A stretch of DNA of 64,000 nt, taken from sequence record MW233709. One strand, 5' to 3'. The stretch's first letter is position 1; the number at the start of each line of letters is the position of its first letter. Below the pieces are notes generated by a model. The model was not told the origin of the DNA. It saw nothing but the letters and a program-made list of their open reading frames with translations, and did not search any database. Below are positions 1-64,000 of the stretch, piece after piece. This stretch comes from Escherichia phage UPEC01. A program made the position numbers and the translations under genes.

Positions 1-2
1 TG

Positions 3-191
3 TGTGGCGATTACGAAGGCGATGCAGCGTTTAAATTTATCATTAACAAACTGAACATGAAAATGATTCCGGCTGATTACCGTGTTATGCTTTGGGCGAA
101 AGATGATAAATTTGCTACGAAGTTTGAAGGCACACAAGCAAGCTATGTGATTGCAATGGAACAAGGCTCTAGCCACGAATTCCAAGATTAA
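3..191 (+). CDS. 45: sliding clamp gp45, C-terminal fragment (5' end lies outside window)
   Basis: Open frame from window edge ending ...KFEGTQASYVIAMEQGSSHEFQD, stop TAA 189-191; sits directly upstream of gp44 as in T4. Confidence 0.7.
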   Translation, partial: CGDYEGDAAFKFIINKLNMKMIPADYRVMLWAKDDKFATKFEGTQASYVIAMEQGSSHEFQD

Positions 192-249
192 TAAATGGGG
201 CTTCGGCCCCATGGAGTACAAAGTAGAAACTAATATGAGGAAAATAATA

Positions 250-1227
250 ATGGCAACAGTAATTAACGGTTTGACAGTCAACGAATCCGACTTCATGTGG
301 GAACAAAAATACCGCCCAGGTACATTATCAGAGTGTATTCTCCCGGCCCATGATAAAGAAACATTAGAGGCGATTGTTAAAAAAGGTTTGATTCCTAACT
401 TGATTCTGGTCAGTAGTTCCCCTGGTACTGGTAAGACAACAGTTGCAAAAGCTATGTGTGCAGATACGAATTCTGATATGCTGTTTGTTAACGGCTCCGA
501 TTGCCGAATTGACTTTGTGCGTAATGAATTGACTCGCTTTGCATCATCCAAATCAATCGAAGGTCGCCGCAAGGTAATCGTTATCGATGAGTTTGACCGT
601 GCAGGTCTGGCTGAATCACAACGGCACCTCCGTAGCTTTATGGAAGCTTATTCGAGTAACTGTTCAATCATTATGACCGCGAACAATATTGATGGCATCA
701 TCACTCCGTTGCAGTCTCGTTGTCGCGTCATTAAGTTCGGTGAAGCAACTCCGGCTGACCAGACTACCATGATGAAAGAGATGATTCATCGTGCAGTTGC
801 GGTATGTAAAAATGAAGGCGTTGAAATCGAAGACCTGAAAGTTGTTGCTGCTCTGGTTAAGCATAACTTCCCGGACCTGCGTAAGACAATTAACGAGCTT
901 GACCGTTACTCTGCAAAGGGTGTTATCGATTCTGGTATTCTGAGTATCGTGACAAACAATCGCACGCCAATTGATGATGTGATTGATGCCCTTAAGGACC
1001 GTAATTTTAAAGTTCTCCGTGGTCTGGCTCCTAAGCATGCAAATGATTATTCAAGCTTCATTGCAAAGCTGGCTGATGAAATGTATGGCAAACTGACTGG
1101 TGCAAGTATCATCCGCATGTATGAGATTGTAGGTGAGAATAATCAGTATCATGGCATTGCGGCCAATACCGAAGTTCACTTGACTTATCTGTTTGCTCAA
1201 CTGGCTGGGGAAATGAAATGGCTGTAA
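250..1227 (+). CDS. 44: clamp loader large subunit gp44 (AAA+ ATPase)
   Basis: Walker A SPGTGKTT, EQKYRP, SRC motif (QSRCRV); start moved to ATG 250 (MATVINGL) with GAGG RBS; ORF track 151 start is an unlikely N-terminal extension. Confidence 0.95.
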   Translation: MATVINGLTVNESDFMWEQKYRPGTLSECILPAHDKETLEAIVKKGLIPNLILVSSSPGTGKTTVAKAMCADTNSDMLFVNGSDCRIDFVRNELTRFASSKSIEGRRKVIVIDEFDRAGLAESQRHLRSFMEAYSSNCSIIMTANNIDGIITPLQSRCRVIKFGEATPADQTTMMKEMIHRAVAVCKNEGVEIEDLKVVAALVKHNFPDLRKTINELDRYSAKGVIDSGILSIVTNNRTPIDDVIDALKDRNFKVLRGLAPKHANDYSSFIAKLADEMYGKLTGASIIRMYEIVGENNQYHGIAANTEVHLTYLFAQLAGEMKWL

Positions 1228-1796
1228 GTCTCTTTGATGATGACGTTCAATTAAACGAACATGAGGTTGCGTGGAAATCACGCGACTTTAACAAAATTCA
1301 GGAATTGTCCGATTCATACAAAGAGAAAGCAGAAAATGAATTGTTCGCGATTCTTAACGACATAACCGTTAGCAAAAAACCACGGAACCTGATTCAATCG
1401 GAAAACTACAATAAATTCTGGCTGGATAACGCATTGAGTCAACATGTTGATTGCATCATGCAGGTGAACGTGATGAACTTAATCGGTTCCGGGTTAACAG
1501 ACCAGCAGCATTATAATTATTTGCTGCATGCAGTTCCGCAAGGTAAGCGTTACGGCAAATGGGCGAAGGCTGAACCGGATGTAGTCAACGTCCAGCTTGT
1601 GCTCAAGCTTTTAATGAAATATTATACAATTAATGCAGATGATGCTTTGATGTATATGGAAACATTGAAAGTCAAAGGTAGTCTTAAAGATGTTTTGAAA
1701 AAGACAAAAGGTCTGGTAACGGATGAATTCTTAAAGACCGTTACCAGTAATGTGAAAGAACAAAAAGAAATTAAAAAACAAATATTGGAATGGTAA
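1218..1796 (+). CDS. 62: clamp loader small subunit gp62
   Basis: 192 aa, overlaps gp44 stop; strong similarity to T4 gp62 (NEHEVAW, AMNLIGSGL, GKRYGKWAK). Confidence 0.9.
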   Translation: MAVSLFDDDVQLNEHEVAWKSRDFNKIQELSDSYKEKAENELFAILNDITVSKKPRNLIQSENYNKFWLDNALSQHVDCIMQVNVMNLIGSGLTDQQHYNYLLHAVPQGKRYGKWAKAEPDVVNVQLVLKLLMKYYTINADDALMYMETLKVKGSLKDVLKKTKGLVTDEFLKTVTSNVKEQKEIKKQILEW

Positions 1797-1797
1797 A

Positions 1798-2166
1798 ATG
1801 ATTGAAATTACATTAAAGCAACCTGAAGACTTCCTGAAAGTTAAAGAAACTCTGACCCGTATGGGCATCGCAAATAATAAAGACCGTGTGCTGTACCAGA
1901 GCTGCCACATCCTCCAAAAGCAAGGTCGTTATTATATTGTTCACTTCAAAGAAATGCTGCGCATGGATGGTCGTCAGGTTGATATTGACGGTGAAGACTA
2001 TCAGCGCCGTGATTCCATCGCCCAACTGCTTGAAGACTGGGGCTTAATCGCTATCAAAGAAGAAGAGCATAATGAATTGTTCGCAGTAACAAATAACTTC
2101 CGTGTTATTTCATTCAAACAAAAAGACGACTGGAAGCTCGTAGCCAAATATACAATTGGTAATTGA
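1798..2166 (+). CDS. regA: translational repressor RegA
   Basis: 122 aa, near-identical to T4 RegA (MIEITLK.PEDFLKVKETLTRMGIANNKD). Confidence 0.95.
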   Translation: MIEITLKQPEDFLKVKETLTRMGIANNKDRVLYQSCHILQKQGRYYIVHFKEMLRMDGRQVDIDGEDYQRRDSIAQLLEDWGLIAIKEEEHNELFAVTNNFRVISFKQKDDWKLVAKYTIGN

Positions 2167-2167
2167 T

Positions 2168-2383
2168 ATGAAGCATGAAATTGAAACATGTGAACGCCTT
2201 AAAGAAGTATATGGACTTTCCCCAACTCAAACTATTTTTGACCTTTCCGAAGAACTTCAAATAGAATTTCAAAAGGAACTCAATAAATTATTGCATCCTG
2301 GACAGAGAGTCTTCCAGGCTATGGTTAGAACTAAAGATGAAAATGGTAATCCGACCATCGAACGTCGTACAATAGAAATTTAA
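2168..2383 (+). CDS. hypothetical protein (72 aa)
   Basis: ORF starting ATG 2168 overlapping regA stop (TGATATG); followed by terminator hairpin. Confidence 0.45.
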   Translation: MKHEIETCERLKEVYGLSPTQTIFDLSEELQIEFQKELNKLLHPGQRVFQAMVRTKDENGNPTIERRTIEI

Positions 2384-2387
2384 AGCA

Positions 2388-2408
2388 AAGGGACTTCGGT
2401 CCCTTTTG
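2388..2408 (+). terminator. intrinsic terminator hairpin (GGGAC-TTCG-GTCCC + T-run)
   Basis: agggacttcggtccctttt directly after ORF 2168-2383. Confidence 0.6.
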
Positions 2409-2438
2409 TAGTATAATAGCGTCAAGTCATAAAACAAA

Positions 2439-2468
2439 AGTCAATCACTCGACTATAAAGGAAATCAA
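2439..2468 (+). promoter_or_regulatory. candidate gp43 translational operator (small hairpin AGTC-aatcactc-GACT upstream of SD)
   Basis: Resembles the T4 gene 43 autogenous translational operator layout (hairpin then UAUAAAGGAAA then AUG). Confidence 0.4.
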
Positions 2469-5183
2469 ATGCAAGAATTTTATTTAACTATCGAACAAAT
2501 CGGTGACAACCTACTCGAACGATATATTGACAAGAATGGTCATGAACGTGTTCGTGAAATCCCTTATGCTCCATGCTTGTTTATGCACGCCCGCGAAGAC
2601 CAAGCTGCAAAGTATACAGACATCTATAATAAAGGTTGTGTGAAAAAAGAATTCGATTCCATGCGTGATGCATCCCAGTGGATGAAGCGAATGAATGACA
2701 TGGGTCTCGAAGCTATGGGTATGGACGACTTTAAACTCGCATACTTGTCCGACCGTTACCCACACGAAATCAAATATGATTCAAGTAAAATCCGTGTTGC
2801 TAACTTCGATATCGAGGTGACATCTCCTGATGGGTTCCCTGAACCGTCTGAAGCACGTCACCCTATTGACGCCCTGACGCACTATGATTCGGTAGACGAT
2901 AAATTCTATGTCTTTGACCTTTTGGGCTCACCATACGCCACTGTGGAGCAATGGTCTATTGATATTGCTGCTAAGCTGCAGGAAGACGGTGGTGATGAAG
3001 TCCCGGAAGAAATCCTGGAAAAAATTGTTTATATGGCTTTCGATTCAGAAGAAGAAATGCTCCAGCAGTATTTGGTATTCTGGAACGAGAAAACTCCGGT
3101 TATGTTAACTGGTTGGAACATCGAGAAGTTTGATATTCCATATATCTACAACCGCCTTAAAAATGTATTTGGTGAAGCTACAGCAAAACGTCTGAGCCCA
3201 CATCGTCGTACAAAAGTTAAGGTCATTAACAACGGCTTTGGCGAAGAACAAGAAATCATTCAGATTCTGGGTATCTCTGTTCTGGATTATCTGGACCTGT
3301 ATAAAAAGTTCAGCTTCACAAACCAACCGTCTTATTCGTTGGATTATGTTGCGGAATCTGAACTGGGTGTTGGTAAACTCCCGTATGATGGCCCGATTTC
3401 TAAACTGCGCGAATCAAATCACCAGCGGTATATTTCTTATAACATCATCGACGTTTATCGTGTTGTGCAGATTGACCGTAAGCGACAGTTTATTAACCTG
3501 AGTCAGTCAATGGGTTATTACGCAAAAATGCAGATTCAGTCTGTATTCAGCCCAATCAAAACTTGGGATGCGATTATCTTTAACAGCTTGAAGACTCAAA
3601 ACAAAGTTATTCCGGAAACCAAATCGCATGTTCGCCAATCGTTCCCTGGTGCATTTGTTAAGGAACCTATTCCGAACGCATACAAATATGTAATGAGCTG
3701 TGACTTAACATCTCTGTATCCGAGCATCATCCGACAGATTAACATCAGTCCAGAAACGATTGCCGGGTCATTTGCGCCAGCCCAGATGTATGAATACATC
3801 GCAGGAACTGCTGACCGTCCATCTGATACATTTAGTTGTGCTCCAAATGGTATGATGTATTTTAAAGATGTTGCGGGTATTATTCCGACAGAAGTCACCA
3901 AGGTGTTTAATCAGCGTAAAGAGCACAAAGGCTATATGCTTGCGGCTCAACGTAATGGTGAACTGATTAAGGAAGCTCTGCGTAATCCAGGAACTGGCAC
4001 AACCGAACCAGAAGTTGATTATCGTCATGACTTTGATGACAATATGAAAACGACCCTGCATGGTCTGAATCAAACAGTCCTAAATGGTATGCTGTACAAA
4101 GCGCAGATGGAAGAAGTTGCAGGCATGACCGCACAGATTAACCGTAAACTGCTTATCAACAGTTGTTATGGCGCTCTGGGTAATATCTGGTTCCGTTACT
4201 TTGACCTGCGAAATGCAACCGCGATTACATCTTTCGGACAACTTGCACTGCAGTGGATTGAGCGTAAAGTTAACGAATACTTCGATAGTGTTTGTGGTAC
4301 AAGCGGTGAAACTTATGTGTTCTATGGCGATACTGACTCCATTTATATCCAGTGCGATAACCTGATTAAAAAGGTTGGTGGCGAATCTAAATTCCGCGAT
4401 ACAAACCACCTGGTTGACTTCATGGACAAGTTTGCGAAAGACCGTCTGGAACCGGCAATCGATAAAGCTTTCCGTGAGCTGGCTGAATACATGAACAACA
4501 AACAGCACCTTATGTTTATGGACCGTGAGGCGATTGCATGTCCTCCGCTGGGTTCGAAGGGTGTGGGTGGATTCTGGACGGCGAAGAAGCGTTATGCGTT
4601 GAACGTGTACGATATGGAAGGCACACGTTATGCTGTTCCAAAATTGAAAATCATGGGTCTGGAAACTCAAAAGTCGAGTACTCCAAAGGCATGTCAGAAA
4701 GCTCTGAAAGAATGCATCCGCCGTATGCTGCAAGAAGGTGAAGAATCTCTGCAGACATACTTCAAGGAATTCAATAAGGAATTTAATGAGCTTAACTACA
4801 TGACCATCGCAGGGGTATCATCGGTTAACAACATCCAGAAATATAATGAAGGTGGTTTCCCTGGATTTAAGTGCCCGGCTCATATCAAAGGTGTGCTTGC
4901 ATATATGCGTGCAACTAAAGGTCTGAAGACTGTTCCGCAAATCATGGAAGGGGAAAAGGTGTATGTACTTCCTCTTAAAGTCGGCAACCCATTTGGTGAA
5001 ACCGTGATTGCATGGCCATCAGGGATTGAACTCCCGATTGAAATTCGTGACCAAGTCTTGCAGTGGATGGACTACAACACACTGTTCCAGAAGACTTTTG
5101 TCAAACCGTTAACAGGTTTCTCTGAAGCTGCAAAGGTTGATTACGAAAAGAAAGCAACTCTTTTTGATATGTTTGACTTTTAA
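2469..5183 (+). CDS. 43: DNA polymerase gp43 (family B)
   Basis: 904 aa; exonuclease and polymerase motifs incl. YGDTDS, KKRYA, SLYPSII. Confidence 0.97.
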   Translation: MQEFYLTIEQIGDNLLERYIDKNGHERVREIPYAPCLFMHAREDQAAKYTDIYNKGCVKKEFDSMRDASQWMKRMNDMGLEAMGMDDFKLAYLSDRYPHEIKYDSSKIRVANFDIEVTSPDGFPEPSEARHPIDALTHYDSVDDKFYVFDLLGSPYATVEQWSIDIAAKLQEDGGDEVPEEILEKIVYMAFDSEEEMLQQYLVFWNEKTPVMLTGWNIEKFDIPYIYNRLKNVFGEATAKRLSPHRRTKVKVINNGFGEEQEIIQILGISVLDYLDLYKKFSFTNQPSYSLDYVAESELGVGKLPYDGPISKLRESNHQRYISYNIIDVYRVVQIDRKRQFINLSQSMGYYAKMQIQSVFSPIKTWDAIIFNSLKTQNKVIPETKSHVRQSFPGAFVKEPIPNAYKYVMSCDLTSLYPSIIRQINISPETIAGSFAPAQMYEYIAGTADRPSDTFSCAPNGMMYFKDVAGIIPTEVTKVFNQRKEHKGYMLAAQRNGELIKEALRNPGTGTTEPEVDYRHDFDDNMKTTLHGLNQTVLNGMLYKAQMEEVAGMTAQINRKLLINSCYGALGNIWFRYFDLRNATAITSFGQLALQWIERKVNEYFDSVCGTSGETYVFYGDTDSIYIQCDNLIKKVGGESKFRDTNHLVDFMDKFAKDRLEPAIDKAFRELAEYMNNKQHLMFMDREAIACPPLGSKGVGGFWTAKKRYALNVYDMEGTRYAVPKLKIMGLETQKSSTPKACQKALKECIRRMLQEGEESLQTYFKEFNKEFNELNYMTIAGVSSVNNIQKYNEGGFPGFKCPAHIKGVLAYMRATKGLKTVPQIMEGEKVYVLPLKVGNPFGETVIAWPSGIELPIEIRDQVLQWMDYNTLFQKTFVKPLTGFSEAAKVDYEKKATLFDMFDF

Positions 5184-5216
5184 GTGTTTACAACGGCAAT
5201 GGATTGCCGTATGATT
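5184..5216 (+). promoter_or_regulatory. early-type promoter (GTGTTTACAA ... TATGATTA)
   Basis: -35-like GTTTACA and -10-like element with ~17 bp spacer upstream of imm-like ORF. Confidence 0.45.
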
Positions 5217-5252
5217 ACCCCATCAACTGATGAATAACTTGAGGATATTAAA

Positions 5253-5495
5253 ATGGAAACATTAATTGCGGGTACTGTTGTTCTTGGTGCAGGTTCTTTC
5301 TTCCTGGCTGCACTGGCATATTTTCTGCCGTGGATTATCGCGCTACTGCGTGGAACCAAAAGTAATTGCGGAATCTTCTTTGTTAACCTCCTGTTAGGTT
5401 GGACAATGGTCGGATGGTTTATTGCATTTATCTGGGCACTCGTTGCTGAACGTAAATCAAACGCACAAGTAATTATCATCAAGGAATCAAAATGA
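5253..5495 (+). CDS. imm: superinfection-immunity-like small membrane protein (Imm-like)
   Basis: 80 aa, two hydrophobic segments, motif LLLGWTMVGWFIAFIWAL typical of superinfection immunity family; T4 imm position next to gene 43. Confidence 0.55.
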   Translation: METLIAGTVVLGAGSFFLAALAYFLPWIIALLRGTKSNCGIFFVNLLLGWTMVGWFIAFIWALVAERKSNAQVIIIKESK

Positions 5496-5554
5496 AGATA
5501 ATTACAATTATTGTATTGATTGCATTTTTAGTATGTCAATCTATTGGGCAATAA
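5492..5554 (+). CDS. tiny hydrophobic ORF (20 aa)
   Basis: ATGA overlap with previous stop; MKIITIIVLIAFLVCQSIGQ. Confidence 0.25.
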   Translation: MKIITIIVLIAFLVCQSIGQ

Positions 5555-5642
5555 TGACTCCACATATGATTCCAACTTTAATTTTGGGTTGGGTATTTTT
5601 GGGGCTCCAAGCCCGCTATGAATGTTTTAATTAGGAAGCAAA

Positions 5643-6146
5643 ATGAAAAAGTTAGCTATCGCAGCTGTTATGCTGCTATCTGGTTGTGCTTACCAGGGTG
5701 ATGTTGTTAATGCCAACGAGATTGGTAAAGCGCGAATTGCTGCAGACCGTCAGGTGCATAATGGTTCCTTTGATTTCAAAGGTGGTACTGGACTTATCTA
5801 CAAACGCGACAACAATCAATGTGGAAACAACTGCGCGAAATATGCTCAACAAGAAATTGAGTACAAACGCGAGCAAGCTGCGAAGCATGACGAAATCATT
5901 GCCAAGCTGGAAGCAGAAACCAAGCGACAAAATGACCTGGACACTGTTAACCAGATTTCACAGGTCTGCATGTCATACATCAATATGCAGATAAACATCA
6001 TGCGCGCAGAAGCTTATCAGGCAGCGGAGATGGGTTCTCCAAAAGCTAATGAGTACCGCGATATGTATCAGCGTTCTGCTCAAAACCGTCTGAGCTATAT
6101 TAATAAATGTGTAGCTAAAGAGAAAGCACGCCAAGGTATTAACTGA
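5643..6146 (+). CDS. putative lipoprotein
   Basis: Signal peptide with lipobox LLSGC (MKKLAIAAVMLLSGCAYQ), 167 aa. Confidence 0.6.
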   Translation: MKKLAIAAVMLLSGCAYQGDVVNANEIGKARIAADRQVHNGSFDFKGGTGLIYKRDNNQCGNNCAKYAQQEIEYKREQAAKHDEIIAKLEAETKRQNDLDTVNQISQVCMSYINMQINIMRAEAYQAAEMGSPKANEYRDMYQRSAQNRLSYINKCVAKEKARQGIN

Positions 6147-6253
6147 TGTTATTATTACTTCTGATTGTTGTAACAGTAATTGGTTTGCTGCTATTAGAAA
6201 AGCGTAATAAGCATTTGGCTGAAGAAAACTGGAAATGTGGTAACGTTTACTGA
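6146..6253 (+). CDS. small membrane protein (35 aa)
   Basis: ATGA overlap with lipoprotein stop; MLLLLLIVVTVIGLLLLEKRNK... Confidence 0.3.
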   Translation: MLLLLLIVVTVIGLLLLEKRNKHLAEENWKCGNVY

Positions 6254-6337
6254 GTTAATTGCTCTAAAAATACAGTGATATAATTATCCTATCTTAAACC
6301 TGTGAGAAAAATATAATGGTGCCTATGGAAAAAATGA

Positions 6338-7516
6338 ATGTCTATTGCAGATTTGAAATCCCGTTTGATTAAAGCTTCTACATCCAAAATGACTGCGACT
6401 CTTACCAAGTCCAAGTTCTTTAATGATAAAGATGTAGTTCGTACAAAAATCCCGATGCTGAACATTGCAATCAGCGGTGCACTAGATGGTGGTATGCAGT
6501 CAGGTTTGACTATTTTTGCTGGTCCGTCAAAACACTTTAAATCCAATATGGGTTTAACGATGGTCTCTGCATATATGAACAAATACCCCGATGCAATCTG
6601 TTTGTTCTATGATTCAGAATTTGGTATCACAGAAGCATATCTTCGTGCAATGAAAGTTGACCCGGAACGTGTTATCCATACACCAATCCAGTCGGTTGAA
6701 CAATTGAAAGTTGATATGGTTAACCAGCTTGAAGCAATTGAGCGTGGTGAAAAAGTCATTATCTTTATTGACTCAATCGGTAACATGGCGTCGAAAAAAG
6801 AAACAGAAGATGCGATGAACGAAAAAGTTGTTGGTGATATGACTCGCGCTAAATCCCTGAAATCTCTGTTCCGTATTGTTACCCCATATTTTAGTATCAA
6901 GGATATTCCTTGTGTCGCGGTTAACCATACAATTGAGACGATTGAGATGTACAGCAAAACCGTTATGACCGGTGGCACAGGTGTTATGTATTCCGCAGAC
7001 ACCGTATTCATTATCGGCAAACGCCAGATTAAAGAAACTGGTAAAGAACTTGAAGGCTTCCAATTTGTTCTGAACGCCGAAAAATCTCGTATGGTCAAAG
7101 AGAAAAGTAAATTCTTCATTGATGTAAAATTCGATGGGGGTATTGACCCGTATTCTGGCCTGCTTGATATGGCAATGGAAATCGGATTTGTGGTGAAACC
7201 AAAAGTTGGTTGGTATAACCGTGAATATCTTGATGTTGAGACCGGCGAAATGGTCCGCGAAGAAAAATCATGGCGCGCAAAAGATACTAACTGCACCGAA
7301 TTCTGGGGTCCGCTGTTCAAGCACGAACCTTTCCGTGATGCAATTAAACGCCATTACCAACTGGGTGCAATCGATAGCAATGCTGTTGTTGATGCTGAAG
7401 TTGATGCGCTTATTGCCTCCAAGGTTGAAAAATACTCTGCTCCTGAAGGTAAGACAAAACCGTCCGCTGCAGATATCGAAAACGATTTAGATATGATGGA
7501 AGACCTTGATGAATGA
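6338..7516 (+). CDS. uvsX: recombinase UvsX (RecA-like)
   Basis: 392 aa, very high similarity to T4 UvsX (FAGPSKHFKSN Walker A, KDTNCTEFWGPLFKH). Confidence 0.97.
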   Translation: MSIADLKSRLIKASTSKMTATLTKSKFFNDKDVVRTKIPMLNIAISGALDGGMQSGLTIFAGPSKHFKSNMGLTMVSAYMNKYPDAICLFYDSEFGITEAYLRAMKVDPERVIHTPIQSVEQLKVDMVNQLEAIERGEKVIIFIDSIGNMASKKETEDAMNEKVVGDMTRAKSLKSLFRIVTPYFSIKDIPCVAVNHTIETIEMYSKTVMTGGTGVMYSADTVFIIGKRQIKETGKELEGFQFVLNAEKSRMVKEKSKFFIDVKFDGGIDPYSGLLDMAMEIGFVVKPKVGWYNREYLDVETGEMVREEKSWRAKDTNCTEFWGPLFKHEPFRDAIKRHYQLGAIDSNAVVDAEVDALIASKVEKYSAPEGKTKPSAADIENDLDMMEDLDE

Positions 7517-7850
7517 TATCGATTTATCTGATTTAGATAATTTCGAGAAAGATGCGGAGGGAGCTAAGGCTCCTTCTGTACCTTACTACGAAAAAAGTTT
7601 GGAGATTATCCGGCAATCCATGGGAACCGTACGACAGGAAATTCTGTTATCACTCCCTGATGGGTCCAGTCACATTGTGTACGTAACCGGAATTAAAATT
7701 GAACCATCTGGAAAAGTTTCAGTTGATTTCGGCACCCCTTCTGAAGACCGCAAAGCGGAGCTTGCAGTGCATGTAGAAAAGTGTGTTACAATGCAAATAC
7801 AAGATGAAATTGATAAGATTAAAATGAAAAAGAGGTGGTGGAAGTGGTAG
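7506..7850 (+). CDS. 40: gp40-like protein (head vertex assembly chaperone position)
   Basis: 114 aa ORF between uvsX and 41 exactly as T4 gene 40; no sequence motif verified. Confidence 0.55.
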   Translation: MMNDIDLSDLDNFEKDAEGAKAPSVPYYEKSLEIIRQSMGTVRQEILLSLPDGSSHIVYVTGIKIEPSGKVSVDFGTPSEDRKAELAVHVEKCVTMQIQDEIDKIKMKKRWWKW

Positions 7851-9274
7851 AAACTATTTTATCCCAGCTACTCTTTAACAAGGAATATTTTGTTAAAGTC
7901 TGGCCATATCTGAATAACACATATTTTGAAAAGGGTCCAGCAAAGACCCTTTTTAATACGATTAACGAACACGTAAAAGAATATCAAGCGGTACCAACTA
8001 AGACTGCACTTGATATCGCGCTCGACAGTTCTGACCTTTCTGAAGTCGAATATGAAGGCACAAAGAAACTCTTAGGAGTCCTGGCCGATACTCCAGAAGA
8101 CCAGGAATGGTTGGTTAAAGAAACCGAGAAGTATGTACAGAAGTCTGCGATGTTCAATGCCACATCCAGGATTATCGAAATCCAGAGCAATGCCGAACTT
8201 CCGAAAGATAAACGTGATAAACGAATCCCGGATATTGGTGCTATCCCTGACATCATGCGCGATGCATTGTCTATCTGTTTTGACTCTGCTCTGGGCCATG
8301 ACTGGTTAAACGATTACGAAGCTCGATTCCAGACTTATCTGAACAAATCGAAGAAGGTTCCGTTCCGTATTAACATCCTGAATAAAATCACGAAGGGCGG
8401 GGTTGAGTACGGTACAGAGAACGTTTTACTGGCCGGGACGAACGTCGGCAAATCCCTTGGACTTTGTTCGCTGGCGGCTGACTATCTTCAGACTGGTCAT
8501 AATGTGCTTTATATAAGCATGGAAATGGCTGAAGAAGTATGTGCCAAACGTATTGATGCCAACTTGCTGGATGTGTCTCTGGATGATATTGATGAAGGTC
8601 ATGTGTCATGGGCGGAATACAAAAGTAAGATGGAAAAATGGCGTGCAGCCGGGACCCTTGGGACTCTGAAGATAAAACAATATCCAACTGGCGGTGCTCA
8701 TGCGGATACCTTCCGTGCATTGCTGAATGAATACAAACTGAAGCAAGGGTTTGTGCCGGATGTGATTATTGTTGACTACCTGGCAATCTGTGCAAGCTCA
8801 AGACTGAAAACGTTTACCGAAAACAGTTACGGCCTGATTAAGATGGTTGCAGAAGAACTTCGTGGTCTGGCGGTCGAGAAAAATGTGGTCCTGTGGACTG
8901 CAGCGCAGACAACCAGGGGTGCGAACGTTGCAGCTGAGATTGATATGGCTGACATCGCTGAATCTTTTGGTATTGCTCACACGGCCGACTTTATGTTGGG
9001 TGTTGTTGAGACCGAAGAATTCGCTCAAATGGGACTACAGTTAATCAAACAGCTTAAGTCTCGTTACGGCGATAAGAACTACTATAATAAATTCAAGATG
9101 GGTGTTAAGAAAGGTAATCAGCGCTGGTACGAGGTTGATGATGATTCAGCTCCTAAACAAGGCCCTACGGTTAAAGAAGCCACTGGTGAGATGAATCGCC
9201 AGGCTGAAATGAATAGACAAACCAGGGTCAACAGGAGCGACCTGGACGACCTTGCTGCTCAAATGAAATTCTAA
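7835..9274 (+). CDS. 41: replicative helicase gp41 (DnaB-like)
   Basis: 479 aa, Walker A GTNVGKS, similarity to T4 gp41 N-terminus; start codon is GTG-type, exact start uncertain (7835/7838/7844). Confidence 0.93.
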   Translation: MVEVVETILSQLLFNKEYFVKVWPYLNNTYFEKGPAKTLFNTINEHVKEYQAVPTKTALDIALDSSDLSEVEYEGTKKLLGVLADTPEDQEWLVKETEKYVQKSAMFNATSRIIEIQSNAELPKDKRDKRIPDIGAIPDIMRDALSICFDSALGHDWLNDYEARFQTYLNKSKKVPFRINILNKITKGGVEYGTENVLLAGTNVGKSLGLCSLAADYLQTGHNVLYISMEMAEEVCAKRIDANLLDVSLDDIDEGHVSWAEYKSKMEKWRAAGTLGTLKIKQYPTGGAHADTFRALLNEYKLKQGFVPDVIIVDYLAICASSRLKTFTENSYGLIKMVAEELRGLAVEKNVVLWTAAQTTRGANVAAEIDMADIAESFGIAHTADFMLGVVETEEFAQMGLQLIKQLKSRYGDKNYYNKFKMGVKKGNQRWYEVDDDSAPKQGPTVKEATGEMNRQAEMNRQTRVNRSDLDDLAAQMKF

Positions 9275-9295
9275 AGACCTTCGGGTCTTTTTCAT
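9275..9295 (+). terminator. intrinsic terminator hairpin
   Basis: aagaccttcgggtctttttc after gene 41. Confidence 0.6.
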
Positions 9296-9300
9296 TTAGA

Positions 9301-9334
9301 GGTTTACAACACCATAAAAAGGGTGTACTATTAT
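9301..9334 (+). promoter_or_regulatory. early-type promoter
   Basis: GGTTTACAAC ... TATTAT followed by conserved leader CATCAACTACTGATGAGGATAATAAAATG. Confidence 0.5.
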
Positions 9335-9362
9335 CCCATCAACTACTGATGAGGATAATAAA

Positions 9363-9611
9363 ATGTTATTAGTTAATGTGCAGTACCAGTTCAAATCTGA
9401 AGAAGCTCTCCAAAAGTATGCTGATATTTGTGAGCATAATAAAAGAACAGCTGCCATTGTTGGTCTGAAGCCTTTTAAAATTTTGGATTGCTCCTTGAAC
9501 AGAGCAAGACGCTGGTGTAGTGTTGCCTGTCATGCTTCAGTTGAAGGGAATGATTATTTTTTCATTACTTTCAATGCACAAGATTTTCATTTAATTAATG
9601 AATTAAAATAG
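9363..9611 (+). CDS. hypothetical protein (82 aa)
   Basis: ORF with GAGGA RBS in conserved leader. Confidence 0.55.
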   Translation: MLLVNVQYQFKSEEALQKYADICEHNKRTAAIVGLKPFKILDCSLNRARRWCSVACHASVEGNDYFFITFNAQDFHLINELK

Positions 9612-9640
9612 TGTACAAGCCCCTTGTCTTAGGACATAAT
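9611..9640 (+). promoter_or_regulatory. early-type promoter
   Basis: GTGTACAA-N16-CATAAT followed by conserved leader GATTCCATACTGAGTTAC. Confidence 0.5.
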
Positions 9641-9689
9641 GATTCCATACTGAGTTACACAATAAACCAACTGTTAAAAGGAAAACCAT

Positions 9690-9992
9690 ATGTTTAATCA
9701 AACCGATATGAACCGTTACTATTTTGGTCAGTTCGCTCGCCGTGATGAAAACTGTGCTGCTCTTATCGCATCAGGCATTCAAACTGGTAAATTAATAAAG
9801 CTCAAAAGCGATGTTCAACCTTCATCTGTTCGCAGCTCTCTTCGTGAGTATCTGCTTGCAGGCGGGGCAGTATATGTTATCGCTGAACCTTTTGTTAACG
9901 TGTGCGACGATTACACAATTAGTGTGACTGTTATGCACCCAACTACTGGGAAAATTCGTTGTCTGACTATGCACAACTATGAGTTGGCGTAA
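9690..9992 (+). CDS. hypothetical protein (100 aa)
   Basis: ORF with AGGAAAA RBS. Confidence 0.55.
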   Translation: MFNQTDMNRYYFGQFARRDENCAALIASGIQTGKLIKLKSDVQPSSVRSSLREYLLAGGAVYVIAEPFVNVCDDYTISVTVMHPTTGKIRCLTMHNYELA

Positions 9993-10000
9993 GTGAATAA

Positions 10001-10021
10001 AGGGGCTTACAGCCCCTTTTT
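10001..10021 (+). terminator. intrinsic terminator hairpin
   Basis: aggggcttacagcccctttt. Confidence 0.6.
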
Positions 10022-10060
10022 CTTATGTTATAATGACTCTATCAACTACTGGAGAATAAA

Positions 10061-10378
10061 ATGAAAACCATTGATTGCAAGGCAGAATACAAAGTTTATT
10101 ATCATGGGTCAAGTTCTAATGCTGGAATCCAAAATATGCTTTGTCCTCCTGATGCAACTGGTGTTCTGTCAGAAGTTGGGCGTAAGAAAAATTTAGGGCG
10201 TGTGTTTTTTACTGAAGATATTGGTTTGGCGCGTATCTATGCAGGAAGAGCAGCTCGCTCATATGGAGGAGAACCCCGTCTTTATCGTGTGATTGCACCT
10301 GTTGACGTGGTTTGTTTAAATGATACTAAAGGCGCAACAGTTTATCACGCTGACTGGGCCTTCTGTGAGGAAATCTAA
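10061..10378 (+). CDS. hypothetical protein with HGS-like motif (candidate mini ADP-ribosyltransferase)
   Basis: 105 aa; KVYYHGSSSNAG resembles the H-G-S/T NAD-binding motif of H-Y-E class ARTs; assignment is speculative. Confidence 0.5.
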   Translation: MKTIDCKAEYKVYYHGSSSNAGIQNMLCPPDATGVLSEVGRKKNLGRVFFTEDIGLARIYAGRAARSYGGEPRLYRVIAPVDVVCLNDTKGATVYHADWAFCEEI

Positions 10379-10582
10379 ATGTATAAATTAGAGAACGTAG
10401 TATTTATTGGTTGGTTTGAAAATGGTAATATGTTTACCAAAGAAACCGCGCTGGATGTCAGTGACAAAAATATGATTGAATGGGTTACAGTGCAGTATGC
10501 GGAAGTGAATAATGCGCTGGTTAAAGCCTTTGTTAATGACAATAAAGTTTTTGAATATGATGCCCGCATTGAGGAAATCTAA
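10379..10582 (+). CDS. dmd: Dmd-like small protein (candidate antitoxin against RnlA/LsoA-type toxins)
   Basis: 67 aa, position between 41 and 61 as T4 dmd; GWF...MFTKE...YAEVN..ALVKAF recalled as Dmd-like; not database verified. Confidence 0.45.
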   Translation: MYKLENVVFIGWFENGNMFTKETALDVSDKNMIEWVTVQYAEVNNALVKAFVNDNKVFEYDARIEEI

Positions 10583-10924
10583 ATGACTTTTAATCCAGAA
10601 GACCGCGTAAAAGTAACAATCAAAGTGAGTGCCGTTGGCGTTCCATCTTTTGAGCGCTCAAGTATGTTCCATCCCGCAGGTATTCACTGGTATGTTCAGA
10701 AGACTGCTGATAACTATAATGCGCTGGTTGAAGCTTTTGTTGATGACAAGCTAATTCATAAAGTAGACATGCGTAAGGGTACTGCATTGCGTAATCTGAT
10801 TTTGACCGTTGAAGCGCAACTGGTAAATGAAGAAATCTGCCTTACTGATATTGAAGCAGCTCTTCATATTGCACGTGCTGAATATTACAAATTGACTGGT
10901 TTTTCAGTTGAAGGTGAAAAATAA
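10583..10924 (+). CDS. hypothetical protein, tandem paralog of the Dmd-like protein
   Basis: 113 aa; shares YNALVEAFVDDK/NNALVKAFVNDNK segment with preceding ORF. Confidence 0.55.
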   Translation: MTFNPEDRVKVTIKVSAVGVPSFERSSMFHPAGIHWYVQKTADNYNALVEAFVDDKLIHKVDMRKGTALRNLILTVEAQLVNEEICLTDIEAALHIARAEYYKLTGFSVEGEK

Positions 10925-10925
10925 G

Positions 10926-10956
10926 TGTACATCAAAGGGGTAATGCAGTATATTAT
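10926..10956 (+). promoter_or_regulatory. early-type promoter
   Basis: GTGTACA ... TATATTAT then leader CCTATCAACTACTGAGGAG. Confidence 0.45.
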
Positions 10957-10982
10957 CCCTATCAACTACTGAGGAGATTGAA

Positions 10983-11276
10983 ATGAAAAAGTTATTAATC
11001 GCAGCAATTCTTACCGTAGCATCATGTGGTACAGCCCCAGTTACTGCTGGGCTTGATAAAGACCTTTGTGAGTGGTCCATGACTGCGGACCAGACTGATG
11101 TTGAACACCAGATTTATGCTGACATCATGAACATTACTAAACGTGACCACCCAGATATGGTTAAAGAAGTATCTGACCAACTGGCTTCTGGTGACGTTAT
11201 GCAGTATAACTATGTTCTGTATTGCGATGCTTCATTTGACAACAGCAAGATTGTTCAATGGGTTACAGGTGAATAA
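10983..11276 (+). CDS. secreted/lipoprotein, spackle (Sp)-like by position and size
   Basis: 97 aa with signal peptide MKKLLIAAILTVASCG; T4 sp sits between dmd and 61 and is 97 aa. Confidence 0.45.
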   Translation: MKKLLIAAILTVASCGTAPVTAGLDKDLCEWSMTADQTDVEHQIYADIMNITKRDHPDMVKEVSDQLASGDVMQYNYVLYCDASFDNSKIVQWVTGE

Positions 11277-11277
11277 A

Positions 11278-11718
11278 ATGATTAACAGAAATTTAGTTAT
11301 CAAAAAACTTCGTTGTAAAAATCAAAATGCACAAGCATACAGGATGTTTTGGAGCGACGAACCCATTCAATACCTGGGTTATTTTCTTGTTGATAGTGAT
11401 AATAGAATTACGTTTGCTCATAAACTTCTTAACAAAGAATTAAACCATTGGCAAGAACTTATTGCGGTCAAGTCTAAATTATTTTCGCGCAATACAATGC
11501 ACCAATTGGTTTATTTTTTCGCTGACGGTATTCCTGACAAGGTTGAGTTTGATGGGTTTGAATTTAAAGACATCACCCCTGATAATGAATTGAATGACAG
11601 TATTGTTAATATGGGTATCCCGGGTAAGTACATCAAAAACAGTCTTTTGAAACTTCTGGAAACCCCTGTATATTCAGTTGACGACCAGATTTTTAATGCC
11701 TTCATGAAGCGAGATTAG
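11278..11718 (+). CDS. hypothetical protein (146 aa)
   Basis: Start ATG 11278 (MINRNLVIKK) chosen over track start 11143, which overlaps previous gene in another frame. Confidence 0.5.
   Translation: MINRNLVIKKLRCKNQNAQAYRMFWSDEPIQYLGYFLVDSDNRITFAHKLLNKELNHWQELIAVKSKLFSRNTMHQLVYFFADGIPDKVEFDGFEFKDITPDNELNDSIVNMGIPGKYIKNSLLKLLETPVYSVDDQIFNAFMKRD
11677..11713 (+). repeat. 37-bp direct repeat copy 1 (encodes VDDQIFNAFMKR tail)
   Basis: gttgacgaccagatttttaatgccttcatgaagcgag, identical to 12032-12068. Confidence 0.9.
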
Positions 11719-11719
11719 T

Positions 11720-12073
11720 ATGAGTTATTATAATTTTCTGAATTTTGAACTGGCGAGCAATAATGATGGTAATGCTCATTATGAATTTCGTGAGCCACGG
11801 TTTAATCAAGCGATTGGTTATATTATCGTCAAAGATGATGTTATCATAAAGGCTCGCTCATTTATGGTAATGAATGGACCTTATGAAGATACTCGCGGCT
11901 ATCCATTTGATAAAAAGAATGTGCGCGATTGTGCAGCATGGATAACCGGAAACCCCGAAATTGGGGTCATGATATCTACTGAAGCGAATGACATTCTGGA
12001 AGGGGCTTGGGTCAAAGCTCAAGAACAGTCTGTTGACGACCAGATTTTTAATGCCTTCATGAAGCGAGGTTAA
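11720..12073 (+). CDS. hypothetical protein (117 aa)
   Basis: ORF; C-terminal 13 aa identical to that of the preceding ORF. Confidence 0.5.
   Translation: MSYYNFLNFELASNNDGNAHYEFREPRFNQAIGYIIVKDDVIIKARSFMVMNGPYEDTRGYPFDKKNVRDCAAWITGNPEIGVMISTEANDILEGAWVKAQEQSVDDQIFNAFMKRG
12032..12068 (+). repeat. 37-bp direct repeat copy 2
   Basis: identical to 11677-11713. Confidence 0.9.
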
Positions 12074-12074
12074 T

Positions 12075-12296
12075 ATGTTTGTTTTGACCCAATTCTCTAA
12101 AGCAATATATAGTTACTCTTGCCAGTGGGAAGTCTTTATTGATACGCCGTCTCCCAAGTATGGAGTTTTTGGACGAGTAACTACTCAAGCTTATGTTGCG
12201 CGACCGACTAAACGTCAGATTCGTAAACTTAAAAAGGCACATCGTCAACTGATTAAAAGAAGGGAACAATATGAGTGCAATGTGTACGGGCTCTAA
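12075..12296 (+). CDS. hypothetical protein (73 aa), basic C-terminus
   Basis: ORF with lysine/arginine-rich tail (RQIRKLKKAHRQLIKRR). Confidence 0.45.
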   Translation: MFVLTQFSKAIYSYSCQWEVFIDTPSPKYGVFGRVTTQAYVARPTKRQIRKLKKAHRQLIKRREQYECNVYGL

Positions 12297-12462
12297 GATT
12301 TCCGTCTTCCAGATTTTTGAAGAATATGAAATCGTGTCGCAAGACCAAGAAGCAATCCATGCTATCGCTGATGATGGGGTTACCTGGATTATTCCGTTGT
12401 ATCATGAAGACACTTATGAAGTGACTGATGCAAATGGTGATAAAGCTATCTTCGTTGTATAA
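12271..12462 (+). CDS. hypothetical protein (63 aa)
   Basis: ORF overlapping previous by 26 nt. Confidence 0.4.
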   Translation: MSAMCTGSKISVFQIFEEYEIVSQDQEAIHAIADDGVTWIIPLYHEDTYEVTDANGDKAIFVV

Positions 12463-12465
12463 ATA
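12458..12465 (+). promoter_or_regulatory. late promoter TATAAATA
   Basis: Exact T4 late -10 consensus 18 nt upstream of ORF 12483. Confidence 0.5.
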
Positions 12466-12482
12466 GCGGAAAGGGGGGTGTT

Positions 12483-12650
12483 ATGAAAACATTCAAAGAT
12501 TTTATCAACGAAGATATGGTTGCTGGTGATGCAGGTGGAAACCCAACTAATATCGCAACAGGTACCACTTCCGGGGCAGTTGTCAATAAAGGCCCTGAAC
12601 AAATCCCATCAAAAAAGCGTAAGAACAAAGACGATAAACCTACAGTATAA
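12483..12650 (+). CDS. hypothetical protein (55 aa)
   Basis: ORF with strong RBS AAGGGGGG. Confidence 0.4.
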   Translation: MKTFKDFINEDMVAGDAGGNPTNIATGTTSGAVVNKGPEQIPSKKRKNKDDKPTV

Positions 12651-12682
12651 TGGTCCTCCGGGACCATTGAAATGAGGAAACT

Positions 12683-13711
12683 ATGTCATATATTGATAGA
12701 GAATTTGCAGTCAGAGCTTTATCGTATCAACCACGTTATAGAGAAGTCACCGGGAGCACATTTAAAGCAAACTGTCGTTGCAAGGTTTGTGGGGACTCCC
12801 AGAAAGATTCACACAAGGCTCGATTCTGGGCGTATACTAATCCGGCCGATGGCGCGGTTTACGTGAAATGTTTTAACTGTGACTACTCCACGCATATAAG
12901 CAAATACATAAAAGAGTTTGAGCCGGATTTACACCGGGAATATATGGTTGAGAAGTATAAGGAGAATGCCTTTGGGCGACAACGCAATGAAGTCATTGAA
13001 ACTCCGAAAGAACCAGAAAAAACTCCGGTTATCGAACAGCTTGCTTTTTGTGAAAGACTCGATACTTTACCAGAAGCACATCCGATAATTAAGTATGTAA
13101 AAAGTCGATGTATTCCAAGCAATGTTTGGAATCGACTATGGTTTACAAACCAATGGCCCACATTAGTTAACTCCGTTAATCCTGGGACGTATAAGAATGA
13201 AACGAATGAACCACGCTTGGTTATTCCTATCTTCAACGGCAAAAAAGAAATCGAATCTTTCCAAGGACGAGCTCTTCGCAAAGATGCACCACAAAAATAT
13301 ATCACAATCAAAGCTCACCCAGAAGCTTCCAAAGTCTATGGCGTAGACAAGATTGATGAGCGTAAACGCGTATGGGTAATGGAAGGTCCGATTGATAGTT
13401 TGTTTATCCCTAACAGCATTGCGATAACTGGTGGAACATTGTCATTGGAAGCCGTTCCTTATCCAGAAACCAGAGTATGGGTAATGGACAACGAACCAAG
13501 ACATCCGGATACGATTAAACGTATGAAGAAGCTCGTTGAAGCTGGCGAAGCTGTTATGTTCTGGGACAATGCACCATGGCATACGAAAGACATAAATGAG
13601 ATGGTTAAATCAGAAGGAGCAACCCCTGAACAAATCGAATCATATATGGCTGATAACGTTGCCCAAGGATTGATGGCGAGAATGCGACTTTCGAAGTACG
13701 CAAAAGTTTAG
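12683..13711 (+). CDS. 61: DNA primase gp61
   Basis: 342 aa, zinc-binding CxxC...CxNC N-terminus, TOPRIM region, strong similarity to T4 gp61 (PIIKYVK.RCIP, DNEPRHPDTIKRM). Confidence 0.93.
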   Translation: MSYIDREFAVRALSYQPRYREVTGSTFKANCRCKVCGDSQKDSHKARFWAYTNPADGAVYVKCFNCDYSTHISKYIKEFEPDLHREYMVEKYKENAFGRQRNEVIETPKEPEKTPVIEQLAFCERLDTLPEAHPIIKYVKSRCIPSNVWNRLWFTNQWPTLVNSVNPGTYKNETNEPRLVIPIFNGKKEIESFQGRALRKDAPQKYITIKAHPEASKVYGVDKIDERKRVWVMEGPIDSLFIPNSIAITGGTLSLEAVPYPETRVWVMDNEPRHPDTIKRMKKLVEAGEAVMFWDNAPWHTKDINEMVKSEGATPEQIESYMADNVAQGLMARMRLSKYAKV

Positions 13712-13908
13712 GAAGGGATTCCGGTAAAGTAACCAATAATAGAATGGATATGTTCCATTGTGACCTGAGGTAAGTGCACCCCTTGTGTTGCGGCGATGGG
13801 TACAACCAGTAAGTTCCACAGGAAAACATCAAGAGCTAAAAAGCCCATGATGAGCTTCTTGTCTTTCTTACTGGTTAATTTCCAAATCTGATAGAATAAT
13901 GTTCCCAT
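13708..13908 (-). CDS. small membrane protein (66 aa), paralog B
   Basis: Minus-strand ORF with GGTGG RBS; one hydrophobic helix; paralogous to 13917-14114. Confidence 0.5.
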   Translation of the reverse strand: MGTLFYQIWKLTSKKDKKLIMGFLALDVFLWNLLVVPIAATQGVHLPQVTMEHIHSIIGYFTGIPS

Positions 13909-13916
13909 AGTTCCAC

Positions 13917-14114
13917 CTATATAAGGCCGATTAATGCCAGTGAAACATCTACAACTGATTCGAGCGCGACGACTGGTAATATAACACCATGTGCCAATGC
14001 AATAGGGGCAACAATGAAATTCCAGAGTAGAACTAAACAGAGTACCGAAAGGACCAGAATCGTTCGCTTACGACTGCCTTTGATGGCTTGAATTAGACTA
14101 GATAGTTTTAGCAT
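13917..14114 (-). CDS. small membrane protein (65 aa), paralog A
   Basis: Minus-strand ORF with strong AGGAGG RBS; motif LWNFIVAPIALAHGVILPVV shared with neighbour. Confidence 0.55.
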   Translation of the reverse strand: MLKLSSLIQAIKGSRKRTILVLSVLCLVLLWNFIVAPIALAHGVILPVVALESVVDVSLALIGLI

Positions 14115-14198
14115 ACATCCTCCTTTCTTGTATTTATGCTTTAAACCAATACGATATAATTAACATACAAACAACATGAATTGATAAGGAAAAATATA

Positions 14199-14717
14199 AT
14201 GGCACATTTTAACGAATGTTCTCAACTGATTGCTGGTGTTGATAAAGCTCAAGGCGCTTATGATAATGCAATTTTTGAAGGCACTGACCCACTGCAAATT
14301 ATGCTTGATATGCAGAAATCGTTGCAGGTTCGTCTGGCTAAAGAAAAACCAGAATATAACGAACATCCTGATAACCTGGCGACTGCTGGTGAAGTTGTTA
14401 CCTGGCTCCGCAACCAGAAAGATTATATTGATGATGAATTCCGTGAACTGATTACTGCATTAGGTGGCATGTCCAATGGCGAGAAAGCTGCCTCGGCCGT
14501 ATGGAAGCCTTGGAAAGCACAACATGGCGAAATGCAGCAAACCCTAATTAATGATTTATCTCCTGAAGACCAGCTCGAAATTAAATTTGAGATGATTGAT
14601 ATCCTGCACTTTGTTCTGAATATGTTCCATGGCCTTGGACTGACTGCAGAAGAAATCTTTAAATTGTATTACCTGAAAAATGCTGAGAACTTTGCTCGTC
14701 AAGACCGAGGTTATTAA
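14199..14717 (+). CDS. 56: dCTP pyrophosphatase gp56 (MazG-like dCTPase/dUTPase)
   Basis: 172 aa; MAHFNEC...EIFKLYYLKNAENFARQDRGY strongly T4 gp56-like; track start 14181 is a TTG. Confidence 0.85.
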   Translation: MAHFNECSQLIAGVDKAQGAYDNAIFEGTDPLQIMLDMQKSLQVRLAKEKPEYNEHPDNLATAGEVVTWLRNQKDYIDDEFRELITALGGMSNGEKAASAVWKPWKAQHGEMQQTLINDLSPEDQLEIKFEMIDILHFVLNMFHGLGLTAEEIFKLYYLKNAENFARQDRGY

Positions 14718-14998
14718 TGGCTCGTTTAAATAAACGTCAGCTTAAGAAAGCTCGCAAGAAATATATTAACGATATAATTGAAAATGTTAATACCGAAATC
14801 TTCGTAGAACTCTTATCTAATCAACTAAAACATTTATCTAAACATGAAATTGATATGAATACTGAAAATGCTAAAAATGTAATTGAAACTCATAATGCTT
14901 TTGCTAATGCAACAGCAGAATGGATGGCGAATCCTACTGCTGAAAATCTAGCTAAAATGACTGAAGCCAATAAAGCAGTTCAAGCCATCAAATTGTAA
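14717..14998 (+). CDS. hypothetical protein (93 aa)
   Basis: ORF overlapping gp56 stop (TAATG). Confidence 0.5.
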   Translation: MARLNKRQLKKARKKYINDIIENVNTEIFVELLSNQLKHLSKHEIDMNTENAKNVIETHNAFANATAEWMANPTAENLAKMTEANKAVQAIKL

Positions 14999-15000
14999 GT

Positions 15001-15008
15001 TATAAATA
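15001..15008 (+). promoter_or_regulatory. late promoter TATAAATA (soc)
   Basis: Exact consensus ~30 nt upstream of soc ATG. Confidence 0.6.
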
Positions 15009-15039
15009 CACCTGTAATTAAACAACAAAGGAGTTAATT

Positions 15040-15273
15040 ATGGGTGGTTTCGTTAATATCAAAACCTTTACGCATCCAGCTGGTGAAGGTAAAGAAGTTA
15101 AAGGTGTTGAAGTATCTGTTCCGTTTGAAATCTATTCAAATGAGCACCGTATTGCCAATGCTCATTATCAGACTTTTCCTTCCGAAAAGGCCGCTTATGT
15201 CACCGTAGCGTCTAGTGCAGCTGATTGGCGAACTAAGAACGCGGCGATGTTTACGCCTACCCCAGTAGTTTAA
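15040..15273 (+). CDS. soc: small outer capsid protein Soc
   Basis: 77 aa; GYVNIKTF...HYQTFPSEKAAY matches T4 Soc. Confidence 0.85.
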   Translation: MGGFVNIKTFTHPAGEGKEVKGVEVSVPFEIYSNEHRIANAHYQTFPSEKAAYVTVASSAADWRTKNAAMFTPTPVV

Positions 15274-15277
15274 TTAT

Positions 15278-15301
15278 AGGGAACCTTCGGGTTCCCTTTT
15301 T
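15278..15301 (+). terminator. intrinsic terminator hairpin
   Basis: agggaaccttcgggttcccttttt after soc. Confidence 0.65.
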
Positions 15302-15324
15302 GCTTTTAATAGAAGCGGTATAAT
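15298..15324 (+). promoter_or_regulatory. candidate middle promoter (MotA-box-like TTGCTTTTA + TATAAT)
   Basis: TGCTT 13 nt upstream of TATAAT, immediately after terminator. Confidence 0.4.
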
Positions 15325-15349
15325 TATTTCAATTACAGAGGAGAATACT

Positions 15350-15547
15350 ATGTTAAACCGTTGGATTAAACCAAATAAAACTTTAGATGAAGTTATTGCC
15401 CATGATGTCCATTTTAAGTATGGTCTGGGTGTGTTTGATGAGGTTGTCGTACATTCATTCATGATGCACGATGATGATTCTTTAGAATTCAATATTGAAA
15501 TCCGTTGTGATGATGGTAAAGTTGAATTTAAACGAGGTTTTCTATGA
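15350..15547 (+). CDS. hypothetical protein (65 aa)
   Basis: ORF with GAGGAG RBS. Confidence 0.45.
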   Translation: MLNRWIKPNKTLDEVIAHDVHFKYGLGVFDEVVVHSFMMHDDDSLEFNIEIRCDDGKVEFKRGFL

Positions 15548-15885
15548 TTAGTTGGCTCAAGAATTTATTCAAGACCAAACCGAATGAAGGTGTGGTTCCC
15601 GTTAGCCTACCGGATGTTAAGCTAAGAGAATATGTTTACATGGGCGATGGCATGATGGAAGAAGTGGTCAAATCAAAATCAAAAGACCTATATTCTACAA
15701 TGTCAGAAGAAGACTTACAAAAACGTTTAACTCGACTGCAAGAACAAAGAGCTCAAGCCCAAAGCAGTATCGATACTACTTCGATTGTGGTTACCGCTGC
15801 TGCAGTTAGTTCGTGGACTGGTGATTCGTCTTATTCCTCCTATGATTCAGGAAGCTGCGATTCGTCTTCCAGCTCGTGTGATTAA
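15544..15885 (+). CDS. hypothetical protein with Ser/Cys-rich C-terminal tail
   Basis: 113 aa ending SSYSSYDSGSCDSSSSSCD. Confidence 0.5.
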   Translation: MISWLKNLFKTKPNEGVVPVSLPDVKLREYVYMGDGMMEEVVKSKSKDLYSTMSEEDLQKRLTRLQEQRAQAQSSIDTTSIVVTAAAVSSWTGDSSYSSYDSGSCDSSSSSCD

Positions 15886-16080
15886 ATGAGAATTACAAGT
15901 TGGCTTAAAGATTGGTTGGTTACTCCAGGGATTGATGATTCCTGGGTGGCCAGAGCCGAGGAAGAAATGCAGCGCGAAGCTGAAGAATGGGCTGCTACAG
16001 GGCTTAAAGCTATGCAGGAAAAGAAGACCGAACGAGCTGCGCTTAAACTGATGCGTGATATCTACGGAGATAAATCATGA
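15886..16080 (+). CDS. hypothetical protein (64 aa)
   Basis: ORF, TAAATG overlap. Confidence 0.45.
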
Positions 16081-16226
16081 CACAAGAAGAAGCTGAACGC
16101 CGGGCAAAAGAAGCACTGGATTTGCTTTTGAAAATTGGCAGTAAAATGATGGAAGAAAATGAAAAGTACATCAAGGAAAATAAAGTTCCTGATGGTCCAT
16201 TAGTTGGTAAGAGGAAAACATTATGA
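16077..16226 (+). CDS. hypothetical protein (49 aa)
   Basis: ATGA-coupled small ORF. Confidence 0.3.
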
Positions 16227-16711
16227 AAGTATATGAATTAGAATTCTATGTCCGTGATTCTGCTGGGCAAACACGACCTTACGATGCAACAGCCTGTCTT
16301 ATCTTTGCATATAATGGCATGGATTCGGTTACTGAGTTGGAAACAAAATTAATGAACCTGACGATGCCAGAAAACGTTATGCTGAAGGTATTTCATAGAA
16401 AAAACGTTAATGTGGCTGAAGGGTGTCCGTTTACTGTTTCCGAAGCTCTGCATATCAAAGGCTATCGTCACCCGGACCCATATGCAGAAGGTACTGCGGA
16501 TATTTTCTATAAAGATAGAGATAAAATGGCCACTGAACGTCTCCAAGGTCGCACATATCTGATTTCCACTACCGACGACCTTGCTGAAGTTGAACGTCAG
16601 ATTTGGAAGCACTTTGATATCGGCTTGCGCTTTACTTTAACAGAAGAAGCTATTCAAGATACTAAAATGCGTGCTCGTATGTATGGTTACGGTCCTATCG
16701 GTGGCTACTAA
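16223..16711 (+). CDS. hypothetical protein (162 aa; occupies T4 mrh position)
   Basis: ORF with GAGGAAAA RBS; size and position match T4 mrh but sequence not verified. Confidence 0.5.
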
Positions 16712-16890
16712 TGGATTTATTTGAACTTTTTGAAGAGCCTAAAGCTCCTACGGAAGCCCGTGTGGACCTAGTTGACGAACTTGATGCGATTATACAGAAG
16801 CACGGTTTTAGTCTCCCAATGGAAGTTCTGCGCGACCTGGCCTCATATTACGACGACCCACCTCCATGGGCACCGTGGGTGAAACAATGA
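16711..16890 (+). CDS. hypothetical protein (59 aa)
   Basis: TAATG-coupled ORF. Confidence 0.35.
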   Translation: MDLFELFEEPKAPTEARVDLVDELDAIIQKHGFSLPMEVLRDLASYYDDPPPWAPWVKQ

Positions 16891-17120
16891 ACTGGTTAAC
16901 AAATATCCCTACATCGGCGCTGGATATCGACCGGAAATACGCTCATAAGGAAGTCGAGCAACAAAAAATTAATCGCTTGCAAAGGCTTAAGACTGAATCC
17001 GAGACAATTAAAGTCGAAACCCCGATAAAATCGAAAAGTTCTTACTCATCATATCAATCTCCTATTGGCATGGCCACAGACATCGCTATCTTCGGCGTCC
17101 CACTTGGAGTATTTAAGTAG
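16887..17120 (+). CDS. hypothetical protein (77 aa)
   Basis: ATGA-coupled start (MNWLTN) preferred over track start 16866. Confidence 0.4.
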   Translation: MNWLTNIPTSALDIDRKYAHKEVEQQKINRLQRLKTESETIKVETPIKSKSSYSSYQSPIGMATDIAIFGVPLGVFK

Positions 17121-17176
17121 TTTACTTACTTCCCTCCTAATGACATAATGGTCTTTCTTACAACAGAGAGGCCATT

Positions 17177-17737
17177 ATGAACATCATCAAATCTGATACC
17201 GAACCCAACCAGTTAAAATTTAGTGAAATGGAGATAGCTTCATTATTTGAATGCCGTACATCAAAGGTTGATAAAACCTTGCATTCAAACATCAACTCAA
17301 TTATCAAGCCAAGGTTGTCTATACCCGATACAGTCTTGTGGCGCGGGGTAACCCAGCAAGAGATTGATTTGTTAGATGAAGCAAAAGAATCAATGCAACC
17401 TTTTGAATTTGGACGGATAACCTCCTTTACAGAAGACTATGGTATTGCCAGGGATTTTGCTGCAATGGAATATGCATCAAGGACTATCGTCAGATTGAAT
17501 CAGACAAAAGCTTTTTGTTACCATGATGCGATGCGCAAAATCGCGCTTGATGTTCCGCTGGAATTCTTCAATACAGTTTCTGGTTCCGAACAGGCAGCAA
17601 CGTTAAGACGTGAAGAATACATGGACATGATTGATTCTGAGCTTGAATGGTTTGTTCCAGTTGACCAGAAATTCGTGGTGGTTGATGCTGGATTTGTTGG
17701 TGATTATTATGTTCTTGACTGTGTACAAGAGCAATAA
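17177..17737 (+). CDS. putative ADP-ribosyltransferase (ModA/ModB-like), copy 1
   Basis: 186 aa; R-S-E class signature candidates WRGV ... SFTEDY ... SELEWFVP; T4 modA/modB position. Confidence 0.45.
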   Translation: MNIIKSDTEPNQLKFSEMEIASLFECRTSKVDKTLHSNINSIIKPRLSIPDTVLWRGVTQQEIDLLDEAKESMQPFEFGRITSFTEDYGIARDFAAMEYASRTIVRLNQTKAFCYHDAMRKIALDVPLEFFNTVSGSEQAATLRREEYMDMIDSELEWFVPVDQKFVVVDAGFVGDYYVLDCVQEQ

Positions 17738-17781
17738 GACACGTTAAGATGCTCCTATCAACTACTGATGAGGATAATAAA

Positions 17782-18396
17782 ATGCTGTACACTGATGACG
17801 TTTTGAATGGAATTATTGACACTGCCGCTTCTAGTGAGTCTTTTCGTGACCAATGTCAAGCAGAGATTGATGCTCTTTATACAGATAATGAGCAATCAGT
17901 ACTCTGGCAGTGTATGGAAAATAAACCTGACCTGATTCAAGAAGACTTAACCAGGATTATCCGCAACAATCTGAATACTACACCGCCGGCAGCGTTGTTC
18001 CGCGGTATATCAAAGAAAACCATGGAATACCTGGAAGATTTAAGATATGTTGGTGCGACAATTGAGTTCAACCGTGTGATGAGTTTTTCCAGAGACTGGC
18101 AGGTTGCAAGAAATTTCGCATCATATAGTTTCTATGGCACAAGGAATATTTTCTGCATAAACAATGCACCTTATGCGTATAACTATCAGGAAGCAATCTT
18201 TAAAATGATTTGCGGTGCTCCTCCTGAAGAGTTCAATGGTGCATATCCAGAAGCAACCAGGAAGTCAAACTTACACCTAGTTAATGATGAGGATGAGTTT
18301 ATGTTTCCCGCTGGGACTACGCTTCGCGTAGATTTGATTGAGAAACACCCATTGAATAACCTTTATACTGTTTGGCATTTGACTGTTTTGAACTAA
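17782..18396 (+). CDS. putative ADP-ribosyltransferase (ModA/ModB-like), copy 2
   Basis: 204 aa from ATG 17782; FRGIS ... SFSRDW ... EDEFMFPAG (R, S-x-S, E-x-E candidates). Confidence 0.45.
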   Translation: MLYTDDVLNGIIDTAASSESFRDQCQAEIDALYTDNEQSVLWQCMENKPDLIQEDLTRIIRNNLNTTPPAALFRGISKKTMEYLEDLRYVGATIEFNRVMSFSRDWQVARNFASYSFYGTRNIFCINNAPYAYNYQEAIFKMICGAPPEEFNGAYPEATRKSNLHLVNDEDEFMFPAGTTLRVDLIEKHPLNNLYTVWHLTVLN

Positions 18397-18456
18397 CCAA
18401 AGACCTTAGAACCATTATACACGGTAAAAATAAAAGCGTTAAAGGCGAAAAAGTAG

Positions 18457-18484
18457 TGTACATGAAAGATGAATAGTGTATAAT
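18457..18484 (+). promoter_or_regulatory. early-type promoter
   Basis: AAAAAGTAGTGTACA ... TATAAT then leader AATTCCATACTGAGTTA. Confidence 0.5.
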
Positions 18485-18531
18485 AATTCCATACTGAGTT
18501 ATTTAATCGTCCGTAAGATGAGAAAAATATC

Positions 18532-19278
18532 ATGACTTTATCAAAAACCAAAACGCTGAAAGTTAAACGTCGCCTGGAACACACTCAAGCTTCTGCTAAA
18601 CGTCGTGGTAAGGACTTTAACCTGGATTTCAATTACCTGGTTAACATTCTTGACCAAAAAGTTTGTGCTTATTCTGGTGAAGCATTTAATAACTCTATTG
18701 AAGACGAGAAGTTATCATTAGAACGTTTTAACAATGATATTGGTTATATCAAGGGTAATGTTATTCCTGTTAAAAAGAAATACAATACCATGCGTTCTGA
18801 TTGGTCCTTGGATGAGCTTAAACAACGTCGCGATGATGTTGCTGTAAAAATTGCTCGCCCCTCTGCCAAGAAGATTGAAAAGTTAAATCTGACTTCAGAG
18901 AAATGGGAACAGATTAAAAAGTCATATACTCATATCAAGAACATCCAGCACAAACGTGATAATCGCGTTAAGCATTATGCTCAAATGAGTAAATCAGAGC
19001 AGTCCAAAGAAAACCAATTAAAAATGGTTGCTCTGAAGGCTCGCATTGATGGTTCCCGTGTTGCGGAAGGACATGAGCTTACTAAATTGAATGTCCTGCT
19101 CAAAGGTAATGACTGGAAAGTTACCAAGAAATTAACTGATGCTGAAACGCTTTTTGATTGCTATGATAAAATCATTCAAGGTCTTGAGCGTTTTGAGAAG
19201 ATTGGTTTTATTGGTAAATTAAAACTGAAACGTGGTCTGCCTTTGAACGCGTCAATTTTTAAACTGATTAGAGGTTAA
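18532..19278 (+). CDS. Srd-like protein (by position and size)
   Basis: 248 aa between mod-like genes and dda as T4 srd; basic N-terminus; not sequence verified. Confidence 0.4.
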   Translation: MTLSKTKTLKVKRRLEHTQASAKRRGKDFNLDFNYLVNILDQKVCAYSGEAFNNSIEDEKLSLERFNNDIGYIKGNVIPVKKKYNTMRSDWSLDELKQRRDDVAVKIARPSAKKIEKLNLTSEKWEQIKKSYTHIKNIQHKRDNRVKHYAQMSKSEQSKENQLKMVALKARIDGSRVAEGHELTKLNVLLKGNDWKVTKKLTDAETLFDCYDKIIQGLERFEKIGFIGKLKLKRGLPLNASIFKLIRG

Positions 19279-19282
19279 TGTG

Positions 19283-19579
19283 ATGTACTACGCATATGTG
19301 CTGGTTCACAAAGATAAAGATGGTTTTGAACGCCCATTGGAGTATGATGGAAAGGTTACCTTATACACCACAAAACCGGGCGCAGAGTATGAACTTGCCA
19401 ACTATTTATATACTACAAACCGCTATTTACGCATGGGACGTATTGAAACACGGTATACTCCCAGAAAATGGTGGTTTGATAAGCGGGAAACAAAAACTGT
19501 TTTTCCTACTGAAGAACACGCACGAGAATTGAAATTAGTTTTAGATACTTTATATGTTAAGCGAGTAAAATTGGCATGA
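19283..19579 (+). CDS. hypothetical protein (98 aa; dda.1 position)
   Basis: ATG 19283; track start 19280 is GTG. Confidence 0.45.
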   Translation: MYYAYVLVHKDKDGFERPLEYDGKVTLYTTKPGAEYELANYLYTTNRYLRMGRIETRYTPRKWWFDKRETKTVFPTEEHARELKLVLDTLYVKRVKLA

Positions 19580-20904
19580 TTAAATTTGAAGACTTGAACA
19601 CAGGACAAAAAGAAGCTTTTGATTATATCACTGAAGCTATTCAGCGACGTTCAGGGGAATGTATCACTCTGAATGGTCCAGCTGGTACAGGTAAGACCAC
19701 TCTGACAAAATTTGTCATTGACCATCTAGTGCGTAATGGAGTTATGGGAATTGTGCTTGCTGCGCCAACTCACCAGGCGAAAAAAGTTTTATCTAAATTG
19801 TCTGGTCAAACCGCGAATACAATCCATAGTATCCTGAAGATTAACCCGACCACATATGAAGACCAAAACGTTTTTGAACAACGCGAAATGCCTGACATGT
19901 CAAAATGCAATGTTCTGGTTTGTGATGAAGCAAGTATGTATGACGGGTCTCTGTTTAAGATTATTCTTAACTCTGTTCCTGAATGGTGTACTATTCTTGG
20001 GATTGGTGATATGCACCAGCTGCAGCCAGTTGACCCAGGAAGCACACAACAAAAGATAAGCCCATTCTTTACGCATCCTAAGTTCAAACAGATTCATCTG
20101 ACTGAGGTCATGCGAAGCAATGCTCCTATCATTGAAGTGGCGACAGAAATTCGTAATGGTGGTTGGTTCCGTGACTGTATGTATGATGGTCATGGTGTAC
20201 AGGGTTTCACCTCACAAACCGCTTTAAAGGATTTCATGATAAACTATTTCAGTATTGTAAAAGATGCTGATATGTTGATGGAAAACAGGATGTATGCGTA
20301 CACGAATAAATCAGTTGAAAAACTGAACAATATTATTCGTCGCAAGCTCTATGAAACGGATAAAGCATTTTTACCGTATGAAGTCCTGGTTATGCAAGAG
20401 CCACACATGAAAGAGCTGGAATTTGAAGGCAAGAAATTCAGCGAAACCATTTTTAATAATGGTCAGTTGGTTCGCATCAAGGATTGCAAATACACTTCCA
20501 CAATTCTCCGTTGTAAAGGTGAATCGCACCAGTTAGTGATTAATTACTGGGACCTGGAAGTTGAGTCAATTGATGAAGATGAAGAATATCAGGTTGACCG
20601 CATCAAAGTTTTACCAGAAGACCAGCAACCGAAATTCCAGGCATATCTGGCTAAAGTTGCTGACACATACAAACAGATGAAAGCCGCTGGTAAACGTCCA
20701 GAGTGGAAAGACTTCTGGAAAGCTCGCCGGACCTTCTTGAAAGTTCGGGCTCTTCCGGTCAGTACAATCCACAAGGCCCAGGGCGTTTCAGTAGACAAAG
20801 CATTCATCTATACCCCATGCATCCATATGGCCGAAGCTTCATTAGCGAGCCAGTTGGCTTATGTTGGAATCACACGAGCGAGGTACGACGCATATTATGT
20901 ATAA
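19576..20904 (+). CDS. dda: Dda DNA helicase (SF1)
   Basis: 442 aa; NGPAGTGKTT Walker A, strong similarity to T4 Dda throughout. Confidence 0.95.
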   Translation: MIKFEDLNTGQKEAFDYITEAIQRRSGECITLNGPAGTGKTTLTKFVIDHLVRNGVMGIVLAAPTHQAKKVLSKLSGQTANTIHSILKINPTTYEDQNVFEQREMPDMSKCNVLVCDEASMYDGSLFKIILNSVPEWCTILGIGDMHQLQPVDPGSTQQKISPFFTHPKFKQIHLTEVMRSNAPIIEVATEIRNGGWFRDCMYDGHGVQGFTSQTALKDFMINYFSIVKDADMLMENRMYAYTNKSVEKLNNIIRRKLYETDKAFLPYEVLVMQEPHMKELEFEGKKFSETIFNNGQLVRIKDCKYTSTILRCKGESHQLVINYWDLEVESIDEDEEYQVDRIKVLPEDQQPKFQAYLAKVADTYKQMKAAGKRPEWKDFWKARRTFLKVRALPVSTIHKAQGVSVDKAFIYTPCIHMAEASLASQLAYVGITRARYDAYYV

Positions 20905-21142
20905 AGTACATAAAGAAGATTTAGATAATCTTATCTACGGTATTCAGGACGCGGTTGAATTTTTCGAAGATAATTCGACTATCGTCGTGCAGGGTAATTA
21001 CGTTTTACTGGAACTGAATCTTATTCGGAAACGTATGGCCGCGATTGAATATTTTAACAATGAAGAGCCAGGGATTTTTATCTCTGATTATGTTGCTGGT
21101 GAAATTCAGAAATTAAAAGAGATGTGCGATGGTTGCTGGTGA
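20897..21142 (+). CDS. hypothetical protein (81 aa); C-terminus altered by 40-bp tandem duplication
   Basis: Start ATG 20897 overlapping dda stop; alternative start 20861. Confidence 0.4.
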   Translation: MYKVHKEDLDNLIYGIQDAVEFFEDNSTIVVQGNYVLLELNLIRKRMAAIEYFNNEEPGIFISDYVAGEIQKLKEMCDGCW

Positions 21143-21172
21143 AATTCAGAAATTAAAAGAGATGTGTGATGA
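21093..21172 (+). repeat. 40-bp tandem duplication (2 copies, 1 mismatch)
   Basis: gttgctggtgaaattcagaaattaaaagagatgtg(c/t)gatg x2 at the ORF 20897 / dexA junction. Confidence 0.9.
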
Positions 21173-21852
21173 TTGATGCTATTATTGACTTTGAAACTCT
21201 GGGAAACGGCTCGAAGGGAGCCGTTATTGACCTGGCGCTGATTACATTCGAATCTGACCCTGCTATTGTGGAATCGTTCGAAACCCTGGTTAATCGCGGC
21301 AAACGCATTAAGTTTAGTCTCGAATACCAAAAAGGAAAACGTCTGTTTGATACAACAACCATGGGTTGGTGGAAAAAGCAATCAGCAGAAGCTCGTGTTA
21401 ACCTGACTCCTTCTGCACATGATGTTGATACTCTGACCGGTATCCAACAGGCGATTGACTATCTGAATGGTAATGGAATTAACAAATACGAAAGCCTTAT
21501 GTGGTGCCGTGGGATGTCTTTTGACTTCCCGTTGTTTGTTGACCTTATCCGCGACCTACAGCGCAATGAGGGGATTCCTGAGCGTGAATTGAATACCTAT
21601 AACCTGGAGCCGGTTGTATTCTGGAACCAGCGAGATATCAGGACAGCCATCGAAGCCTTGTCACTCGTCCGTAAGATGTGTGAAACCCCATTACCGAAAG
21701 GGACTTTAGATGGATTTGTGGCGCACGATTCGGTACATGACTGCGCGAAAGATATTTTGATGTTGAAGTATGCCCAGCGCTATGCTCTTGGTTTAGATGA
21801 AGTTCCTTCCGAAGAAGATGCAGACCCATTATCTTTGCCGAAAAAACGATAA
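21169..21852 (+). CDS. dexA: exonuclease A (DexA)
   Basis: 227 aa; IIDFETLG DEDD-type exonuclease start, size and position as T4 dexA. Confidence 0.8.
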   Translation: MIDAIIDFETLGNGSKGAVIDLALITFESDPAIVESFETLVNRGKRIKFSLEYQKGKRLFDTTTMGWWKKQSAEARVNLTPSAHDVDTLTGIQQAIDYLNGNGINKYESLMWCRGMSFDFPLFVDLIRDLQRNEGIPERELNTYNLEPVVFWNQRDIRTAIEALSLVRKMCETPLPKGTLDGFVAHDSVHDCAKDILMLKYAQRYALGLDEVPSEEDADPLSLPKKR

Positions 21853-21858
21853 AAAGTA

Positions 21859-21888
21859 GTGTACAAGGCCAATGGAAAGAGACATAAT
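21859..21888 (+). promoter_or_regulatory. early-type promoter
   Basis: AAAAAGTAGTGTACAA-N16-CATAAT then leader CATCAACTACTGATGAGGATAACAAAATG. Confidence 0.5.
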
Positions 21889-21919
21889 CATCTCATCAAC
21901 TACTGATGAGGATAACAAA

Positions 21920-22177
21920 ATGATTACTTCTTTTGAAATTGGCCAACAATATGAAATGTCCGCTCTTCAAGCTGCTGAAGCAGGTCTGACTAAAGCGTTT
22001 GAATGTGCATTTGCAAATATTCGTGGTAAAATCTTTACTGTCAATAAAATTGCGGTATATGATAAAGAAACTGATATGAACAAAGGCATCTACCTGAACG
22101 TGTCAAATGCAAAAGGTCGTCGTGAAATTATGGTTGTACAACCTAATCAACTGGCGATGTTCAATAAGGTTGCATAA
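21920..22177 (+). CDS. hypothetical protein (85 aa)
   Basis: Start ATG 21920 after conserved leader; track start 21872 lies inside the promoter/leader. Confidence 0.5.
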   Translation: MITSFEIGQQYEMSALQAAEAGLTKAFECAFANIRGKIFTVNKIAVYDKETDMNKGIYLNVSNAKGRREIMVVQPNQLAMFNKVA

Positions 22178-22932
22178 TGAAACCAGAATTTATTGACTTT
22201 GATGTTGTAAGTATGTATGTTCGCCCAATTAAACCATTAAAACTTGAGAAACAAAATATGACTATTGAAATTAACAAAACTTATCAACTGATTGAACCTA
22301 TTATTCAAAACGCAGCTATGGTTTCTGGGTATAATACTCTGACTGATGCTTTAGGTGAAGGTGAATTTATTGTTGAAACTTTTGTAAAAAGTAACTGGTT
22401 TGATAAAGCATATATTCTACATGCACGTCGCCTTGATACAAATGAAGTAGAAAAAATTATGGTTTATGAAGCTGAGATTGAACTCTTCAAAGAAGTTGAA
22501 GAAACTCCTATCAAAGTTGGTAAAACCTATCAGCTTATTGAAGATGATAGTCAGTTTGGAAAGACTGTCGCAATGCATGCTGGTTGGCGGGTACTGAAAG
22601 GTATTTTTGGATTTGCTCCATTTACCGTTAAAACAGTTAAGTACCACAATCACCAAAGCATCTTTGAATTTACTGCAGTCAATGAATCAGGTGACAATCT
22701 TGAAGCTATCCTTTATCCGCGTGAATCTGTGCTGCTGGAAGAAGTTAGCGAGCTTGGCGACCCTATTGACTTGCTATGTAAACCAGTTCAAATCAAACGC
22801 CCATTTAACAGTTCCATTTGTGGTTGGGTAACAGACCAGTGGATTGAAGATGGTGTTGAACTCCTGAACGTTGTTCATTGTGGTAGTTTTACTGTTGTAC
22901 CACGTTCCATGGTTGTTGAAATTTTTAATTAA
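22177..22932 (+). CDS. hypothetical protein (251 aa), paralog family with 23009
   Basis: Internal repeat (KTYQLIE twice); C-terminal ...TDQWIEDGVELLNVVH.GSFTVVP. Confidence 0.55.
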   Translation: MKPEFIDFDVVSMYVRPIKPLKLEKQNMTIEINKTYQLIEPIIQNAAMVSGYNTLTDALGEGEFIVETFVKSNWFDKAYILHARRLDTNEVEKIMVYEAEIELFKEVEETPIKVGKTYQLIEDDSQFGKTVAMHAGWRVLKGIFGFAPFTVKTVKYHNHQSIFEFTAVNESGDNLEAILYPRESVLLEEVSELGDPIDLLCKPVQIKRPFNSSICGWVTDQWIEDGVELLNVVHCGSFTVVPRSMVVEIFN

Positions 22933-22936
22933 ATTT

Positions 22937-22966
22937 GTGTACAAACTCGTGGGGCCAGAGTATAAT
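22937..22966 (+). promoter_or_regulatory. early-type promoter with -10 inside a palindrome
   Basis: GTGTACAA ... gtggggccagagTATAATggtcccac. Confidence 0.5.
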
Positions 22967-23008
22967 GGTCCCACTGGAGAATAAACTTATTAATCAAGAG
23001 AGAAAATT

Positions 23009-23500
23009 ATGAAAGTTGAAGCTGGTGATATTGTACGCGTTTCTAAAGAATCTCGTTCTAAAGCTGCTGGTCGTTTTGTTGAGGTTGTGGGTCTTCGCAC
23101 TAATTTAGTAGGTGGAATTAAAGAAGTTAAAGTGCGTATTATTCCTAAAAATGGCCAGACTGAAACTCAATTGGCTTATGTACATCCTAAATTCCTGGAA
23201 TCAACTGAATTTACTGGATATATCGCTCCTGTGGTTGAAGAAGTTGAAACCATTGACCAGTCTCATGTTGGGGTTGATTTTAAATGGAAATTAGGTAAAG
23301 GTGTCTTTTTCGTTTCACCTAAACCGTTTGAATACAATTGCAAGTATGGTCCGACTTATGAAACCACTAGCATGTCTGGTTATATCACAGACCAGTGGGT
23401 TGAAGAAGGGGTTAAACTGTATAATATTGTGTTCCTTGGAACCTTTAAGGTTGTTCCTGAAAGTTTTATCGTTGAGTATGCTGATATTCATTTTGCCTAA
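23009..23500 (+). CDS. hypothetical protein (163 aa), paralog of 22177 C-terminal domain
   Basis: ...TDQWVEEGVKLYNIVFLGTFKVVP. Confidence 0.55.
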   Translation: MKVEAGDIVRVSKESRSKAAGRFVEVVGLRTNLVGGIKEVKVRIIPKNGQTETQLAYVHPKFLESTEFTGYIAPVVEEVETIDQSHVGVDFKWKLGKGVFFVSPKPFEYNCKYGPTYETTSMSGYITDQWVEEGVKLYNIVFLGTFKVVPESFIVEYADIHFA

Positions 23501-23550
23501 ATTATAAAATAATGATAGGGTAATTTTGCCCTATCAATGAGGAGAATATT

Positions 23551-23781
23551 ATGTTTAATGAAGATTGCGTGACCACTTCCCTGACCGCTGAAGAGTTCTG
23601 GGAAACCGCTGAAAGTGATAAAGTGATTGTTAAGAAAAACATCAATGAATTTCTTTGCACCACTGATATCATTTATGTGTATGCGTATGAAGGCGCGGAA
23701 TTACCTAGCTATGCACTGTTCCGTGAAGAATCAGAAGATGGCACAGATTTTTGGAAGGAGACTTATCATGTTGAAATTTGA
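23551..23781 (+). CDS. hypothetical acidic protein (76 aa)
   Basis: ORF with GAGGAG RBS. Confidence 0.45.
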   Translation: MFNEDCVTTSLTAEEFWETAESDKVIVKKNINEFLCTTDIIYVYAYEGAELPSYALFREESEDGTDFWKETYHVEI

Positions 23782-24142
23782 AACTGATAAATGGTATTAT
23801 TTTAAAGATAATGTTGCTGAAAGCAGATTTCGTTTGTTATGCTCTGATAATGATAATATAGCTGATGCTATAATCAATGGTGAAGGATTTAGACCAGTCG
23901 GAATTGAAGGTGGTGATGTATATCGGATAGAATTTTCGACCGGTGGAATAGAGAGAATATTCATAAAGGAAGATGAGCGTCGTTTCTTTGAAGAAGAAAA
24001 AGATGACGATACTGAAGACGAATGCGAAGACGCTGATGAAGCATTTGAACCAAGCGAATTCCCTTTGACTAAAATCACCATTTCTAATAACTCTGAAGCC
24101 TGGACCGTTTACCAGATGTTGAAAGCACACTTTAAGGAATAA
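23768..24142 (+). CDS. hypothetical protein with strongly acidic C-terminal segment
   Basis: 124 aa from ATG 23768; EEEKDDDTEDECEDADEAFEPSEFP. Confidence 0.45.
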   Translation: MLKFETDKWYYFKDNVAESRFRLLCSDNDNIADAIINGEGFRPVGIEGGDVYRIEFSTGGIERIFIKEDERRFFEEEKDDDTEDECEDADEAFEPSEFPLTKITISNNSEAWTVYQMLKAHFKE

Positions 24143-24143
24143 C

Positions 24144-24320
24144 ATGCCACTTTATGATTACAAATGCCAATCCAATGACTGCGCGAAAGAATACGAAAAA
24201 ATCAAGAAAATCTCTGAAAGAGATAATGATGTTTGCCCTGATTGCCATCGGCTGGCTGTTCGGTTAGTCTCGGCTCCTAAACATGTTAATGGCGGTTTTT
24301 ACGACCTGCTGACTAAGTGA
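24144..24320 (+). CDS. zinc-ribbon protein (FmdB-like CxxC...CxxC)
   Basis: 58 aa MPLYDYKCQSNDC...CPDCH. Confidence 0.5.
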   Translation: MPLYDYKCQSNDCAKEYEKIKKISERDNDVCPDCHRLAVRLVSAPKHVNGGFYDLLTK

Positions 24321-24326
24321 GGAATT

Positions 24327-24587
24327 ATGAAATACATTAATCGTTCTATTGCAGCACTGGTACTGGCGGTTTCATTGGCTGGTTGTACTGATGCAGATAA
24401 TGCCATTCGTGTATTAGATGCAAACGGCTATGAGCAAATCCAAATCACCGGATATAATTGGTTCTCTTGCGGTAAAGATGATTTTCAACACACAGGTTTT
24501 ACAGCCGTGGGCCCAACTGGTAAGAAAGTTGAAGGAACCGTTTGTTCTGGATTGCTGTTTAAGAATTCAACCATCCGATTCGAATGA
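24327..24587 (+). CDS. putative lipoprotein (86 aa)
   Basis: Signal peptide and lipobox LAGC. Confidence 0.5.
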   Translation: MKYINRSIAALVLAVSLAGCTDADNAIRVLDANGYEQIQITGYNWFSCGKDDFQHTGFTAVGPTGKKVEGTVCSGLLFKNSTIRFE

Positions 24588-24594
24588 GGATATT

Positions 24595-24993
24595 ATGTTT
24601 AAAATTGGAAAGAGTTATTGCATTAAAGATTTAGATGGCTTCCTTAAACATGTCGGTATGCCTGGTAGCATTTTGAACCAACAAGGAACCTCTATCATTG
24701 ATTTGGTTACTACCAAAGAGTTTTCAGTCACTAAGATGGAAGCAAATGTTGTTACGGAATTTAGTACTATAGATGGAACTGGATTTTCTTTCCATAGTCG
24801 TAATGGAACCGGTCTTATTTTTGGTGATGAATTTAAATATTTTGAAGAAGTCCCGGAATGTGATTCTGAAATAACCGAACAGGAATCAAAAGAGGATATC
24901 GTTGTTACCGGCGGCGATGTTATTATTACGGTTAAAACTGAAGCCGGCCGTCTACAAGCTATTAAAATGTTAGAGCAGCTTCGATTCAAATAA
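24595..24993 (+). CDS. hypothetical protein (132 aa)
   Basis: Start ATG 24595 with GAGGA RBS; track start 24418 overlaps previous gene. Confidence 0.5.
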   Translation: MFKIGKSYCIKDLDGFLKHVGMPGSILNQQGTSIIDLVTTKEFSVTKMEANVVTEFSTIDGTGFSFHSRNGTGLIFGDEFKYFEEVPECDSEITEQESKEDIVVTGGDVIITVKTEAGRLQAIKMLEQLRFK

Positions 24994-25012
24994 AAGGCCT
25001 TCGGGCCTTTTT
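24993..25012 (+). terminator. intrinsic terminator hairpin
   Basis: aaaggccttcgggcctttttg. Confidence 0.65.
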
Positions 25013-25036
25013 GCTTTAAAATATGTGACTTATAAT
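25010..25036 (+). promoter_or_regulatory. candidate middle promoter (MotA box TTTGCTTTA + TATAAT) for gene 39
   Basis: TGCTT 14 nt upstream of TATAAT; T4 gene 39 is MotA-dependent. Confidence 0.5.
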
Positions 25037-25058
25037 ACCTCCATACACAAGAGGAAAG

Positions 25059-26891
25059 ATGATGATTAATAATGAAATTAAAGTACTCTCGGACGTCGAG
25101 CATATCAAAAAACGTTCCGGGATGTATATTGGTTCCAGTTCAAATGAAGCGCATGAGCGATTCTTGTTTGGTGAATATAAGTCTGTAAGCTATGTTCCTG
25201 GTATTGTAAAACTGATTGATGAAATTATCGATAACTCTGTTGATGAAGCAATTCGCACCAGTTTTAAATTTGCCAATAAAATTGATGTTCAAATTAAAGA
25301 TAATCAGATTTCGGTTTCTGATAATGGTCGTGGTATTCCTCAAGCAATGGTTACAGACCAAAACGGTGAACAAATCCCTGGCCCTGTTGCAGCATGGACT
25401 ATTCCAAAAGCCGGTGGCAACTTCGGTGATGATGCTGAACGTAAAACTGGCGGGATGAATGGTGTCGGGTCTTCTCTGACCAATATTTTCTCTGTATTGT
25501 TCACCGGGATTACCTCTGATGGAGCAAACGAAATTACTGTTAACTGCTCCAACGGTATGGAAAACAAAGGTTGGTCCACCAAGAAATCTAAGGGCAAAGG
25601 TACAACTGTTATATTTGTTCCAGATTTTAGTCACTTTGAAGAAAATAGTCTGTCCCAGATTTATCTGGATATTACATTGGACCGTTTACAGACTCTCGCG
25701 GTTGTTTATCCGGATATTCAGTTCACCTTTAATGGTAAAAAGGTTGATGGTAATTTCAAGAAGTTCTCCAAGCAATTCGGAACCGAAGTTGTTATCCAGG
25801 AAACTGATACAGTATCAATGGCTTTTACGACCAGCCCGGATGGTTTCCGTCAGTTGACTTATGTCAACAACATTCATACAAAGAATGGCGGACACCACGT
25901 TGAATGTGTTATGGATGATATCTGTGAACACCTTCAGCCTGCGATTAAGCGCAAATATAAAGGCATCGAGGTGACCAAGGCACGAGTTAAAGAATGCCTC
26001 ACCATGCTTATGTTCATCCGCGATATGAGCAACATGCGATTTGATTCCCAGACCAAGGAGCGATTGACTTCTCCGGCTGGTGAAATTCGAAATCACATTA
26101 AGATTGATGCTAAGAAAATCGCACAAGCTATTCTGAAAAATGAACCGCTGATTATGCCGATTGTTGAAGCTGCATTGGCTCGTAAATTGGCTGCAGAGAA
26201 AGCAGCAGAGACCAAGGCGAATAAGAAAGCTTCGAAGGCCAAGGTGCAGAAACACATCAAGGCAAACGAATGGGGCAATGATAAGCTGGAAACGACTCTA
26301 TTCCTGACCGAAGGGGATTCTGCAACTGGTCCATTTATCAAGGTTCGCGACCGTGAATTGCAAGGTGCTTATCCATTACGTGGTAAGTTTAAAAACACAT
26401 GGGGTCTGAAAGCTGTTGAAGTTATGAAGAACGCTGAAGCCTTTGATGTGTGTGCAATTACTGGGTTAACGATTGGACAACCGGCCGAGAATATGAATTA
26501 CCGAAACATTGCTATCATGACAGATGCGGATGTGGATGGTGTCGGTAGTATCTATCCATCGTTATTGGCGTTTTTCAGTAACTGGCCAGAGTTGTTCCAT
26601 GAAGGACGAATTCGCTTTGTGAAAACACCTGTTATTATTGCACAGCTCAAAGATAAACAAGAATGGTTCTATTCTCTTCCTGACTATGAAGAAGCTAAGG
26701 ATAAACTTCCGAAGCACACCATCCGATATATCAAGGGGCTTGGTTCTCTGGAAGATTCCGAGTACAAACGCGTATTGCTCGAACCGGTATTCGAAGTTGT
26801 TCAATTGCCCGACAACTGGAAAGAACTGTTCGAAATGCTATTCGGTAAAGATTCCCAGCAGCGTAAAGACTGGATGAATGCGACGCTATAA
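25059..26891 (+). CDS. 39: DNA topoisomerase II large subunit (gp39 fused with gp60 region; GyrB-like)
   Basis: 610 aa; GHKL ATPase motifs (IDNSVDEA, GMNGVGSS), TOPRIM region; continuous ORF without gene 60 split. Confidence 0.93.
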   Translation: MMINNEIKVLSDVEHIKKRSGMYIGSSSNEAHERFLFGEYKSVSYVPGIVKLIDEIIDNSVDEAIRTSFKFANKIDVQIKDNQISVSDNGRGIPQAMVTDQNGEQIPGPVAAWTIPKAGGNFGDDAERKTGGMNGVGSSLTNIFSVLFTGITSDGANEITVNCSNGMENKGWSTKKSKGKGTTVIFVPDFSHFEENSLSQIYLDITLDRLQTLAVVYPDIQFTFNGKKVDGNFKKFSKQFGTEVVIQETDTVSMAFTTSPDGFRQLTYVNNIHTKNGGHHVECVMDDICEHLQPAIKRKYKGIEVTKARVKECLTMLMFIRDMSNMRFDSQTKERLTSPAGEIRNHIKIDAKKIAQAILKNEPLIMPIVEAALARKLAAEKAAETKANKKASKAKVQKHIKANEWGNDKLETTLFLTEGDSATGPFIKVRDRELQGAYPLRGKFKNTWGLKAVEVMKNAEAFDVCAITGLTIGQPAENMNYRNIAIMTDADVDGVGSIYPSLLAFFSNWPELFHEGRIRFVKTPVIIAQLKDKQEWFYSLPDYEEAKDKLPKHTIRYIKGLGSLEDSEYKRVLLEPVFEVVQLPDNWKELFEMLFGKDSQQRKDWMNATL

Positions 26892-26894
26892 ATA
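26887..26894 (+). promoter_or_regulatory. late promoter TATAAATA
   Basis: Exact consensus overlapping gene 39 stop, followed by 20-bp palindrome. Confidence 0.45.
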
Positions 26895-26933
26895 GATACG
26901 GGAGAATATTCTCCCGTCTTATAGGAGAAGTCC

Positions 26934-27086
26934 ATGAAAAAGTGGTGGGTTACGTTGTCAAATGGCGAATACGGTTATCTGTGGGCCGATACTAAACCCC
27001 TGTTTGCATCCTTTGTCACCATTATGTGCGAGACCTGGGATGGTGAATACTATACCGCGTATGGGCAAGTCTATAAAGTTGAGTAG
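26934..27086 (+). CDS. hypothetical protein (50 aa)
   Basis: ORF with AGGAGAAG RBS. Confidence 0.35.
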   Translation: MKKWWVTLSNGEYGYLWADTKPLFASFVTIMCETWDGEYYTAYGQVYKVE

Positions 27087-27088
27087 CC

Positions 27089-27112
27089 AAAAGGACCTTC
27101 GGGTCCTTTTTT
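27089..27112 (+). terminator. intrinsic terminator hairpin
   Basis: aaaaggaccttcgggtcctttttt. Confidence 0.65.
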
Positions 27113-27288
27113 ATTATGTACAAGCCATAAAAATTGCGTTAAGATGTCCTTGAGGTGAAAATATGATTATGTCTGACGGAAGTTTAGTTAATCTACATTT
27201 TTTATTATGTACAAGCCATAAAAATTGCGTTAAGATGTCCTTGAGGTGAAAATATGATTATGTCTGACGGAAGTTTAGTTAATCTACA
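27107..27288 (+). repeat. perfect 91-bp tandem duplication (2 copies) covering promoter, RBS and first 12 codons
   Basis: 27107-27197 identical to 27198-27288. Confidence 0.95.
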
Positions 27289-27538
27289 GAATGTTGCTCG
27301 TTGTATTATGGAAGCAGGCCTGAGGAAGGTGCAGGAGCTCCCAGATAGCGACAGGAAGCGAAGTTACTTGTTGGCTGTAAGAGCATCAGCCATGAGCATT
27401 AAGGCTGGCCAGAAGGTTCCTGAGGAGCGAATTGAAGCACTCCTTGCATTGATATACCATGGCCAAGAACATAAAGCTACCATGCGTAGTATGAGAAAAA
27501 TATTACAGGAGATTGGAAATGACGAACTTCAAAGTTAA
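27254..27538 (+). CDS. hypothetical protein (94 aa)
   Basis: Starts in second copy of the 91-bp duplication; first copy gives a truncated 28-aa ORF (27163-27249). Confidence 0.5.
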   Translation: MIMSDGSLVNLQNVARCIMEAGLRKVQELPDSDRKRSYLLAVRASAMSIKAGQKVPEERIEALLALIYHGQEHKATMRSMRKILQEIGNDELQS

Positions 27539-27722
27539 TATGGAACTGTTTGATAAGGCTATCCATAAAGAGTACCGTGTTATCCAACGATTTTTTGATA
27601 TAAGAGAAGCTGAAGAGTTTAAAGAACGCTTCAAAGAAATCCGTATTAAAATAGCTTCAGACACCGCAACAAAGGATGAACTTCTTGAAGTTGCAGAATT
27701 AATCAAACGTAACATAAAGTGA
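27513..27722 (+). CDS. hypothetical protein (69 aa)
   Basis: ORF with AGGAG RBS; alternative start 27540. Confidence 0.4.
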   Translation: MEMTNFKVNMELFDKAIHKEYRVIQRFFDIREAEEFKERFKEIRIKIASDTATKDELLEVAELIKRNIK

Positions 27723-27729
27723 GAAAAAC

Positions 27730-29964
27730 ATGATTTTAGAAACTGAAAAGGAAACAATCCTTGGTAATGGTGCCAAGGCATCAGCATTCACAATCCAGGC
27801 ATCTCCAAAGGTGTTTAAGATTCTGACCAGCGACCTTTATACAAACAAGGTGCGTGCGGTTGTTCGTGAGCTGATTACCAATATGATTGATGCTCATATG
27901 CTCAATGGTTGTCAGGATAAATTCATTGTGCAAGCTCCTGGTGAACTGGACCCACGTTTTGTATGCCGTGACTTTGGTCCGGGTATGAGTGATTTCCAGA
28001 TTCGTGGTGATGAAAATACCCCAGGTCTGTATAACAGTTTCTTTGCATCATCCAAGGCTGAATCCAACGATTTTATTGGCGGCTTTGGTCTGGGCTCTAA
28101 ATCTCCGTTCAGTTATACAGAGACGTTTAGCCTGATTTCATATCACGATGGTCAAGTTAATGGTTATGTCGCTTATATGGACGGCGATGGCCCACAGATT
28201 AAACCAACCTTTAGCGAACCAATGAAACCTGGTGACCGCACGGGGATTGAAGTTGTTGTCCCGGTTGATAGTAATGATTTTGGTAAGTTCCGCTACGAGA
28301 TTGCATATATCATGCGTCCATTTGCTGGACTGGCTGAAGTGCAAGGCGTAAGCGAAATTGAATACTTCCCGGAATTTGATGATTATTATGCTCCAGAGCG
28401 TATTAATTATAGCAGCCCAGAACGTTATGGTCTTTATGCAATTTACGGTGGAATTGTTTATCCAATTGCCGACGGTTATACAAAGAAAACCTGGATGACT
28501 GCCAAAAACGATGTTGTCTTTATTAAGTTCCCGATGGGTTCGTTGGATATTGCACCTTCTCGCGAAGCATTATCACTGGATAAACGTACGGTCGCAAATA
28601 TCGTTGAACGTATTGAATCCCTTGATAAGAAAGTCATGGAAGATGATTGTAAGAAATGGCAGGAATCAGAATGTATCCGCCACACGTATCGCGAATTACA
28701 GAGTCTGAGTTATGAAGCTCGTAATTTTCTGAAAGCTCGTAATGCTGAAACGAAATTTACGAAATCGCAATTGACCTTTAACCAGATGTATGAAATGTTC
28801 GAGCTGGACAAAGACCTTATTAATGCCGGGGTTGTCTATGATATCTATAGCACTACCCGTCTGAAACGTCTGCGTAACTCAAGCTCGAACACGAATACTG
28901 CAAGTCTGACGAGCATGTTTGGTATTCAGAATAATACCTTGAACATTGTTATTGACGATGCTAAAGGGCGAATTGCGATGATTCGTGGTATCAGTTCAAT
29001 GCTATATGACACCAGCGCGAAAGCCAAAAAGCTCAAAGCATCTGGTAAAGTCCCGACTGTACAAGGTAGTAGTCTATTGTTCGTTGACCCAACCAGCGAA
29101 ATTCAAACACGTCTGATGGTTCAACTTCAAGAACGATTTAAAGGCGATACAGTTAATATCTATCGTACGTCTGAACTGACCGCCCTTGTAAAAGACTGGA
29201 TTCCGGTTGCTGACCCGAAAGCGCGCGTTAAGTCAAAGACTCCATCATTGATTCGTTGGACTAAAACTAATGGCAAATGGCAGTCTGTTGAAGAATTTAC
29301 ATGTGCAGCTGATGCAGAGGAAATCGATGGTTATGCTGTATTCATTAACCGCAGTAGCATTTCCCCGTTGAATCAAGAATATGGCACCACGACCTTCGGG
29401 ACCCAGACATTGTGTAAACTGGCAAACCTGTTGGAAATCAATGAATTCTGTGTTATTCGTCCACAGCTTCAGAAAAAGATTACCAAGCTGGCGCAGTGTG
29501 ATTGTCTGATTGAAGCTGCAGTCAATCGTTATGTGGAATTGATTGATGCGGTTGATGCGGACCAGTACATTGCCGCTTCAAGCCGTTCGCGTTATTATAT
29601 TCCTATCCTGTCTGAATATGCAGAACTGAATTTTATGTTCAAGTATTTTTATGCAAAAGATGTTCAGAAAGATGTGAATACTGACTATGCCGAATTAATG
29701 CAGTTCAATAAGTTCTTTGCTTATAACGCATATAACAGTGGAACAGTTGATAAGACCATGCAGGAAACTCTGGTCCTTTGTAATAAGATTTATGACGACC
29801 TGACCAAAAACGCTTCGGTAACAAGCGATAAAATGGTTTTTGAATTTGAAAAGAATCACCCGATTGTTTCACACTTTTTATATAACCGTAACGCCATGTC
29901 AACTGAACAAGTACAGAACGTTGCTCAAATCATGAAGGCCGTGGAAGCGGCCAATAAGGAATAA
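27730..29964 (+). CDS. rIIA: rIIA protein (GHKL-ATPase-like N-terminus)
   Basis: 744 aa; Bergerat-fold motifs ELITNMIDA, DFGPGMS, GGFGLGSKS; position between 39 and rIIB as T4. Confidence 0.8.
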   Translation: MILETEKETILGNGAKASAFTIQASPKVFKILTSDLYTNKVRAVVRELITNMIDAHMLNGCQDKFIVQAPGELDPRFVCRDFGPGMSDFQIRGDENTPGLYNSFFASSKAESNDFIGGFGLGSKSPFSYTETFSLISYHDGQVNGYVAYMDGDGPQIKPTFSEPMKPGDRTGIEVVVPVDSNDFGKFRYEIAYIMRPFAGLAEVQGVSEIEYFPEFDDYYAPERINYSSPERYGLYAIYGGIVYPIADGYTKKTWMTAKNDVVFIKFPMGSLDIAPSREALSLDKRTVANIVERIESLDKKVMEDDCKKWQESECIRHTYRELQSLSYEARNFLKARNAETKFTKSQLTFNQMYEMFELDKDLINAGVVYDIYSTTRLKRLRNSSSNTNTASLTSMFGIQNNTLNIVIDDAKGRIAMIRGISSMLYDTSAKAKKLKASGKVPTVQGSSLLFVDPTSEIQTRLMVQLQERFKGDTVNIYRTSELTALVKDWIPVADPKARVKSKTPSLIRWTKTNGKWQSVEEFTCAADAEEIDGYAVFINRSSISPLNQEYGTTTFGTQTLCKLANLLEINEFCVIRPQLQKKITKLAQCDCLIEAAVNRYVELIDAVDADQYIAASSRSRYYIPILSEYAELNFMFKYFYAKDVQKDVNTDYAELMQFNKFFAYNAYNSGTVDKTMQETLVLCNKIYDDLTKNASVTSDKMVFEFEKNHPIVSHFLYNRNAMSTEQVQNVAQIMKAVEAANKE

Positions 29965-29965
29965 T

Positions 29966-30940
29966 ATGTTTAATATCAAATGTATGTCTAAAGCCGAACA
30001 AGCTGATGTGGTCCAGATGTATTCAACGGGCAATTATACCCAGCCTGAATTGGCAGAATATTTTGCTGTGTCCGTTGACACCATTCGCCGCGTTTTGAAA
30101 AATGATAAAGAATCAAAATTAGCTAAAACCATTTCTGCATCACTGAAAGCAGCTGTTGGTGTGGCGATTAATGCTCCGGTGACAGTAACGGTTGAAGTCC
30201 CGGTTGTTGAAGATACAATCGGTGGAAGCCGCCCGGAAATCGTATGGAACGCATCGAGTAAATTCGTTTCCATCACTGAAGGCCGTACAGTCTGGAACGC
30301 AACAAAAGACCATAAACACTTTGATGATATTATTCAGGCATTGATTGAATTCCGTTATGAAGATGCTATTGAGTATATCTCAATCAAAGCCGCGGTGCAA
30401 AAATATGTGAAAGGTGATGTGCGTATTGAAGGTGGTAGTCTGTTCTATCAGGGAATTGAACTGCGCTCTGGTTTGGTTACTCGTATCATCGATTCAATGC
30501 AAAATGGCGAAGACTTTGAATTCTATCTGCCATTCCTTGAAAATCTCCTTGAGAACCCAAGCGAAAAAGCAGTACAACGTTTGTTTGACTTCCTGGTTGC
30601 GAATGATATCGAAATCACCGAAGACGGTCATTTCATCGCATGGAAAATGGTTCGTTCAACCTACAAAGATTGTCACTCAAACACATTCGACAACAGTCCT
30701 GGTCAATATGTTAAAATGCCACGCTCTCGTGTGAATGACAATGACGAACAGACCTGTTCAACTGGGCTGCACGTTTGTTCTAAAGGTTATATCGGAAGTG
30801 GTTTTGGTCATGGTGATGGGCGCATCGTATCCTGTAAAGTTCACCCGCGTGATGTTGTAAGTATCCCGGTAGATTATAACGATTCCAAAATGAGGGTCTG
30901 TGGTTACCTGGTTCTTGATGATGTAACTGAACAATTTTAA
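29966..30940 (+). CDS. rIIB: rIIB protein
   Basis: 324 aa; N-terminus MFNIKCMSKAEQADVVQMYSTGNYTQPELAEYFAVSVDTIRRVLKN matches T4 rIIB. Confidence 0.85.
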   Translation: MFNIKCMSKAEQADVVQMYSTGNYTQPELAEYFAVSVDTIRRVLKNDKESKLAKTISASLKAAVGVAINAPVTVTVEVPVVEDTIGGSRPEIVWNASSKFVSITEGRTVWNATKDHKHFDDIIQALIEFRYEDAIEYISIKAAVQKYVKGDVRIEGGSLFYQGIELRSGLVTRIIDSMQNGEDFEFYLPFLENLLENPSEKAVQRLFDFLVANDIEITEDGHFIAWKMVRSTYKDCHSNTFDNSPGQYVKMPRSRVNDNDEQTCSTGLHVCSKGYIGSGFGHGDGRIVSCKVHPRDVVSIPVDYNDSKMRVCGYLVLDDVTEQF

Positions 30941-30973
30941 ATTAATCGGGGCTTCGGCCCCTAATGAGGCTTT

Positions 30974-31171
30974 ATGTTAGGTTTCCAAGCACGTGTAGTT
31001 GAAGAGTATGACCAGCTGGTTTTGAAAATTAACGCTCTTGAAGAGTTTATTAAGGGTGGAGTTTTTGAAACTCTCGATGCTCGTCAACAAGGTCTTTTGA
31101 ATGCCCAGTTAGATGCAATGAGTGCTTATGCTCATGTACTGGCAATTCGTATCTCTTATTTTGGTGAATAA
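30974..31171 (+). CDS. hypothetical protein (65 aa)
   Basis: ORF after GGGGCTTCGGCCCC hairpin. Confidence 0.45.
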   Translation: MLGFQARVVEEYDQLVLKINALEEFIKGGVFETLDARQQGLLNAQLDAMSAYAHVLAIRISYFGE

Positions 31172-31174
31172 ATT

Positions 31175-31444
31175 ATGATTAAGCATTTCAATGTGTCAGA
31201 CCGTGACATCAAAGTTTCAAATCTCCGGGGTCACCATTACGCAGGAATAGTTTACTGTGGTAAGCTCATTAAGCATGAAGGTGATGTTCACTATGGCTGG
31301 TTGGAATGTGATGAAGTAGTTGTTGGGGAATTCCCTGACCCGGATTCTGATACATTTGATGCTAATGACCGTTTGTACTATGGCGAGCTTCATATCCGAG
31401 GAATCGTCGGTATCGATGAGGTTCAAGATGATTCAGAAGAGTAA
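31175..31444 (+). CDS. hypothetical protein (89 aa)
   Basis: ORF. Confidence 0.45.
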   Translation: MIKHFNVSDRDIKVSNLRGHHYAGIVYCGKLIKHEGDVHYGWLECDEVVVGEFPDPDSDTFDANDRLYYGELHIRGIVGIDEVQDDSEE

Positions 31445-32021
31445 AACATGGGAGCATCTGAAAAAGATGCCCTCCTTTCTTTATACAAAGGAAGACTTAA
31501 CCCCCGAATCCCTGCAAAAGATTGTAGATACAGCCAGGTATTCATTGCGTAAAGACCCGGGTCAGGACCGTGAGCAAGTCATGCAAAGATGTATGGTGGC
31601 TACAATGGCTGAACAAGCTATTGCTAAATGGACTTCAGGTTTTTTATGCGGCGGCGACGAAGATTACGATAATCCTTATTCCTTTGCATTTGATGTAGTT
31701 TCGAAAGAAGGGGTGAGAATCGAAGTCAAGACACATCAATCTGGCTCCAAATGGATATCCGTGCATACTGGTCACCAGGGTGATTATCCACATGGTTACG
31801 GGGTCAATCTTGGTCCTTTTATGCAACACAAGCTTGCCGACCTTATGATTATGTTCAATGTAAAAGAGACTATCAAAGGGTATAGATTTAAACCAAAATT
31901 CCTTGCTGGACCTGGTGCTTTCGTTCCTGAGTCTGGTCTTGTGCAGAAGTCACAAGGGGATGGCTGGTACCTCCGTTCTTGTTCAGAAGAAAAATTTCCC
32001 TATCACCGGTTTACAAGCTGA
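31428..32021 (+). CDS. putative PD-(D/E)xK-like nuclease (DenB/endonuclease IV candidate by position)
   Basis: 197 aa from ATG 31428; FAFDVVSKEGVRIEVKTHQ resembles D...E.K motif; T4 denB lies next to rIIB. Confidence 0.4.
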   Translation: MIQKSKTWEHLKKMPSFLYTKEDLTPESLQKIVDTARYSLRKDPGQDREQVMQRCMVATMAEQAIAKWTSGFLCGGDEDYDNPYSFAFDVVSKEGVRIEVKTHQSGSKWISVHTGHQGDYPHGYGVNLGPFMQHKLADLMIMFNVKETIKGYRFKPKFLAGPGAFVPESGLVQKSQGDGWYLRSCSEEKFPYHRFTS

Positions 32022-32068
32022 ACCAACCATGTAATAATGTCCTCATACCAACAAATGAGGACATTATC

Positions 32069-32344
32069 ATGGAACACGTTACTACTCATCACATCAAACA
32101 AATTCTTATTCAAGCACTCAAAAACAACAACATCAATTTTCCAACCCATGAAATTTTTGATGTGTTATTCAACGAAGTCCAGGGTCAAGTTGCATATTAT
32201 GACGTTATCGTTTATCTTTCAGAATTTGAAGTCTACCACCTGACTGAAATTGCTTTCTATCTCTATCGTGGGACTGCAGATTTTACTGGGGTCGTGAATG
32301 CAGTTGGCGCATATAAAGAAGTTAAAGAACAAATGCACAATTAA
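32069..32344 (+). CDS. hypothetical protein (91 aa)
   Basis: ATG 32069; SD lies within a 13-bp inverted repeat. Confidence 0.45.
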   Translation: MEHVTTHHIKQILIQALKNNNINFPTHEIFDVLFNEVQGQVAYYDVIVYLSEFEVYHLTEIAFYLYRGTADFTGVVNAVGAYKEVKEQMHN

Positions 32345-32354
32345 TTAAAAAGTA

Positions 32355-32384
32355 GTGTACATCAGTATGGAGTCTATGTATAAT
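32355..32384 (+). promoter_or_regulatory. early-type promoter
   Basis: AAAAAGTAGTGTACA ... TATAAT then leader GATTCCATACTGAGTTAC. Confidence 0.5.
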
Positions 32385-32418
32385 GATTCCATACTGAGTT
32401 ACCAAACTGGAGAATAAA

Positions 32419-32574
32419 ATGAAACCTGCTCAATATGCAATGACTTTATACCTTGAAGTTAATGGCGATATTACTGAATTTTTTAAATTAATGCAACAGC
32501 GCGGAAAAAGTTTTGCAGTTACTGAGCGTCAATTTTACGCTTGCCGTAAAAATACATACAATCGTTATGCGTGA
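32419..32574 (+). CDS. hypothetical protein (51 aa)
   Basis: ORF with GGAGAATAAAATG leader. Confidence 0.35.
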   Translation: MKPAQYAMTLYLEVNGDITEFFKLMQQRGKSFAVTERQFYACRKNTYNRYA

Positions 32575-32584
32575 GGAAAACAGA

Positions 32585-32851
32585 ATGGATATTAAATTAT
32601 ACTACGCCAAACACAAAGTTACAGGTATGGTTGTTGCTGCTATGTATGATGCGTCAGGTGATGGTGATGATATTACTACAGAATTGTCTCTTTCTGAATG
32701 TAAATTTCTTCGCCCGCTAGTTGCCTCAAAGCGTGATTTAAAAAAGCTTATTGATGGAAAACTGGATAATGTTGATGGCATAGATATTCTTTATGACCTT
32801 CGCACCGCATTGCACAGGGGTCTGATTGAAATAAAAGAGGTGATATTTTGA
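32585..32851 (+). CDS. hypothetical protein (88 aa)
   Basis: ATG 32585 with AGGAAAA RBS. Confidence 0.45.
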   Translation: MDIKLYYAKHKVTGMVVAAMYDASGDGDDITTELSLSECKFLRPLVASKRDLKKLIDGKLDNVDGIDILYDLRTALHRGLIEIKEVIF

Positions 32852-32942
32852 GCAGCAAAACCTGGTGTCTTATCTGGATGTTGTGTATCCCAGTAATTTG
32901 CGTTTGTTTTAGTTTATTATTAATGAAACTTGCATAAAAGAG

Positions 32943-32970
32943 TGTACATCTCCGGTGGTTGTAGTATAAT
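32943..32970 (+). promoter_or_regulatory. early-type promoter
   Basis: AGTGTACA ... TATAAT then CCTATCAACTACTGGAG leader. Confidence 0.5.
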
Positions 32971-32996
32971 GAACCTATCAACTACTGGAGATGATT

Positions 32997-33113
32997 ATGA
33001 AAAAGTTACTTAAAGCCATTTGGAACATGTTTGTACTGTTTGTTGTCCTGAGCATTTTCCCAATTGTTTTTATGATTGACCATGTACGCGTTTACTTTAA
33101 CTATTTCTTTTGA
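32997..33113 (+). CDS. small membrane protein (38 aa)
   Basis: MKKLLKAIWNMFVLFVVLSIFPIVFMI... Confidence 0.3.
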   Translation: MKKLLKAIWNMFVLFVVLSIFPIVFMIDHVRVYFNYFF

Positions 33114-33123
33114 GGATAATATT

Positions 33124-33330
33124 ATGAATTACAATTCACAATTTCAGAAATCTAATCGTCGCTTTGACTTTATGTTCAAGTTTATTGTGGCAATGATTAT
33201 CCTGATTTTCATTGGTGCCATTGCAATGATTGGTTTCCAGCTCTGGATTGCTGCTGAAGTGTTCACACAAATCCAGGATAATGGTTTGAAGTCTGTTGTT
33301 GATGTAATTTGGAATGGTGCTAAGCAATGA
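33124..33330 (+). CDS. small membrane protein (68 aa)
   Basis: ATG 33124 with GAGGA RBS; one TM helix. Confidence 0.45.
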   Translation: MNYNSQFQKSNRRFDFMFKFIVAMIILIFIGAIAMIGFQLWIAAEVFTQIQDNGLKSVVDVIWNGAKQ

Positions 33331-33572
33331 AACTTTTTAAAGACATTGCAGTTGGTGAAAAATTTGTCCTGGGTAATGGTCAACAACTGATTCGCATTTC
33401 GCCTTTAATGGATAACAGTGAGCGCCCTGTGCGTACTGAAAACTGTTTGGATTATCCTTTTTATCAGAAACGTTTTGCAATTGAAAATAATACTGAGTGC
33501 TTCACAGTTGATGAACTGATGGAATCATCAGAAGAAGTTGACTTGTGGGATGGCGCGGTAGATGTAGAATAG
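33327..33572 (+). CDS. hypothetical protein (81 aa)
   Basis: ATGA-coupled ORF. Confidence 0.45.
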   Translation: MKLFKDIAVGEKFVLGNGQQLIRISPLMDNSERPVRTENCLDYPFYQKRFAIENNTECFTVDELMESSEEVDLWDGAVDVE

Positions 33573-33601
33573 TGTACAAACTCATGGGAGCAGAGTATAA
33601 T
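33572..33601 (+). promoter_or_regulatory. early-type promoter
   Basis: GTGTACAA ... gggagcagagTATAATgttccc. Confidence 0.5.
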
Positions 33602-33639
33602 GTTCCCGTGGATAATAAAATTTAATTGAGGAAAATATT

Positions 33640-33984
33640 ATGTCTAAAGTATTTTTTGGTAATCGCAACATTATGTTCTTTAAACAGATTAGCATATCAG
33701 AAGCATTTGATTTAAGTTATTCAGGTGGTACAAAAGCTGTTAACCTTAAAAATTTGATGTCTGCAGAATTTGCATTCTATCAGGACCCTGAAACTGGTTT
33801 CTATAAATTTATTAAGTTCCGCATGACTATGGACCGCGATTATCGCGATGTTTATTATACAAGTTATGAAAGTGTTGTGAATGCAATTCGTGAAGCTTAT
33901 GGGTTGGATTCGTTGTCTCTTGACCGTCTGTATAATGCAAGCCTTTACACCAGTGGATTTATTTTAGAACAACTACAAAAATAG
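33640..33984 (+). CDS. hypothetical protein (114 aa)
   Basis: ORF with GAGGAAAA RBS. Confidence 0.5.
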   Translation: MSKVFFGNRNIMFFKQISISEAFDLSYSGGTKAVNLKNLMSAEFAFYQDPETGFYKFIKFRMTMDRDYRDVYYTSYESVVNAIREAYGLDSLSLDRLYNASLYTSGFILEQLQK

Positions 33985-34013
33985 TGTACAAACTCTTGGG
34001 GTCAGAGTATAAT
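33984..34013 (+). promoter_or_regulatory. early-type promoter with -10 inside palindrome
   Basis: GTGTACAA ... ggggtcagagTATAATgacccc. Confidence 0.5.
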
Positions 34014-34057
34014 GACCCCACTGGAGCACAAAACTTTAACTTACTGAGGAAATTAAT

Positions 34058-34507
34058 ATGACTACTTACATGACCCGTCGTGACGTACTGAATGCTGGTG
34101 CTACCACTGTTGCTTATATCCATAATGGTAATTATGTTGCCGGTCGCCCAACTAAAGAAGCTATCGCTCAACCAGGTTTTTATTTCGTGGTTAAAGGTGA
34201 AGGCGAATCACGTATTGTTGCTGCACGTTTTTATGTTGGTAACCAACGTTCACAACAAGGGTTTGACACTGTATTAAGTCACATCCGCAAACAACGTTCA
34301 CAATTGTCTCGCACAATGGCGAACAATGGTGTTATCTATGAAGTCCTGTTTGTTCCAGTTTCTAAAATGAAACCCCTGACAACTGGTTATGGTAAAGGTC
34401 AAATTGCGATGGCGTTCACTCGCTCACATAGTTCTGATTGCCAGACCCTTTCAGAAATGAATCGCATGCTTGCTGATAACTTTAAATTCATTCTGCAGAG
34501 CTATTAA
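34058..34507 (+). CDS. hypothetical protein (149 aa; Ndd candidate by size/position)
   Basis: T4 ndd (151 aa) lies between denB and stp/ac; sequence not verified. Confidence 0.4.
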
Positions 34508-34508
34508 T

Positions 34509-34682
34509 ATGAGACATTTCTTTACAATGGGTTACCTATTTGTTTTAGCCCTATTTGTTATTACAGGAGCCTTTATAGCCTTTGGTGCTCCATTTAATGA
34601 TAAAGTTGCTGTTACTATGTGCTTTAGTGGTGGGTATATCTGTTTTGAACGCTTATGCAAAATGTGTGGTATATATGAGTAA
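34509..34682 (+). CDS. small membrane protein (57 aa)
   Basis: ATG 34509 ([25 protein letters not shown]). Confidence 0.35.
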
Positions 34683-34755
34683 TTTCCATAACGAACATGT
34701 GATGCAATGGCATCGTCATAATCTGAAATTAACCGGCGTCTTCGGACGTCCTTGA
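34675..34755 (+). CDS. stp: Stp-like 26-aa peptide
   Basis: [26 protein letters not shown]; matches my recollection of T4 Stp (26 aa) in sequence, length and position next to ac/52. Confidence 0.55.
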
Positions 34756-34762
34756 GGAAAAT

Positions 34763-34918
34763 ATGAATAAATTTGTTCATGGTGTAGCTTTTTTCTGCTG
34801 GTCATTTTTATTTGTTGGAACATTAATAACTGGTGAAACTTCAGTATTTCTGCAGTCAACAGCTCAAGGTGTATTAGCAGTTTTATCACTATTTAAATTA
34901 TTGGATAAAAATGATTAA
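34763..34918 (+). CDS. small membrane protein (51 aa; ac-like by size/position)
   Basis: GAGGAAAA RBS; hydrophobic. Confidence 0.4.
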   Translation: MNKFVHGVAFFCWSFLFVGTLITGETSVFLQSTAQGVLAVLSLFKLLDKND

Positions 34919-35051
34919 GAAAATCCTGGGCTACTCGTTAGCCCTTGCTGCCTTATTGGTGGCGCTGTATTACGGAGTTGTGTTTGCGTTAGTGCAGGTT
35001 GTGCTTTTTATTTCTGATGCTATAATGGCGGTACATTCGTTAATCTGGTAA
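34911..35051 (+). CDS. small membrane protein (46 aa)
   Basis: overlapping ORF, hydrophobic. Confidence 0.3.
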   Translation: MIKKILGYSLALAALLVALYYGVVFALVQVVLFISDAIMAVHSLIW

Positions 35052-35059
35052 GGTGATAT

Positions 35060-36439
35060 ATGTCTGACGTTTTAAGTATGATGTCCAAACAGTTCAGTGA
35101 TTCCATGGGGACCCTTAACCCCCGCAGTCTAAAAGACATTATTGATGTGGAAGCATTGTCATATGCTATCTACACTGTGGAAGGTCGCGCCATCCCAAAC
35201 ATGATTGATGGTTTTAAACCAGTTCACAGATTTGTTATGGCGAGAGCATTAGACCTGGCGCGTGGTGATAAGAATAAATTCCATAAGGTTGCCTCCATTG
35301 CAGGTGGCGTAGCTGATTATGGTTATCACCATGGCGAAGCATCAGCGGAAGAAGCAACTTCTGGTCTGGTCGCAACATATAAAAATGAATACCCCATGTT
35401 TGATGGGCAAGGCAACTTTGGTTCCAGAATGGTGCCAGAAGCATCATCAGCTCGTTATGTATTCGCACGGGTTTCAAAGAACTTTTATAACTTGTTTAAG
35501 GATACAGAATATGCTCCGGTCCATCCTGATGAAGAACATAAGCCTCCTGCTTTTTATCTTCCTGTTATTCCTACTGTATTACTTAACGCCACTTCTGGGA
35601 TTGCTGTTGGCTTCGCTACTGATATTCTTCCTCATTCGTTCCAGGACGTCAAGGAAGCTGTTAAAGCTATCGTGGAAGGTCGTGAGCCGGTTGCTCCGAA
35701 AGTAAAATATCCAGAATTCCGCGGTAAAGTGGTTGAGCTGGAAGAGCCTGGTAAGTATGAACTTCATGGCACATACAAAATGACCTCCAGGACCCAAATG
35801 GAAATTACTGAAATCCCGGTCCAATGGAACCTGGAAAAGTATACAAGTAAAATCCTGGACCCGCTGGAAGAGAAAGGTTTTATCACCTGGAAAGATAACT
35901 GCGGCGAGCATGGTTTTGGGTTTAAGATTAAATTCCGCAAAGAATACAAGTTGGATGGTACCGAAGAAGAAAATCATGAAAAAATCATGAAAGACTTTGG
36001 TCTGATTGAGAAGCTCTCCCAGAACTTAACAGTGCTTAATCACAAAGGCAAGCTGGCTGAATACACCAACACGCTTGACCTGATTCGCGATTTCGTTGAT
36101 GTCCGTAAGACTTATGTTCAAGTGCGAATTGACAGTAAGATTAAAGAAACTGAAGCAGCATTTAAACTGGCCCGGGCAAAAGTCTTCTTTATTAAAGAAG
36201 TGATTGACGGTAAGGTTGTTATCCAGGGGAAACCTCGTAAGAAGTTGATTGAGGAACTCCAGGCGAGTGAAATATATGGCGATTATGCAGAGAAGTTAGT
36301 GGCGATGAACATCTACCATATGACCTCTGATGAAGCCAAGAAGCTTGCAGACGAAGCAAAGGCTAAGAAAGCTGAGCATGAGTACTGGAAGACAACTGAT
36401 GTTAAAACTGAATACCTTAATGATTTGGAGGCTCTATGA
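35060..36439 (+). CDS. 52: DNA topoisomerase II medium subunit gp52 (GyrA-like)
   Basis: 459 aa; KPVHRFVMARALDL breakage-reunion region with catalytic Tyr context. Confidence 0.93.
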   Translation: MSDVLSMMSKQFSDSMGTLNPRSLKDIIDVEALSYAIYTVEGRAIPNMIDGFKPVHRFVMARALDLARGDKNKFHKVASIAGGVADYGYHHGEASAEEATSGLVATYKNEYPMFDGQGNFGSRMVPEASSARYVFARVSKNFYNLFKDTEYAPVHPDEEHKPPAFYLPVIPTVLLNATSGIAVGFATDILPHSFQDVKEAVKAIVEGREPVAPKVKYPEFRGKVVELEEPGKYELHGTYKMTSRTQMEITEIPVQWNLEKYTSKILDPLEEKGFITWKDNCGEHGFGFKIKFRKEYKLDGTEEENHEKIMKDFGLIEKLSQNLTVLNHKGKLAEYTNTLDLIRDFVDVRKTYVQVRIDSKIKETEAAFKLARAKVFFIKEVIDGKVVIQGKPRKKLIEELQASEIYGDYAEKLVAMNIYHMTSDEAKKLADEAKAKKAEHEYWKTTDVKTEYLNDLEAL

Positions 36440-36534
36440 GTTTTGGAGTTGAGTTTGCATTGCTTTGTATTTTCGCGGCAATCGCAGGTGTGATTGTTGG
36501 TATGTTTATTGGTAATAAGATAGATAAAGACTAG
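36436..36534 (+). CDS. small membrane protein (32 aa)
   Basis: ATGA-coupled to gp52 stop. Confidence 0.3.
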   Translation: MSFGVEFALLCIFAAIAGVIVGMFIGNKIDKD

Positions 36535-36555
36535 GACCCTTCGGGGTCCTTTTTT
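36533..36555 (+). terminator. intrinsic terminator hairpin
   Basis: aggacccttcggggtcctttttt. Confidence 0.65.
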
Positions 36556-36569
36556 ATTTTAAAAAAGTA

Positions 36570-36599
36570 GTGTACAAACCCCTTGTCTTAGGACATAAT
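36570..36599 (+). promoter_or_regulatory. early-type promoter
   Basis: AAAAAAGTAGTGTACAA-N16-CATAAT then GATTCCATACTGAGTTAC. Confidence 0.5.
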
Positions 36600-36648
36600 G
36601 ATTCCATACTGAGTTACACAATGAATCACAAAAACTTTGGAGAATAAA

Positions 36649-36864
36649 ATGTTTACTGCACAACAGAATGAAGGTCAAGAATACATCAACGCTAAATTCA
36701 AATCTAACAAAGAAGCTTGCTATTATTACTTTGACATGTTCAAACTGGCAAACTCTAAAGAAGAACGTAAACAAGCAATTGATGTGATTGTTTCTACTTC
36801 CCATATGAAACGTACTGTGGTACAATCATATGCATCAAATTATATGAAATCTATTAAGGGATAA
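36649..36864 (+). CDS. hypothetical protein (71 aa)
   Basis: ATG 36649 after GGAGAATAAAATG leader. Confidence 0.45.
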   Translation: MFTAQQNEGQEYINAKFKSNKEACYYYFDMFKLANSKEERKQAIDVIVSTSHMKRTVVQSYASNYMKSIKG

Positions 36865-36866
36865 TT

Positions 36867-37475
36867 GTGAACAAGTTAAATTATATCGTTAAATGCTCCC
36901 AGAATGCGCTGCATGAGACTGATGTCAATGCTTTGGTGTTTGTATACAAAAACAACTTCGTGAGTCCAGAGGTTGTTTTAGACCAGCAGAACACATCAAT
37001 TGATAGCGTACAGACATTGTTGAATAACAACTATGTTGAAGCTTCTGGTGATGGTTTGATGATTACAGAAAAGGGTGTTGACCTTATTCTGGATGCAGCT
37101 GAACTTTGGGCGAATGAAAATAATCCTGACCTTCTGGAAGTGAAGAAGACAAGAACAAAACGCGGTGTGACTGATGAAATGGAAGCGACTGCAGAATATA
37201 TCAAAGAGCAATTGTTGTCTATTGGTATTGACTTTAAGAGCATTTCAGAAGACCGCAGCAATCTGATTGTGAAGTTCAAGCGTATCAAGACATTAAAACA
37301 GATTGATGTTCGTCGTGATGGTCAGATTCGCGTACATGCGTATAATACTGAACAAAAGATAGTAAAACAGTTTACAGACGTGGGATTTAGCGTTAAAGTA
37401 GGTGGATTGAATACCTACATTGACAACGTTATGTCAACTGAAAACATTCAACATGTTATTAACATCTTAAAGTGA
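36867..37475 (+). CDS. motA: middle transcription activator MotA
   Basis: 202 aa (GTG start); SGDGLMITEKG and KQFTDVGFSVKV...ENIQHVINIL align with T4 MotA domains. Confidence 0.75.
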   Translation: MNKLNYIVKCSQNALHETDVNALVFVYKNNFVSPEVVLDQQNTSIDSVQTLLNNNYVEASGDGLMITEKGVDLILDAAELWANENNPDLLEVKKTRTKRGVTDEMEATAEYIKEQLLSIGIDFKSISEDRSNLIVKFKRIKTLKQIDVRRDGQIRVHAYNTEQKIVKQFTDVGFSVKVGGLNTYIDNVMSTENIQHVINILK

Positions 37476-37485
37476 GGAAATTGTT

Positions 37486-37662
37486 ATGAACATCTATCTG
37501 ATTAAGTACCTAAAAGATGGTAAAGAACGTGATTACCAAATCCCCGCAAAAAATGAATATGATGCGTGTGTTCGCCTTGGTCAGATTCATGGTGATGACC
37601 GTGAATATCGCAATGATGTTGAAATTGAAATCCAATCTGTAACTTTGAAAGTGAGAGGCTAA
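37486..37662 (+). CDS. hypothetical protein (58 aa)
   Basis: ORF with GAGGAAA RBS. Confidence 0.35.
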   Translation: MNIYLIKYLKDGKERDYQIPAKNEYDACVRLGQIHGDDREYRNDVEIEIQSVTLKVRG

Positions 37663-37664
37663 TC

Positions 37665-37997
37665 ATGAATAAGCTGAATATTGTTAATGAATTGCGCGCT
37701 TGTGTAGAACCTACTCAAGAGGGTTGGGATGTTTGGTATCATGGCGCTTACCTTGGAACTATTGTCAAGGTCAAAGCTGGTCAGTATCTTATCCATCGTC
37801 AGGATGATGCAGTAGCTCCGTTTGGTGCACGCAAGAACTTCATGGCAGCGATTGGTGCCTTTGTTCCAGCAGCATATGAAGTATATAAAGCTGACTATAA
37901 AGAATACCAGGAATCACAACCAGTTATTCGCTCAATTGGTGTTAATAAAGCTCAACAGAAAAGTCTGTGGCAACGTGTTAAAGGTTGGTTCAAATGA
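37665..37997 (+). CDS. hypothetical protein (110 aa)
   Basis: ORF. Confidence 0.45.
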   Translation: MNKLNIVNELRACVEPTQEGWDVWYHGAYLGTIVKVKAGQYLIHRQDDAVAPFGARKNFMAAIGAFVPAAYEVYKADYKEYQESQPVIRSIGVNKAQQKSLWQRVKGWFK

Positions 37998-38332
37998 TTC
38001 CTATGGAACTAAACTGGGATGGCGAAGGCCATTCCCTTAAATTGATTGAAGAGCAACGTAACGCTTGGGATGAGCGCTGTGCCTTGGTGAATGGTATTAA
38101 GGTAATTTATAACCTTCATCTCCAGATTGATAATGTTCCTCTTGAGTTTGGTATGCAGTTATCACGTTTTCTTGAGATTATTACTATAGAAAAAGTATCC
38201 ATAACTTCGTATGGTGTATGCCAAACAGTTGATATCAAATTGACTTCTTCTGACAAAGGCGAGTTGATTGGTATTGGTGATAAAATTCATGAATTCGTGA
38301 AATATAATGGTTATAAGGTGATTATCAAATGA
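37994..38332 (+). CDS. hypothetical protein (112 aa)
   Basis: ATGA-coupled start. Confidence 0.45.
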
Positions 38333-38817
38333 ATCCATTAAAAGGTAAAGCATTATCCTTTAAAGAACGGATGACCTTGTTAGATAAAGCTCTTTCTCGT
38401 GAGACTCCTGAAAGTCTCGCTGCTAAATTACAGGCATATGGTGATTACACTGAATATACCGAAGAAGACGTTCTGAAAGAAGTCCCAGAAATCTGTTGGC
38501 AGATTGCACATTGGAATAACAATGAAAAATATCAGCGACGGATTGTATGTGCAGCTAACCGCTTTAAGCTAAAAGATGGTGGGACTCTGGTTATTCCTGG
38601 AGCCAGACATTATTCAAAAGATATGGCAGAAGTGCTTGACCAGGTAAGTGATAAACTTGTGTCAGACCATGTTTGTGGTGATAATCAAGGATTTATTGAC
38701 CAATACAGCAATTACTGGACCCGCGAAGAAGCAATGATTATTGCGACTTATGCAAATCAGGTGCGCATTGAACGTGGCGGTAGTGAGAAAGAACTTTATT
38801 CAGAGGACCTTTACTAA
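38329..38817 (+). CDS. hypothetical protein (162 aa)
   Basis: ATGA-coupled ORF. Confidence 0.5.
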
Positions 38818-39095
38818 TGAATCTTAAGCAACTCCAGATTGATGCAATCGAAAACCATATTAATCATATCAAACGTCTGAACACCATGATGGAAGACAAT
38901 TGGGGAACTTATGTCAACCAACCCGGTTGGGATGCTTTAGACCATGAATATATAAAGGATATTAGTGATAACACATATAGAGTTAGAGAAGGCCTGAAAC
39001 CCTTCCTGCGTGATATGTATATTGCAACAAATAAAGCAATTATTAACTATCTTGAATACCAATTAAGGGAATTGCATGAACAATCTTGTAGCTAA
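38817..39095 (+). CDS. hypothetical protein (92 aa; arn-position candidate)
   Basis: Same length as T4 Arn and located between motA and asiA; only mildly acidic, unverified. Confidence 0.4.
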   Translation: MNLKQLQIDAIENHINHIKRLNTMMEDNWGTYVNQPGWDALDHEYIKDISDNTYRVREGLKPFLRDMYIATNKAIINYLEYQLRELHEQSCS

Positions 39096-39184
39096 ACACG
39101 ATTTCAATAAGGCGTCTGTCCATAAGGACAAGAAGAAAACAGAAATGCAGTCCAAACGTAAGCAGAAGCACAAGGGGAATCACT

Positions 39185-39349
39185 ATGAGTCATAATTTAG
39201 AGAACGCCATCACTGGTCAGCGTATACGCGAGCAAGAGTGCTTTGATGAATTCCTTGGGGCTGATTTTAAGTTCCAGGAACCAATTGAAGATATGTATCA
39301 GACATATGCTGCACAGATGGAAAATCATGTGTACAACCCAGAGGAATAA
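39185..39349 (+). CDS. hypothetical protein (54 aa)
   Basis: small ORF. Confidence 0.3.
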   Translation: MSHNLENAITGQRIREQECFDEFLGADFKFQEPIEDMYQTYAAQMENHVYNPEE

Positions 39350-39407
39350 TAGTACAATATCCTTACTGAATAATTGAATGTCTTATTGAATACTTGAGTA
39401 AATTAAA

Positions 39408-39683
39408 ATGACTAAATTTGAAATCGTTTCTGAAATTGTTACTGTAACTTCAATTTTGATTAAAACCGACCGGGAAGATATTACGATGAAGCGTGATGTG
39501 TTTATCGCGTTTTTGAATGAGTTGGGATTGAGGAATGAGAATGGGAATGAGTTAAACAACGTATCGTTTAACAAGTTGTTTAAAAGTTTATCTGAAGATG
39601 AAATTGAACAAATCATTGAACAATTTAACGAAGGATTCGAAGATATACATCGTTATCTTATGATGTATACCTCCGGATTCTAA
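39408..39683 (+). CDS. asiA: anti-sigma70 factor AsiA
   Basis: 91 aa; VTSILIKTDREDI...FIAFLNELG...FNEGFEDIHRYLMMYT aligns with T4 AsiA. Confidence 0.85.
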   Translation: MTKFEIVSEIVTVTSILIKTDREDITMKRDVFIAFLNELGLRNENGNELNNVSFNKLFKSLSEDEIEQIIEQFNEGFEDIHRYLMMYTSGF

Positions 39684-40333
39684 CGTGTACGTCCGAGCGT
39701 ACGACCTGCTTGTCCACACATAGCAGAAAGCCTATCAAAACCAAGGTTAGGTTTTTGCTTATACCAGTACAGTGAGACTGTACCTGCATAAACGTTCTCT
39801 AGATTAAAGAATGGGCAGCTGAACATATATTCGAAGCTGCTTTTTTTCTTTGTTGGTAAGAATACAGATTCCGTACCGGATTCAAAATAATTACCATTAA
39901 CCCCTGCCAAATATTCCGCTGAAGTCTTATCTATTGGAAACCCACCCAAATTTTTCTCGTCGACTGATTCAGGTAATATCCCCTCGTACCCCACCATATC
40001 CACGAAGTAGTTAAGGTTAGTTGGTCTAAAAGAATATATCGCTGTAAAGTCAGCTCCGCTTGATGAGTGAACTATCTGGATTTGCTCGATAGCTGCAATT
40101 TTAAATCTGTTATCCTGGTCTTGCCTTATCATTTCTGTGTACGAGGCATATGAAGCATCCCTATACGCATCTAAAATTGCATCACCTTTATACCAGATTA
40201 CCGCCATTAAAAATAATAGAACAATAACTAGTACCCGGGAAAAGACAACTTTCCCGGTCGCATTATCTTTAAAAATTCTATCAAGAAGTCCAAAAAGTAG
40301 GTCGGGGATTGAGATTCCTACTTTTGGTTCCAT
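39680..40333 (-). CDS. t: holin T
   Basis: 217 aa; LLFGLLDRIFKDNATGKV, single N-terminal TM, C-terminal ...CGQAGRTLGR as T4 holin. Confidence 0.9.
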   Translation of the reverse strand: MEPKVGISIPDLLFGLLDRIFKDNATGKVVFSRVLVIVLLFLMAVIWYKGDAILDAYRDASYASYTEMIRQDQDNRFKIAAIEQIQIVHSSSGADFTAIYSFRPTNLNYFVDMVGYEGILPESVDEKNLGGFPIDKTSAEYLAGVNGNYFESGTESVFLPTKKKSSFEYMFSCPFFNLENVYAGTVSLYWYKQKPNLGFDRLSAMCGQAGRTLGRTR

Positions 40334-40351
40334 ACTTTTCTCCTTTAAAGA

Positions 40352-40359
40352 TATTTATA
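40352..40359 (-). promoter_or_regulatory. late promoter TATAAATA (minus strand) for t
   Basis: tatttata on + strand 20 nt upstream of t start. Confidence 0.5.
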
Positions 40360-40370
40360 GCGCAAAAGTA

Positions 40371-41144
40371 TTATAGCCAGGAGCCATAGATAGTGCCTGT
40401 AGCACCCCATGTCGGTGAACTTCCGAATACTGCTCTACCAGGAGCACCACCCCCCGACCTGGATAAGTGATTGCCCCATCCGTCGCCACCAGCGCCACCT
40501 GCATCACCTCCATTACCACCGCCAAATTGACTTGTATTACCACCACCACCTGGGCCGTCATAACTAGCATTACCGCCAGGCCAATTAACGCCACCGCCGC
40601 CGAGACCAAATGGTCGACCGCCTCCCCCACCTGCGGTAGAATTTGCAGGCCAACTATTCTGTAATGATACGGCACCGCCGCCGCCACCACCAGAGGCTAT
40701 CACACCATAATTCCAAATGCGAAGTCGTCCACCAATATCATTTTGGATTACGTCGCCACCATTAGTGCCTGGGCTTCCATTTACGCTACCATTACCACCA
40801 CGGCCCCACATATGAACGCCACCATGAATATTCAAAGTAACATATTCGTTAGGGGTATCACCGTACATAAAGAACAACGGAACATCTTTAGTATATGATA
40901 CTAAGTTGCCTGTGATATTAAACACTATAGGAGCACCGCCGGCTTCAAAACAACGGTCACGGAACCATTGACCATTAAAGTTATGGTCAGCTCCAAGAGT
41001 GTGAATTACTTCAACAGAACGGCCGTTCATATTGCTCATCCAAAACGGAATGCTCATTCTTAATCGTTGGGCCGCTCCACCCATCCAATTTTGTCCTGTA
41101 TTAGCTACTGCAGACCCTCCAACCCACGGTCCTACTACTGCCAT
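40371..41144 (-). CDS. 38: gp38 tail-fibre adhesin, T2-type with glycine-rich motifs
   Basis: 257 aa from MAVVGPW; conserved N-terminus ([22 protein letters not shown]) plus multiple poly-Gly motifs separated by variable segments. Confidence 0.85.
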
Positions 41145-41175
41145 ATAAACCTCCAAGGGGCCGAAGCCCCTCTTA

Positions 41176-44100
41176 TTATTTCAACAATGATTTAACTAAT
41201 TTTTTAAGCTCTTCAATCTCTGATTTAAGTTCTGCAATTTCTGCAGTATGCTCGTTGATTGCAGCTGTATTTAAACCAATTACACCGTTATAGTTCAAAC
41301 GAAGTAAAGCTTCACCATCCAGGTCGCCTTCAACTAATTCTGGTAAAATAGCTTGAACTTCTTGAGCTATCAAACCAGCGTTAGGTTCCCATTTCTGATT
41401 ACCTTCTTCATCTGTTCCACGTTTCTGCATATAAGTGTAACCGTTAATTTTAGAAAGCTTCTCAGAAGCATTTTCAAATTTAACGAGGTTCTTTTTAACA
41501 CGAATATCAGAGCGGACATAAACATCACGGACATACGTTGAATAGCTGTCATTCGCCTGAACTAAATGACCATGAGAAACGATAGCTCTTCCGGTTTCTG
41601 TCCAAAAAGCACCAGTTGAATCCCAAAGTCCAGGATGAGATTGATAGCCTGCGCCCCAGCTTGCAATATGTATACTATTGGCAACCATGTTAATTCGACC
41701 ATCACCACCGTGTGATAAGCCTGTATCGTTGTCACCGATGGCGATACTCGGAGTGCCAAGTCCGTTAACAGTACCAACACCGATTGCAGGAGTTTGAATC
41801 AAAGTAGGGCTATAGAATAGTCCAGACGAATGGAATTCAAAAATACCTACAGGCCCATCGCCGCGCTCGGCATTACCTACTCGAATTATAGCTTGTCCCC
41901 AGGCTTGTGGTGTACGTCTAATACCAAGGTCAACAGAAGTAGTATATCCTTGACCAGTAATTACAGAACGGCCTTTAATAATAGGATAATAACTATCTTC
42001 GCCAACGCTACCAAAATCAAGGAAATAAGGTGCTTCTAAGCCCCATTGGTCGCCCCACGCACCAGATTTACGCGCAACCCAGTGAGCACCGTTCATATGA
42101 ATTCGGTCACGGTTTATATTGAATATACTAGTGCCCTGTGGAGATAGAATAACTTCACCGTTAGGGTTGATATTAATACCGCCTTGAGATTGGAAACTCC
42201 AGAAGGCAAGTCCGTTATCAGCACCGCCATTACCGACATACCAGTTATCAGCACCACCTTTTTTACCCTTAACATAGCCCGCTTCATCTGCTGGATAATC
42301 AATAACAACAGCATCCGAGTTGGTTTTAAGAGTTAAACGTCCGGTCATCGTGTCGCCTTCTTTTGAAACACGAGTAGCTATTGCATCGCGAATATTTGTA
42401 GTGTCTCCTGCTGAAGTGAACGTTTTCCAGATATCAGAGAAGATGTTACCATTTTTAGCAATAGTAGCTTCACCACCACCAACCTGAACATTATCGGGGA
42501 AGTTAACTGTACCATCAGCATTAAATCTTGAGGTATGGGCTTGTGTTCCATCTTCTTTAAGATGATGAATAACGAATGTACCTGAATTAATTTCAGTACC
42601 TAAAGACCAAACAGCTTTACCGTTTAAAAACTTCTGTTTGACAATCGGATAATATTTACTTACAGCGTCATCATCAATTTCTTGGAAAATAGGAGCAGCC
42701 TGGCCGTATTGAATATCATATCCACCTGCGCCTGCGCCGTGTCCACCAAATTTAATAAAACCATTTTCAGCAAAAGTTGTATGGCTCAAATCTAGGTCCG
42801 GAATAACCACCTTACCAGTATCTAAAGCCAAACTAAACGGGCGAAGTGGACCGATGTCCCCGGTTTTACCCTCACCAAAGGCTGTTGGAATAATATGAAG
42901 ACTTCCTTCTGAACGACGGAAAATAGCGGCGTAATCGTCGTTCCAAATTCTAAGAGCATTGACCGCATTACCAGCAATAGTGCCGGAGACGTTAACTTCC
43001 TGACCGACATTTATACTTTCGTTTACGCCCAAAGTTCCATTTAAATGGCTTTGAATAGAACCTGAAGTCAGACGTTGATAATATTGAATCCAGCTAGTGT
43101 CATCAGATATTTCCATTACGTTTTTACGGTCGCCATCAACATTAGCAAAGGTATTACCCCAAACGCTGATAGTCATATTATCAACTGAACTATTTCCTGT
43201 AGTATTTCCTTTGAACAACAGAGTAGATGCATTGTTGCGGCCGTCGATATTAACCGAACCGCCGATAACATTAATATCACCTGGAGTAACTAACAATCCG
43301 CCAGCGGTGTTAACGTTTGTAGTGCCTTTACCACGGAAATAGTGGTGGTAATTACCGCCTTGGTAATAACCCAAAAGAGTTTGACCATCACCGTATGCGT
43401 TATTATCATGGTAAGTAACTACAGTTGCCAGAGCATAGTTTTCAGCCGGAGGAGTAGTCAAATCAGTACCATTTACAGAATAACCCATAACCATTTTTCT
43501 AAGACTAGTAGTTTCCGCCGGACCGGAAAGGAAAGTTTTTGTACCGTTGTTTACCGTAAAAAAATATCCATCTTGATGCCATTTAAATCCGGTGTCATTA
43601 TCACCGAGGGCAATTGAAGCTGTTCCTAATTCAGAATATCCTTTGGGGCCGCCTGGGGTGCCTATAGAAATGGAATGGCCCGCTTTCAATCCACCAGACC
43701 ATGTAAACGACCATAGATAGGCCTCTAACCCGTCGCCAGCGTACCAAGTTATTCCATCATTATCTTTAACTTCATGGAAAATACCAGCTCCTACCGCATT
43801 GCGCATCGAACGAAGATGGTTAATTGCTGTTTCGCTTTCGGTTAAAGGAGTGTTGTCAGCCATTGAATAGATATCATAATCACCATCTTTCTTAGCATTG
43901 GTAATAACTTTATCAGTCATAACTGTCGGCGATGAAATAGATTTCCAAGCATTAACTATAGGAGAGGTCAAAATACCATCACCGGAGAAAGAATAGCTGT
44001 GCTCACCGCCTGCTGCGTAATCTTGTACTCGAATATTAACTACCTGGGTTGTCAAACCGGCATTATTTGGAGAAAAGATAATCCCACGTTCACGGTCATT

Positions 44101-44478
44101 GCCATCAAAGAAACGAAGGTGCGAAGTAGAAGCGCTCTTAGAAATCAGTTCGCCACCTTCAGTCATTATCTGACCTGCTGCAATAATATCACGAGTTACA
44201 CGAGCAATTCCAGTTAAATTAAAATTACCTGTCTGGGTAAATGTGCCATTGATGGTATAATCACCGGTTTGATTATAATTGCCTTTATGAATAACGTTAC
44301 CATCGATATTGCCACCCTTAGCAAAACCAAGGTCAATAATAGCTCCGGTATCATCCTTTGTGAATAACAAGCGGTCTTTCAAGTTAATTGCGAGTTCACC
44401 TTCAGCCAATACAGTTGGGGTTGGGCGGACACCAGCAATTTTACTTCTTTTAAATTGTATTTGTTTTAAAGTAGCCAT
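41176..44478 (-). CDS. 37: long tail fibre distal subunit gp37
   Basis: 1100 aa; N-terminal [14 protein letters not shown]-terminal intramolecular-chaperone-like domain ending in coiled coil. Confidence 0.9.
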
Positions 44479-44486
44479 AATGCCTC

Positions 44487-45134
44487 TTAATAATATCCAA
44501 AGTCTTGTACGGAGTCTTTAAGAACGATTTGGTCAAAACGAGGCACGTGAGCCGGGTCTGATGCAGGGTTCCTAGAGAAAAAATTGGGCGCTGACAAGTT
44601 TCCTGTCATTGATTGTAATGTACTATTATTTAGTTCCACCTGTTGCTGGTTAGTTACGTTTCCTAAACCAACTTGAGCTTTCGACGGAGTGTTCCCTGGA
44701 GAAAATACACGACCCGAATCATCATAAACTTGACGAGCCAGCGTATCACCCATAACCGTGAATCTTTTGGCTCCGGTTGTAGTATCAGGGTCAAAAATAA
44801 TAAATGGCGTGCCTGTTTCGGTTTCGAAACCAAACGGACCTTTTATACGGAATGAAGCCGTAAATGGTGCACCACCAGTTCTTGCTCCCAACTTAATCCC
44901 ATAACCATTTGTATCGTTAAAGGTCAGACCTTGTTCGAAATATACGTTTGCTTTATAATTACCACCAAGAGCCTTTGAAACGAAATCGTTATCTACTGCC
45001 TGCGGCTTATTATATTCGGAATAAATTTTATAAGTTTTGTAATATACATCATTACTAACTGGTGTTAAAGGGAAATTACCCTGATGCCAAAGGACTGAAC
45101 CTCCAGCGGTTGAACCTAATTTTAAATCAGCCAT
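44487..45134 (-). CDS. 36: long tail fibre distal connector gp36
   Basis: 215 aa; MADLK.GST.GGSV.WHQGNFPL ... NFFS.NPAS.P.HVPRFDQIV.KDSVQDFGYY. Confidence 0.9.
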   Translation of the reverse strand: MADLKLGSTAGGSVLWHQGNFPLTPVSNDVYYKTYKIYSEYNKPQAVDNDFVSKALGGNYKANVYFEQGLTFNDTNGYGIKLGARTGGAPFTASFRIKGPFGFETETGTPFIIFDPDTTTGAKRFTVMGDTLARQVYDDSGRVFSPGNTPSKAQVGLGNVTNQQQVELNNSTLQSMTGNLSAPNFFSRNPASDPAHVPRFDQIVLKDSVQDFGYY

Positions 45135-45170
45135 TTCAAATCCTCTTCGGTCAGCTTATTCATTATTCAA

Positions 45171-45178
45171 TATTTATA
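45171..45178 (-). promoter_or_regulatory. late promoter TATAAATA (minus strand) for gene 36
   Basis: tatttata on + strand; T4 has a late promoter before gene 36. Confidence 0.55.
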
Positions 45179-45181
45179 ACG

Positions 45182-45204
45182 AAAAAAGGACCCGAAGGTC
45201 CTTA
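45182..45204 (-). terminator. intrinsic terminator hairpin after gene 35 (minus strand)
   Basis: aaaaaaggacccgaaggtcctt on + strand = hairpin + U-run on minus transcript. Confidence 0.5.
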
Positions 45205-46332
45205 TTGTTTTTCTCGAAGTTCGGCTGCATAAATCTTGCCTGCACGTGGAGCTTGTGCATCCGGGAATGTTACAATTGTATTGCCTGTATTTGTTGCATC
45301 GTTTGCATATGACATCCTTATGCCGTTGACACCAAATTCAGCTGGTTTGAACGCTGAGTCACCTCTGGTTATCTCACCAATAACAATATTACGTATTGAC
45401 CCTGTTCCAGTAGCTACAGTTCTTGATGTTACTACCGTAAAGCCATCAGCTCCTGCTGGAATCTCGACATATCTTTCAAAACTCGCCCATGCACCAGCTG
45501 GAACGTTTGTTGCAATATCGATGTTTGTATTTGATATAGGAGAAGTGCTAGGGCTTTTAAAGAATCGAACCGAAGTCCTTACAGTCCCGGCGGCTTTCAG
45601 AGCAGCATCAAATGACATCTGAAACTTCAGATAAAGCATATCCAAAGGCAAAAGGTTATAGCCAGTCATAGGAGTCACCAGGTCCTCTGTGGGGAACCTT
45701 TTAATTGTGGTTGGTGTTCCATCACCTGTTGATGAATACGTGCTCTCGTCTTCCGTTATGCGCACAGGATAGCCTGTTGCTCCTATATCACTAAAGGTAT
45801 CATAAACAACTTCGAGCGGTGTTGAAACATCTTCAACCAACTTCCCGTCATTATACTTAACGTGCTCCGAAACAATTACGTTCCTGCCAGTTATGTAAAA
45901 AGCCGAGTATGATGTGTCAACTTTATCAATCAACCATTTCTCGGGGAATGCTTTTGACCCCTTTAATCGCATCCAGTCAATTAATGTCTGTGAAGCGTTT
46001 AGTTTCCCAGAAGAAATAAAAGCAATCAATCTTCCGGCTGGAACAGATTCCACAAAGGTAATTAATGCCTGACTGATTGCATCATGTGTGCTAGTTAATG
46101 AATAGTTTTTCGTGTTAACAATTTTATTCGTAGTTGTATCAATTTCCAATAGAGTCAGACCATTACCAAAAGTAGTTGGTCCAATTCGTTCATCCTGAAA
46201 TTTGATATACGATTTCACCGTGGAAAGAGTACAGCTCCCTGCTATACTCATTTTAAATTTAACGGCATTATTTTCTGATATAACTGGCGTTTGGACGTAT
46301 CCTTGTCCAAACTCTGCCATAAATTTTTCCAT
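45202..46332 (-). CDS. 35: long tail fibre hinge connector gp35
   Basis: 376 aa ORF between 34 and 36 in the conserved late operon; size as T4 gp35. Confidence 0.8.
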   Translation of the reverse strand: MEKFMAEFGQGYVQTPVISENNAVKFKMSIAGSCTLSTVKSYIKFQDERIGPTTFGNGLTLLEIDTTTNKIVNTKNYSLTSTHDAISQALITFVESVPAGRLIAFISSGKLNASQTLIDWMRLKGSKAFPEKWLIDKVDTSYSAFYITGRNVIVSEHVKYNDGKLVEDVSTPLEVVYDTFSDIGATGYPVRITEDESTYSSTGDGTPTTIKRFPTEDLVTPMTGYNLLPLDMLYLKFQMSFDAALKAAGTVRTSVRFFKSPSTSPISNTNIDIATNVPAGAWASFERYVEIPAGADGFTVVTSRTVATGTGSIRNIVIGEITRGDSAFKPAEFGVNGIRMSYANDATNTGNTIVTFPDAQAPRAGKIYAAELREKQ

Positions 46333-46340
46333 ATTACCTC

Positions 46341-49300
46341 TTATTCAATCCATTCAAACTTAACGGATTTAGTGGTCGGGTCTGGGATGATACGCACGTT
46401 ACCGATACGCAACCAATCAAGAATGGTTAAGTTCCCCATCGTTGTGTTGTCAGCCGGTAATGCACCAACATCCTCTGCAGACGGAGGGTTATCCGCGGTA
46501 TAAACCATTGCGAAAGTCGTCCATGCTGATTTATTTTTCTGCCATGTACGAGTATAACGAATAGTACCACCGTTCAATCCAGTTGGATAACAAACCCAAT
46601 CTTGATAGCACGAATCCAGCGTATTACCAAACTGAGTTAATGTACCAGGATATTTAATTTGTTTATCACGAACAGAATAGTCAAACCATGTACCACGAAG
46701 TTTTTGCCCAGAACTACCCAAAACCTCATCGCCGAAAGAACCATCATCCAAACGATAACGAATAGCAGGAGAAGCAAAAGTTCCGTTTTCGGTTAACCAA
46801 CCAGAGGCATTCCAAACTTCATCAGTCACCCCAGCAGGTTTGGTTTGAACTGTATCAATGTTTACCTGACGTTTTAACTTCATTGTCCAATAGCCAGGGA
46901 ACTGACTATAAGTCGGTTCATCATTAATATCAACAGACCAGAAGCCGACAGTATCAGCAGTTGGGGCTTGTGCGATAAGACTTGGTTTCGTACCGAATAC
47001 ACGGACCGGAGCATTCACACGGAGCACACCAGACATTGTATCGCCCGCTTGGTTAACAAAGTTTCTATCAACAATCTCAACAGCGTTTTTCTCGGTCAGG
47101 ACTTTAAATGCACCGCCACCATTTGCTATGATATTACCAGCATCAAGAGTTTTGAGCACCAAATTCTGCGAGTTATCACCCAGGGCTAGAGTTGCGCCAG
47201 AAGCTTCACCCGTCGTGGTTGCAATAGTACGACCATTTAGAACGTAATTATTTTTGGCTTGAACATCGTTTCCGGCACTAAGGTTGTTCAGTACAGCAAC
47301 ATTACCCGAGGCGGTGTTTAATGTCAATACGTTAGTCGTATCACCAATAGTCATTGTCGTTCCGGTGGAAGGAGCAGTGATTTTCCACTTGTTAGTTCCA
47401 TTAACAACATTCACAGTTCCGAACGTCGAAGTACCAGCCGTTACATCAGTAAACACCGCAGTGCTCGTCGATACAACCGGAGCAGAGATATTTGTCTGCT
47501 TAGTAAGGGTTAATACACCTTCAACAGTCTGAGCAATATCACGACGAATAAACTGGGTCGAATCGAGGTTATCCAGTTTTTCAGCATTAACAGCCATCGC
47601 ATTTATCGGTAAGAAGTTTTGCAATACGCGGTTTAATTCGTAAGGCGAAACTGCATATCCAGATTTCGCATAGCTAACCAGTTTACTTGGGTCCGGGGTA
47701 TATACACCACCCTCATATGTAAATCCTGCACCGGTCGTTGTAGTTGCGGCCGAAGTAGCTGTGCCAGAAGATAAACGAACAAATCCGCGCAGTGTTTCAG
47801 ATGCTTCCCAAGTTGTTTCTGTTTGTGCAATATATTTCAGCGCAGACGGACTGATGGCCAAGACTTTTGATGTGCCTGCTGTTGCTTCTGCGTTTGTCGC
47901 GATGCGAACAATACCTTCGGCATTTTCAGTAGCTTTTTTCGACATCAATTTAAGCGGGGTAACGATTGTTTTATCGTCAGTGCCGGTATTGACTTCACCC
48001 TGAGTTGCTAATCTTGCTGTACCACGTTGAGTCTCATTTGCTTCAAGAATATTCAGGCTATAATGGTCCCAGAGCGTCCCTGTTTCTACTAAACCACTTA
48101 ATGCATTAACAGAAGTACGAGCAGTATTATTAAATCTAGTTTTAATTTTTAATGGAGTTGAGATACGAGTATCATCAGTTCCAGTATCAAATTCTGATTG
48201 CGTAGCAATCTCGGCTATGCCGGTTAACGTTTCTGATGCTTTACGGTCATTTAACGTTTTAGGAGTCACAGCTCTGGTATAATCGGTTCCTGCATTTGTT
48301 TCTGTCTGAGTGGCAATCTCGATTAAACCAATACGAGAATCAAGAGCTGTTTTACGATGCAACATCTCCGGAGTAACAACAGCGTTTGACCAGCCAGCTT
48401 GTGATGTACCTGCAATTACTTCACTTTCAACGGCCAGAATAACTGCGCCCTGTTGAGTGTAAGTAGCTTTGTATTGGTCAAGAGCTTTCGGAGAAATTAC
48501 CAGATTAGTGGTATTCTTATTATAAACGTTTGTACCATTTAATTCACGCGAAGCAGCTGGAGTTGCACCAGTGGTCGGGACGTAAGTCACGATACCGGAC
48601 AGCGATTCTGAGCCCTGACGCGCTTGCAGTTTCTTTGGAGTGATAATTGTGGTATCATCTACACCTGCATCAGTTTCTTGCTGTGTGGCGAGTTCTGCGA
48701 GCCCACGTCTCGTTTCTGTTGCCGTACGTTCATTGAGTTTTTTCGGAGAAATAATTACATCGTCAACAAATGCAAAATCACTGTTCTGATTTACCTGGGC
48801 AGTCGTTGCGATTCTGGCAATGCCTCGTTGGTTCTCTTTAGCAACACGGTTGGCCAAAGTCTGAGGAGTAATTGCTAGTTCTTTTTCTGGGTTATTTTCA
48901 TGGTCAACGTTTGCCTGAGTCTGGTTTGCCAGGGCAATAACACCAAGACGAGCACGCGTGGAATCATTTAATGAGTCAACTCGTTCAACAGTCGGAACGT
49001 TTTGAGCAACAACCCAATAACTTGTTCCAGACACTTTATCTTCTGCATAAGACAATTCAATAACCGGAGTATAACTGATGTCACCATTAAAGGTCAATGA
49101 ATCAACAAATACCCAAGTTGTATCTGGTGGATACTCGGAGCGTTTAGGGAATTGCAACAATTTAATGTCGGATGCAATCTTATCACCAGCAGCAGCTCTT
49201 ATATTAACAGTCTGTGATTTGCGGAGATAGTTCAGTGCAATTTTAACAATGTCACCTTGCAAAACATCCGTTGGCAAATCGATATTAATCGTCGCTGGAG

Positions 49301-50297
49301 TTGAGTTATCTTCACCAAATACAATGACACTTTCGTTCGGTAAAAGTTTAACGTTATCACGAATAACGCGAAGACGAGTTTTAAAATCACCGTCCCAAAC
49401 ATACCAAAGTTTTTCGGCGGCATTATAAACAAAGAAGCCATCACCTGTGGTGCGGAATTCCATTTGATGCTGTCCAGCTTTACCAAGACTGGAACTGGAG
49501 TCAAAGGTTTCAACCATCAGGTGGAATGTTGGTCCCAGGCCATCGATATCAACAGATTTGACAATATCACCCTGATTCGCATACTTAGGAAGAATGAAAG
49601 TAATCGGTGCACCAGTTGTATAACGACGCATAATAAAGTCGCCGGCTTGTGCATGGAAACGACCAGTTGATGGTTCTACTCTGATGCCACGTTCTTCGTT
49701 GCCAGCTTCCCAAAATTGCCATAAGCGGTTTGAAAAGATAAGCATGTTATAAGAGAATGGTTTGGTAATTAAAACTTCTGAATACTGATTACCAAAACGA
49801 ACAATCTTTTGGTTACCGCCGCCTGGTACGTTGCTTGACTGCACTTTAATTTCGTTGTAACCAACATTGCCGCCGATATCTTTAATAACGATGGTATCGC
49901 CATCGACCGGGTTTGTAGGTAATGTAAATGTGGTAAAGCTTGCAGCTGAGTCGACTGCGATAAATTCACCGGAGCTAAGCTGACGAGTTGGAGATGCAAC
50001 AGTTTCCCATTTAGGGTCAGTACGAGTTGCCAACCAATACTGAGGGGTAAATGCTCCTGCTGGAGCATCAATATCACGTTGAGCAACCCAAATACGGTTA
50101 TCATTAATAACTGCGAAGTTCTTTTTGTATCCACGCGTTGCATCATATTGTTGAACTGTGTTTTCTTCTATAAAGAAATCTACGTTAACGCCGTCTGACA
50201 AAACTGAGTAATCAGCTTTCGCGACATTAATGACTTTCTCACCAGCAGCATCGAGACCGGATGTTGCTCTGAATGCTGGTTTTAAAATATCGGCCAT
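46341..50297 (-). CDS. 34: long tail fibre proximal subunit gp34
   Basis: 1318 aa; first gene of the 34-38 late operon, repeated beta-rich segments. Confidence 0.9.
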   Translation of the reverse strand: MADILKPAFRATSGLDAAGEKVINVAKADYSVLSDGVNVDFFIEENTVQQYDATRGYKKNFAVINDNRIWVAQRDIDAPAGAFTPQYWLATRTDPKWETVASPTRQLSSGEFIAVDSAASFTTFTLPTNPVDGDTIVIKDIGGNVGYNEIKVQSSNVPGGGNQKIVRFGNQYSEVLITKPFSYNMLIFSNRLWQFWEAGNEERGIRVEPSTGRFHAQAGDFIMRRYTTGAPITFILPKYANQGDIVKSVDIDGLGPTFHLMVETFDSSSSLGKAGQHQMEFRTTGDGFFVYNAAEKLWYVWDGDFKTRLRVIRDNVKLLPNESVIVFGEDNSTPATINIDLPTDVLQGDIVKIALNYLRKSQTVNIRAAAGDKIASDIKLLQFPKRSEYPPDTTWVFVDSLTFNGDISYTPVIELSYAEDKVSGTSYWVVAQNVPTVERVDSLNDSTRARLGVIALANQTQANVDHENNPEKELAITPQTLANRVAKENQRGIARIATTAQVNQNSDFAFVDDVIISPKKLNERTATETRRGLAELATQQETDAGVDDTTIITPKKLQARQGSESLSGIVTYVPTTGATPAASRELNGTNVYNKNTTNLVISPKALDQYKATYTQQGAVILAVESEVIAGTSQAGWSNAVVTPEMLHRKTALDSRIGLIEIATQTETNAGTDYTRAVTPKTLNDRKASETLTGIAEIATQSEFDTGTDDTRISTPLKIKTRFNNTARTSVNALSGLVETGTLWDHYSLNILEANETQRGTARLATQGEVNTGTDDKTIVTPLKLMSKKATENAEGIVRIATNAEATAGTSKVLAISPSALKYIAQTETTWEASETLRGFVRLSSGTATSAATTTTGAGFTYEGGVYTPDPSKLVSYAKSGYAVSPYELNRVLQNFLPINAMAVNAEKLDNLDSTQFIRRDIAQTVEGVLTLTKQTNISAPVVSTSTAVFTDVTAGTSTFGTVNVVNGTNKWKITAPSTGTTMTIGDTTNVLTLNTASGNVAVLNNLSAGNDVQAKNNYVLNGRTIATTTGEASGATLALGDNSQNLVLKTLDAGNIIANGGGAFKVLTEKNAVEIVDRNFVNQAGDTMSGVLRVNAPVRVFGTKPSLIAQAPTADTVGFWSVDINDEPTYSQFPGYWTMKLKRQVNIDTVQTKPAGVTDEVWNASGWLTENGTFASPAIRYRLDDGSFGDEVLGSSGQKLRGTWFDYSVRDKQIKYPGTLTQFGNTLDSCYQDWVCYPTGLNGGTIRYTRTWQKNKSAWTTFAMVYTADNPPSAEDVGALPADNTTMGNLTILDWLRIGNVRIIPDPTTKSVKFEWIE

Positions 50298-50328
50298 GTG
50301 CTTTATCCTTATTGATTTGGTATATGTG

Positions 50329-50336
50329 TATTTATA
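50329..50336 (-). promoter_or_regulatory. late promoter TATAAATA (minus strand) for gene 34
   Basis: tatttata on + strand 32 nt upstream of gene 34 start. Confidence 0.6.
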
Positions 50337-50365
50337 TTGCTTTAAAATTTTTATGCTAATATAAT
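50337..50365 (+). promoter_or_regulatory. candidate middle promoter (MotA box ATTGCTTTA + TATAAT) for rnh
   Basis: TGCTT at 50338-50342, -10 TATAAT at 50360-50365. Confidence 0.4.
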
Positions 50366-50393
50366 CGAGTCAACTAATTGAACAGAGGTTCAT

Positions 50394-51338
50394 ATGAATT
50401 TAGATTTTTTACTCCCTGAAGAAGACCGTCAAAAAGAAGGTTTTCAGTTACTCGATTTTAGTCAGCTCATCATGGCTGCAGCCTTCCAGGAATTCGGCAA
50501 AGACGCTGGTTATCCAAAGGTAACAACCGCAATGACCCGGCACCTGGTTCTGAACTCCATCAGAAAAAATATTGTGCAGTTCAAGAAGCTCGGTTATACG
50601 ATTCCAATTATTTGTGTTGATAACTCGAAGAATGGCTATTGGCGCCGGACGAAATCTTATTATTATAAGAAAAACCGTGCGAAAGCTCGTGAAGAGTCTC
50701 AATTCGATTGGGAAGGTCTACATGCTGCCATGCACATCATCATCGATGAAATGGAAAAACATATGCCTTACATCGTGATGAATATAGATAAAGTCGAGGC
50801 TGATGACCATATTGCGGTATTAACGAAGTTGCTCACCGGTCTAGGGCATCCGGTTATGATTGTTTCTTCGGATGGTGACTTTACCCAGTTGCATAAATTC
50901 CCTGGGGTAAAACAATGGTCCCCGATGCAGAAAAAATATGTAAAAACAAAATCTGGCGATGCCCTTATGGATTGCGTAACAAAAGTTGTTAAAGGCGACA
51001 AAAAAGATAACGTGTCAAGCATCAAAGTTCGTGGTGATTTTTATTACACTCACGAAGAAGGTGAACGTACTCCACCGACCCGTGCTGCTGAGCTTGAACA
51101 AATTGCGCTCAACTATTACGACCACGACGTCTTGAAAACGCTTTTAACAGAAGAGCAATATAATAGATTCTGTGAAAACCAATTGCTGATTGATATGGAC
51201 TTTATCCCAACGGAAATATCCGCTTCAATCTTAGAACGATATAATAACTACGTTATTCCAGCAAAAAGTAAAGTTTATCCTTACTTTGTTAAGTCTGGTC
51301 TGTCTAAACTAACTGCAAATATTGCTGAATTTTATTAA
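50394..51338 (+). CDS. rnh: RNase H / 5'-3' exonuclease (FEN family)
   Basis: 314 aa; GYWRR..YYYKKNR.KAREES, SSDGDFTQLHK, KGDKKDNV match T4 RNase H. Confidence 0.93.
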   Translation: MNLDFLLPEEDRQKEGFQLLDFSQLIMAAAFQEFGKDAGYPKVTTAMTRHLVLNSIRKNIVQFKKLGYTIPIICVDNSKNGYWRRTKSYYYKKNRAKAREESQFDWEGLHAAMHIIIDEMEKHMPYIVMNIDKVEADDHIAVLTKLLTGLGHPVMIVSSDGDFTQLHKFPGVKQWSPMQKKYVKTKSGDALMDCVTKVVKGDKKDNVSSIKVRGDFYYTHEEGERTPPTRAAELEQIALNYYDHDVLKTLLTEEQYNRFCENQLLIDMDFIPTEISASILERYNNYVIPAKSKVYPYFVKSGLSKLTANIAEFY

Positions 51339-51346
51339 GGTATATT

Positions 51347-51616
51347 ATGAAAGAGAAAAAAGTGAAAGTTGAATTTTGTCCTGATACCCACGGCGCTGAA
51401 CTGGCCAAGCTGATTAAAGCTGCTTCCGATACTAAATTAAAAATGGAAGCATACGCGGACGAAATTAAAGACCTTAAAGATAAGGCAAAAACTGAATTAG
51501 GTGTTGACGGCAAGATGTTCAATACGCAGCTCGGCCTGTATCATAAAGGCACTCGTGAACGTTTTGAAGATGAAAAAACCGAAGCTGTGGAGCTCTATGA
51601 TGTCCTCTTTAGTTAA
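51347..51616 (+). CDS. dsbA: DsbA-like dsDNA-binding protein
   Basis: 89 aa, position between rnh and 33 as T4 dsbA. Confidence 0.7.
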   Translation: MKEKKVKVEFCPDTHGAELAKLIKAASDTKLKMEAYADEIKDLKDKAKTELGVDGKMFNTQLGLYHKGTRERFEDEKTEAVELYDVLFS

Positions 51617-51890
51617 TTTCGATACACAGAAAACTGAATCGCCTTCCGGGGCGATTAGTAAACAGCAAAACGGGCTTGATATTGAAGCCATGGTTGAGTC
51701 AACTGAAATGTCTTATCTGGAAGCTACGACTGCCTGGTTGGAAGAACGTGGTGTTCCTGAGGGTAATTTTGCTCGATATATCCCGGCAGGAATCATTGAT
51801 AAGATTATGAACGAAGCATATGATGATAACTTGCTTCGTCCGAGTATGTCTCGTACACAGAAAACTAATACGCTGGACTTTTTGTTATGA
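51597..51890 (+). CDS. 33: late transcription co-activator gp33
   Basis: 97 aa from ATG 51597; MSYLEATTAWLEE ... LLRPS..R..KTNTLDFLL matches T4 gp33 C-terminus. Confidence 0.8.
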   Translation: MMSSLVNFDTQKTESPSGAISKQQNGLDIEAMVESTEMSYLEATTAWLEERGVPEGNFARYIPAGIIDKIMNEAYDDNLLRPSMSRTQKTNTLDFLL

Positions 51891-52555
51891 TTACGATTCG
51901 CATGCCTCCAAATAACAACCGATATATAAATGGTAAATCAGTATACCAACTGTACTTATCCATCAAACAGCATTTTTCGGGTCGTTATGATATTATCAAA
52001 TATAACTGGACCATGCGAATCTCCGATAGTGCTTATCAAAAACGTCGCGATAAGTATTTTTTCGAAAAGCTTAGCGATAAGTACACTCTCAAAGAATTAA
52101 CGTTAATATTCATGTCAAACCTGGTTGCGAACCAGGATGCATGGATAGGCGATATAAGTGATGCCGATGCTCTGATATTTTATAGAGAATACATTGGTAG
52201 ACTTAAAAGAATTAGACAAGTATACGAAGATGATATAAAGAACATCTATTACTTCAGTAAGAAAGTCGAAGTCAAATCGCTCCAAGAGATTTTCGAGTAT
52301 AATACTAAAGTGAACACAAGTTATATTTTCAAACTTCTCCAATCGAATGTTATCTCATTTGAAACGTTTTGTTTGCTTGATTCATTTTTAGGTATTATAA
52401 ATAAACATGATGAACAGACTAACGACTTGGTTTGGGAAAAGTATTCAACCAAACTAAATGCCTATAAGAAAATCTTAAATATAGATTCTCTTGAAGCTCG
52501 TAAATTGTTCATCGAGACCGTTAAAAACTGTCAAATAACGCTTCAATCACTTTGA
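51887..52555 (+). CDS. 59: helicase loader gp59
   Basis: 222 aa; MITIRMPP..RYINGKSVY.LY..IKQH ... FMSNLVANQDAWIGDISDADAL as T4 gp59. Confidence 0.9.
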   Translation: MITIRMPPNNNRYINGKSVYQLYLSIKQHFSGRYDIIKYNWTMRISDSAYQKRRDKYFFEKLSDKYTLKELTLIFMSNLVANQDAWIGDISDADALIFYREYIGRLKRIRQVYEDDIKNIYYFSKKVEVKSLQEIFEYNTKVNTSYIFKLLQSNVISFETFCLLDSFLGIINKHDEQTNDLVWEKYSTKLNAYKKILNIDSLEARKLFIETVKNCQITLQSL

Positions 52556-52615
52556 AGTATAATTAATACGTAATCAAAACAACTGCTAAAAATCAAATAA
52601 TCTAAGGAAAATCAT

Positions 52616-53527
52616 ATGTCTATGTTTAAACGTAAAAACCCTGCTGACCTGGCTGCTTCCCTTAACGCTCTGAAAGGTGGTGCTGGTTTCTCTTCTGACG
52701 ATAAAAAAGAATGGAAACTGAAAGATACTGATGGTGTCGGCTCTGCGGTTATTCGTTTCCTGCCTTCTAAGAATGAAGAAAATCCATCTCCGTTCATCAA
52801 GCTCGTTAACCACGGCTTTAAAAACGCGGGTCAATGGTATATTGAAAACTGTACTTCTACTCACGGTGATTATGAAAACTGTCCTGTGTGTGCGTACATG
52901 AATAAGAATGACCTGTACAATACAAACGAATCCGAATATCGTAAACTGAAGCGTAATACTTCTTACTGGGCTAACATCCTGGTCATTAAAGACCCTGCTG
53001 TTCCGTCTAATGAAGGTCAAGTATTCAAATACCGCTTCGGCAAGAAAATCATGGACAAAATCAACCAGATGGTTGAAGTCGATGTTGACATGGGTGAAAC
53101 TGCTATCGATGTAACTTGTCCGTTTGAAGGTGCGAACTTCGTACTGAAATCTAAAATGGTTTCCGGTTATAAAAACTACGATGATTCCAAATTCATGAAC
53201 CAGTCTGAAATCGCTGGTATCAATGATGAAGCATTCCAGAAAAAACTTTGGGACGAAATGTCTGACCTGAATGAATTGCTGGTATTTAAATCTCTTGAAG
53301 AGAATCAGAAGAAATTCTCTAAAGTAATGGGTACGGCTGCTCTCGGTGGTGCTGCTTCTAAAGCTGCTGCGCAAGCCGATAAACTGGGCGCTGACCTGGA
53401 CGATTTTGATAAAGATATGGAAGACTTCACTTCCAGCAAACCTGCTAAGTCTGAACGCACTGCGACTGCTCCAAGCACTCCAGAGCCTTCTGATGATGGT
53501 CTTGACGACCTTCTGGCTGGCCTTTAA
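52616..53527 (+). CDS. 32: single-stranded DNA-binding protein gp32
   Basis: 303 aa; FLPSKN, zinc site C..H..C..C ([14 protein letters not shown]), acidic C-terminus DDLLAGL. Confidence 0.95.
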
Positions 53528-53530
53528 TAT

Positions 53531-53556
53531 AAGGGGACCTTCGGGTCCCTTTTTTA
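53531..53556 (+). terminator. intrinsic terminator hairpin
   Basis: aaggggaccttcgggtcccttttttatttt. Confidence 0.7.
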
Positions 53557-53569
53557 TTTTCAAAAAGTA

Positions 53570-53599
53570 GTGTACAAGTCCCTTGAGCTAAGGCATAAT
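53570..53599 (+). promoter_or_regulatory. early-type promoter
   Basis: AAAAAGTAGTGTACAA-N16-CATAAT then GATTCCATCAACTACTGA leader. Confidence 0.5.
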
Positions 53600-53637
53600 G
53601 ATTCCATCAACTACTGATAACAACTGAGGAAATAAAA

Positions 53638-54000
53638 ATGGAAATCGGCAAAAAATATGAGTTCAATCCACATCGTATTAAATCTTTCATTGATATTAGT
53701 TCATCGAATGCTAGTATGGTTGACATCATCCAAGAAAATGGCGGTTGGTTTGAAGTTAAATCAATATCAAGTGCAGACGGCTATGATTATGTAACCGAAA
53801 TCATTTGTGCTAATGGTGCAATCTATAATGATGATGGCATGGGTGATGATTATTTTGAACTTAGTGAAGAAGAGTTTTATTGCTTCCGTGAATACTCTAG
53901 TTATACAAAAACACCTTCAGGGGCGGTTTCTATTAATTGTGTTGTAGATGTTAATAACGTCGACCAAATCATTGAACTTCTACAAAAAGCTTTCAAATAG
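53638..54000 (+). CDS. hypothetical protein (120 aa), paralog family with 54350
   Basis: DGYDY...DDYFELSEEEF. Confidence 0.5.
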   Translation: MEIGKKYEFNPHRIKSFIDISSSNASMVDIIQENGGWFEVKSISSADGYDYVTEIICANGAIYNDDGMGDDYFELSEEEFYCFREYSSYTKTPSGAVSINCVVDVNNVDQIIELLQKAFK

Positions 54001-54002
54001 CA

Positions 54003-54033
54003 GTTTACAACGGGTCTATGATTATGTTATTAT
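54003..54033 (+). promoter_or_regulatory. early-type promoter
   Basis: AGTTTACAA ... TATTAT then CCTATCAACTACATGAGGAAAATAAAATG. Confidence 0.45.
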
Positions 54034-54062
54034 AGACCTATCAACTACATGAGGAAAATAAA

Positions 54063-54290
54063 ATGGCTAAGGTTAATATTGATATCGTTGATTTTGAATA
54101 CACTTACGAAGTTATTCGTAATCGGTATCCTTCTTTGTGTATGACTTACATTAAAGATACTGAAGTCTTTGGTATTCAAATTGAAGTCCAAGGTCCTCTT
54201 GAAGATATTACCCGCTTTATGCAAAATGAATATTGTGACGGTATGTACCCAGAAGACGCTGAATTTTATATGGGTTTGATTCAAGCTTAG
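54063..54290 (+). CDS. hypothetical protein (75 aa)
   Basis: ORF. Confidence 0.45.
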
Positions 54291-54319
54291 TATACAAACC
54301 AACTGGAACATGATAATAT
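54290..54319 (+). promoter_or_regulatory. early-type promoter with -10 inside palindrome
   Basis: GTATACAA ... ggaacatgaTAATATgttcc. Confidence 0.45.
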
Positions 54320-54349
54320 GTTCCCTCAATTGAATATGAGGAAATTAAA

Positions 54350-54718
54350 ATGATGGAAACTGGTAAATTTTACGTATTAGACCCTGCTGCCAAAAAACAA
54401 TTCATCGCTGGTAGTCCTGATGACAATTCGCGTATGATTAAGTTGATGGAACAACATGGTAGTTCCTTCAAAGTCCTGGACATGTGCTTTATTGATGGCG
54501 ATTATTTTGTTGAAAAAGTTGAAATGAAAGATGGCACCATCCTGGATAGTATGGATGGTGCTGATGAGTACTTTGAACTCGCTGAATGGGAATTCCGTCA
54601 CTTCATAGAAGTAGATGGTGATGCTCCTGATGTTGATACCCAAACCATTCATGTGCAAGTCAATCACAAAAATGCAGCAGAAGTCATTGCACTGATTAAA
54701 GCAACTTTTGGGGTCTAA
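54350..54718 (+). CDS. hypothetical protein (122 aa), paralog of 53638
   Basis: DGDYFVEKV...DEYFELAEWEF. Confidence 0.5.
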   Translation: MMETGKFYVLDPAAKKQFIAGSPDDNSRMIKLMEQHGSSFKVLDMCFIDGDYFVEKVEMKDGTILDSMDGADEYFELAEWEFRHFIEVDGDAPDVDTQTIHVQVNHKNAAEVIALIKATFGV

Positions 54719-54719
54719 C

Positions 54720-54974
54720 ATGACTAAAGATGATTTCCTGGATGCAGTAGAAAAAGCAAGCGAACAGTTTGAAGTAATGGGTGTACGAGTTCATAAAGAC
54801 AGAAATTATGGTCTGGATGTTCAAACATACTCATTATGGCTTGTTGGTGAGCACAGTCTTGCAACCAATCTGGTGATGGGTATGGATGTTCATCCTTTAT
54901 TAGTTAAGTTCAGAAGTATGGAAAAAGCCACCAAGGAAATGATTAAACTTGGCAAATGGCTTGATAAAATTTAA
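54720..54974 (+). CDS. hypothetical protein (84 aa)
   Basis: ATG 54720; track start 54708 is TTG. Confidence 0.45.
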   Translation: MTKDDFLDAVEKASEQFEVMGVRVHKDRNYGLDVQTYSLWLVGEHSLATNLVMGMDVHPLLVKFRSMEKATKEMIKLGKWLDKI

Positions 54975-54980
54975 AAAGTA

Positions 54981-55010
54981 GTGTACAACCAAATGGGGCT
55001 ATGACATAAT
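54981..55010 (+). promoter_or_regulatory. early-type promoter
   Basis: AAAAAGTAGTGTACAA-N16-CATAAT then GGTCCCATACTGAGTTA. Confidence 0.5.
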
Positions 55011-55051
55011 GGTCCCATACTGAGTTAACAACTAAAACCCTGGAGAATAAA

Positions 55052-55291
55052 ATGAAATTACAACGTGAGAGCATCAAAGATTCAGAAGTTAAAGGCAAAT
55101 GGTACTTCACAATCCAGGGTAACAATCCAGAAGCTCTGGAAAAAGCTGAAGAAACTTTATGCGCGATGGGTTGGAAAGATGAGTGCGATGGTTGCCCTCT
55201 TTATGAAGATGGTAGCTCATCTGGTTTCTGGATTCACCACTCTGACGTTGACCAATTTAAAGCTGACTGGAAAGTTGCTAAGAAAGCGTGA
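55052..55291 (+). CDS. hypothetical protein (79 aa)
   Basis: ORF after GGAGAATAAAATG leader. Confidence 0.45.
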   Translation: MKLQRESIKDSEVKGKWYFTIQGNNPEALEKAEETLCAMGWKDECDGCPLYEDGSSSGFWIHHSDVDQFKADWKVAKKA

Positions 55292-55301
55292 GGAAAATAT
55301 A

Positions 55302-57077
<1,776 letters not shown>

Positions 57078-57078
<1 letters not shown>

Positions 57079-57275
57079 TGAATATTCGTATAGTAAACAA
57101 TAGATACGGCACCAATGAGGTGCTGTTTGAAAAAATGAACATAAGTCTCGATGAACTGCCTAAAGAGAAAACAACGATTTTTGTCCAGGGTAAAGAACTT
57201 TATGTTATGCGTGTTATTAAATCGTATGAATATGATGATTTCAATCGGTCTATCTGGTTTATTGTCGAGGTATAA
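57078..57275 (+). CDS. hypothetical protein (65 aa)
   Basis: TAATG-coupled ORF. Confidence 0.45.
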
Positions 57276-57336
57276 TGAAAATTCAAATTGCCGGTATTTT
57301 ATTTCTGGCCGTAATGGTCGGGCTTAACTTCCTACT

Positions 57337-57636
57337 ATGAAAGCCTGTCGGGTTGTTAACAAATATCAATCCGACTTTGATGTGAATATTCAACGGGGTA
57401 CCATGTGGGGAAATCCATATAAAGATGGTACCCGAGAAGAAAACATAAAGAACTTTAAAGAATATTTCATAGCAAAGATTAAATCGGGTGAAATCAAAAG
57501 AGAACATCTTGAAACTCTCCGCGGAATGCGATTAGCCTGCACATGCAAACCGAAGTCATGTCATGGCGACGTTATCGCTCTGGTCGTTAACAAACTTTTC
57601 AAAGACACCTTTTCGCTCGAGGATTTGGGTACATAA
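57337..57636 (+). CDS. DUF4326-like protein
   Basis: 99 aa; MWGNPY ... ACTCKP.SCHGDV pattern recalled for DUF4326 family; unverified. Confidence 0.4.
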   Translation: MKACRVVNKYQSDFDVNIQRGTMWGNPYKDGTREENIKNFKEYFIAKIKSGEIKREHLETLRGMRLACTCKPKSCHGDVIALVVNKLFKDTFSLEDLGT

Positions 57637-57695
57637 ATACGATTCCGCTTCAGGGCACTGTGATATAATTATTTAAAATTTAATGAGAGGAAATT

Positions 57696-57941
57696 ATGAA
57701 TTTACGATTTAAACGCCAGTCAGGCGAAGTCATTTTTGAAATGCCACAATTTACCGAACAGGATTTACCTGCACCAAATTCTTATATCACTATTGACGGA
57801 ATCAAATTTCTGGCCAAACGACATGAACGTGTCTACTGTCATGATTCAGCCGGTGATGTCCAGTCATATTTTGACATCACTGTCCAGTCAGAAGAAGAAT
57901 ATAATGATGAAATGACTTCGGAACTACCAGAGACAATTTAA
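57696..57941 (+). CDS. hypothetical protein (81 aa)
   Basis: ORF with GAGAGGAAA RBS. Confidence 0.45.
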   Translation: MNLRFKRQSGEVIFEMPQFTEQDLPAPNSYITIDGIKFLAKRHERVYCHDSAGDVQSYFDITVQSEEEYNDEMTSELPETI

Positions 57942-57974
57942 GGTTCCCAACCCTTTTGAACTATAGAGGAAAAC

Positions 57975-60230
57975 ATGCAAGTACAAAAAAGTAGTGGTGT
58001 ATCCCAAGATTTTGATGGCCAGAAAATTATTAAAGTTCTTTCTTGGTCATGTGAAGGAACCAATATCGACCCATACGAATTATACGAAACAATCAAACCA
58101 CATCTGCGCGATGGCATGACTACTCGCGATATTCAGACGGTTATCATCAAAGTGTCTGCTGGGCTTATCTCGGTTGAAGAACCAGATTACCAATATGTTG
58201 CAGCCAAAGCTACGATGTTTGCTCTGCGTAAAGATGTTTACGGACAATTTGAGCCGCGTTCTTTTATTGACCAGATTTCTTATTGTGTTAATGAAGGCAA
58301 ATACGACCCGGAGCTGTTGTCAAGCTACTCCGCCGAAGAGATTACTTATCTGGAATCTCGTATCAAACACGAACGTGATTTTGACTTGACTTATGCAGGC
58401 GCGATGCAGCTTAAAGAAAAATACCTGGTTAAAGATAAAACCACTGGGAAAATCTACGAGACTCCGCAATTCGCTATCATGGCTATCGGCATGGCACTGC
58501 ACCAGGATGAACCAACGGACCGCCTGAAGCACGTTTGCCGTTTTTATGATGCAGTATCCACCCGACAGGTTTCGTTGCCCACACCTATCATGGCGGGCGC
58601 CAGAACACCTACCAGGCAGTTCAGTTCATGTGTGGTTATCGAAGCGGCTGACTCCCTGAAGTCAATTAATAAGACTGCTAATTCAATCATCGAATATATC
58701 AGTAAGCGTGCAGGTATCGGTATCAACGTTGGCATGATTCGTGCTGAAGGTTCGAAAATCGGTATGGGCGAAGTCAAGCATACTGGTGTTATTCCGTTCT
58801 GGAAACATTTCCAAACGGCTGTTAAATCATGTTCACAAGGTGGAATCCGTGGCGGCGCTGCTACTGCTTATTATCCTATTTGGCATTTGGAAGTTGAAAA
58901 TTTACTCGTTCTGAAGAACAACAAGGGCGTTGAAGAAAACCGCATCAGACATATGGACTATGGTGTCCAGCTGAATAACCTGATGATGGAACGACTGGCT
59001 AAGAATGATTACATCACTCTGTTTAGTCCACACGAAGCTGGCGGTGAATTGTATTATTCATATTTTGATAACCCGGATAAATTCCGCGAGTTATATGAAG
59101 CCTTAGAAAAAGACCCGACAGTTCGCAAGAAACGTATCAAAGCAAAAGATGTATTTGAATTATTCATGACCGAACGTTCCGGTACGGCCAGGGTTTATCC
59201 GCAGTTCGTCGATAACGTGAATGACTACACTCCGTTCATCCGTGACAAGGCTCCGATTCGTCAATCAAACCTTTGCTGCGAAATTGCAATCCCGACTACT
59301 GATGTGAACAGCGAAGACGCTGAAATCGGATTGTGCACATTGTCCGCATTTGTTCTGGATAGTTTTGACTGGCAGGACCAAGATAAGATTAATGAACTGG
59401 CCGAAGTTCAAGTTCGGGCTCTTGACAACCTGTTGGACTATCAGGGTTATCCGGTTAAAGAAGCTCTGAAAGCCAAAAAACGCCGCAACCTGGGTGTTGG
59501 GGTTACTAACTATGCTGCATGGTTGGCAAGCAATTTCGCTTCCTACGCTGATGCAAACGATTTAACGCATGAACTGTTTGAGAGATTACAATATGGCCTT
59601 ATCCGTGCATCAATCAAGCTCGCCAAAGAAAAAGGACCTTGCGAATATTATTCAGACACTCGTTGGGCTCGAGGCGAATTACCTATCGACTGGTACAATA
59701 AAAAGATTGACCAAATCGCAGCTCCAAACTACGTTTGTGACTGGGCGCAGTTGCGGGAAGACCTGGTTGAACATGGCATCCGTAATAGCACATTATCAGC
59801 ACTTATGCCTTGTGAGTCATCTTCCCAAGTTTCTAACAGTACAAACGGTATCGAACCTCCGCGTGGACCAGTCTCTATTAAAGAGTCAAAAGAGGGTTCC
59901 TTTAATCAAGTCGTGCCCAATATTGAGCACAATAAAGGATTGTACGATTACGCATGGGTGCTAGCTAAGCAAGGTAACAAACCTTATCTGACACAAGTCG
60001 CGATTATGCTGAAATGGGTATGTCAATCAGCTTCAGCGAATACATATTATGACCCGCAGAATTATCCGAAAGGAAAAGTTCCGATGTCTGTTATGCTTGA
60101 CGACCTGATGTACTTCTGGTATTTTGGTGGAAAAAACCTTTATTATCATAACACTCGAGATGGTTCCGGAACAGACGATTACGAAATCGAAGCTCCTAAA
60201 GCAGAAGACTGCTCCGCCTGTAAACTTTGA
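57975..60230 (+). CDS. nrdA: ribonucleotide reductase large subunit NrdA
   Basis: 751 aa; ATP-cone N-terminus, active-site NLCCEI and C-terminal CSAC redox pair. Confidence 0.95.
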   Translation: MQVQKSSGVSQDFDGQKIIKVLSWSCEGTNIDPYELYETIKPHLRDGMTTRDIQTVIIKVSAGLISVEEPDYQYVAAKATMFALRKDVYGQFEPRSFIDQISYCVNEGKYDPELLSSYSAEEITYLESRIKHERDFDLTYAGAMQLKEKYLVKDKTTGKIYETPQFAIMAIGMALHQDEPTDRLKHVCRFYDAVSTRQVSLPTPIMAGARTPTRQFSSCVVIEAADSLKSINKTANSIIEYISKRAGIGINVGMIRAEGSKIGMGEVKHTGVIPFWKHFQTAVKSCSQGGIRGGAATAYYPIWHLEVENLLVLKNNKGVEENRIRHMDYGVQLNNLMMERLAKNDYITLFSPHEAGGELYYSYFDNPDKFRELYEALEKDPTVRKKRIKAKDVFELFMTERSGTARVYPQFVDNVNDYTPFIRDKAPIRQSNLCCEIAIPTTDVNSEDAEIGLCTLSAFVLDSFDWQDQDKINELAEVQVRALDNLLDYQGYPVKEALKAKKRRNLGVGVTNYAAWLASNFASYADANDLTHELFERLQYGLIRASIKLAKEKGPCEYYSDTRWARGELPIDWYNKKIDQIAAPNYVCDWAQLREDLVEHGIRNSTLSALMPCESSSQVSNSTNGIEPPRGPVSIKESKEGSFNQVVPNIEHNKGLYDYAWVLAKQGNKPYLTQVAIMLKWVCQSASANTYYDPQNYPKGKVPMSVMLDDLMYFWYFGGKNLYYHNTRDGSGTDDYEIEAPKAEDCSACKL

Positions 60231-60268
60231 TATAATTATGCTCATGGATGAGCTATTGAGGAAATAAA

Positions 60269-61447
60269 ATGAGTACAGTTTTTAATACCACTCCAGTGGA
60301 TGTTTTAGCCGAGCCGATGTTCTTCGGTTCTGGATTGGGGATTGCACGTTATGATATCCAGCGCCATAAAGTTTTCGAAGAATTAACAGAAAAGCAATTA
60401 TCATTCTTCTGGCGACCTGAGGAAGTCAACCTGATGATGGATGGAGCTCAATTTAATAAGCTTCCTGAACATCAACAAAATATTTTTACCAACAACCTGA
60501 AATACCAATCACTTCTGGATAGTATCCAGGGTCGTGCTCCAGCTGCAGCATTAGCCGCATTAGTTTCTGACCCGAGTCTTGATACATGGATTCAGACCTG
60601 GACATTCAGCGAGACAATTCACTCTCGTTCTTATACGCACATCATGCGAAATCTCTATACGGACCCGGCGAAGGTATTCGACGAAATCCTGTTAGATGAT
60701 GCAATCATGAAGCGCGCAGAATCCATTGGTCATTACTATGATGATGTTCTGAATAAAACTCGTCAATGGCAAAACCAGATTGCTTTTGTTGAACTGGCCA
60801 AAGAAACTCCCGAAGCGGACGAACGTTTGGAACGAGCTATCAAACAAGAAGCTATCGCCAAACGAGCATTGATGAAGTCTCTTTATCTCTGCCTGCATGT
60901 TATTAACGCCCTGGAAGCTATTCGTTTTTATGTATCTTTTGCATGTACTTTCAACTTCCATAAGAACATGGAAATCATGGAAGGTAATGCGAAGATAATG
61001 AAGTTCATCGCCCGTGATGAACAGCTCCACCTTAAGGGGACCCAATATATTCTTCGTCAGCTGCAAACTGGTGTTGACGGTGACGAATGGGTTAAAATCG
61101 CACACGAATGTGAAGCAGAAGCCGCAGCCATTTTCATGGAAGTTAATCGCCAGGAAAAAGAATGGGCCGTGCATCTGTTTAAAGATGGTGGGCTCCCTGG
61201 GTTGAGCGTCGAGATTCTTAACCGGTTCATCGATTACCTGACGGTTTCTCGTATGAAGCAATGTGGTCTCCCTTGTGAAATCGTGTTAGAATCTACTAAG
61301 CACCCGATTCCATGGATTCGCGAATATCTTAACTCTGATAATGTGCAATCTGCACCACAAGAAGTTGAGTTGTCTGCTTACCTGGTAGCCCAGATTGACA
61401 ATGACGTCGATGAGAATGTTCTTGCTGGTTTCCGTAAATATCTATAA
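60269..61447 (+). CDS. nrdB: ribonucleotide reductase small subunit NrdB (intronless)
   Basis: 392 aa continuous ORF with di-iron/tyrosyl radical motifs (FSETIHSRSY, EGNAKIM.FIARDEQLH). Confidence 0.95.
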   Translation: MSTVFNTTPVDVLAEPMFFGSGLGIARYDIQRHKVFEELTEKQLSFFWRPEEVNLMMDGAQFNKLPEHQQNIFTNNLKYQSLLDSIQGRAPAAALAALVSDPSLDTWIQTWTFSETIHSRSYTHIMRNLYTDPAKVFDEILLDDAIMKRAESIGHYYDDVLNKTRQWQNQIAFVELAKETPEADERLERAIKQEAIAKRALMKSLYLCLHVINALEAIRFYVSFACTFNFHKNMEIMEGNAKIMKFIARDEQLHLKGTQYILRQLQTGVDGDEWVKIAHECEAEAAAIFMEVNRQEKEWAVHLFKDGGLPGLSVEILNRFIDYLTVSRMKQCGLPCEIVLESTKHPIPWIREYLNSDNVQSAPQEVELSAYLVAQIDNDVDENVLAGFRKYL

Positions 61448-61449
61448 GG

Positions 61450-61469
61450 AAAGGGCTTCGGCCCTTTTT
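61450..61469 (+). terminator. intrinsic terminator hairpin
   Basis: aaagggcttcggccctttttg. Confidence 0.6.
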
Positions 61470-61473
61470 GCCC

Positions 61474-61884
61474 ATGAAACAAATCGCTGATGAATACAGT
61501 TTTATAAAATACGCGGAGTTAGAGTTAGTCGATGGTAAAATCCCTATTCTTACTCTCGCGAACAAGAAAAATGTTATCTATGCTATTTCAGTTGATGATG
61601 AACTAGTGTATATTGGTAAGACGAACAACCTTAAGAAGCGTATCAACTATTACCGGACTGCGATTAACCGAATCGACCAGACGAGCGATTCAAACAAATC
61701 CCGGATGATACATGAAGCTTTACAAGAAGGTAAAAAGGTGGTATTCTATGCACGACAATGTTTCAATCTGTCAATGACCAATGAACTTGGCACAATGTCA
61801 GTCGAAACGATGTCTCTGGAAGAGCCGATGTTCATCAAGCTTTTTAATCCCCCGTGGAATTACCAACATAAGGTGAAGAAATGA
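61474..61884 (+). CDS. denA: endonuclease II (DenA), GIY-YIG family
   Basis: 136 aa from ATG 61474; VIYAI...VYIGKT (GIY-x9-YIG), ...ARQCFNLSMTNELGTM...FIKLFNPPWN as T4 DenA. Confidence 0.8.
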   Translation: MKQIADEYSFIKYAELELVDGKIPILTLANKKNVIYAISVDDELVYIGKTNNLKKRINYYRTAINRIDQTSDSNKSRMIHEALQEGKKVVFYARQCFNLSMTNELGTMSVETMSLEEPMFIKLFNPPWNYQHKVKK

Positions 61885-63017
61885 TTGAATTATATGATAA
61901 CTTAATGAAGCTTTGCGCCGAATCCGATAAAGGTAAGTTTTTCTATACGGATTTTGTTTCTCCATTTGAAACTAAGTTCCGCATCTTTAGCTATAACTAT
62001 GCTTCCTATAGTGATTGGCTTCTTGATGATGCGCTGGAGTGTCGTGGCATTATGTTTGAAATGGATGACAATGGTCCAGTTCGCATTGCCGCCCGTCCTA
62101 TGGAAAAATTCTTTAATCTGGGTGAGAATCCAATGACCATGGACCTTAACCTTGATGAGGTTGTCCTGGTTACTGCAAAAGCTGATGGTAGCTTGGTTTC
62201 TACTTATATGGACCAGACTAATATCGCCTTTAAATCCAAAGGGTCAATCAAAAGCTCCCAAGCTGCTGAATCCTTGCAGGTGTTTAAACAAGAGCATCGC
62301 AGTGCATTCAGGGCTCGCGTAACTGAAATCACTGAAGCTGGTTATACATGCAATATGGAATATGTTGCACCAACCAACCGCATTGTTTTGCCTTACCAGG
62401 AACGTGACCTGATTTTACTGAACGTTCGCCATAATGAAACTGGTGAATATATTCCTTATCAGGAACTGTTCAAAGATGCTGCGCTCCGTCCTTTCCTGGT
62501 TGAAGCATATGACCCGGCGAGCATTGAGAATGTTCGTGGTATGAAAGAGATTGAAGGCTTCGTCTATGAGCTGGCAAGTGGTCAGAAGTTCAAGATGAAA
62601 ACAGAATGGTATTGTGCTCTGCATCATACTAAAGACTCCATTAATAATAATGAGCGACTGTTTGAAGTTGTTGTTGCTGGCGGGGCAGATGATGTTATTG
62701 CCATGTTTACTGGCGATACTTATGCTCGCGAAAAAGTTAATGCCTTTACTGTAACGCATCTGGATTATCTGTCCAATACATTGGGATTGTTGCTTGATGC
62801 TCAGAAACAACTGGCAGGAAAAGACCGACGCGAGTTTGCGATTAAAGGTCAAGAGTTGTGCAAACCATACCCGGGATTGTTCTCCGTATTAATGAACACC
62901 TATCAACGCCCACAGGAAACTGAACAAACGATTGCTCAAATCAATAAAGTTTTCCTTAAAAATCATAAACTTTACATTCCGTCGGACTACCAAGCGGAAG
63001 TAATCCTTCCTGAATAA
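61881..63017 (+). CDS. 63: RNA ligase 1 / tail fibre attachment protein gp63
   Basis: 378 aa; FRIFSYNYASYSDWLL.DALECRGIMFEMD, nucleotidyltransferase lysine motif KADGSL. Confidence 0.9.
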   Translation: MIELYDNLMKLCAESDKGKFFYTDFVSPFETKFRIFSYNYASYSDWLLDDALECRGIMFEMDDNGPVRIAARPMEKFFNLGENPMTMDLNLDEVVLVTAKADGSLVSTYMDQTNIAFKSKGSIKSSQAAESLQVFKQEHRSAFRARVTEITEAGYTCNMEYVAPTNRIVLPYQERDLILLNVRHNETGEYIPYQELFKDAALRPFLVEAYDPASIENVRGMKEIEGFVYELASGQKFKMKTEWYCALHHTKDSINNNERLFEVVVAGGADDVIAMFTGDTYAREKVNAFTVTHLDYLSNTLGLLLDAQKQLAGKDRREFAIKGQELCKPYPGLFSVLMNTYQRPQETEQTIAQINKVFLKNHKLYIPSDYQAEVILPE

Positions 63018-63027
63018 TAAAAAAGGG

Positions 63028-63056
63028 GTGTACAAGCCCCTCCTTTCTATACATAA
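63028..63056 (+). promoter_or_regulatory. early-type promoter
   Basis: GGGGTGTACAA ... CATAAT then GGTTCCATCAACTACTGATGAGGA leader. Confidence 0.45.
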
Positions 63057-63088
63057 TGGTTCCATCAACTACTGATGAGGACTAAAAC

Positions 63089-63322
63089 ATGTTAAACTTA
63101 ATTACAAATGAAAGAGTTACACAGGCATATGGTGACAGTAATGACGGAATCTATGTCTACAAGGGAGACCGCCGGATTGGTTTCATTACTGACCTGAAGG
63201 CCAAATTGTTAAAAGAACTGAAAGCTCAAACAGGTGATTCTGGGTTTAGAGCAAGAGCCAAAAAGAAAGATGAACGCCTGGGTGCCAACTCTTTTGGTCC
63301 CCGGGGTTACAACCGCTACTAA
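63089..63322 (+). CDS. hypothetical protein (77 aa), paralog of N-terminus of next ORF
   Basis: YGDSNDGIYVYKGDRRIGFITDLKAKL vs YGDRHDGIYVYKGTKKIGLMTDLRKKL. Confidence 0.45.
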   Translation: MLNLITNERVTQAYGDSNDGIYVYKGDRRIGFITDLKAKLLKELKAQTGDSGFRARAKKKDERLGANSFGPRGYNRY

Positions 63323-63335
63323 TGAGGAAAATATT

Positions 63336-63839
63336 ATGGATATGCAACTGATTTCAAATGAAATGATTGTCAATGAATATGGTGACCGTCATGACGGAAT
63401 TTATGTCTATAAAGGGACCAAGAAAATTGGTCTCATGACTGACTTGCGGAAAAAACTCGCCTCCGATAAAAAGTTGAAGGCGAAACAAAAAGAATATCGT
63501 GATAAAAAATCAGAAGAGCGGAAAGAAGCACTGCATGAATCTGTTCCTGAAATGGTTGACTTCTTAAAGAACCATTTGGTTAAATATGATGCAGAAGTGT
63601 TCATCAATCAGACCCAACCTAATGTGCATATCAATGGATGTGTTTGTTATGTTGTGGTTGAACCCCTGACACTTCAACACCGTCTGGGAATTAAACACCC
63701 AGTGTTGACCCAGGATGATATGGCGGATGAAGTTGGTAATCAGTTCCGCATTTCAGCATCTGACAGTACAAATCACATCCTCCTGAATGGTTTATCCCAG
63801 GATGATATTGTTGAGGTAATCATCAAGTTATGCAAATAA
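63336..63839 (+). CDS. Alc-like protein (by size and position)
   Basis: 167 aa from ATG 63336 (same length as T4 Alc), directly after gene 63 as in T4; sequence unverified. Confidence 0.45.
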   Translation: MDMQLISNEMIVNEYGDRHDGIYVYKGTKKIGLMTDLRKKLASDKKLKAKQKEYRDKKSEERKEALHESVPEMVDFLKNHLVKYDAEVFINQTQPNVHINGCVCYVVVEPLTLQHRLGIKHPVLTQDDMADEVGNQFRISASDSTNHILLNGLSQDDIVEVIIKLCK

Positions 63840-64000
63840 GTAATCTCACTGCAGGGCTTATGCTCGCCCTGGTAGTAACTGCTGGTAGTGGTTTCTATCT
63901 AAAAGCAAAAGTGGATAATCTCAAGACAGCGGTGGCGGAAGTCACCAAAGTCGCAGAAGATAATGCGAAAAATCTACAATCAGTAAAAGACCAGGTTAAT
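63830..64000 (+). CDS. i-spanin-like protein, N-terminal fragment (3' end outside window)
   Basis: N-terminal TM helix LTAGLMLALVVTAGSGFYL followed by coiled-coil-like sequence; T4 pseT.3 position. Confidence 0.35.
   Translation, partial: MQISNLTAGLMLALVVTAGSGFYLKAKVDNLKTAVAEVTKVAEDNAKNLQSVKDQVN

Follow-up and report, generated by a model that had tools for sequence, protein, structure and literature searches.

A probable route to 5-methylcytosine DNA in Gaprivervirus phages that lack the cytosine-modification island of T4-like phages

The window analyzed here is a stretch of 64,000 nucleotides from Escherichia phage UPEC01 (sequence record MW233709), a Gaprivervirus with 99% identity to Escherichia virus TH41. 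Its gene 43-uvsX interval has exact bounds, position 5184 immediately following the stop of gene 43 and position 6337 immediately preceding the start of uvsX. The interval and its borders contain the following features:

2469..5183, forward strand: gene 43, DNA polymerase, a 904-aa ORF forming the left border, 78% identical to JS98 gp43 and annotated as gp43 in SP18 and VR7
5253..5495, forward strand: imm, superinfection immunity membrane protein (Pfam Imm_superinfect, PF14373, 1e-17; phrog_1039, 1.9e-30)
5533..5634, forward strand: hydrophobic ORF of 33 aa (phrog_3610, 1e-21), homolog of T4 42.1, JS98 gp044 and RB69 orf054c
5643..6146, forward strand: predicted lipoprotein of 167 aa, JS98 gp043 family (phrog_1754, 4.7e-47; no Pfam match)
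6040..6274, no strand: empty site of the cytosine-modification island, which is 4.46 kb (gp042-gp038) in JS98 and consists of 42, beta-gt and segA in T4
6146..6253, forward strand: hydrophobic ORF of 35 aa without a family match, in a segment without a JS98 counterpart
6338..7516, forward strand: uvsX recombinase, a 392-aa ORF forming the right border, 72% identical to JS98 UvsX

The order at the corresponding T4 site is 43, imm.1, imm, 42, b-gt, segA, uvsX. A sequence-only reading of this DNA had proposed that gene 42 and beta-gt are missing from their T4 position, and ORF and profile annotation confirmed that 5184-6337 holds neither; the contents listed in that reading were also recovered, as imm, the 33-aa ORF, the 167-aa lipoprotein and the 35-aa hydrophobic ORF, with a gap of about 85 bp 5' of uvsX. 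Imm lies at the T4 imm position, belongs to the Imm family by its match to the PF14373 profile, and shares 52% identity with T4 Imm and 68% with JS98 Imm. The 33-aa ORF gave tblastx matches to the T4 imm-42 stretch and to JS98 gp044. The lipoprotein carries a lipoprotein signal with the lipobox MKKLAIAAVMLLSGC (LLSGC) at residues 11-15 and is 52% identical to JS98 gp043; a homolog search returned close relatives only. Its AlphaFold model (mean pLDDT 65.9) is confident for the C-terminal helical bundle only and was too weak for a fold search.

Judged by alignment, the closest comparison for the interval is not T4 42/beta-gt but the 4.46-kb arabinosyl-5-hydroxycytosine island of Dhakavirus, in place of which the window has about 230 bp. 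JS98 is colinear with both flanks, 5101-5943 and 6274-6481 matching on either side of gp042-gp038. This JS98 island encodes sugar-nucleotide enzymes, a kinase and a 5-hydroxy-dCMP synthase; gp039 reads RSQN...QLD, corresponding to N169 and D177, and is without a homolog in either TH41 or VR7. The window shares the imm-uvsX site with the islands of RB69, DLP3 and Dhakavirus (PMC13326640), and imm, gp044 and gp043 are common to it and JS98. Unlike Dhakavirus, it is without the entire gp038-042 island, and the D169N signature of JS98 gp039 is not found in Td, the thymidylate synthase (TS) homolog of the window. The 43-uvsX interval is the standard site for cytosine-modification islands in T4-like phages, and it is empty in Gaprivervirus.

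We searched for the missing genes beyond this site. When T4 gp42 and beta-gt were compared with the whole window by tblastn, only noise was found (E >= 1). In the complete genomes of TH41 and VR7, searched by tblastn at E <= 1 and by phmmer over all six-frame ORFs, gp42, beta-gt and JS98 gp038-042 had no homolog, and the hand-annotated VR7 record contains no entries for 42, a-gt, b-gt or arn. The sequence-only reading had left two possibilities, either modification genes elsewhere in the genome or a different modification strategy, and had suggested a whole-genome search for gene 42 and glycosyltransferases. This search did not bear out a mere rearrangement, and the second possibility gains from Asp177 in Td and from the modified cytosines of VR7, both described below. 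A simple rearrangement, with gene 42 and glycosyltransferases located in the ~170-kb genome outside the window, might be entertained because the window covers 64 of ~170 kb and the arabinosyltransferase of RB69 relatives lies outside the 43-uvsX interval (PMC8056088), but we give it almost no credence, given the absence of homologs in both complete genomes, the VR7 annotation without such genes and two published surveys that report the same absence across Gaprivervirus (Nikulin & Zimin, PMC8056088; PMC12115623).

The genus-specific ORFs of VR7 were considered as modification enzymes and set aside, being homing-endonuclease-like or without known function. They comprise ORF006c (Endonuclease_7), ORF135c and ORF292c (AP2-like), ORF148c (T5orf172/MUG113) and ORF136c (DUF7275/7277). 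VR7ORF147c, described in GenBank as similar to cytidine/deoxycytidylate deaminase, was likewise rejected; it has neither an H(C)xE...PCxxC motif nor a Pfam match and falls in phrog_9997, a group of unknown function.

Gaprivervirus keeps intact gp56, DenB, Alc, Ndd, DenA, Cd and gp1. This paradox, in which modification genes are missing and cytosine-linked genes are kept, has already been published (Nikulin & Zimin 2021, 2025; PMC8056088; PMC12115623), and a recommendation on therapeutic use was withheld in those studies. The window contains these features:

14199..14717, forward strand: gene 56, dCTPase/dUTPase homolog (phrog_173, 4.3e-46; Pfam dUTPase_2, PF08761, 2e-6; PRA-PH, PF01503)
31428..32021, forward strand: denB, endonuclease IV homolog (phrog_1360, 3.1e-80)
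34058..34507, forward strand: ndd, nucleoid disruption protein (Pfam PF06591, 8.5e-69)
61474..61884, forward strand: denA, endonuclease II homolog with a GIY-YIG domain, 77% identical to JS98 DenA
63089..63322, forward strand: Alc-like ORF of 77 aa, similar to the N-terminal third of the full protein (Pfam ALC, 7.3e-11, model positions 3-62; phrog_17715, 2.9e-53)
63336..63839, forward strand: alc, 167 aa (Pfam ALC, PF17527, 1.4e-48; phrog_1253, 2.5e-73), an inhibitor of transcription of cytosine-containing DNA

Profile matches and alignment indicate that dCTPase (56), Alc and DenB, which the sequence-only reading had named, are real and full length. The product of gene 56 is annotated as 56 in VR7 and belongs to the all-alpha NTP pyrophosphohydrolase family by profile match; its predicted role would be to remove dCTP and to supply dCMP. 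T4 DenB is a dC-specific single-stranded DNA nuclease. DenB of the window belongs to the same family, with 46% identity to T4 DenB over 178 aa (2e-58), and keeps Ser176, which is required for dC-specific cleavage (PMC2175332). Alc covers positions 1-176 of the 177 of the PF17527 model and is 48% identical to JS98 Alc. Cytosine methylation was reported to block the action of Alc (Kashlev 1993, as cited in PMC8056088). The 77-aa Alc-like ORF is the counterpart of VR7ORF243c.

The possible key to the paradox lies in a different gene of the window:

55640..56221, forward strand: frd, dihydrofolate reductase, 64% identical to JS98 Frd, its stop overlapping the td start
56218..57078, forward strand: "td", Asp177-type thymidylate synthase homolog (Pfam Thymidylat_synt, 4.6e-91), a predicted dCMP 5-methyltransferase
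56776..56778, forward strand: specificity-switch codon GAC for Asp187 (E. coli position 177); the JS98 codon there is AAT (Asn)

Td is a member of the TS superfamily (PF00303, 4.6e-91, model positions 1-266 of 266), can be aligned over its full length with T4 Td (PDB 1TIS; 5.7e-128, residues 1-286), and is encoded by the sole TS-superfamily ORF of each complete genome searched (TH41, VR7). Its specificity motif reads PFDIGSY, where T4 Td has PFNIASY; the N177D substitution comes together with A179G and A182G. Compared with E. coli ThyA, R21, E58, W80, Y94, R126, R127, L143, C146, H147, R166, S167, D169, H207 and Y209 are conserved. Td lacks the Asn177 of a canonical dUMP-specific TS (EC 2.1.1.45) and retains the catalytic and phosphate-binding residues. 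Asn177 of TS forms hydrogen bonds with O4/N3 of dUMP and excludes dCMP. According to Hardy & Nalivaika 1992 and Liu & Santi 1992, as cited in PMC8670742, the N177D exchange shifts the preference to dCMP, and 5-methyl-dCMP is formed. By the residue criteria of PMC13326640 and PMC8670742, D177, hydrophobic L143 and D169 of Td are those expected of a dCMP 5-methyltransferase (EC 2.1.1.54). Td does not resemble T4 gp42, having no gp42-family match and Leu rather than Asp/Glu at position 143, nor the 5-hydroxy-dCMP synthases of the RB69 gp48 type, with D169 and L143 instead of the D169N and L143E that accompany N177D in those enzymes. Among such enzymes, the product correlates with these residues, without following a strict rule: it is methyl where L143 is hydrophobic, hydroxymethyl in the presence of L143D/E and 5-hydroxy in the presence of D169N (PMC13326640). 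With its hydrophobic, water-excluding L143 in place of Asp/Glu, Td would be predicted to form a methyl and not a hydroxymethyl product. The recognition of Asp177 in Td as a putative dCMP 5-methyltransferase signature appears to be new.

Td was expected to have diverged from Dhakavirus faster than its neighbors, and this was ruled out. The identities to JS98 are 69% for Td, 64% for Frd, 60% for RnlA, 80% for NrdB and 90% for NrdA; Td has diverged no more than Frd and RnlA, and there is therefore no rate signal of a changed Td function.

The Td peptide is identical in 22 Gaprivervirus records and 88-98% identical in 10 more, so the Asp type occurs in 32 phage records; all four cluster representatives of the Gaprivervirus clade have Asp177, and VR7 Td reads PFDIGSY, as in the window. 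The other Tevenvirinae Td sequences retrieved read PFNIASY (114 of 115, including Dhakavirus phage Bp7) or PFNCASY (one), and a metagenomic sequence additional to these 115, P0070, encodes an Asp-type Td. Position 177 was readable in 135 of the 149 representatives of TS clusters at 50% identity, with Asn in 129, Asp in five and Ser in one. The 50%-identity library did not serve as a separator, as Gaprivervirus Td and T4-type Td fell in one cluster. In a neighbor-joining tree, Asp-type TS enzymes arose several times and formed no single clade, which argues against horizontal transfer of a dedicated methylase as the explanation here.

Two Acinetobacter phages, 133 and ZZ1, also have Asp177 in Td together with L143 and D169. 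Both were reported to lack gene-42-type enzymes and to carry alc, denB, 56 and cd (Nikulin & Zimin). A gene 42 allele was listed for phage 133 by Petrov et al. 2010 (PMC2993671), which conflicts with that report; we found no gene 42 in the 10-95 and 110-160 kb of phage 133 searched, again at odds with the listing, and ZZ1 was sampled over 116-166 kb of its genome. RB49 Td has Asn177; neither a gp42-type gene nor an annotated alc was seen in the stretch of RB49 sampled, and the phage was reported to lack alc/denB (PMC12115623). Aeromonas phages AS-szw, AS-zj and Asswx_1 were reported to carry alc and denA without any known modification enzyme. The recurrence of Asp177 in 133 and ZZ1, with alc and denB reported and gene 42 not, as opposed to Asn in RB49, supports modification through Td.

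VR7 offers a link to the chemistry of the DNA. Its DNA was reported to contain "modified cytosines", non-glycosylated and with the base not specified further (Gordeeva 2019, PMC6326788). After a test with T4 beta-glucosyltransferase, VR7 was listed apart from the hydroxymethylated T4 147, and BREX blocked it fully, as with non-glycosylated phages (PMC6326788).

Taken together with the empty island site, it is likely that cytosines in these phages are still modified by way of the Asp-type Td, which would convert dCMP into 5-methyl-dCMP and thereby give rise to 5-methylcytosine DNA; Gaprivervirus probably fills its DNA with this base. Gp56 would hydrolyze dCTP and dCDP to dCMP, and Td would carry out the reductive methylation of dCMP to 5-methyl-dCMP with methylene-tetrahydrofolate. 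Frd, encoded by the gene that overlaps td, would recycle the dihydrofolate. Together with the NDP kinase of the host, gp1 could then supply 5-methyl-dCTP for incorporation by gp43. DenB, DenA and Alc would spare the phage's own 5-methylcytosine DNA and hit the cytosine DNA of the host. We infer three possible sources of dTMP: deamination of 5-methyl-dCMP by Cd, the ThyA of the host, and salvage by way of Tk and the breakdown of host DNA.

Three other readings of the DNA chemistry were weighed against this Td-based route. A non-TS enzyme could modify cytosine, possibly after replication, with the Td substitution being secondary. Many ORFs have no assigned function, and "an unknown protein" was proposed by Nikulin & Zimin, but a scan of the genus-specific ORFs found no base-modifying domain, whether of a methyltransferase, a glycosyltransferase or another kind; these ORFs are either homing-endonuclease-like (Endonuclease_7, AP2, T5orf172) or without a family match. 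A post-replicative route would also make nascent cytosine DNA a target of DenB and Alc, and it would depend on the dCTP that gp56 destroys. Such an enzyme leaves both the Asn-to-Asp change in Td and its recurrence in 133 and ZZ1 unexplained, and we regard it as unlikely.

We consider it rather improbable, too, that Td uses dCMP but adds a group other than methyl, for example hydroxymethyl or a different C5 substituent, or that a methyl group, once in DNA, is altered at a later step. The prediction from L143/D169 is correlative, and an HxD...H-like motif occurs in VR7ORF134c, which lies beyond the window; however, L143, D169, Y94, E58 and H147 are as in true TS, and the retention of Frd, its gene overlapping td, fits the dihydrofolate produced by reductive methylation, whereas a hydroxymethylase would yield tetrahydrofolate. 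The listing of VR7 apart from the hydroxymethylated control (PMC6326788) and the failure to find a glycosyltransferase in the TH41 and VR7 searches speak against this variant as well.

Ordinary cytosine DNA would require that gp56, Alc and DenB have drifted to other or harmless functions, for example with gp56 acting as a dUTPase only, and that the Asp of Td is tolerated or confers dual specificity. Phages of the RB49 and RB43 type keep gp56 and DenA and yet have unmodified, transducible DNA (PMC8056088), and the identity of Alc to JS98 Alc is just 48%. However, in RB49, a genuine case of such DNA, Td has Asn, and the phage was reported without alc/denB (PMC12115623), whereas Alc and DenB are full length here, with Ser176 of DenB kept. 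Modified cytosines were reported for VR7 (PMC6326788), and Asn177 is otherwise near-invariant (129/135 readable TS representatives). Ordinary cytosine DNA is accordingly a very unlikely state for these phages.

The Td-based route has parallels among known systems. One of them is XP12, an unrelated siphovirus that infects Xanthomonas and whose deoxycytidylate 5-methyltransferase is a TS-family protein. This enzyme accompanies total replacement of cytosine by 5-methylcytosine (Kuo & Tu 1976, as cited in PMC13326640). As in XP12, modification would start from dCMP at the mononucleotide level, and complete replacement of cytosine by 5-methylcytosine is predicted for that reason. Unlike in XP12, the enzyme would be the resident T4-type Td (~65-70% identity to T4-type Td), placed within a T4 network made up of dCTPase, Alc, DenB, DenA and Ndd, with no separate dUMP-specific TS. 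The scheme resembles the T4 gp42 system in that dCTP would be depleted, dCMP alkylated at C5 by a TS-fold Asp enzyme and cytosine DNA destroyed or silenced; it differs from T4 in that Td has no detectable similarity to gp42, L143 is hydrophobic and no sugar is transferred, which fits the sensitivity of VR7 to BREX. The same substitution was engineered in TS of E. coli (N177D) and L. casei (N229D), giving dCMP methylases according to the work cited in PMC8670742 and PMC13326640, whereas the change in Td is natural, fixed genus-wide and accompanied by A179G and A182G. Natural Asp177-type TS variants were also found by MetaGPA to be enriched on modified-cytosine viral contigs (PMC8670742); those contigs are anonymous and metagenomic, whereas Td occurs here in cultured, widely used T4-like coliphages.

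The main caveat to 5-methylcytosine DNA is host restriction by McrBC and Mrr. McrA, McrBC and Mrr of E. coli K-12 attack 5-methylcytosine DNA, Gapriverviruses have no arn, and the isolate vB_EcoM_RZ lists K-12 as host, so an anti-restriction function would be required. On balance, we lean slightly towards a broader proposal: Gapriverviruses and, independently, 133 and ZZ1 might be the first T4-like phages in which 5-methylcytosine replaces cytosine completely, attained without a dedicated gene 42 through Asn177 to Asp in their sole TS; they would need an unrecognized defense against McrBC/McrA/Mrr, and one TS-fold enzyme would feed both pyrimidines, 5-methyl-dCMP directly and dTMP via the phage dCMP deaminase.

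Reading a single residue of the annotated td would probably answer the published Gaprivervirus puzzle. "Thymidylate synthase" is the label of td in the annotated Gaprivervirus records among the 32 genomes and in 133 and ZZ1, and it would then be a functional mis-annotation. If the DNA contains 5-methylcytosine, sensitivity to McrBC, Mrr, MspJI-type enzymes, BREX and CRISPR would be unlike that of T4, and bisulfite, EM-seq and nanopore sequencing would behave differently, 5-methylcytosine being resistant to conversion in the first two; the risk of transduction would likely be low because host DNA is destroyed and excluded. Grown on E. coli, these phages would then readily supply DNA that carries 5-methylcytosine throughout. 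The T4 network that separates self from host DNA (gp56, Alc, DenB) would be modular as to the chemical mark, with hydroxymethyl-glucose, hydroxy-arabinose and methyl interchangeable through island loss and one point mutation. In an unrelated group of PolA-type phages, an Asp-type TS gene adjoins that of a dCMP deaminase and lies near a PRA-PH/MazG-like NTP pyrophosphatase gene.

The interval from the gene 43 stop to the uvsX start (5184-6337) carries neither gene 42 nor beta-gt, so the absence of both from their T4 position, as claimed in the sequence-only reading, is confirmed. It contains four ORFs:

5253-5495, imm (PF14373, 1e-17)
5533-5634, 33-aa ORF, homolog of T4 42.1 and JS98 gp044 (phrog_3610)
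5643-6146, 167-aa ORF with a lipoprotein signal and the lipobox LLSGC (phrog_1754), 52% identical to JS98 gp043
6146-6253, 35-aa hydrophobic ORF without a family match

T4 has imm.1, imm, 42, beta-gt, and segA at the equivalent position, and T4 gp42 and T4 beta-gt as queries found no homolog in the window. In JS98, from the sister genus Dhakavirus, the same flanks surround gp042-gp038, which the notes of the JS98 record equate with RB69 orf052c, 051c, 045c, 048c, and 047c. RB69 gp48 was shown in 2026 to be a 5-hydroxy-dCMP synthase, and the RB69-type island makes arabinosylated 5-hydroxycytosine, with Dhakaviruses among the listed carriers (PMC13326640). DNA alignment revealed that 5101-5943 and 6274-6481 of the window are colinear with JS98 on either side of the island, and that about 230 bp of the window occupy the place of 4.46 kb in JS98. 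The interval is therefore the place where T4-like phages normally carry their cytosine-modification genes, and in this phage it is empty. The thymidylate synthase (TS) homolog of the JS98 island, gp039 (L011:4960-5658), was called a gene 42 allele in older literature; it is only 25% identical to T4 gp42 and reads RSQN...QLD, corresponding to N169 and D177 (E. coli ThyA numbering, used throughout), the published signature of a 5-hydroxy-dCMP synthase (PMC13326640).

By nucleotide comparison, the phage is a Gaprivervirus (Straboviridae, Tevenvirinae): over 2469-7516, identity is 99.9% with Escherichia virus TH41 (MT446412.1) and 94-98% with SP18, VR7, VR20, VR26, and other members of the genus. 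The T4 gene order is kept from 44, 62, regA, 43, and imm to uvsX, 40, 41, 61, and 56, through 39, rIIA, rIIB, denB, ndd, 52, motA, and asiA, and, after the minus-strand genes t, 38, and 37-34, in rnh, 59, 32, frd, td, nrdA, nrdB, denA, rnlA, and alc. Identity with TH41 is about 97-99% along the whole window except at ~37.5-43.9 kb; the segment 37480-43864, from the arn.x ORFs through the gp38/gp37 distal tail fibre, is 91% identical or unmatched and is a mosaic host-range module. The window also spans the ends of the TH41 record, where 353 bp (60370-60722) are present at both ends, being either an assembly overlap or terminal redundancy.

The dCTPase, Alc, and DenB-like candidates picked out earlier from the sequence proved genuine and full length by profile matches and alignment with T4 DenB, and Ndd and DenA are likewise genuine and full length:

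14199-14717, gp56 (dCTPase/dUTPase homolog), full length
31428-32021, DenB, 46% identical to T4 DenB, Ser176 conserved
63336-63839, Alc (PF17527, 1.4e-48)

Immediately upstream of alc, a 77-aa ORF (63089-63322, plus strand) matches only positions 3-62 of PF17527, the N-terminal third, has its own family (PHROG 17715), and is conserved as VR7 ORF243c; it may be a partial alc duplication or a separate small Alc-like protein.

Could the modification genes lie elsewhere, the interval reflecting only a rearrangement? We assembled the complete genomes of TH41 (170,556 bp) and VR7 (169,285 bp) and ran tblastn against both, as well as phmmer against all their six-frame ORFs of at least 50 aa. Neither genome contained a homolog of T4 gp42, T4 beta-gt, or JS98 gp038-gp042, and the same searches recovered Imm, gp044, and gp043 at the expected place, which refutes rearrangement. 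The hand-curated VR7 annotation is without 42, a-gt, b-gt, arn, nrdD/nrdG (anaerobic ribonucleotide reductase), and dam and retains 56, alc, denA, denB, ndd, cd, gene 1, frd, and td; arn.1 to arn.4 are annotated there, arn itself is not.

The sequence-only reading restated a known open question, because this paradox has been published (PMC8056088; PMC12115623). Nikulin & Zimin (2021, PMC8056088) noted that Gapriverviruses have DenA, DenB, Alc, and dCTPase although they encode no enzyme known to make non-canonical bases, and proposed 'an unknown protein'. Gordeeva et al. (2019, PMC6326788) ran restriction tests of VR7 DNA with and without T4 beta-glucosyltransferase; they reported VR5 and T4 to be glycosylated and T4 147 hydroxymethylated, and stated that 'VR7 has modified cytosines'. 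According to them, BREX blocks VR7 fully, as with non-glycosylated phages. The paradox is already known; the solution by an Asp-type Td proposed below appears to be new. No paper in the searchable literature connected 5-methylcytosine or an Asp177 Td with Gaprivervirus, VR7, or other T4-like phages, which does not by itself prove novelty.

The td product (56218-57078) is a TS-fold protein (PF00303, 4.6e-91) that aligns with the T4 thymidylate synthase structure (1TIS) over all 286 residues. It reads PFDIGSY, versus PFNIASY in T4 Td and E. coli ThyA, with Asp at E. coli Asn177. R21, E58, W80, Y94, R126, R127, L143, C146, H147, Q165, R166, S167, D169, H207, and Y209 are conserved in the alignment to ThyA; around the base-binding pocket, A179G and A182G are the sole further differences, and the protein is not unusually diverged from Dhakavirus Td. 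The exchange of Asn177 for Asp is the classical way to turn a TS into an enzyme that methylates dCMP (Hardy & Nalivaika 1992; Liu & Santi 1992; as cited in PMC8670742 and PMC13326640). According to PMC13326640, the product correlates with two further positions: methyl when L143 is hydrophobic, hydroxymethyl with L143D/E, and hydroxy with D169N. With D177, L143, and D169, the window protein has the residues predicted for a 5-methyl-dCMP synthase. This td is the sole TS-superfamily ORF in complete TH41 and VR7. Its start overlaps the frd stop, as expected because the enzyme would still yield dihydrofolate. A different modification strategy, the other option left by the sequence-only reading, is supported, with a single gene of the window and a single residue in it as the candidate.

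In the 120 top-ranking database homologs of the window Td, PFDIGSY occurs in all four cluster representatives of the Gaprivervirus clade (86-99% identity), VR7 Td also having this motif, whereas the other Tevenvirinae (Tequatrovirus, Klebsiella and Salmonella T4-like phages, and Dhakavirus phage Bp7) have PFNIASY (114/115) or PFNCASY (1/115). Across a 43-residue peptide at the site, 22 Gaprivervirus records show no difference and 10 more are 88-98% identical, the best match in other genera being 84%. The Acinetobacter phages 133 and ZZ1, which show the same paradox (Nikulin & Zimin), both have Asp at 177 together with L143 and D169 (133, L012:30516-31463; ZZ1, L013:26659-27591, sequence MRSVDVPLGMPFDIASY). 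Petrov et al. (2010, Table 4, PMC2993671) listed phage 133 as having an allele of gene 42, contrary to Nikulin & Zimin (2021, PMC8056088); phmmer detected no gp42-type ORF in its 10-95 and 110-160 kb, nor does the RefSeq annotation contain one, and none was found in the sampled 116-166 kb of ZZ1. The control RB49 (Krischvirus) has Asn at 177, with no gp42-type gene or annotated alc in the stretch examined; Krischvirus is reported to be without alc and denB and transducing (PMC12115623; PMC8056088).

Dedicated dCMP-modifying TS homolog, alc/denB, and Td residue 177 by phage group
T4-type and Dhakavirus (RB69 not included): homolog yes; alc/denB yes; Asn
RB49: homolog no; alc/denB no (PMC12115623); Asn
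Gaprivervirus, phage 133, ZZ1: homolog no; alc/denB yes; Asp

In a neighbour-joining tree, the sister group of Gaprivervirus Td is the Asn-type coliphage Td, and the Acinetobacter pair stands apart, so Asp177 arose more than once. Also among the best 120 homologs, P0070 from a metagenomic T4-like contig reads PFDIASY. It lies at 3953-4831 of contig SRR24146912_91236 (L015), where frd.2, frd, and td follow each other as in T4. In many residues it agrees with states found otherwise only in Gaprivervirus, yet it is only 67% identical, pointing to another uncultured lineage of T4-like phages with an Asp-type Td. P0175, a 449-aa Asp177-type TS, was found in a PolA-type phage represented by 20 metagenomic contigs (L020, L021, 8001-9350), with a dCMP deaminase gene directly after it and a PRA-PH/MazG-like NTP pyrophosphatase nearby; this unrelated phage group has the same enzyme trio as gp56, Td, and Cd. 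Position 165, an active-site neighbour of residue 177, is Met in four Asp-type enzymes (phages 133 and ZZ1, P0157, P0175), and Gln165 is kept in Gaprivervirus Td, P0070, P0142, P0169, P0222, all four Asn-type phage Td aligned, and E. coli ThyA; Gln165 to Met may be a secondary adaptation.

Among the 32 phage records plus 133 and ZZ1, every annotated record but one names the product of the Asp177-type gene as 'thymidylate synthase' or 'dTMP synthase', the exception being phage 212, with 'dihydrofolate reductase' under the td match. If the specificity switch holds, this is a systematic functional mis-annotation.

From the directly observed gene content, Asp177 substitution, and its distribution, together with the reported modified cytosines of VR7 (PMC6326788), we propose 5-methylcytosine DNA made via the Asp-type Td as a candidate answer for Gapriverviruses. 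The gp56 protein would convert dCTP to dCMP, Td would methylate dCMP to 5-methyl-dCMP, and Frd would recycle the dihydrofolate; gp1 and host Ndk could then provide 5-methyl-dCTP for incorporation by gp43. DenB, DenA, and Alc would spare 5-methylcytosine DNA, cytosine methylation being reported to block Alc (Kashlev 1993, as related in PMC8056088), and dTMP might come from Cd acting on 5-methyl-dCMP, host ThyA, and salvage. Such a system would combine XP12-type dCMP methylation with the T4 network against cytosine DNA.

DNA of this kind should be a target of McrBC, McrA, and Mrr. The missing arn would then matter because McrBC becomes a threat, and since K-12 is listed as a host of at least one Gaprivervirus isolate, some counter-defence against these enzymes would be implied. 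Outside the window, VR7ORF134c (L008:14937-15623; 228 aa, phrog_1843, no Pfam match) is similar to RB69 ORF132c and contains GYHHDD ... CHTWHTG, loosely like an HxD...H metal-binding motif.

Follow-up and report, generated by a model that had tools for sequence, protein, structure and literature searches.

Early-promoter cassettes and gene turnover in the 41-61 accessory region of a T4-like coliphage

PeSLs (promoter-early stem-loop cassettes) have been described as units that recur in hyperplastic regions and join an early promoter and its stem-loop to a Shine-Dalgarno (SD) sequence and ATG (PMC2839356, PMC4122927). In RB49 and phi1 they are composite promoter/stem-loop elements in tens of copies, with near-perfect TTGACA/TATAAT promoters, polyG/polyC stems that lie between or overlap the -35 and -10, and chimeric elements after loss of the ORF between two copies; promoter and terminator activity and mini-circles were demonstrated experimentally (Arbiol et al. 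2010, PMC2839356). The PeSLs of T4 and PST carry a T4-type early promoter (TTTACW-N17-TAYWAT) with an AT-rich upstream tract, a stem-loop just upstream in some copies, and a 3' SD and ATG, and they occupy hyperplastic locations near indels between close relatives (Comeau, Arbiol and Krisch 2014, PMC4122927).

A region of this known, PeSL-like kind lies at positions 9275-12682 of the window, the 64,000-nt stretch of DNA analyzed here, whose gene map and genus comparison identify its source as a Gaprivervirus, a T4-like coliphage. It is the accessory ("hyperplastic") interval between genes 41 (helicase) and 61 (primase) and holds 11 small accessory genes and four early-promoter cassette copies (Table 1). 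The window's cassettes share the listed features of the T4/PST elements, with proximity to indels seen in the 41-61 locus, as well as the composite build, copy number, stem-loop placement, and chimeras of the RB49/phi1 elements. An earlier note on this DNA had proposed the match to PeSL modules, and in promoter, stem-loop, SD/ATG, and many copies in hyperplastic regions it agrees with both published descriptions. Unlike the T4/PST elements, the window's cassettes have a -35 that is mostly GTGTACA, two strongly conserved transcribed leaders, and many stem-loops that flank the -10 rather than lie upstream. They also differ from the RB49/phi1 elements with their near-perfect TTGACA/TATAAT promoters and polyG/polyC stems, and, in contrast to those, are predicted from sequence.

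Two other systems invite comparison. T4 early promoters of the extended UP/-35/TGn/-10 class (PMC2988021, PMC1524935) have the same A-rich -40 to -44, GTTTAC-like -36 to -31, TATAAT-like -10, and C-rich -3 to -1 segments and likewise precede imm, modA/B, motB, ndd, asiA, and alc, whereas the window copies mostly have G for T at -34 and often a C-initial -10 (CATAAT). Lambdoid morons, as far as they are summarized in PMC2839356 (Hendrix et al. 2000), are single accessory genes with their own promoter and sometimes a terminator, inserted between conserved genes. Compared with that summary, the window genes are co-oriented with their neighbors, most ORFs share a promoter, and the flanking regulatory repeats serve as homology.

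Table 1. Features of the 41-61 interval, in window coordinates. Promoters, hairpins, and leaders are predicted.
Feature	Coordinates	Strand	Description
Terminator-like hairpin 3' of gene 41	9273..9295	+	AAAGACC-TTCG-GGTCTTT, then T-run; GC stem and UUCG tetraloop
Early promoter 1	9302..9331	+	GTTTACA-N17-TACTAT; inferred +1 at A9338
Leader hairpin of unit 1	9329..9360	+	UAUUAUCCCAUCA-ACUAC-UGAUG-A-GGAUAAUA; predicted fold buries SD GAGGA
ORF A	9363..9611	+	82 aa, goF-like (phrog_2980)
Early promoter 2 and CCATACTGAGTTA leader	9605..9689	+	AAAATAGTGTACAA-N16-CATAAT; GTGTACA-N17-CATAAT at 9611; repeat family D1; no terminator hairpin
ORF B	9690..9992	+	100 aa, phrog_17014
Composite terminator/promoter 3	9995..10060	+	Hairpin AAAGGGGCT-TAC-AGCCCCTTT with T-run, TG-extended TATAAT (10029-10034), then ATCAACTACTGGAG leader
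ORF C	10061..10378	+	105 aa, phrog_2110
dmd, antitoxin against RnlA/LsoA-type toxins	10379..10582	+	PF17587, 1e-20; 57% identity to T4 Dmd
ORF E	10583..10924	+	113 aa; N-terminal ~64 aa Dmd-like, then 50-aa C-terminal extension
Early promoter 4	10920..10982	+	AATAAGTGTACAT-N16-TATATT; GTGTACA-N17-TATATT at 10925; leader ATCAACTACTGAGGAG
sp, spackle periplasmic protein	10983..11276	+	PF25676, 2.5e-43; 65% identity to T4 Sp
ORF G	11278..11718	+	146 aa, phrog_8539; C-terminal ~53 aa resemble the T4 gp61.2 (AdfA) C-terminus
49-nt direct repeat, copy 1	11674..11722	+	Coding 3' end of G, SD, stop/start overlap; family D11
ORF H	11720..12073	+	117 aa, phrog_4122; PF23813 match below cut-off
49-nt direct repeat, copy 2	12029..12077	+	3' end of ORF H
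ORF I	12075..12296	+	73 aa, DUF7279 (3e-20), homologue of T4 gp61.4, 39% identity
ORF J	12271..12462	+	63 aa, phrog_3249
T4 gene 61.1 homologue	12483..12650	+	86% identity over 42 aa to T4 gp61.1
Hairpin before SD of gene 61	12648..12669	+	UAAUGGUCC-UCCG-GGACCAUUG; -15.3 kcal/mol, z = -3.53

The repeated promoter motif claimed in the earlier note is confirmed by a motif search of the whole window: GTGTACA-N16-17-YATAAT occurs 12 times (0.01 expected), always on the + strand, and the two conserved leaders ATCAACTACTG and CCATACTGAGTTA are present in eight (+ strand only) and five exact copies. About 23 early-promoter cassettes can be recognized in the 64 kb. All are on the + strand and inside inter-core intervals, and the intervals that the note had listed (41-61, 56-dda, dexA-39, rIIB-52, 52-asiA, 32-frd, 63-end) do hold them. 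Roughly half stand before conserved, named early genes; imm, sp, modA, modB, srd, motB, ndd, asiA, alc, and the ORF upstream of motA each have one. Since they precede asiA, alc, modA/B, ndd, and imm, cassettes do not mark recent cargo. The claim that cassette-borne ORFs are recently acquired is thus not supported; in addition, the composition of the ORFs is ordinary for this phage, and T4 also has dmd, sp, the 61.4-like gene, and 61.1.

Secondary structure is less uniform. Hairpins with a TTCG loop and T tail number six on the + strand (none in 300 shuffles), and only six terminator/promoter composites exist in the window, mostly directly 3' of a long conserved gene (41, soc, 39, 52, 32), with one preceding gene 39. 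In 7 of 19 promoters the -10 lies between inverted repeats; the arms vary from copy to copy with complementarity kept, and pairing is better between matched than between mismatched spacer and downstream arms (permutation p < 5e-5, window). Several cassettes have G-run/C-run inverted repeats on either side of the -10, and stem sequences are unlike between cassettes. A pair of cassettes separated by 27 kb shares 94% identity over 65 nt within unrelated flanks.

All four cassettes of the 41-61 locus are confined to its first 1.7 kb (9273-10982). Each has a 17-nt spacer (hexamer convention) and closes with an SD, GAGGA or GGAG, and then ATG; a full consensus match is absent from all four. Upstream of the promoter is the terminator T-run in unit 1 and an A-rich tract in units 2 and 4, while in unit 3 the -35 lies within a hairpin. 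The predicted order of hairpin, promoter, leader, and ORF therefore holds in part: four cassettes are there, but a GC hairpin with T-run occurs only in units 1 and 3 and a TTCG loop only in unit 1. A stem-loop accompanies the promoter as an upstream hairpin in unit 1 (z = -4.75 for folding of the whole cassette), over the -35 in unit 3, and as an inverted repeat over the -10 in unit 4 (10936-10960); in unit 2 it is no better than in shuffles (z = 0.57). The unit 3 hairpin (9999-10022; z = -3.17 for the composite) contains a -35-like CTTACA in its loop and 3' arm, which gives CTTACA-N17-TATAAT at 10006 (10 of 12 matches, TG present). The leader hairpin of unit 1 (-13.9 kcal/mol, z = -2.85) has its 5' arm upstream of the +1, which was placed by means of the T4-type consensus and its C-rich -3..-1 (PMC1524935), and paralogous leaders at 17757, 21895, and 63064 have an equal predicted fold. 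Leader AACTACTGAGGAG of promoter 4 is common to T4 sp. The Rfam search gave nothing at gathering score, and the leader's CUGAUGA gave no hammerhead match. The hairpin before gene 61 is not terminator-like because it has no T-run.

Seven tightly packed ORFs, sp through 61.1, fill 10983-12650 without any cassette, and the T4 middle promoter arrangement (a MotA box TGCTTtA 11-13 nt upstream of TAnnnT) has no match within 9275-12682; matches elsewhere in the window include 14137 and 25012. Eleven ORFs share four cassettes, so that the layout is not one cassette per small ORF, as had been supposed. Sequence similarity identifies the known cargo as dmd, sp, an AdfA-like tail, the goF-like gene, and a Dmd-like paralogue, and the suggestion of host-interaction functions holds where the family is known (Dmd, Spackle, AdfA-like tail, goF-like gene). 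The paralogue, ORF E, is 34% identical to T4 Dmd (E = 1.5e-5), and dmd itself starts directly at the ORF C stop. ORF G matches AdfA at 36% over 63 aa (E = 0.004), and the final 14-16 aa of ORF H also match the AdfA tail. PDB searches gave no relative for ORFs B and C.

Gene content varies among relatives. ORF A is missing in VR20, EAWsc9, TH15, MN01, VR26, JS98, and TH54, and its homologue in RB3 (57% identical) is sited between 61.4 and sp. ORF B is missing in EAWsc9, TH15, TH54, and JS98, ORF H in JS98 and VR26, and ORF I in EAWsc9 and MN01. ORF E is missing in SP18 and RZ and has other sequence in its place in JS98, MN01, and VR26; ORF C is kept in the compared Gaprivervirus and Dhakavirus genomes, with a divergent allele in VR26.

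The cassettes of the locus coincide with such gain, loss, and replacement. Three cassette-to-cassette indels are found here: VR20 lacks 9298-9629 (P1 -35 through to the P2 spacer), TH15 and EAWsc9 lack 9276-9998, and in TH54 the space from cassette 1 to the cassette 3 leader is taken by a different 124-aa ORF. The 41/C junction of JS98 is identical to TH54 P1 as far as GGCATGAT and to TH54 P3 from ATAGACC onward. In this alignment it clearly reads as a chimeric promoter with its crossover inside the -10, a hybrid recognized across two genera (JS98, Dhakavirus; TH54, Gaprivervirus) and compatible with deletion or insertion. The window's gp274 promoter spacer agrees with the ORF B cassette in 16 of 17 positions and with its five orthologues in only 8-9 of 17, and by this comparison it is a product of ectopic conversion by a cassette copy 27 kb away. 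Other events use no cassette: ORF H was lost via the 49-nt repeat (copies 94% identical), whose first copy marks the left boundary of the JS98 and VR26 deletion, and further cassette-less indels use SD-ATG microhomology of 4-17 nt. The crossover site varies by event (-35, spacer, -10, leader, or SD-ATG).

Breakpoints favor gene junctions in general, with 58 of 75 endpoint clusters falling in the 12.9% of sequence that junctions occupy. Indel endpoints were found at 9 of 20 cassette junctions vs 34 of 86 cassette-less junctions (Fisher p = 0.8; window and five related genomes), a comparison that relies on heuristic gene calls and counts endpoint clusters lacking phylogenetic independence, so that it could overlook a modest true excess at cassettes, and in which cassette junctions are longer (median 75 nt vs 12 nt elsewhere). 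By these alignments, the cassettes recombine, yet breakpoints of gain and loss are no more frequent at them than at ordinary gene junctions, which differs from the T4/PST description (PMC4122927). The proposal that cassettes are vehicles of gene shuffling therefore stands for the indels, the chimera, and the conversion, but not for any preference over other junctions.

The explanation that we consider probable is that the cassettes are regulatory elements first and, in addition, portable homology for general recombination, among many junction homologies. The 41-61 region would be read rightward as early mRNA from four early promoters of the phage's standard sigma-70 type, built as an A-rich tract, a -35 G(T/G)TTACA or GTGTACA, a 17-nt spacer, a -10 (C/T)A(T/C)(A/T)AT, a predicted start at A within CC-A-T, either of the two conserved 5' leaders, a GGAG-type SD, and ATG. 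Predicted terminator hairpins 3' of gene 41 and of ORF B may close the upstream units, and the seven genes from sp through 61.1 would be expressed together as a compact, translationally coupled string. How strong the promoters are, and where transcription starts and ends, are predictions from the consensus. Since near-identical stretches of 40-65 nt are present about 23 times in one orientation, homologous recombination, presumably by the general phage system, would use the cassettes as well. The steps visible in the sequence comparison are promoter-to-promoter deletions or insertions, the chimeric promoter, the ectopic conversion of a spacer, and the swapping of a cassette in front of one same gene. 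Other junction repeats, such as SD-ATG microhomology and the 49-nt repeat at two coding 3' ends, may serve about equally often, and the gene-by-gene mosaic would therefore reflect the many homologies at junctions, together with selection for intact genes, rather than a dedicated cassette vehicle.

The strong PeSL model, in which gene flux is driven mainly by cassettes and mini-circles of ORF plus cassette are excised by recombination between flanking copies and reintegrated at other cassettes, could account for the three cassette-to-cassette events, the spacer converted from 27 kb off, the different slot of the goF-like ORF A in RB3, and a chimeric promoter exactly of the kind that it predicts (PMC2839356, section 16). 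It is nonetheless unlikely, given that cassette junctions are hit no more often than others, that half of the locus's junction clusters lie at cassette-less stop/start overlaps or the 49-nt coding repeat, and that ORF A homologues are confined to the 41-61 interval in the two loci inspected (window, RB3). The even clustering of endpoints at all gene junctions would instead suit purely regulatory repeats, whose likeness is imposed by RNA polymerase and ribosome and whose breakpoints reflect intergenic junctions as the sole viable places; the cassettes before conserved early genes and the extended consensus known for T4 early promoters (PMC2988021) point the same way. This account is quite unlikely in turn. 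The 17-nt spacer should lie outside the early-promoter consensus, yet that of gp274 follows its paralogue and not its orthologues, and neither the 65-nt identity within unrelated flanks nor the precise crossover within the JS98 -10 is expected from it. An integron-like system, with a phage protein that recognizes GGGG...CCCC type stem-loops and catalyzes cassette exchange, was raised as a speculation in PMC2839356 and could draw on the G-run/C-run repeats and the better pairing of matched arms. It appears very improbable and is already weakly contradicted by the lack of integrase, recombinase, or homing-endonuclease domains among the eleven ORFs (domain and phrog family searches), by crossovers that differ in position, and by stems that differ from cassette to cassette.

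Beyond the reading of the cassettes as promoters and general homology, they may also be two-layer insulators that make gene blocks autonomous and are kept alike by ectopic conversion, a tentative and somewhat doubtful extension. One layer would be the inverted repeats around the -10, variable in sequence yet complementary. The other would be the ATCAACTACTGATGAGGA-type leader hairpin, which may fold only in RNA reading in from upstream and so hide the SD or attenuate read-through, while RNA begun at the cassette's own promoter would lack the 5' arm and be translated. McPheeters and colleagues are said to have described in 1986 hairpins of T4 e, soc, 49, and I-TevI by which the SD is masked when transcription reads through, with a late promoter as the internal one. 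For the unit 1-type leader, the hairpin is similarly predicted to bury the SD, with the inferred start inside the 5' arm, and therefore only self-initiated RNA would be open for translation; it would thus block translation of read-through transcripts only, but from an early rather than a late promoter. If this is true, ectopic conversion between cassettes (concerted evolution) would preserve both plug-and-play regulation and the homology for shuffling.

The region between genes 41 and 61 of Escherichia phage UPEC01 (9275-12682) is a T4-type accessory block whose 5' end is punctuated by standard early-promoter cassettes. It matches Escherichia phages TH41 (98.7%), PSD2001, 212, VR20 and SP18, which are members of the genus Gaprivervirus of the Tevenvirinae. 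The eleven ORFs of the region all lie on the + strand, and their assignments (see the table) are drawn from family searches and from comparison with T4 proteins. A PDB sequence search returned no match for ORFs B and C and only weak Dmd matches for ORF E. Since the gene order in T4 is 41, dmd, 61.4, sp, 61.2, 61.1 and 61, the backbone of the region is old. ORFs A, B, E, H and I are the variable parts of the region, differing within a genus or from one genus to another.

Genes and promoter cassettes (units 1-4) of region 9275-12682, with the flanking genes
Feature	Position	Strand	Description
gene 41	7835-9274		Replicative helicase; left flank
ORF A	9363-9611	+	goF-like
ORF B	9690-9992	+	Function unknown
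ORF C	10061-10378	+	Function unknown
dmd	10379-10582	+	Dmd antitoxin (PF17587, 1e-20)
ORF E	10583-10924	+	N-terminal half Dmd-like, 50-aa tail
sp	10983-11276	+	Spackle
ORF G	11278-11718	+	C-terminal tail of T4 gp61.2 (Pfam AdfA, anti-DarT factor)
ORF H	11720-12073	+	C-terminal tail of T4 gp61.2 (AdfA), as in ORF G
ORF I	12075-12296	+	T4 61.4 homologue
ORF J	12271-12462	+	Function unknown
61.1	12483-12650	+	T4 61.1 homologue
gene 61	12683-13711		Primase; right flank
unit 1		+	Terminator hairpin 9273-9295, then GTTTACA-N17-TACTAT and leader ATCAACTACTGATGAGGA (motif and fold)
unit 2		+	AAAATAGTGTACAA...CATAAT, leader CCATACTGAGTTA; no hairpin, fold no better than shuffles
unit 3		+	Hairpin AAAGGGGCT-TAC-AGCCCCTTT with T-run (motif and fold)
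unit 4		+	GTGTACAT...TATATT; 10-bp inverted repeat over the -10

ORF E encodes a further Dmd-like protein, a divergent one with 34% identity to T4 Dmd and a C-terminal extension. It lies directly 3' of dmd, shares with it a 34-nt stretch that is 91% identical, and is found in some Gapriverviruses but not in others; its product may be a variant antitoxin aimed at a different target. The adjacent ORFs G and H are otherwise unrelated and share their last 13-16 residues (SVDDQIFNAFMKR), which are those of T4 gp61.2/AdfA. A late-promoter-like TATAAATA at 12458-12465 runs over the ORF J stop codon and lies 18 nt 5' of the start of 61.1; the window has 8 copies of the motif where 4.4 are expected, which is not a significant excess.

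The repeated promoter motif described in the earlier note is real. GTGTACA-N16-17-YATAAT occurs in 12 copies in the window, where 0.01 would be expected, and all 12 are on the + strand, as are the 11 copies of GTGTACAA (none on the - strand). Two leaders follow the -10, ATCAACTACTG in eight exact copies and CCATACTGAGTTA in five, again all on the + strand, and the number of cassettes rises to about 23 once looser -35 and -10 variants are allowed. Hairpins with a TTCG loop and a T tail number six on the + strand, against none in 300 shuffles. An IMG/VR scan for additional leader copies returned mostly VR-type genomes that were already in the set, and little independent covariation was gained. 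An Rfam search of the whole window at the gathering score, and of the region at E <= 1, gave nothing credible, and a hammerhead reading of the leader CUGAUGA was rejected on this basis.

Within the region, the layout of repeated units holds only in part. There are four cassettes, every one inside the first 1.7 kb, whereas the seven consecutive ORFs at 10983-12650 have none and either overlap at stop and start codons or lie no more than about 20 nt apart. The proposed hairpin with a TTCG-type loop and T-run is likewise found six times in the window but is not a constant part of the unit, as unit 2 lacks a hairpin and the loop of unit 3 is TAC. In unit 3, a -35-like CTTACA falls in the hairpin loop and 3' arm, 17 nt upstream of a TG-extended TATAAT. 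A hairpin at 12648-12669 has no T-run, and a motif search found no MotA-box middle promoters in the region.

When the ORFs that follow the cassettes are mapped to the SP18 annotation, cassettes prove to lie 5' of imm, ORFs A, B and C, sp, modB, modA, srd, motB, ndd.4, ndd, the ORF upstream of motA, asiA, frd.2, frd.1 and alc; two more cassettes stand before ORFs without an SP18 counterpart. The genes preceded by cassettes are the classical T4 early gene set. The T4-type early consensus has an A-rich stretch from -40 to -44, GTTTAC from -36 to -31, a TATAAT-like -10 and a C-rich stretch from -3 to -1 (PMC1524935, PMC2988021), and the window motif fits it with the sole difference of a G at -34 in most copies. 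These positions and this fit argue that the cassettes are the ordinary early promoters of the phage and not a label for new cargo. The proposal that they mark recently acquired ORFs therefore fails, since they stand before classical early genes and the composition of the ORFs is ordinary. A test for foreign composition gave ORF GC contents of 0.34-0.43 where the window mean is 0.406 +/- 0.039, and a recent origin of the ORFs beyond the T4-like gene pool was rejected for want of a signal.

Five of the six UUCG terminators follow long conserved genes (41, soc, 39, 52 and 32), and the sixth precedes gene 39. A promoter-like site lies within about 40 nt 3' of each, and it is of the MotA-box type at two of the six. 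From this placement, the composite of terminator and promoter is a marker of where an accessory block begins and not of each ORF. At 15278-15325 the terminator hairpin is directly followed by a MotA-box-type middle promoter, TTTGCTTTTA...TATAAT, before mrh.2, and at 24992-25036 by a MotA-box-type TGCTTTA-N12-TATAAT before gene 39. Both sites have the same arrangement of UUCG terminator and middle promoter as the 'PmSL' described for Vibrio phage nt-1 (PMC4122927).

Pairing between the arms that flank the -10 is better for arms of one promoter than for arms taken from different promoters (permutation p < 5e-5). Strong inverted repeats occur in 7 of 19 promoters, including a 13-bp one at 32355, and in T4 an inverted repeat of 10 bp surrounds the -10 of the 41/dmd promoter. 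The spacer and the conserved CCATACTGA leader form the arms of the 13-bp repeat (promoter at 32355-32401), and its loop contains the -10; the 51-aa ORF behind it (32419-32574) is present in TH15 and missing in phage 212, SP18, VR20 and TH54. A leader hairpin of the unit 1 type is predicted to bury the SD (-13.9 kcal/mol). The 5' arm precedes the inferred +1, so the hairpin would form only in read-through RNA, where it would occlude the SD.

Several genomes give evidence that the cassettes recombine. VR20 lacks window 9298-9629, which runs from the -35 of promoter 1 through the spacer of promoter 2, and TH15 and EAWsc9 lack 9276-9998. In TH54, ORFs A and B are replaced by a different 124-aa ORF (MNFSQAIVK...), which lies 3' of cassette 1 and 5' of the cassette 3 leader, in the interval from gene 41 to the ORF C homologue; an orphan early promoter directly 3' of the gene 41 terminator precedes the second promoter and this ORF. 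The 41/C junction of JS98 equals the first TH54 promoter up to GGCATGAT and the third from ATAGACC on. Judged from these matches, the JS98 promoter is a chimera with an apparent crossover inside the -10, and chimeric promoters are predicted by the promoter-early stem-loop (PeSL) model (PMC2839356). In the gp274 promoter (36570-36599, upstream of the motA operon), 16 of the 17 spacer positions agree with the ORF B cassette 27 kb away (at 9611), whereas only 8-9 of 17 agree with the five orthologues of this promoter. This match indicates ectopic gene conversion over 27 kb. ORF C, frd.1 and srd each have different cassettes in different strains. At 33563-33605, 43 nt comprising the -35, spacer and -10 before a gp277 homologue are missing in VR20, TH15 and TH54, so whole promoters are gained or lost without the gene.

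These events do not set the cassettes apart from other gene junctions. The whole window was aligned with five Gaprivervirus genomes, which gave 75 clusters of indel or replacement endpoints with the tail-fibre genes left out. Gene junctions were set by an interval-scheduling caller, and the junction statistics were the same as with earlier heuristic calls. Although junctions are only 12.9% of the sequence, 58 of the 75 clusters lie within 15 nt of one. Among the five genomes, endpoints are carried by 9 of 20 cassette junctions versus 34 of 86 others (odds ratio 1.25, Fisher p 0.8). ORF-precise indels elsewhere in the window have SD-ATG homology of 4-17 nt at their borders. In JS98 and VR26 the H deletion has its exact endpoints in a 49-nt direct repeat (94% identity) whose copies (11674-11722 and 12029-12077) each comprise the 3' end of a coding sequence, G or H, plus the SD and start of the gene that follows. 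The breaks at C/dmd (10390) and dmd/E (10585-10586) fall at stop/start junctions, with GAGGAAATCTAAATG at both, and SP18 and RZ break about 22 nt upstream, within dmd. Cassettes recombine, yet other junction repeats do too. The cassettes are therefore PeSL-like by sequence criteria and do recombine (VR20, TH15, EAWsc9, TH54, JS98 and gp274), but a special role as shuffling vehicles does not follow, as in the five-genome comparison breakpoints are no commoner at them than at other junctions.

Other rearrangements lie elsewhere in the window. A perfect 91-nt tandem duplication at 27107-27288 covers a promoter-like site (ATGTACAA...TAAGAT), an SD and the first 12 codons, and yields a 28-aa stub ORF (27163-27249) followed by an intact 94-aa ORF (27254-27538). 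Four relatives align up to the duplication and again only from its second copy, which suggests that they have a single copy. A 40-nt tandem duplication (21092-21171, 98% identical) lies at the junction of a dexA.2-like ORF and dexA; phage 212, SP18 and TH15 have one copy, and dexA, which starts at about 21166, is intact. Relatives also have 547-782-nt insertions at 222, 3974-4095, 52525-52558 and 60239-60267. These are probably due to homing endonuclease genes, not cassettes; the SP18 annotation places segG between 59 and 32, near the 52525 site.

The chimeric promoter and the ectopic spacer conversion extend the PeSL idea to another T4-like coliphage genus with sequence-level evidence. The junction comparison also tempers it, since in this data set any short junction repeat, including SD-ATG microhomology and a shared coding tail, hosts crossovers about as often as a promoter cassette does. 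The locus collects anti-defence and exclusion genes (dmd, its Dmd-like paralogue, the AdfA-like tails and spackle), and the variation of these genes among otherwise near-identical therapeutic-type coliphages gives the locus practical relevance.

Follow-up and report, generated by a model that had tools for sequence, protein, structure and literature searches.

Repeated leaders of early genes in phage UPEC01 are probably the 5' untranslated regions of T-even-type early-promoter transcripts

A near-identical leader recurs upstream of unrelated open reading frames (ORFs) of phage UPEC01, and its sequence setting makes it very probable that this leader, here called family A, is the 5'UTR of transcripts from early promoters of the T-even type. 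A fuller explanation, in which this early-promoter 5'UTR has a RegB-sensitive Shine-Dalgarno (SD) half and belongs to a PeSL-type cassette, is considered quite likely. Copies were sought throughout the window, that is, the whole stretch of 64,000 nucleotides that was analysed, starting from the site at 9337-9365 (CATCAACTACTGATGAGGATAATAAAATG). The 11-mer ATCAACTACTG was found in the window as eight exact copies, all on the plus strand and starting at 9338, 10041, 10961, 17757, 21895, 32977, 53606 and 63064, where chance predicts about none (the expectation with one mismatch is 1.25). A degenerate copy, ATCAACTACATGAGGAAAATAAAATG, starts at 54040, and a further shortened copy, ATCAACTGATGAATAACTTGAGGATATTAAAATG, starts at 5222 upstream of imm. 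The original prediction of a repeated leader in front of unrelated ORFs is thereby borne out, with coordinates that were off by 1-4 nt, with a ninth copy that is the degenerate one (start 54040, not 54038), and with the copy at 5222 absent from its list. With up to three mismatches allowed, the 18-mer ATCAACTACTGATGAGGA gave seven matches in the window, again all on the plus strand, against 0.05 expected from shuffles. The family-A repeat is real and non-random. The full 18-mer is present only in the four copies at 9338, 17757, 21895 and 63064, three of which have about 27 of 28 nt in common up to the ATG, and the remaining copies carry the common 5' half followed by different SD regions (GGAGAAUAAAAUG, GAGGAGAUUGAAAUG, GGAGAUGAUUAUG, GAGGAAAUAAAAAUG).

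With 99.7% identity to Escherichia virus TH41 and about 97% to SP18, VR20 and their relatives, the window is assigned by sequence to a T4-like phage of the genus Gaprivervirus (TH41/SP18 type). Comparison with the SP18 annotation showed the window to be syntenic, which gives the gene order gp43, imm, uvsX, gp41, dmd, sp, gp61, modB, modA, srd, dda, dexA, motB, gp39, rIIA and rIIB and places regA at 1798-2166. After rIIB, a plastic region leads to tail-fibre genes on the opposite strand, beyond which lie rnh, gp32, frd, td, nrdAB, rnlA and alc. Every family-A copy lies on the early strand in front of an early gene or ORFan of the same orientation; the genes behind the copies are imm, a goF-like ORF, the dmd operon, sp, modA, frd.2, frd.3 and an alc-like ORF. 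We recognized some 24 convincing early promoters in the window, ten of them with a family-A leader; five have a second type of leader (family B, ATACTGAGTTAC...) and three have a third type, family C, in which a hairpin covers the -10. Other leaders thus serve about half of the window's early promoters, and family A marks about 45%. Since families B and C also serve early promoters, the family-A block is not required for early expression.

In all ten window copies, the leader is preceded by a -35 element of the GTTTAC type (TGTACA, TTTACA or CTTACA), a spacer of 16-18 nt and a -10 element of the TAnnnT type, and ATCAACT follows the -10 hexamer after exactly 6 nt, so that the leader does lie immediately downstream of the -10, as had been claimed. 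In the TH41 genome, 17 of the 35 plus-strand occurrences of ATCAACT passed a -35/-10 filter, every one at the same 6-nt distance, and none of the 20 on the minus strand did. An eighteenth copy (67460), promoter-linked but with a -35 that failed the filter, was added after inspection; all 18 are on the early strand. The information profile of these 18 copies reaches 1.0-1.9 bits per position at -3..-1 (CCc) and at +8..+12 (ACTGA), positions that had played no part in the selection of the copies. These values are comparable to those of the promoter hexamers, while the spacer has 0-0.8 bits. Further peaks were seen at -36..-30 and -12..-7, and A is enriched at -44..-40. The UP-like A-rich stretch and the C at -3..-1 match the published description of T4-like early promoters, in which C is preferred at -3..-1 and the logos end at the start site (PMC1524935); for T4 itself, 'additional regions of consensus' beyond UP, -35, TGn and -10 have been mentioned (PMC2988021). 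The possibility that the copies are parts of one larger, silent repeat was rejected, as the -35/-10 spacers, at 0-0.8 bits per position, and the flanks are unrelated from copy to copy. The repeated unit is a short one that is centred on the start site and directly adjoins the promoter.

The start site was assigned by analogy with T4. In the T4 GenBank record (AF158101), the early promoter Pe133295 is numbered by the seventh base after its -10, and by the same rule +1 of the UPEC01 copies would be the A of ATCAACT. The 11-mer ATCAACTACTG is then predicted to be +1..+11 of early transcripts from sigma-70-type promoters. An AUG follows 20-32 nt after the predicted +1, with GAGG or GGAG as the SD, so with this start site the "leader" would be the whole 5'UTR, 20-32 nt long.

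The reported site itself (9303..9365, plus strand, as for every copy below) has its -35, TTTACA, at 9303-9308 and its -10, TACTAT, at 9326-9331, followed by the discriminator tatccc, a predicted +1 at 9338 and the 25-nt leader AUCAACUACUGAUGAGGAUAAUAAA up to an AUG at 9363. The 82-aa ORF behind it is similar to the N-terminus of goF; there is a terminator-like hairpin at about 9273-9290, and the spacer contains a hairpin of 5 bp. In the second copy (10006..10063), the -35 CTTACA occupies the loop of a GGGGC...GCCCC hairpin and is followed by the -10 TATAAT (10029-10034), a predicted +1 at 10041, the leader AUCAACUACUGGAGAAUAAA and an AUG at 10061, which opens a 105-aa ORF and then dmd. The third copy (10926..10985) combines a TGTACA -35 with a TATATT -10 (10949-10954) that lies within a hairpin, and its leader AUCAACUACUGAGGAGAUUGAA runs from a predicted +1 at 10961 to the AUG of spackle (sp) at 10983. 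At the fourth (17722..17784), the TGTACA -35 falls within the 3' end of modB, the -10 is TAAGAT (17745-17750), and a leader the same as that of the reported site extends from a predicted +1 at 17757 to the AUG at 17782 of a modA-like ADP-ribosyltransferase gene. The fifth (21860..21922), with TGTACA, CATAAT (21883-21888), a predicted +1 at 21895, the leader AUCAACUACUGAUGAGGAUAACAAA and an AUG at 21920, precedes an 85-aa ORF downstream of dexA, at the map position of the T4 promoter P8.1/motB.2.

The sixth copy (32943..32999) has TGTACA, a 16-nt spacer and TATAAT (32965-32970), a predicted +1 at 32977 and the leader AUCAACUACUGGAGAUGAUU; the probable AUG of its 38-aa ORF is at 32997, and an in-frame AUG at 32991 abuts the SD. 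The seventh (53571..53640) lies just downstream of the gene 32 terminator hairpin and consists of TGTACA, CATAAT (53594-53599), a predicted +1 at 53606 and a 32-nt leader, AUCAACUACUGAUAACAACUGAGGAAAUAAAA, ending at the AUG (53638) of a frd.2-like gene; its promoter body resembles those of the family-B promoters at 9612 and 36571, yet its leader is of family A. The eighth copy, which is the degenerate one (54004..54065), has TTTACA, an 18-nt spacer and a TATTAT -10 (54028-54033) within a GGGUCUAU...AUAGACCU hairpin, with a predicted +1 at 54040 and the leader AUCAACUACAUGAGGAAAAUAAA in front of the AUG (54063) of a frd.3-like gene. The ninth (63029..63091) again places its -35, TGTACA, in a hairpin loop (GGGGU...GCCCC); CATAAT (63052-63057), a predicted +1 at 63064, the leader AUCAACUACUGAUGAGGACUAAAAC and an AUG at 63089 follow, and the 77-aa ORF, located ahead of alc, is like the Alc N-terminus. 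The tenth copy, which is shortened (5187..5255), comprises TTTACA, a hairpin in the spacer, TATGAT (5210-5215), a predicted +1 at 5222, the leader AUCAACUGAUGAAUAACUUGAGGAUAUUAAA and the AUG of imm at 5253. Several copies contain an upstream AUG inside the leader (CUGAUGAGG), which lacks an SD and is not in frame with the ORF.

The block extends well beyond this genus. A scan of the T4 genome (AF158101) found ATCAACTACTGA located 6 nt past TACTAT at the cef, imm.1, e.8, trna.4, motA and denB promoters, in the layout TACTAT acaact ATCAACTACTGA..., and shorter forms (ATCAACTAC.., ATCAACTG.., ATCAAAA..) at several other T4 promoters. In Dhakavirus-like contigs, ATCAACT comes after TACTAT agacct. 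A 30-nt query had matches in 877 phage records, mostly T4-like, of which the weakest are at chance level; the hosts of the dominant T4-like matches are Escherichia, Shigella, Klebsiella, Salmonella and Yersinia. The family-A promoters resemble the T4 early promoters (Pe) in the GTTTAC-type -35, the TAnnnT -10 at 16-18 nt, the A-rich upstream region and the C at -3..-1, in the presence of the block 6 nt after the -10, and in their location on the early strand upstream of early genes and ORFans. They differ in that the -35 is mostly TGTACA here and the -10 is more varied (CATAAT, TAAGAT). In addition, T4 runs on with ...GATACnGAAAAnAACUUGGAGAAUAAAAUG whereas the phage studied here goes straight to GAUGAGGAUAAUAAAAUG, which makes its leader shorter, and the genes that bear the element are different in the two phages. 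The original prediction had not recognized that the 5' half, which begins at the predicted transcription start, directly adjoins the promoter, nor that T4 has it too.

Between T4 and Gaprivervirus, the trna.4 leader is identical at 22 of 22 positions and its spacer at 8 of 17; for sp (the third copy above), the leader is identical at 18 of 22 positions and the promoter spacer at 6 of 17. The sp orthologues of Dhakavirus-like relatives have leaders that vary at +6..+12 between nearly identical flanks, and therefore part of the 5' half, at least, is dispensable there. A search for loci related to Spackle returned seven close relatives, too few for a broad constraint analysis, and a literature search for descriptions of Gaprivervirus promoters gave nothing relevant. 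The 5' half is best understood as a component of the T-even early-promoter consensus rather than as an operator in its own right.

The operator reading would make CCY followed by AUCAACUACUGA (-3..+12) a recognition site through which a phage or host factor would act on a defined subset of the immediate-early transcripts or promoters. In its specific form, an RNA operator, or a DNA operator at +1..+12, would be used by a trans-acting phage factor, RegA or another protein, to shut off or time a subset of the immediate-early genes. Such a site would be in keeping with positions +8..+12 being as informative as the promoter hexamers, with the conservation from T4 to Gaprivervirus, and with the presence of the block on only about 45% of the early promoters, which defines a subset; regA is present in the window, and the T4 literature calls the mechanism that stops early transcription unknown (PMC2988021). 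On the other hand, no predicted RNA structure and no covariation mark a structured operator, a search of the whole window against the Rfam families at the gathering threshold returned no matches, and the block degenerates freely in the Dhakavirus-like phages. We know of no factor that binds the sequence of the family-A 5' half, and the targets of RegA are AU-rich sites at the AUG, mostly in replication genes. On balance we regard it as improbable, both for the specific RegA-type operator and for a recognition site in the wider sense. If it were true, the block would be a candidate for the switch-off of T4 early transcription minutes after infection, or for the site of a factor that reads early mRNAs at their 5' end.

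For the 3' half of the leader, a partial explanation is offered by RegB. In T4, this nuclease cleaves early mRNAs inside GGAG, for the most part in SDs, and ribosomal protein S1 is its cofactor (PMC3014915). The RegB/S1 target is an 11-nt single-stranded sequence, GGAGRAYARAA, for which GGAGAAUAAAA is the T4 optimum; GGAU sites are cut in vivo only in orf 55.2 and motB.2, both with the strict A-rich tail, and GGAA and GGAC are poor substrates (Durand 2006, PMC1702504). The T4 motB.2 TIR reads GAGGAUAAUAAAAUG; ..CUACUGAGGAUAAUAAAAUG. Four of the ten family-A copies fit this consensus: GGAUAAUAAAA at 9353 and 17772 is the same 11-mer as in the T4 motB.2 TIR, GGAGAAUAAAA at 10051, in the second copy, is the T4 optimal site itself, and GGAUAACAAAA is found at 21910. 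The others do not, having GGAG with a divergent tail (10973 and 32987), GGAU with one tail mismatch (5243), or GGAA or GGAC (53628, 54053 and 63079). The pattern GGAKRAYARAA occurs eight times in the window, against 0.85 expected, always on the plus strand and always in early leaders, of families A, B and C. In TH41 there are 19 such sites on the plus strand and one on the minus strand, and 16 of the 19, as read from their listing, run straight into the AUG. The genus does have a gene for the nuclease: SP18 carries an annotated regB (SP18_gp116), and tblastn with T4 RegB gave a match in TH41 at 83619-84062 (59% identity, E 2e-53) and none within the window.

Nine leaders were folded, with minimum free energies of -1 to -4.4 kcal/mol and z values of +0.1 to +1.5 relative to shuffles, that is, no better than shuffled sequences. 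All nine are predicted from these models to be unstructured with their sites unpaired, and such a lack of structure suits ribosome binding and RegB alike. From their location in early-gene TIRs, the predicted single-strandedness and the consensus match, the four consensus copies are likely RegB targets, cleavage itself being inferred. The suggestion that the conservation reflects an RNase site was accordingly supported for the four copies that fit GGAGRAYARAA, the strict-tail GGAU included; of the rest, three have GGAA or GGAC, which RegB cuts poorly. Because of these three copies, RegB cannot explain what unites the family, and the uniting part is the 5' half. RegB accounts for the extra conservation of the best-conserved subfamily, not for the definition of the family.

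The folding results also bear on an RNA-level function of the 5' half, in which a 5'-terminal hairpin (AUCA/UGAU) would act against RNase E/RppH, or the leader would pair with 16S rRNA as an enhancer like the T7 gene 10 epsilon. A 4-bp AUCA...UGAU stem does appear in some minimum-energy folds, and the sequence is C/A/U-rich as in known enhancers. This stem, however, amounts to about -1 kcal/mol, is absent from the centroid folds and is lost in the CUGGAG/CUGAGG copies. A 5'-terminal hairpin or other leader structure was rejected, as nine of nine leaders fold no better than shuffles. Enhancer pairing was rejected as well, since the best duplex with E. coli 16S rRNA has -8.3 kcal/mol compared with -9.9 +/- 1.6 for shuffled 13-mers, 85% of which pair with the 16S rRNA at least as well. 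An RNA element of either kind is therefore very hard to credit.

Whether the 5' half is constrained mainly at the level of the promoter and of initiation, a role that we infer, we judge to be an even question, although initiation or promoter escape is the likeliest of the roles considered. In favor of it are the fixed distance to the -10, the contiguity with the C-rich -3..-1, the use at promoters only and the retention between T4 and Gaprivervirus; against a strict requirement are the variability at +6..+12 in the Dhakavirus-like sp leaders and the fact that other leader families exist. At strong phage promoters, abortive cycling and escape are controlled by the initial transcribed sequence. 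By analogy, the initial transcribed sequences of T5 N25, T7 A1 and lambda PL may be compared, as they too have a +1..+10 that starts with AU(C) behind a very strong sigma-70 promoter, but they have no sequence family relationship to the leader described here. No published test of a promoter-level role for +1..+12 was found in the literature searched.

The recurrence of the block before unrelated ORFs is reminiscent of PeSL cassettes, which consist of an early promoter, a stem-loop and an SD with ATG (Arbiol 2010, PMC2839356; Comeau 2014, PMC4122927). Like these, the family-A units combine an early promoter, a stem-loop in variable position and a 3'-terminal SD and ATG; they cluster between the small ORFs of plastic regions, and indels that distinguish close relatives are associated with them, the crossovers falling between -10 and ATG. 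Stem-loops upstream of, around or over the promoter boxes were found for about 7-8 of the ten copies; they are clear at 9338, 10041, 10961, 54040, 63064 and 5222, to which the terminator before 53606 is added, and weak or absent at 17757, 21895 and 32977. Differences are that PeSLs have been described for RB49/phi1, T4/PST and KVP40/nt-1, not for Gaprivervirus, and that the published definition stresses promoter boxes and stem-loop and singles out no conserved +1..+12.

An instance of exchange at the block was found outside the window, where an 84-aa ORF of TH41, missing from SP18, lies between the copies at 67460 and 67769. The single promoter of SP18 at this locus is the promoter of the first of these two copies joined to the leader of the second and a trna.4-like ORF, and this hybrid implies a crossover within the common gtatgattatcYcATCAACTACTG. 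Within the window, no indels at family-A leaders or their 5' halves were found relative to TH41 and SP18; the indel junctions seen are at stop codon/-35 or at SD..ATG, none in a family-A 5' half. The indel of ORF113 (10561-10916 compared with SP18) was tried as a candidate for a junction in the leader and was rejected, its junctions being at the dmd end and at 'gaaaaataagtgtaca' (stop codon/-35). In the 31-38 kb region, the Gaprivervirus indels are ORF-precise with junctions at SD..ATG. The order of frd.2 and frd.3, both of which have a family-A leader, is reversed relative to T4. The idea of homology arms for cassette exchange, put forward in the original prediction, is thus supported by the TH41/SP18 crossover inside the -10/leader block and by the published RB49/phi1 mini-circles, in which the crossovers lie between the -10 and the SD/ATG (PMC2839356); no such crossover was seen within the window.

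In its pure form, this idea leaves the 5' half without a function of its own: a short common homology would be kept uniform by recombination or gene conversion, and the block would persist as only cassettes with matching joints can be exchanged. Besides the crossovers just described and the ORF-precise indels, it would be in line with the variation of the Dhakavirus-like sp leaders at +6..+12 and with the mixed combinations in which promoter bodies, 5' halves and SD halves occur, as in the promoter at 53571 or in GGAGAAUAAAAUG, which is found behind A, B and C leaders. An arm, however, needs neither an invariant 6-nt distance from the -10 nor a use restricted to promoters, and a tract of 11-28 nt with unrelated sequence on both sides lends itself poorly to gene conversion over and over again. 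Retention of the leader at T4/Gaprivervirus orthologues whose adjacent spacers have diverged looks instead like purifying selection, and most of the junctions examined fall at the stop codon/-35 or the ATG rather than in the 5' half. Homology arms alone are an unlikely explanation of the 5' half.

The favored explanation, the composite of early-promoter 5'UTR, RegB-sensitive SD half and cassette, would operate as follows. Family A would be the complete short 5'UTR (20-32 nt) of immediate-early mRNAs that begin at the start of a host sigma-70-type promoter. Its 5' half, from -3 to +12, would be that part of the T-even early-promoter consensus which covers the start site and the initial transcribed sequence. 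It would serve the choice of the start site, efficient initiation and the escape of transcription from very strong promoters, and it would also provide each transcript with an unstructured, G-poor 5' end. The 3' half would be an A-rich, unstructured SD region, which in the most conserved copies (GGAUAAUAAAAUG, GGAGAAUAAAAUG) may double as the 11-nt target of RegB and ribosomal protein S1. Early messages would then be translated at once and inactivated afterwards by a cut inside the SD. Promoter, leader and TIR would move as one small PeSL-type cassette, which would account for the recurrence before unrelated ORFs, and the repeated block would supply short homology for the gain, loss and reshuffling of cassettes.

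The components of family A, namely the early-promoter consensus, the RegB-sensitive TIR and the PeSL-like cassettes, are all already known in T4-type phages, and the leader is an ordinary, largely described feature of the T-even phages. For the phage studied here, the motif pinpoints ten early promoters in the window with their likely start sites and true start codons, corrects ORF calls that start at 17749 or 32991, and flags four early genes as probable targets of RegB. It also marks the junctions used in the exchange of small early-gene cassettes between T4-like phages. Of wider interest is the finding that, from T4 to Gaprivervirus, the conservation of +1..+12 matches that of the promoter hexamers, and this stretch may have a role in initiation and escape, in the fate of the mRNA, or as a recombination joint only.

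A second recurrent leader, family B (AUACUGAGUUAC(A/C)...), was found in the window. It starts 6 nt 3' of the -10 element and follows early promoters whose -35 elements lie at 9612, 18457, 32356, 36571 and 54982. Three of the family-B copies end in ACUGGAGAAUAAAAUG, which is the optimal translation initiation region (TIR) of the type associated with the phage endoribonuclease RegB. The motif ACUGA is common to the leaders of family B and family A, the latter being the short leader that begins at the predicted +1 of early promoters.

In a third promoter type the -10 element is enclosed by a hairpin, GGGnCC agag TATAAT GGnCCC. Promoters of this type were located at 22938-23010, 33573-33640 and 33985-34060, with a T4 counterpart at 7214. 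The 17-nt spacer of the motB promoter, which belongs to this type, matches that of T4 at 15 of 17 positions, whereas the spacers at other orthologous promoters have diverged from T4. The leader of the third type carries an A-rich GGAG/GGAU site 5' of the Shine-Dalgarno (SD) sequence, as does T4 motB RNA, which has served as the model RegB substrate. At the start of modB (17135-17195), the -10 region of the gene's own promoter is also predicted to pair with the gene's SD and AUG in a strong hairpin, with a folding energy of -20.8 kcal/mol and a z of -5.8. According to this fold, the modB TIR would be masked in read-through transcripts, and transcripts from the proximal promoter would retain just a short stem. 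The arrangement resembles that known for T4 gene e.

Small ORFs have been precisely inserted, deleted or replaced across the Gapriverviruses TH41, TH54, TH40, TH15 and TH55 (window positions 31182-31427, 32421-32575, 34520-34673, 34766-34910 and 37482-37661). The junctions of these changes lie within the microhomology at SD..ATG, for example GGAGAAUAAAAUG versus GAGGAAAACAGAAUG. One entire promoter cassette (33562-33624) is missing from TH15. SP18 lacks both a segment of about 110 bp 5' of uvsX (6144-6255) and, in the dmd-sp interval, a 113-aa ORF (10583-10924) whose junctions are the end of dmd and the stop codon/-35 sequence gaaaaataagtgtaca. A perfect tandem duplication (27107-27288; 2.0 copies, 100% match) has a 91-bp unit that spans a complete early promoter together with the TIR and the initial codons of an ORF; the unit is single-copy in TH41 and SP18.

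In almost every Dhakavirus-like contig from IMG/VR, the sp leader varies at +6 to +12 and in the SD-AUG spacer (contig positions ~1470-1500), the variants being ACTAACG, AAACATG, ACTAATG, ACTACCG and CACTAATG. The remaining sp upstream region is nearly identical across these contigs. In these contigs, the sp leader just 3' of the start site is a local hot spot of variation.

The frd.2-like (53638-54000) and frd.3-like (54063-54290) genes are in reversed order relative to T4 and each has its own family-A promoter-leader. T4 frd.2 has a hairpin only and no promoter of its own. Two other ORFs behind family-A leaders have the look of early-gene fragments: ORF77 (63089-63322), directly 5' of the full alc gene (63336-63839), shows resemblance to the N-terminus of Alc (64% across 33 aa), and ORF82 (9363-9611) to that of goF (41% across 39 aa). 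Both may be partial duplications that arose from cassette recombination.
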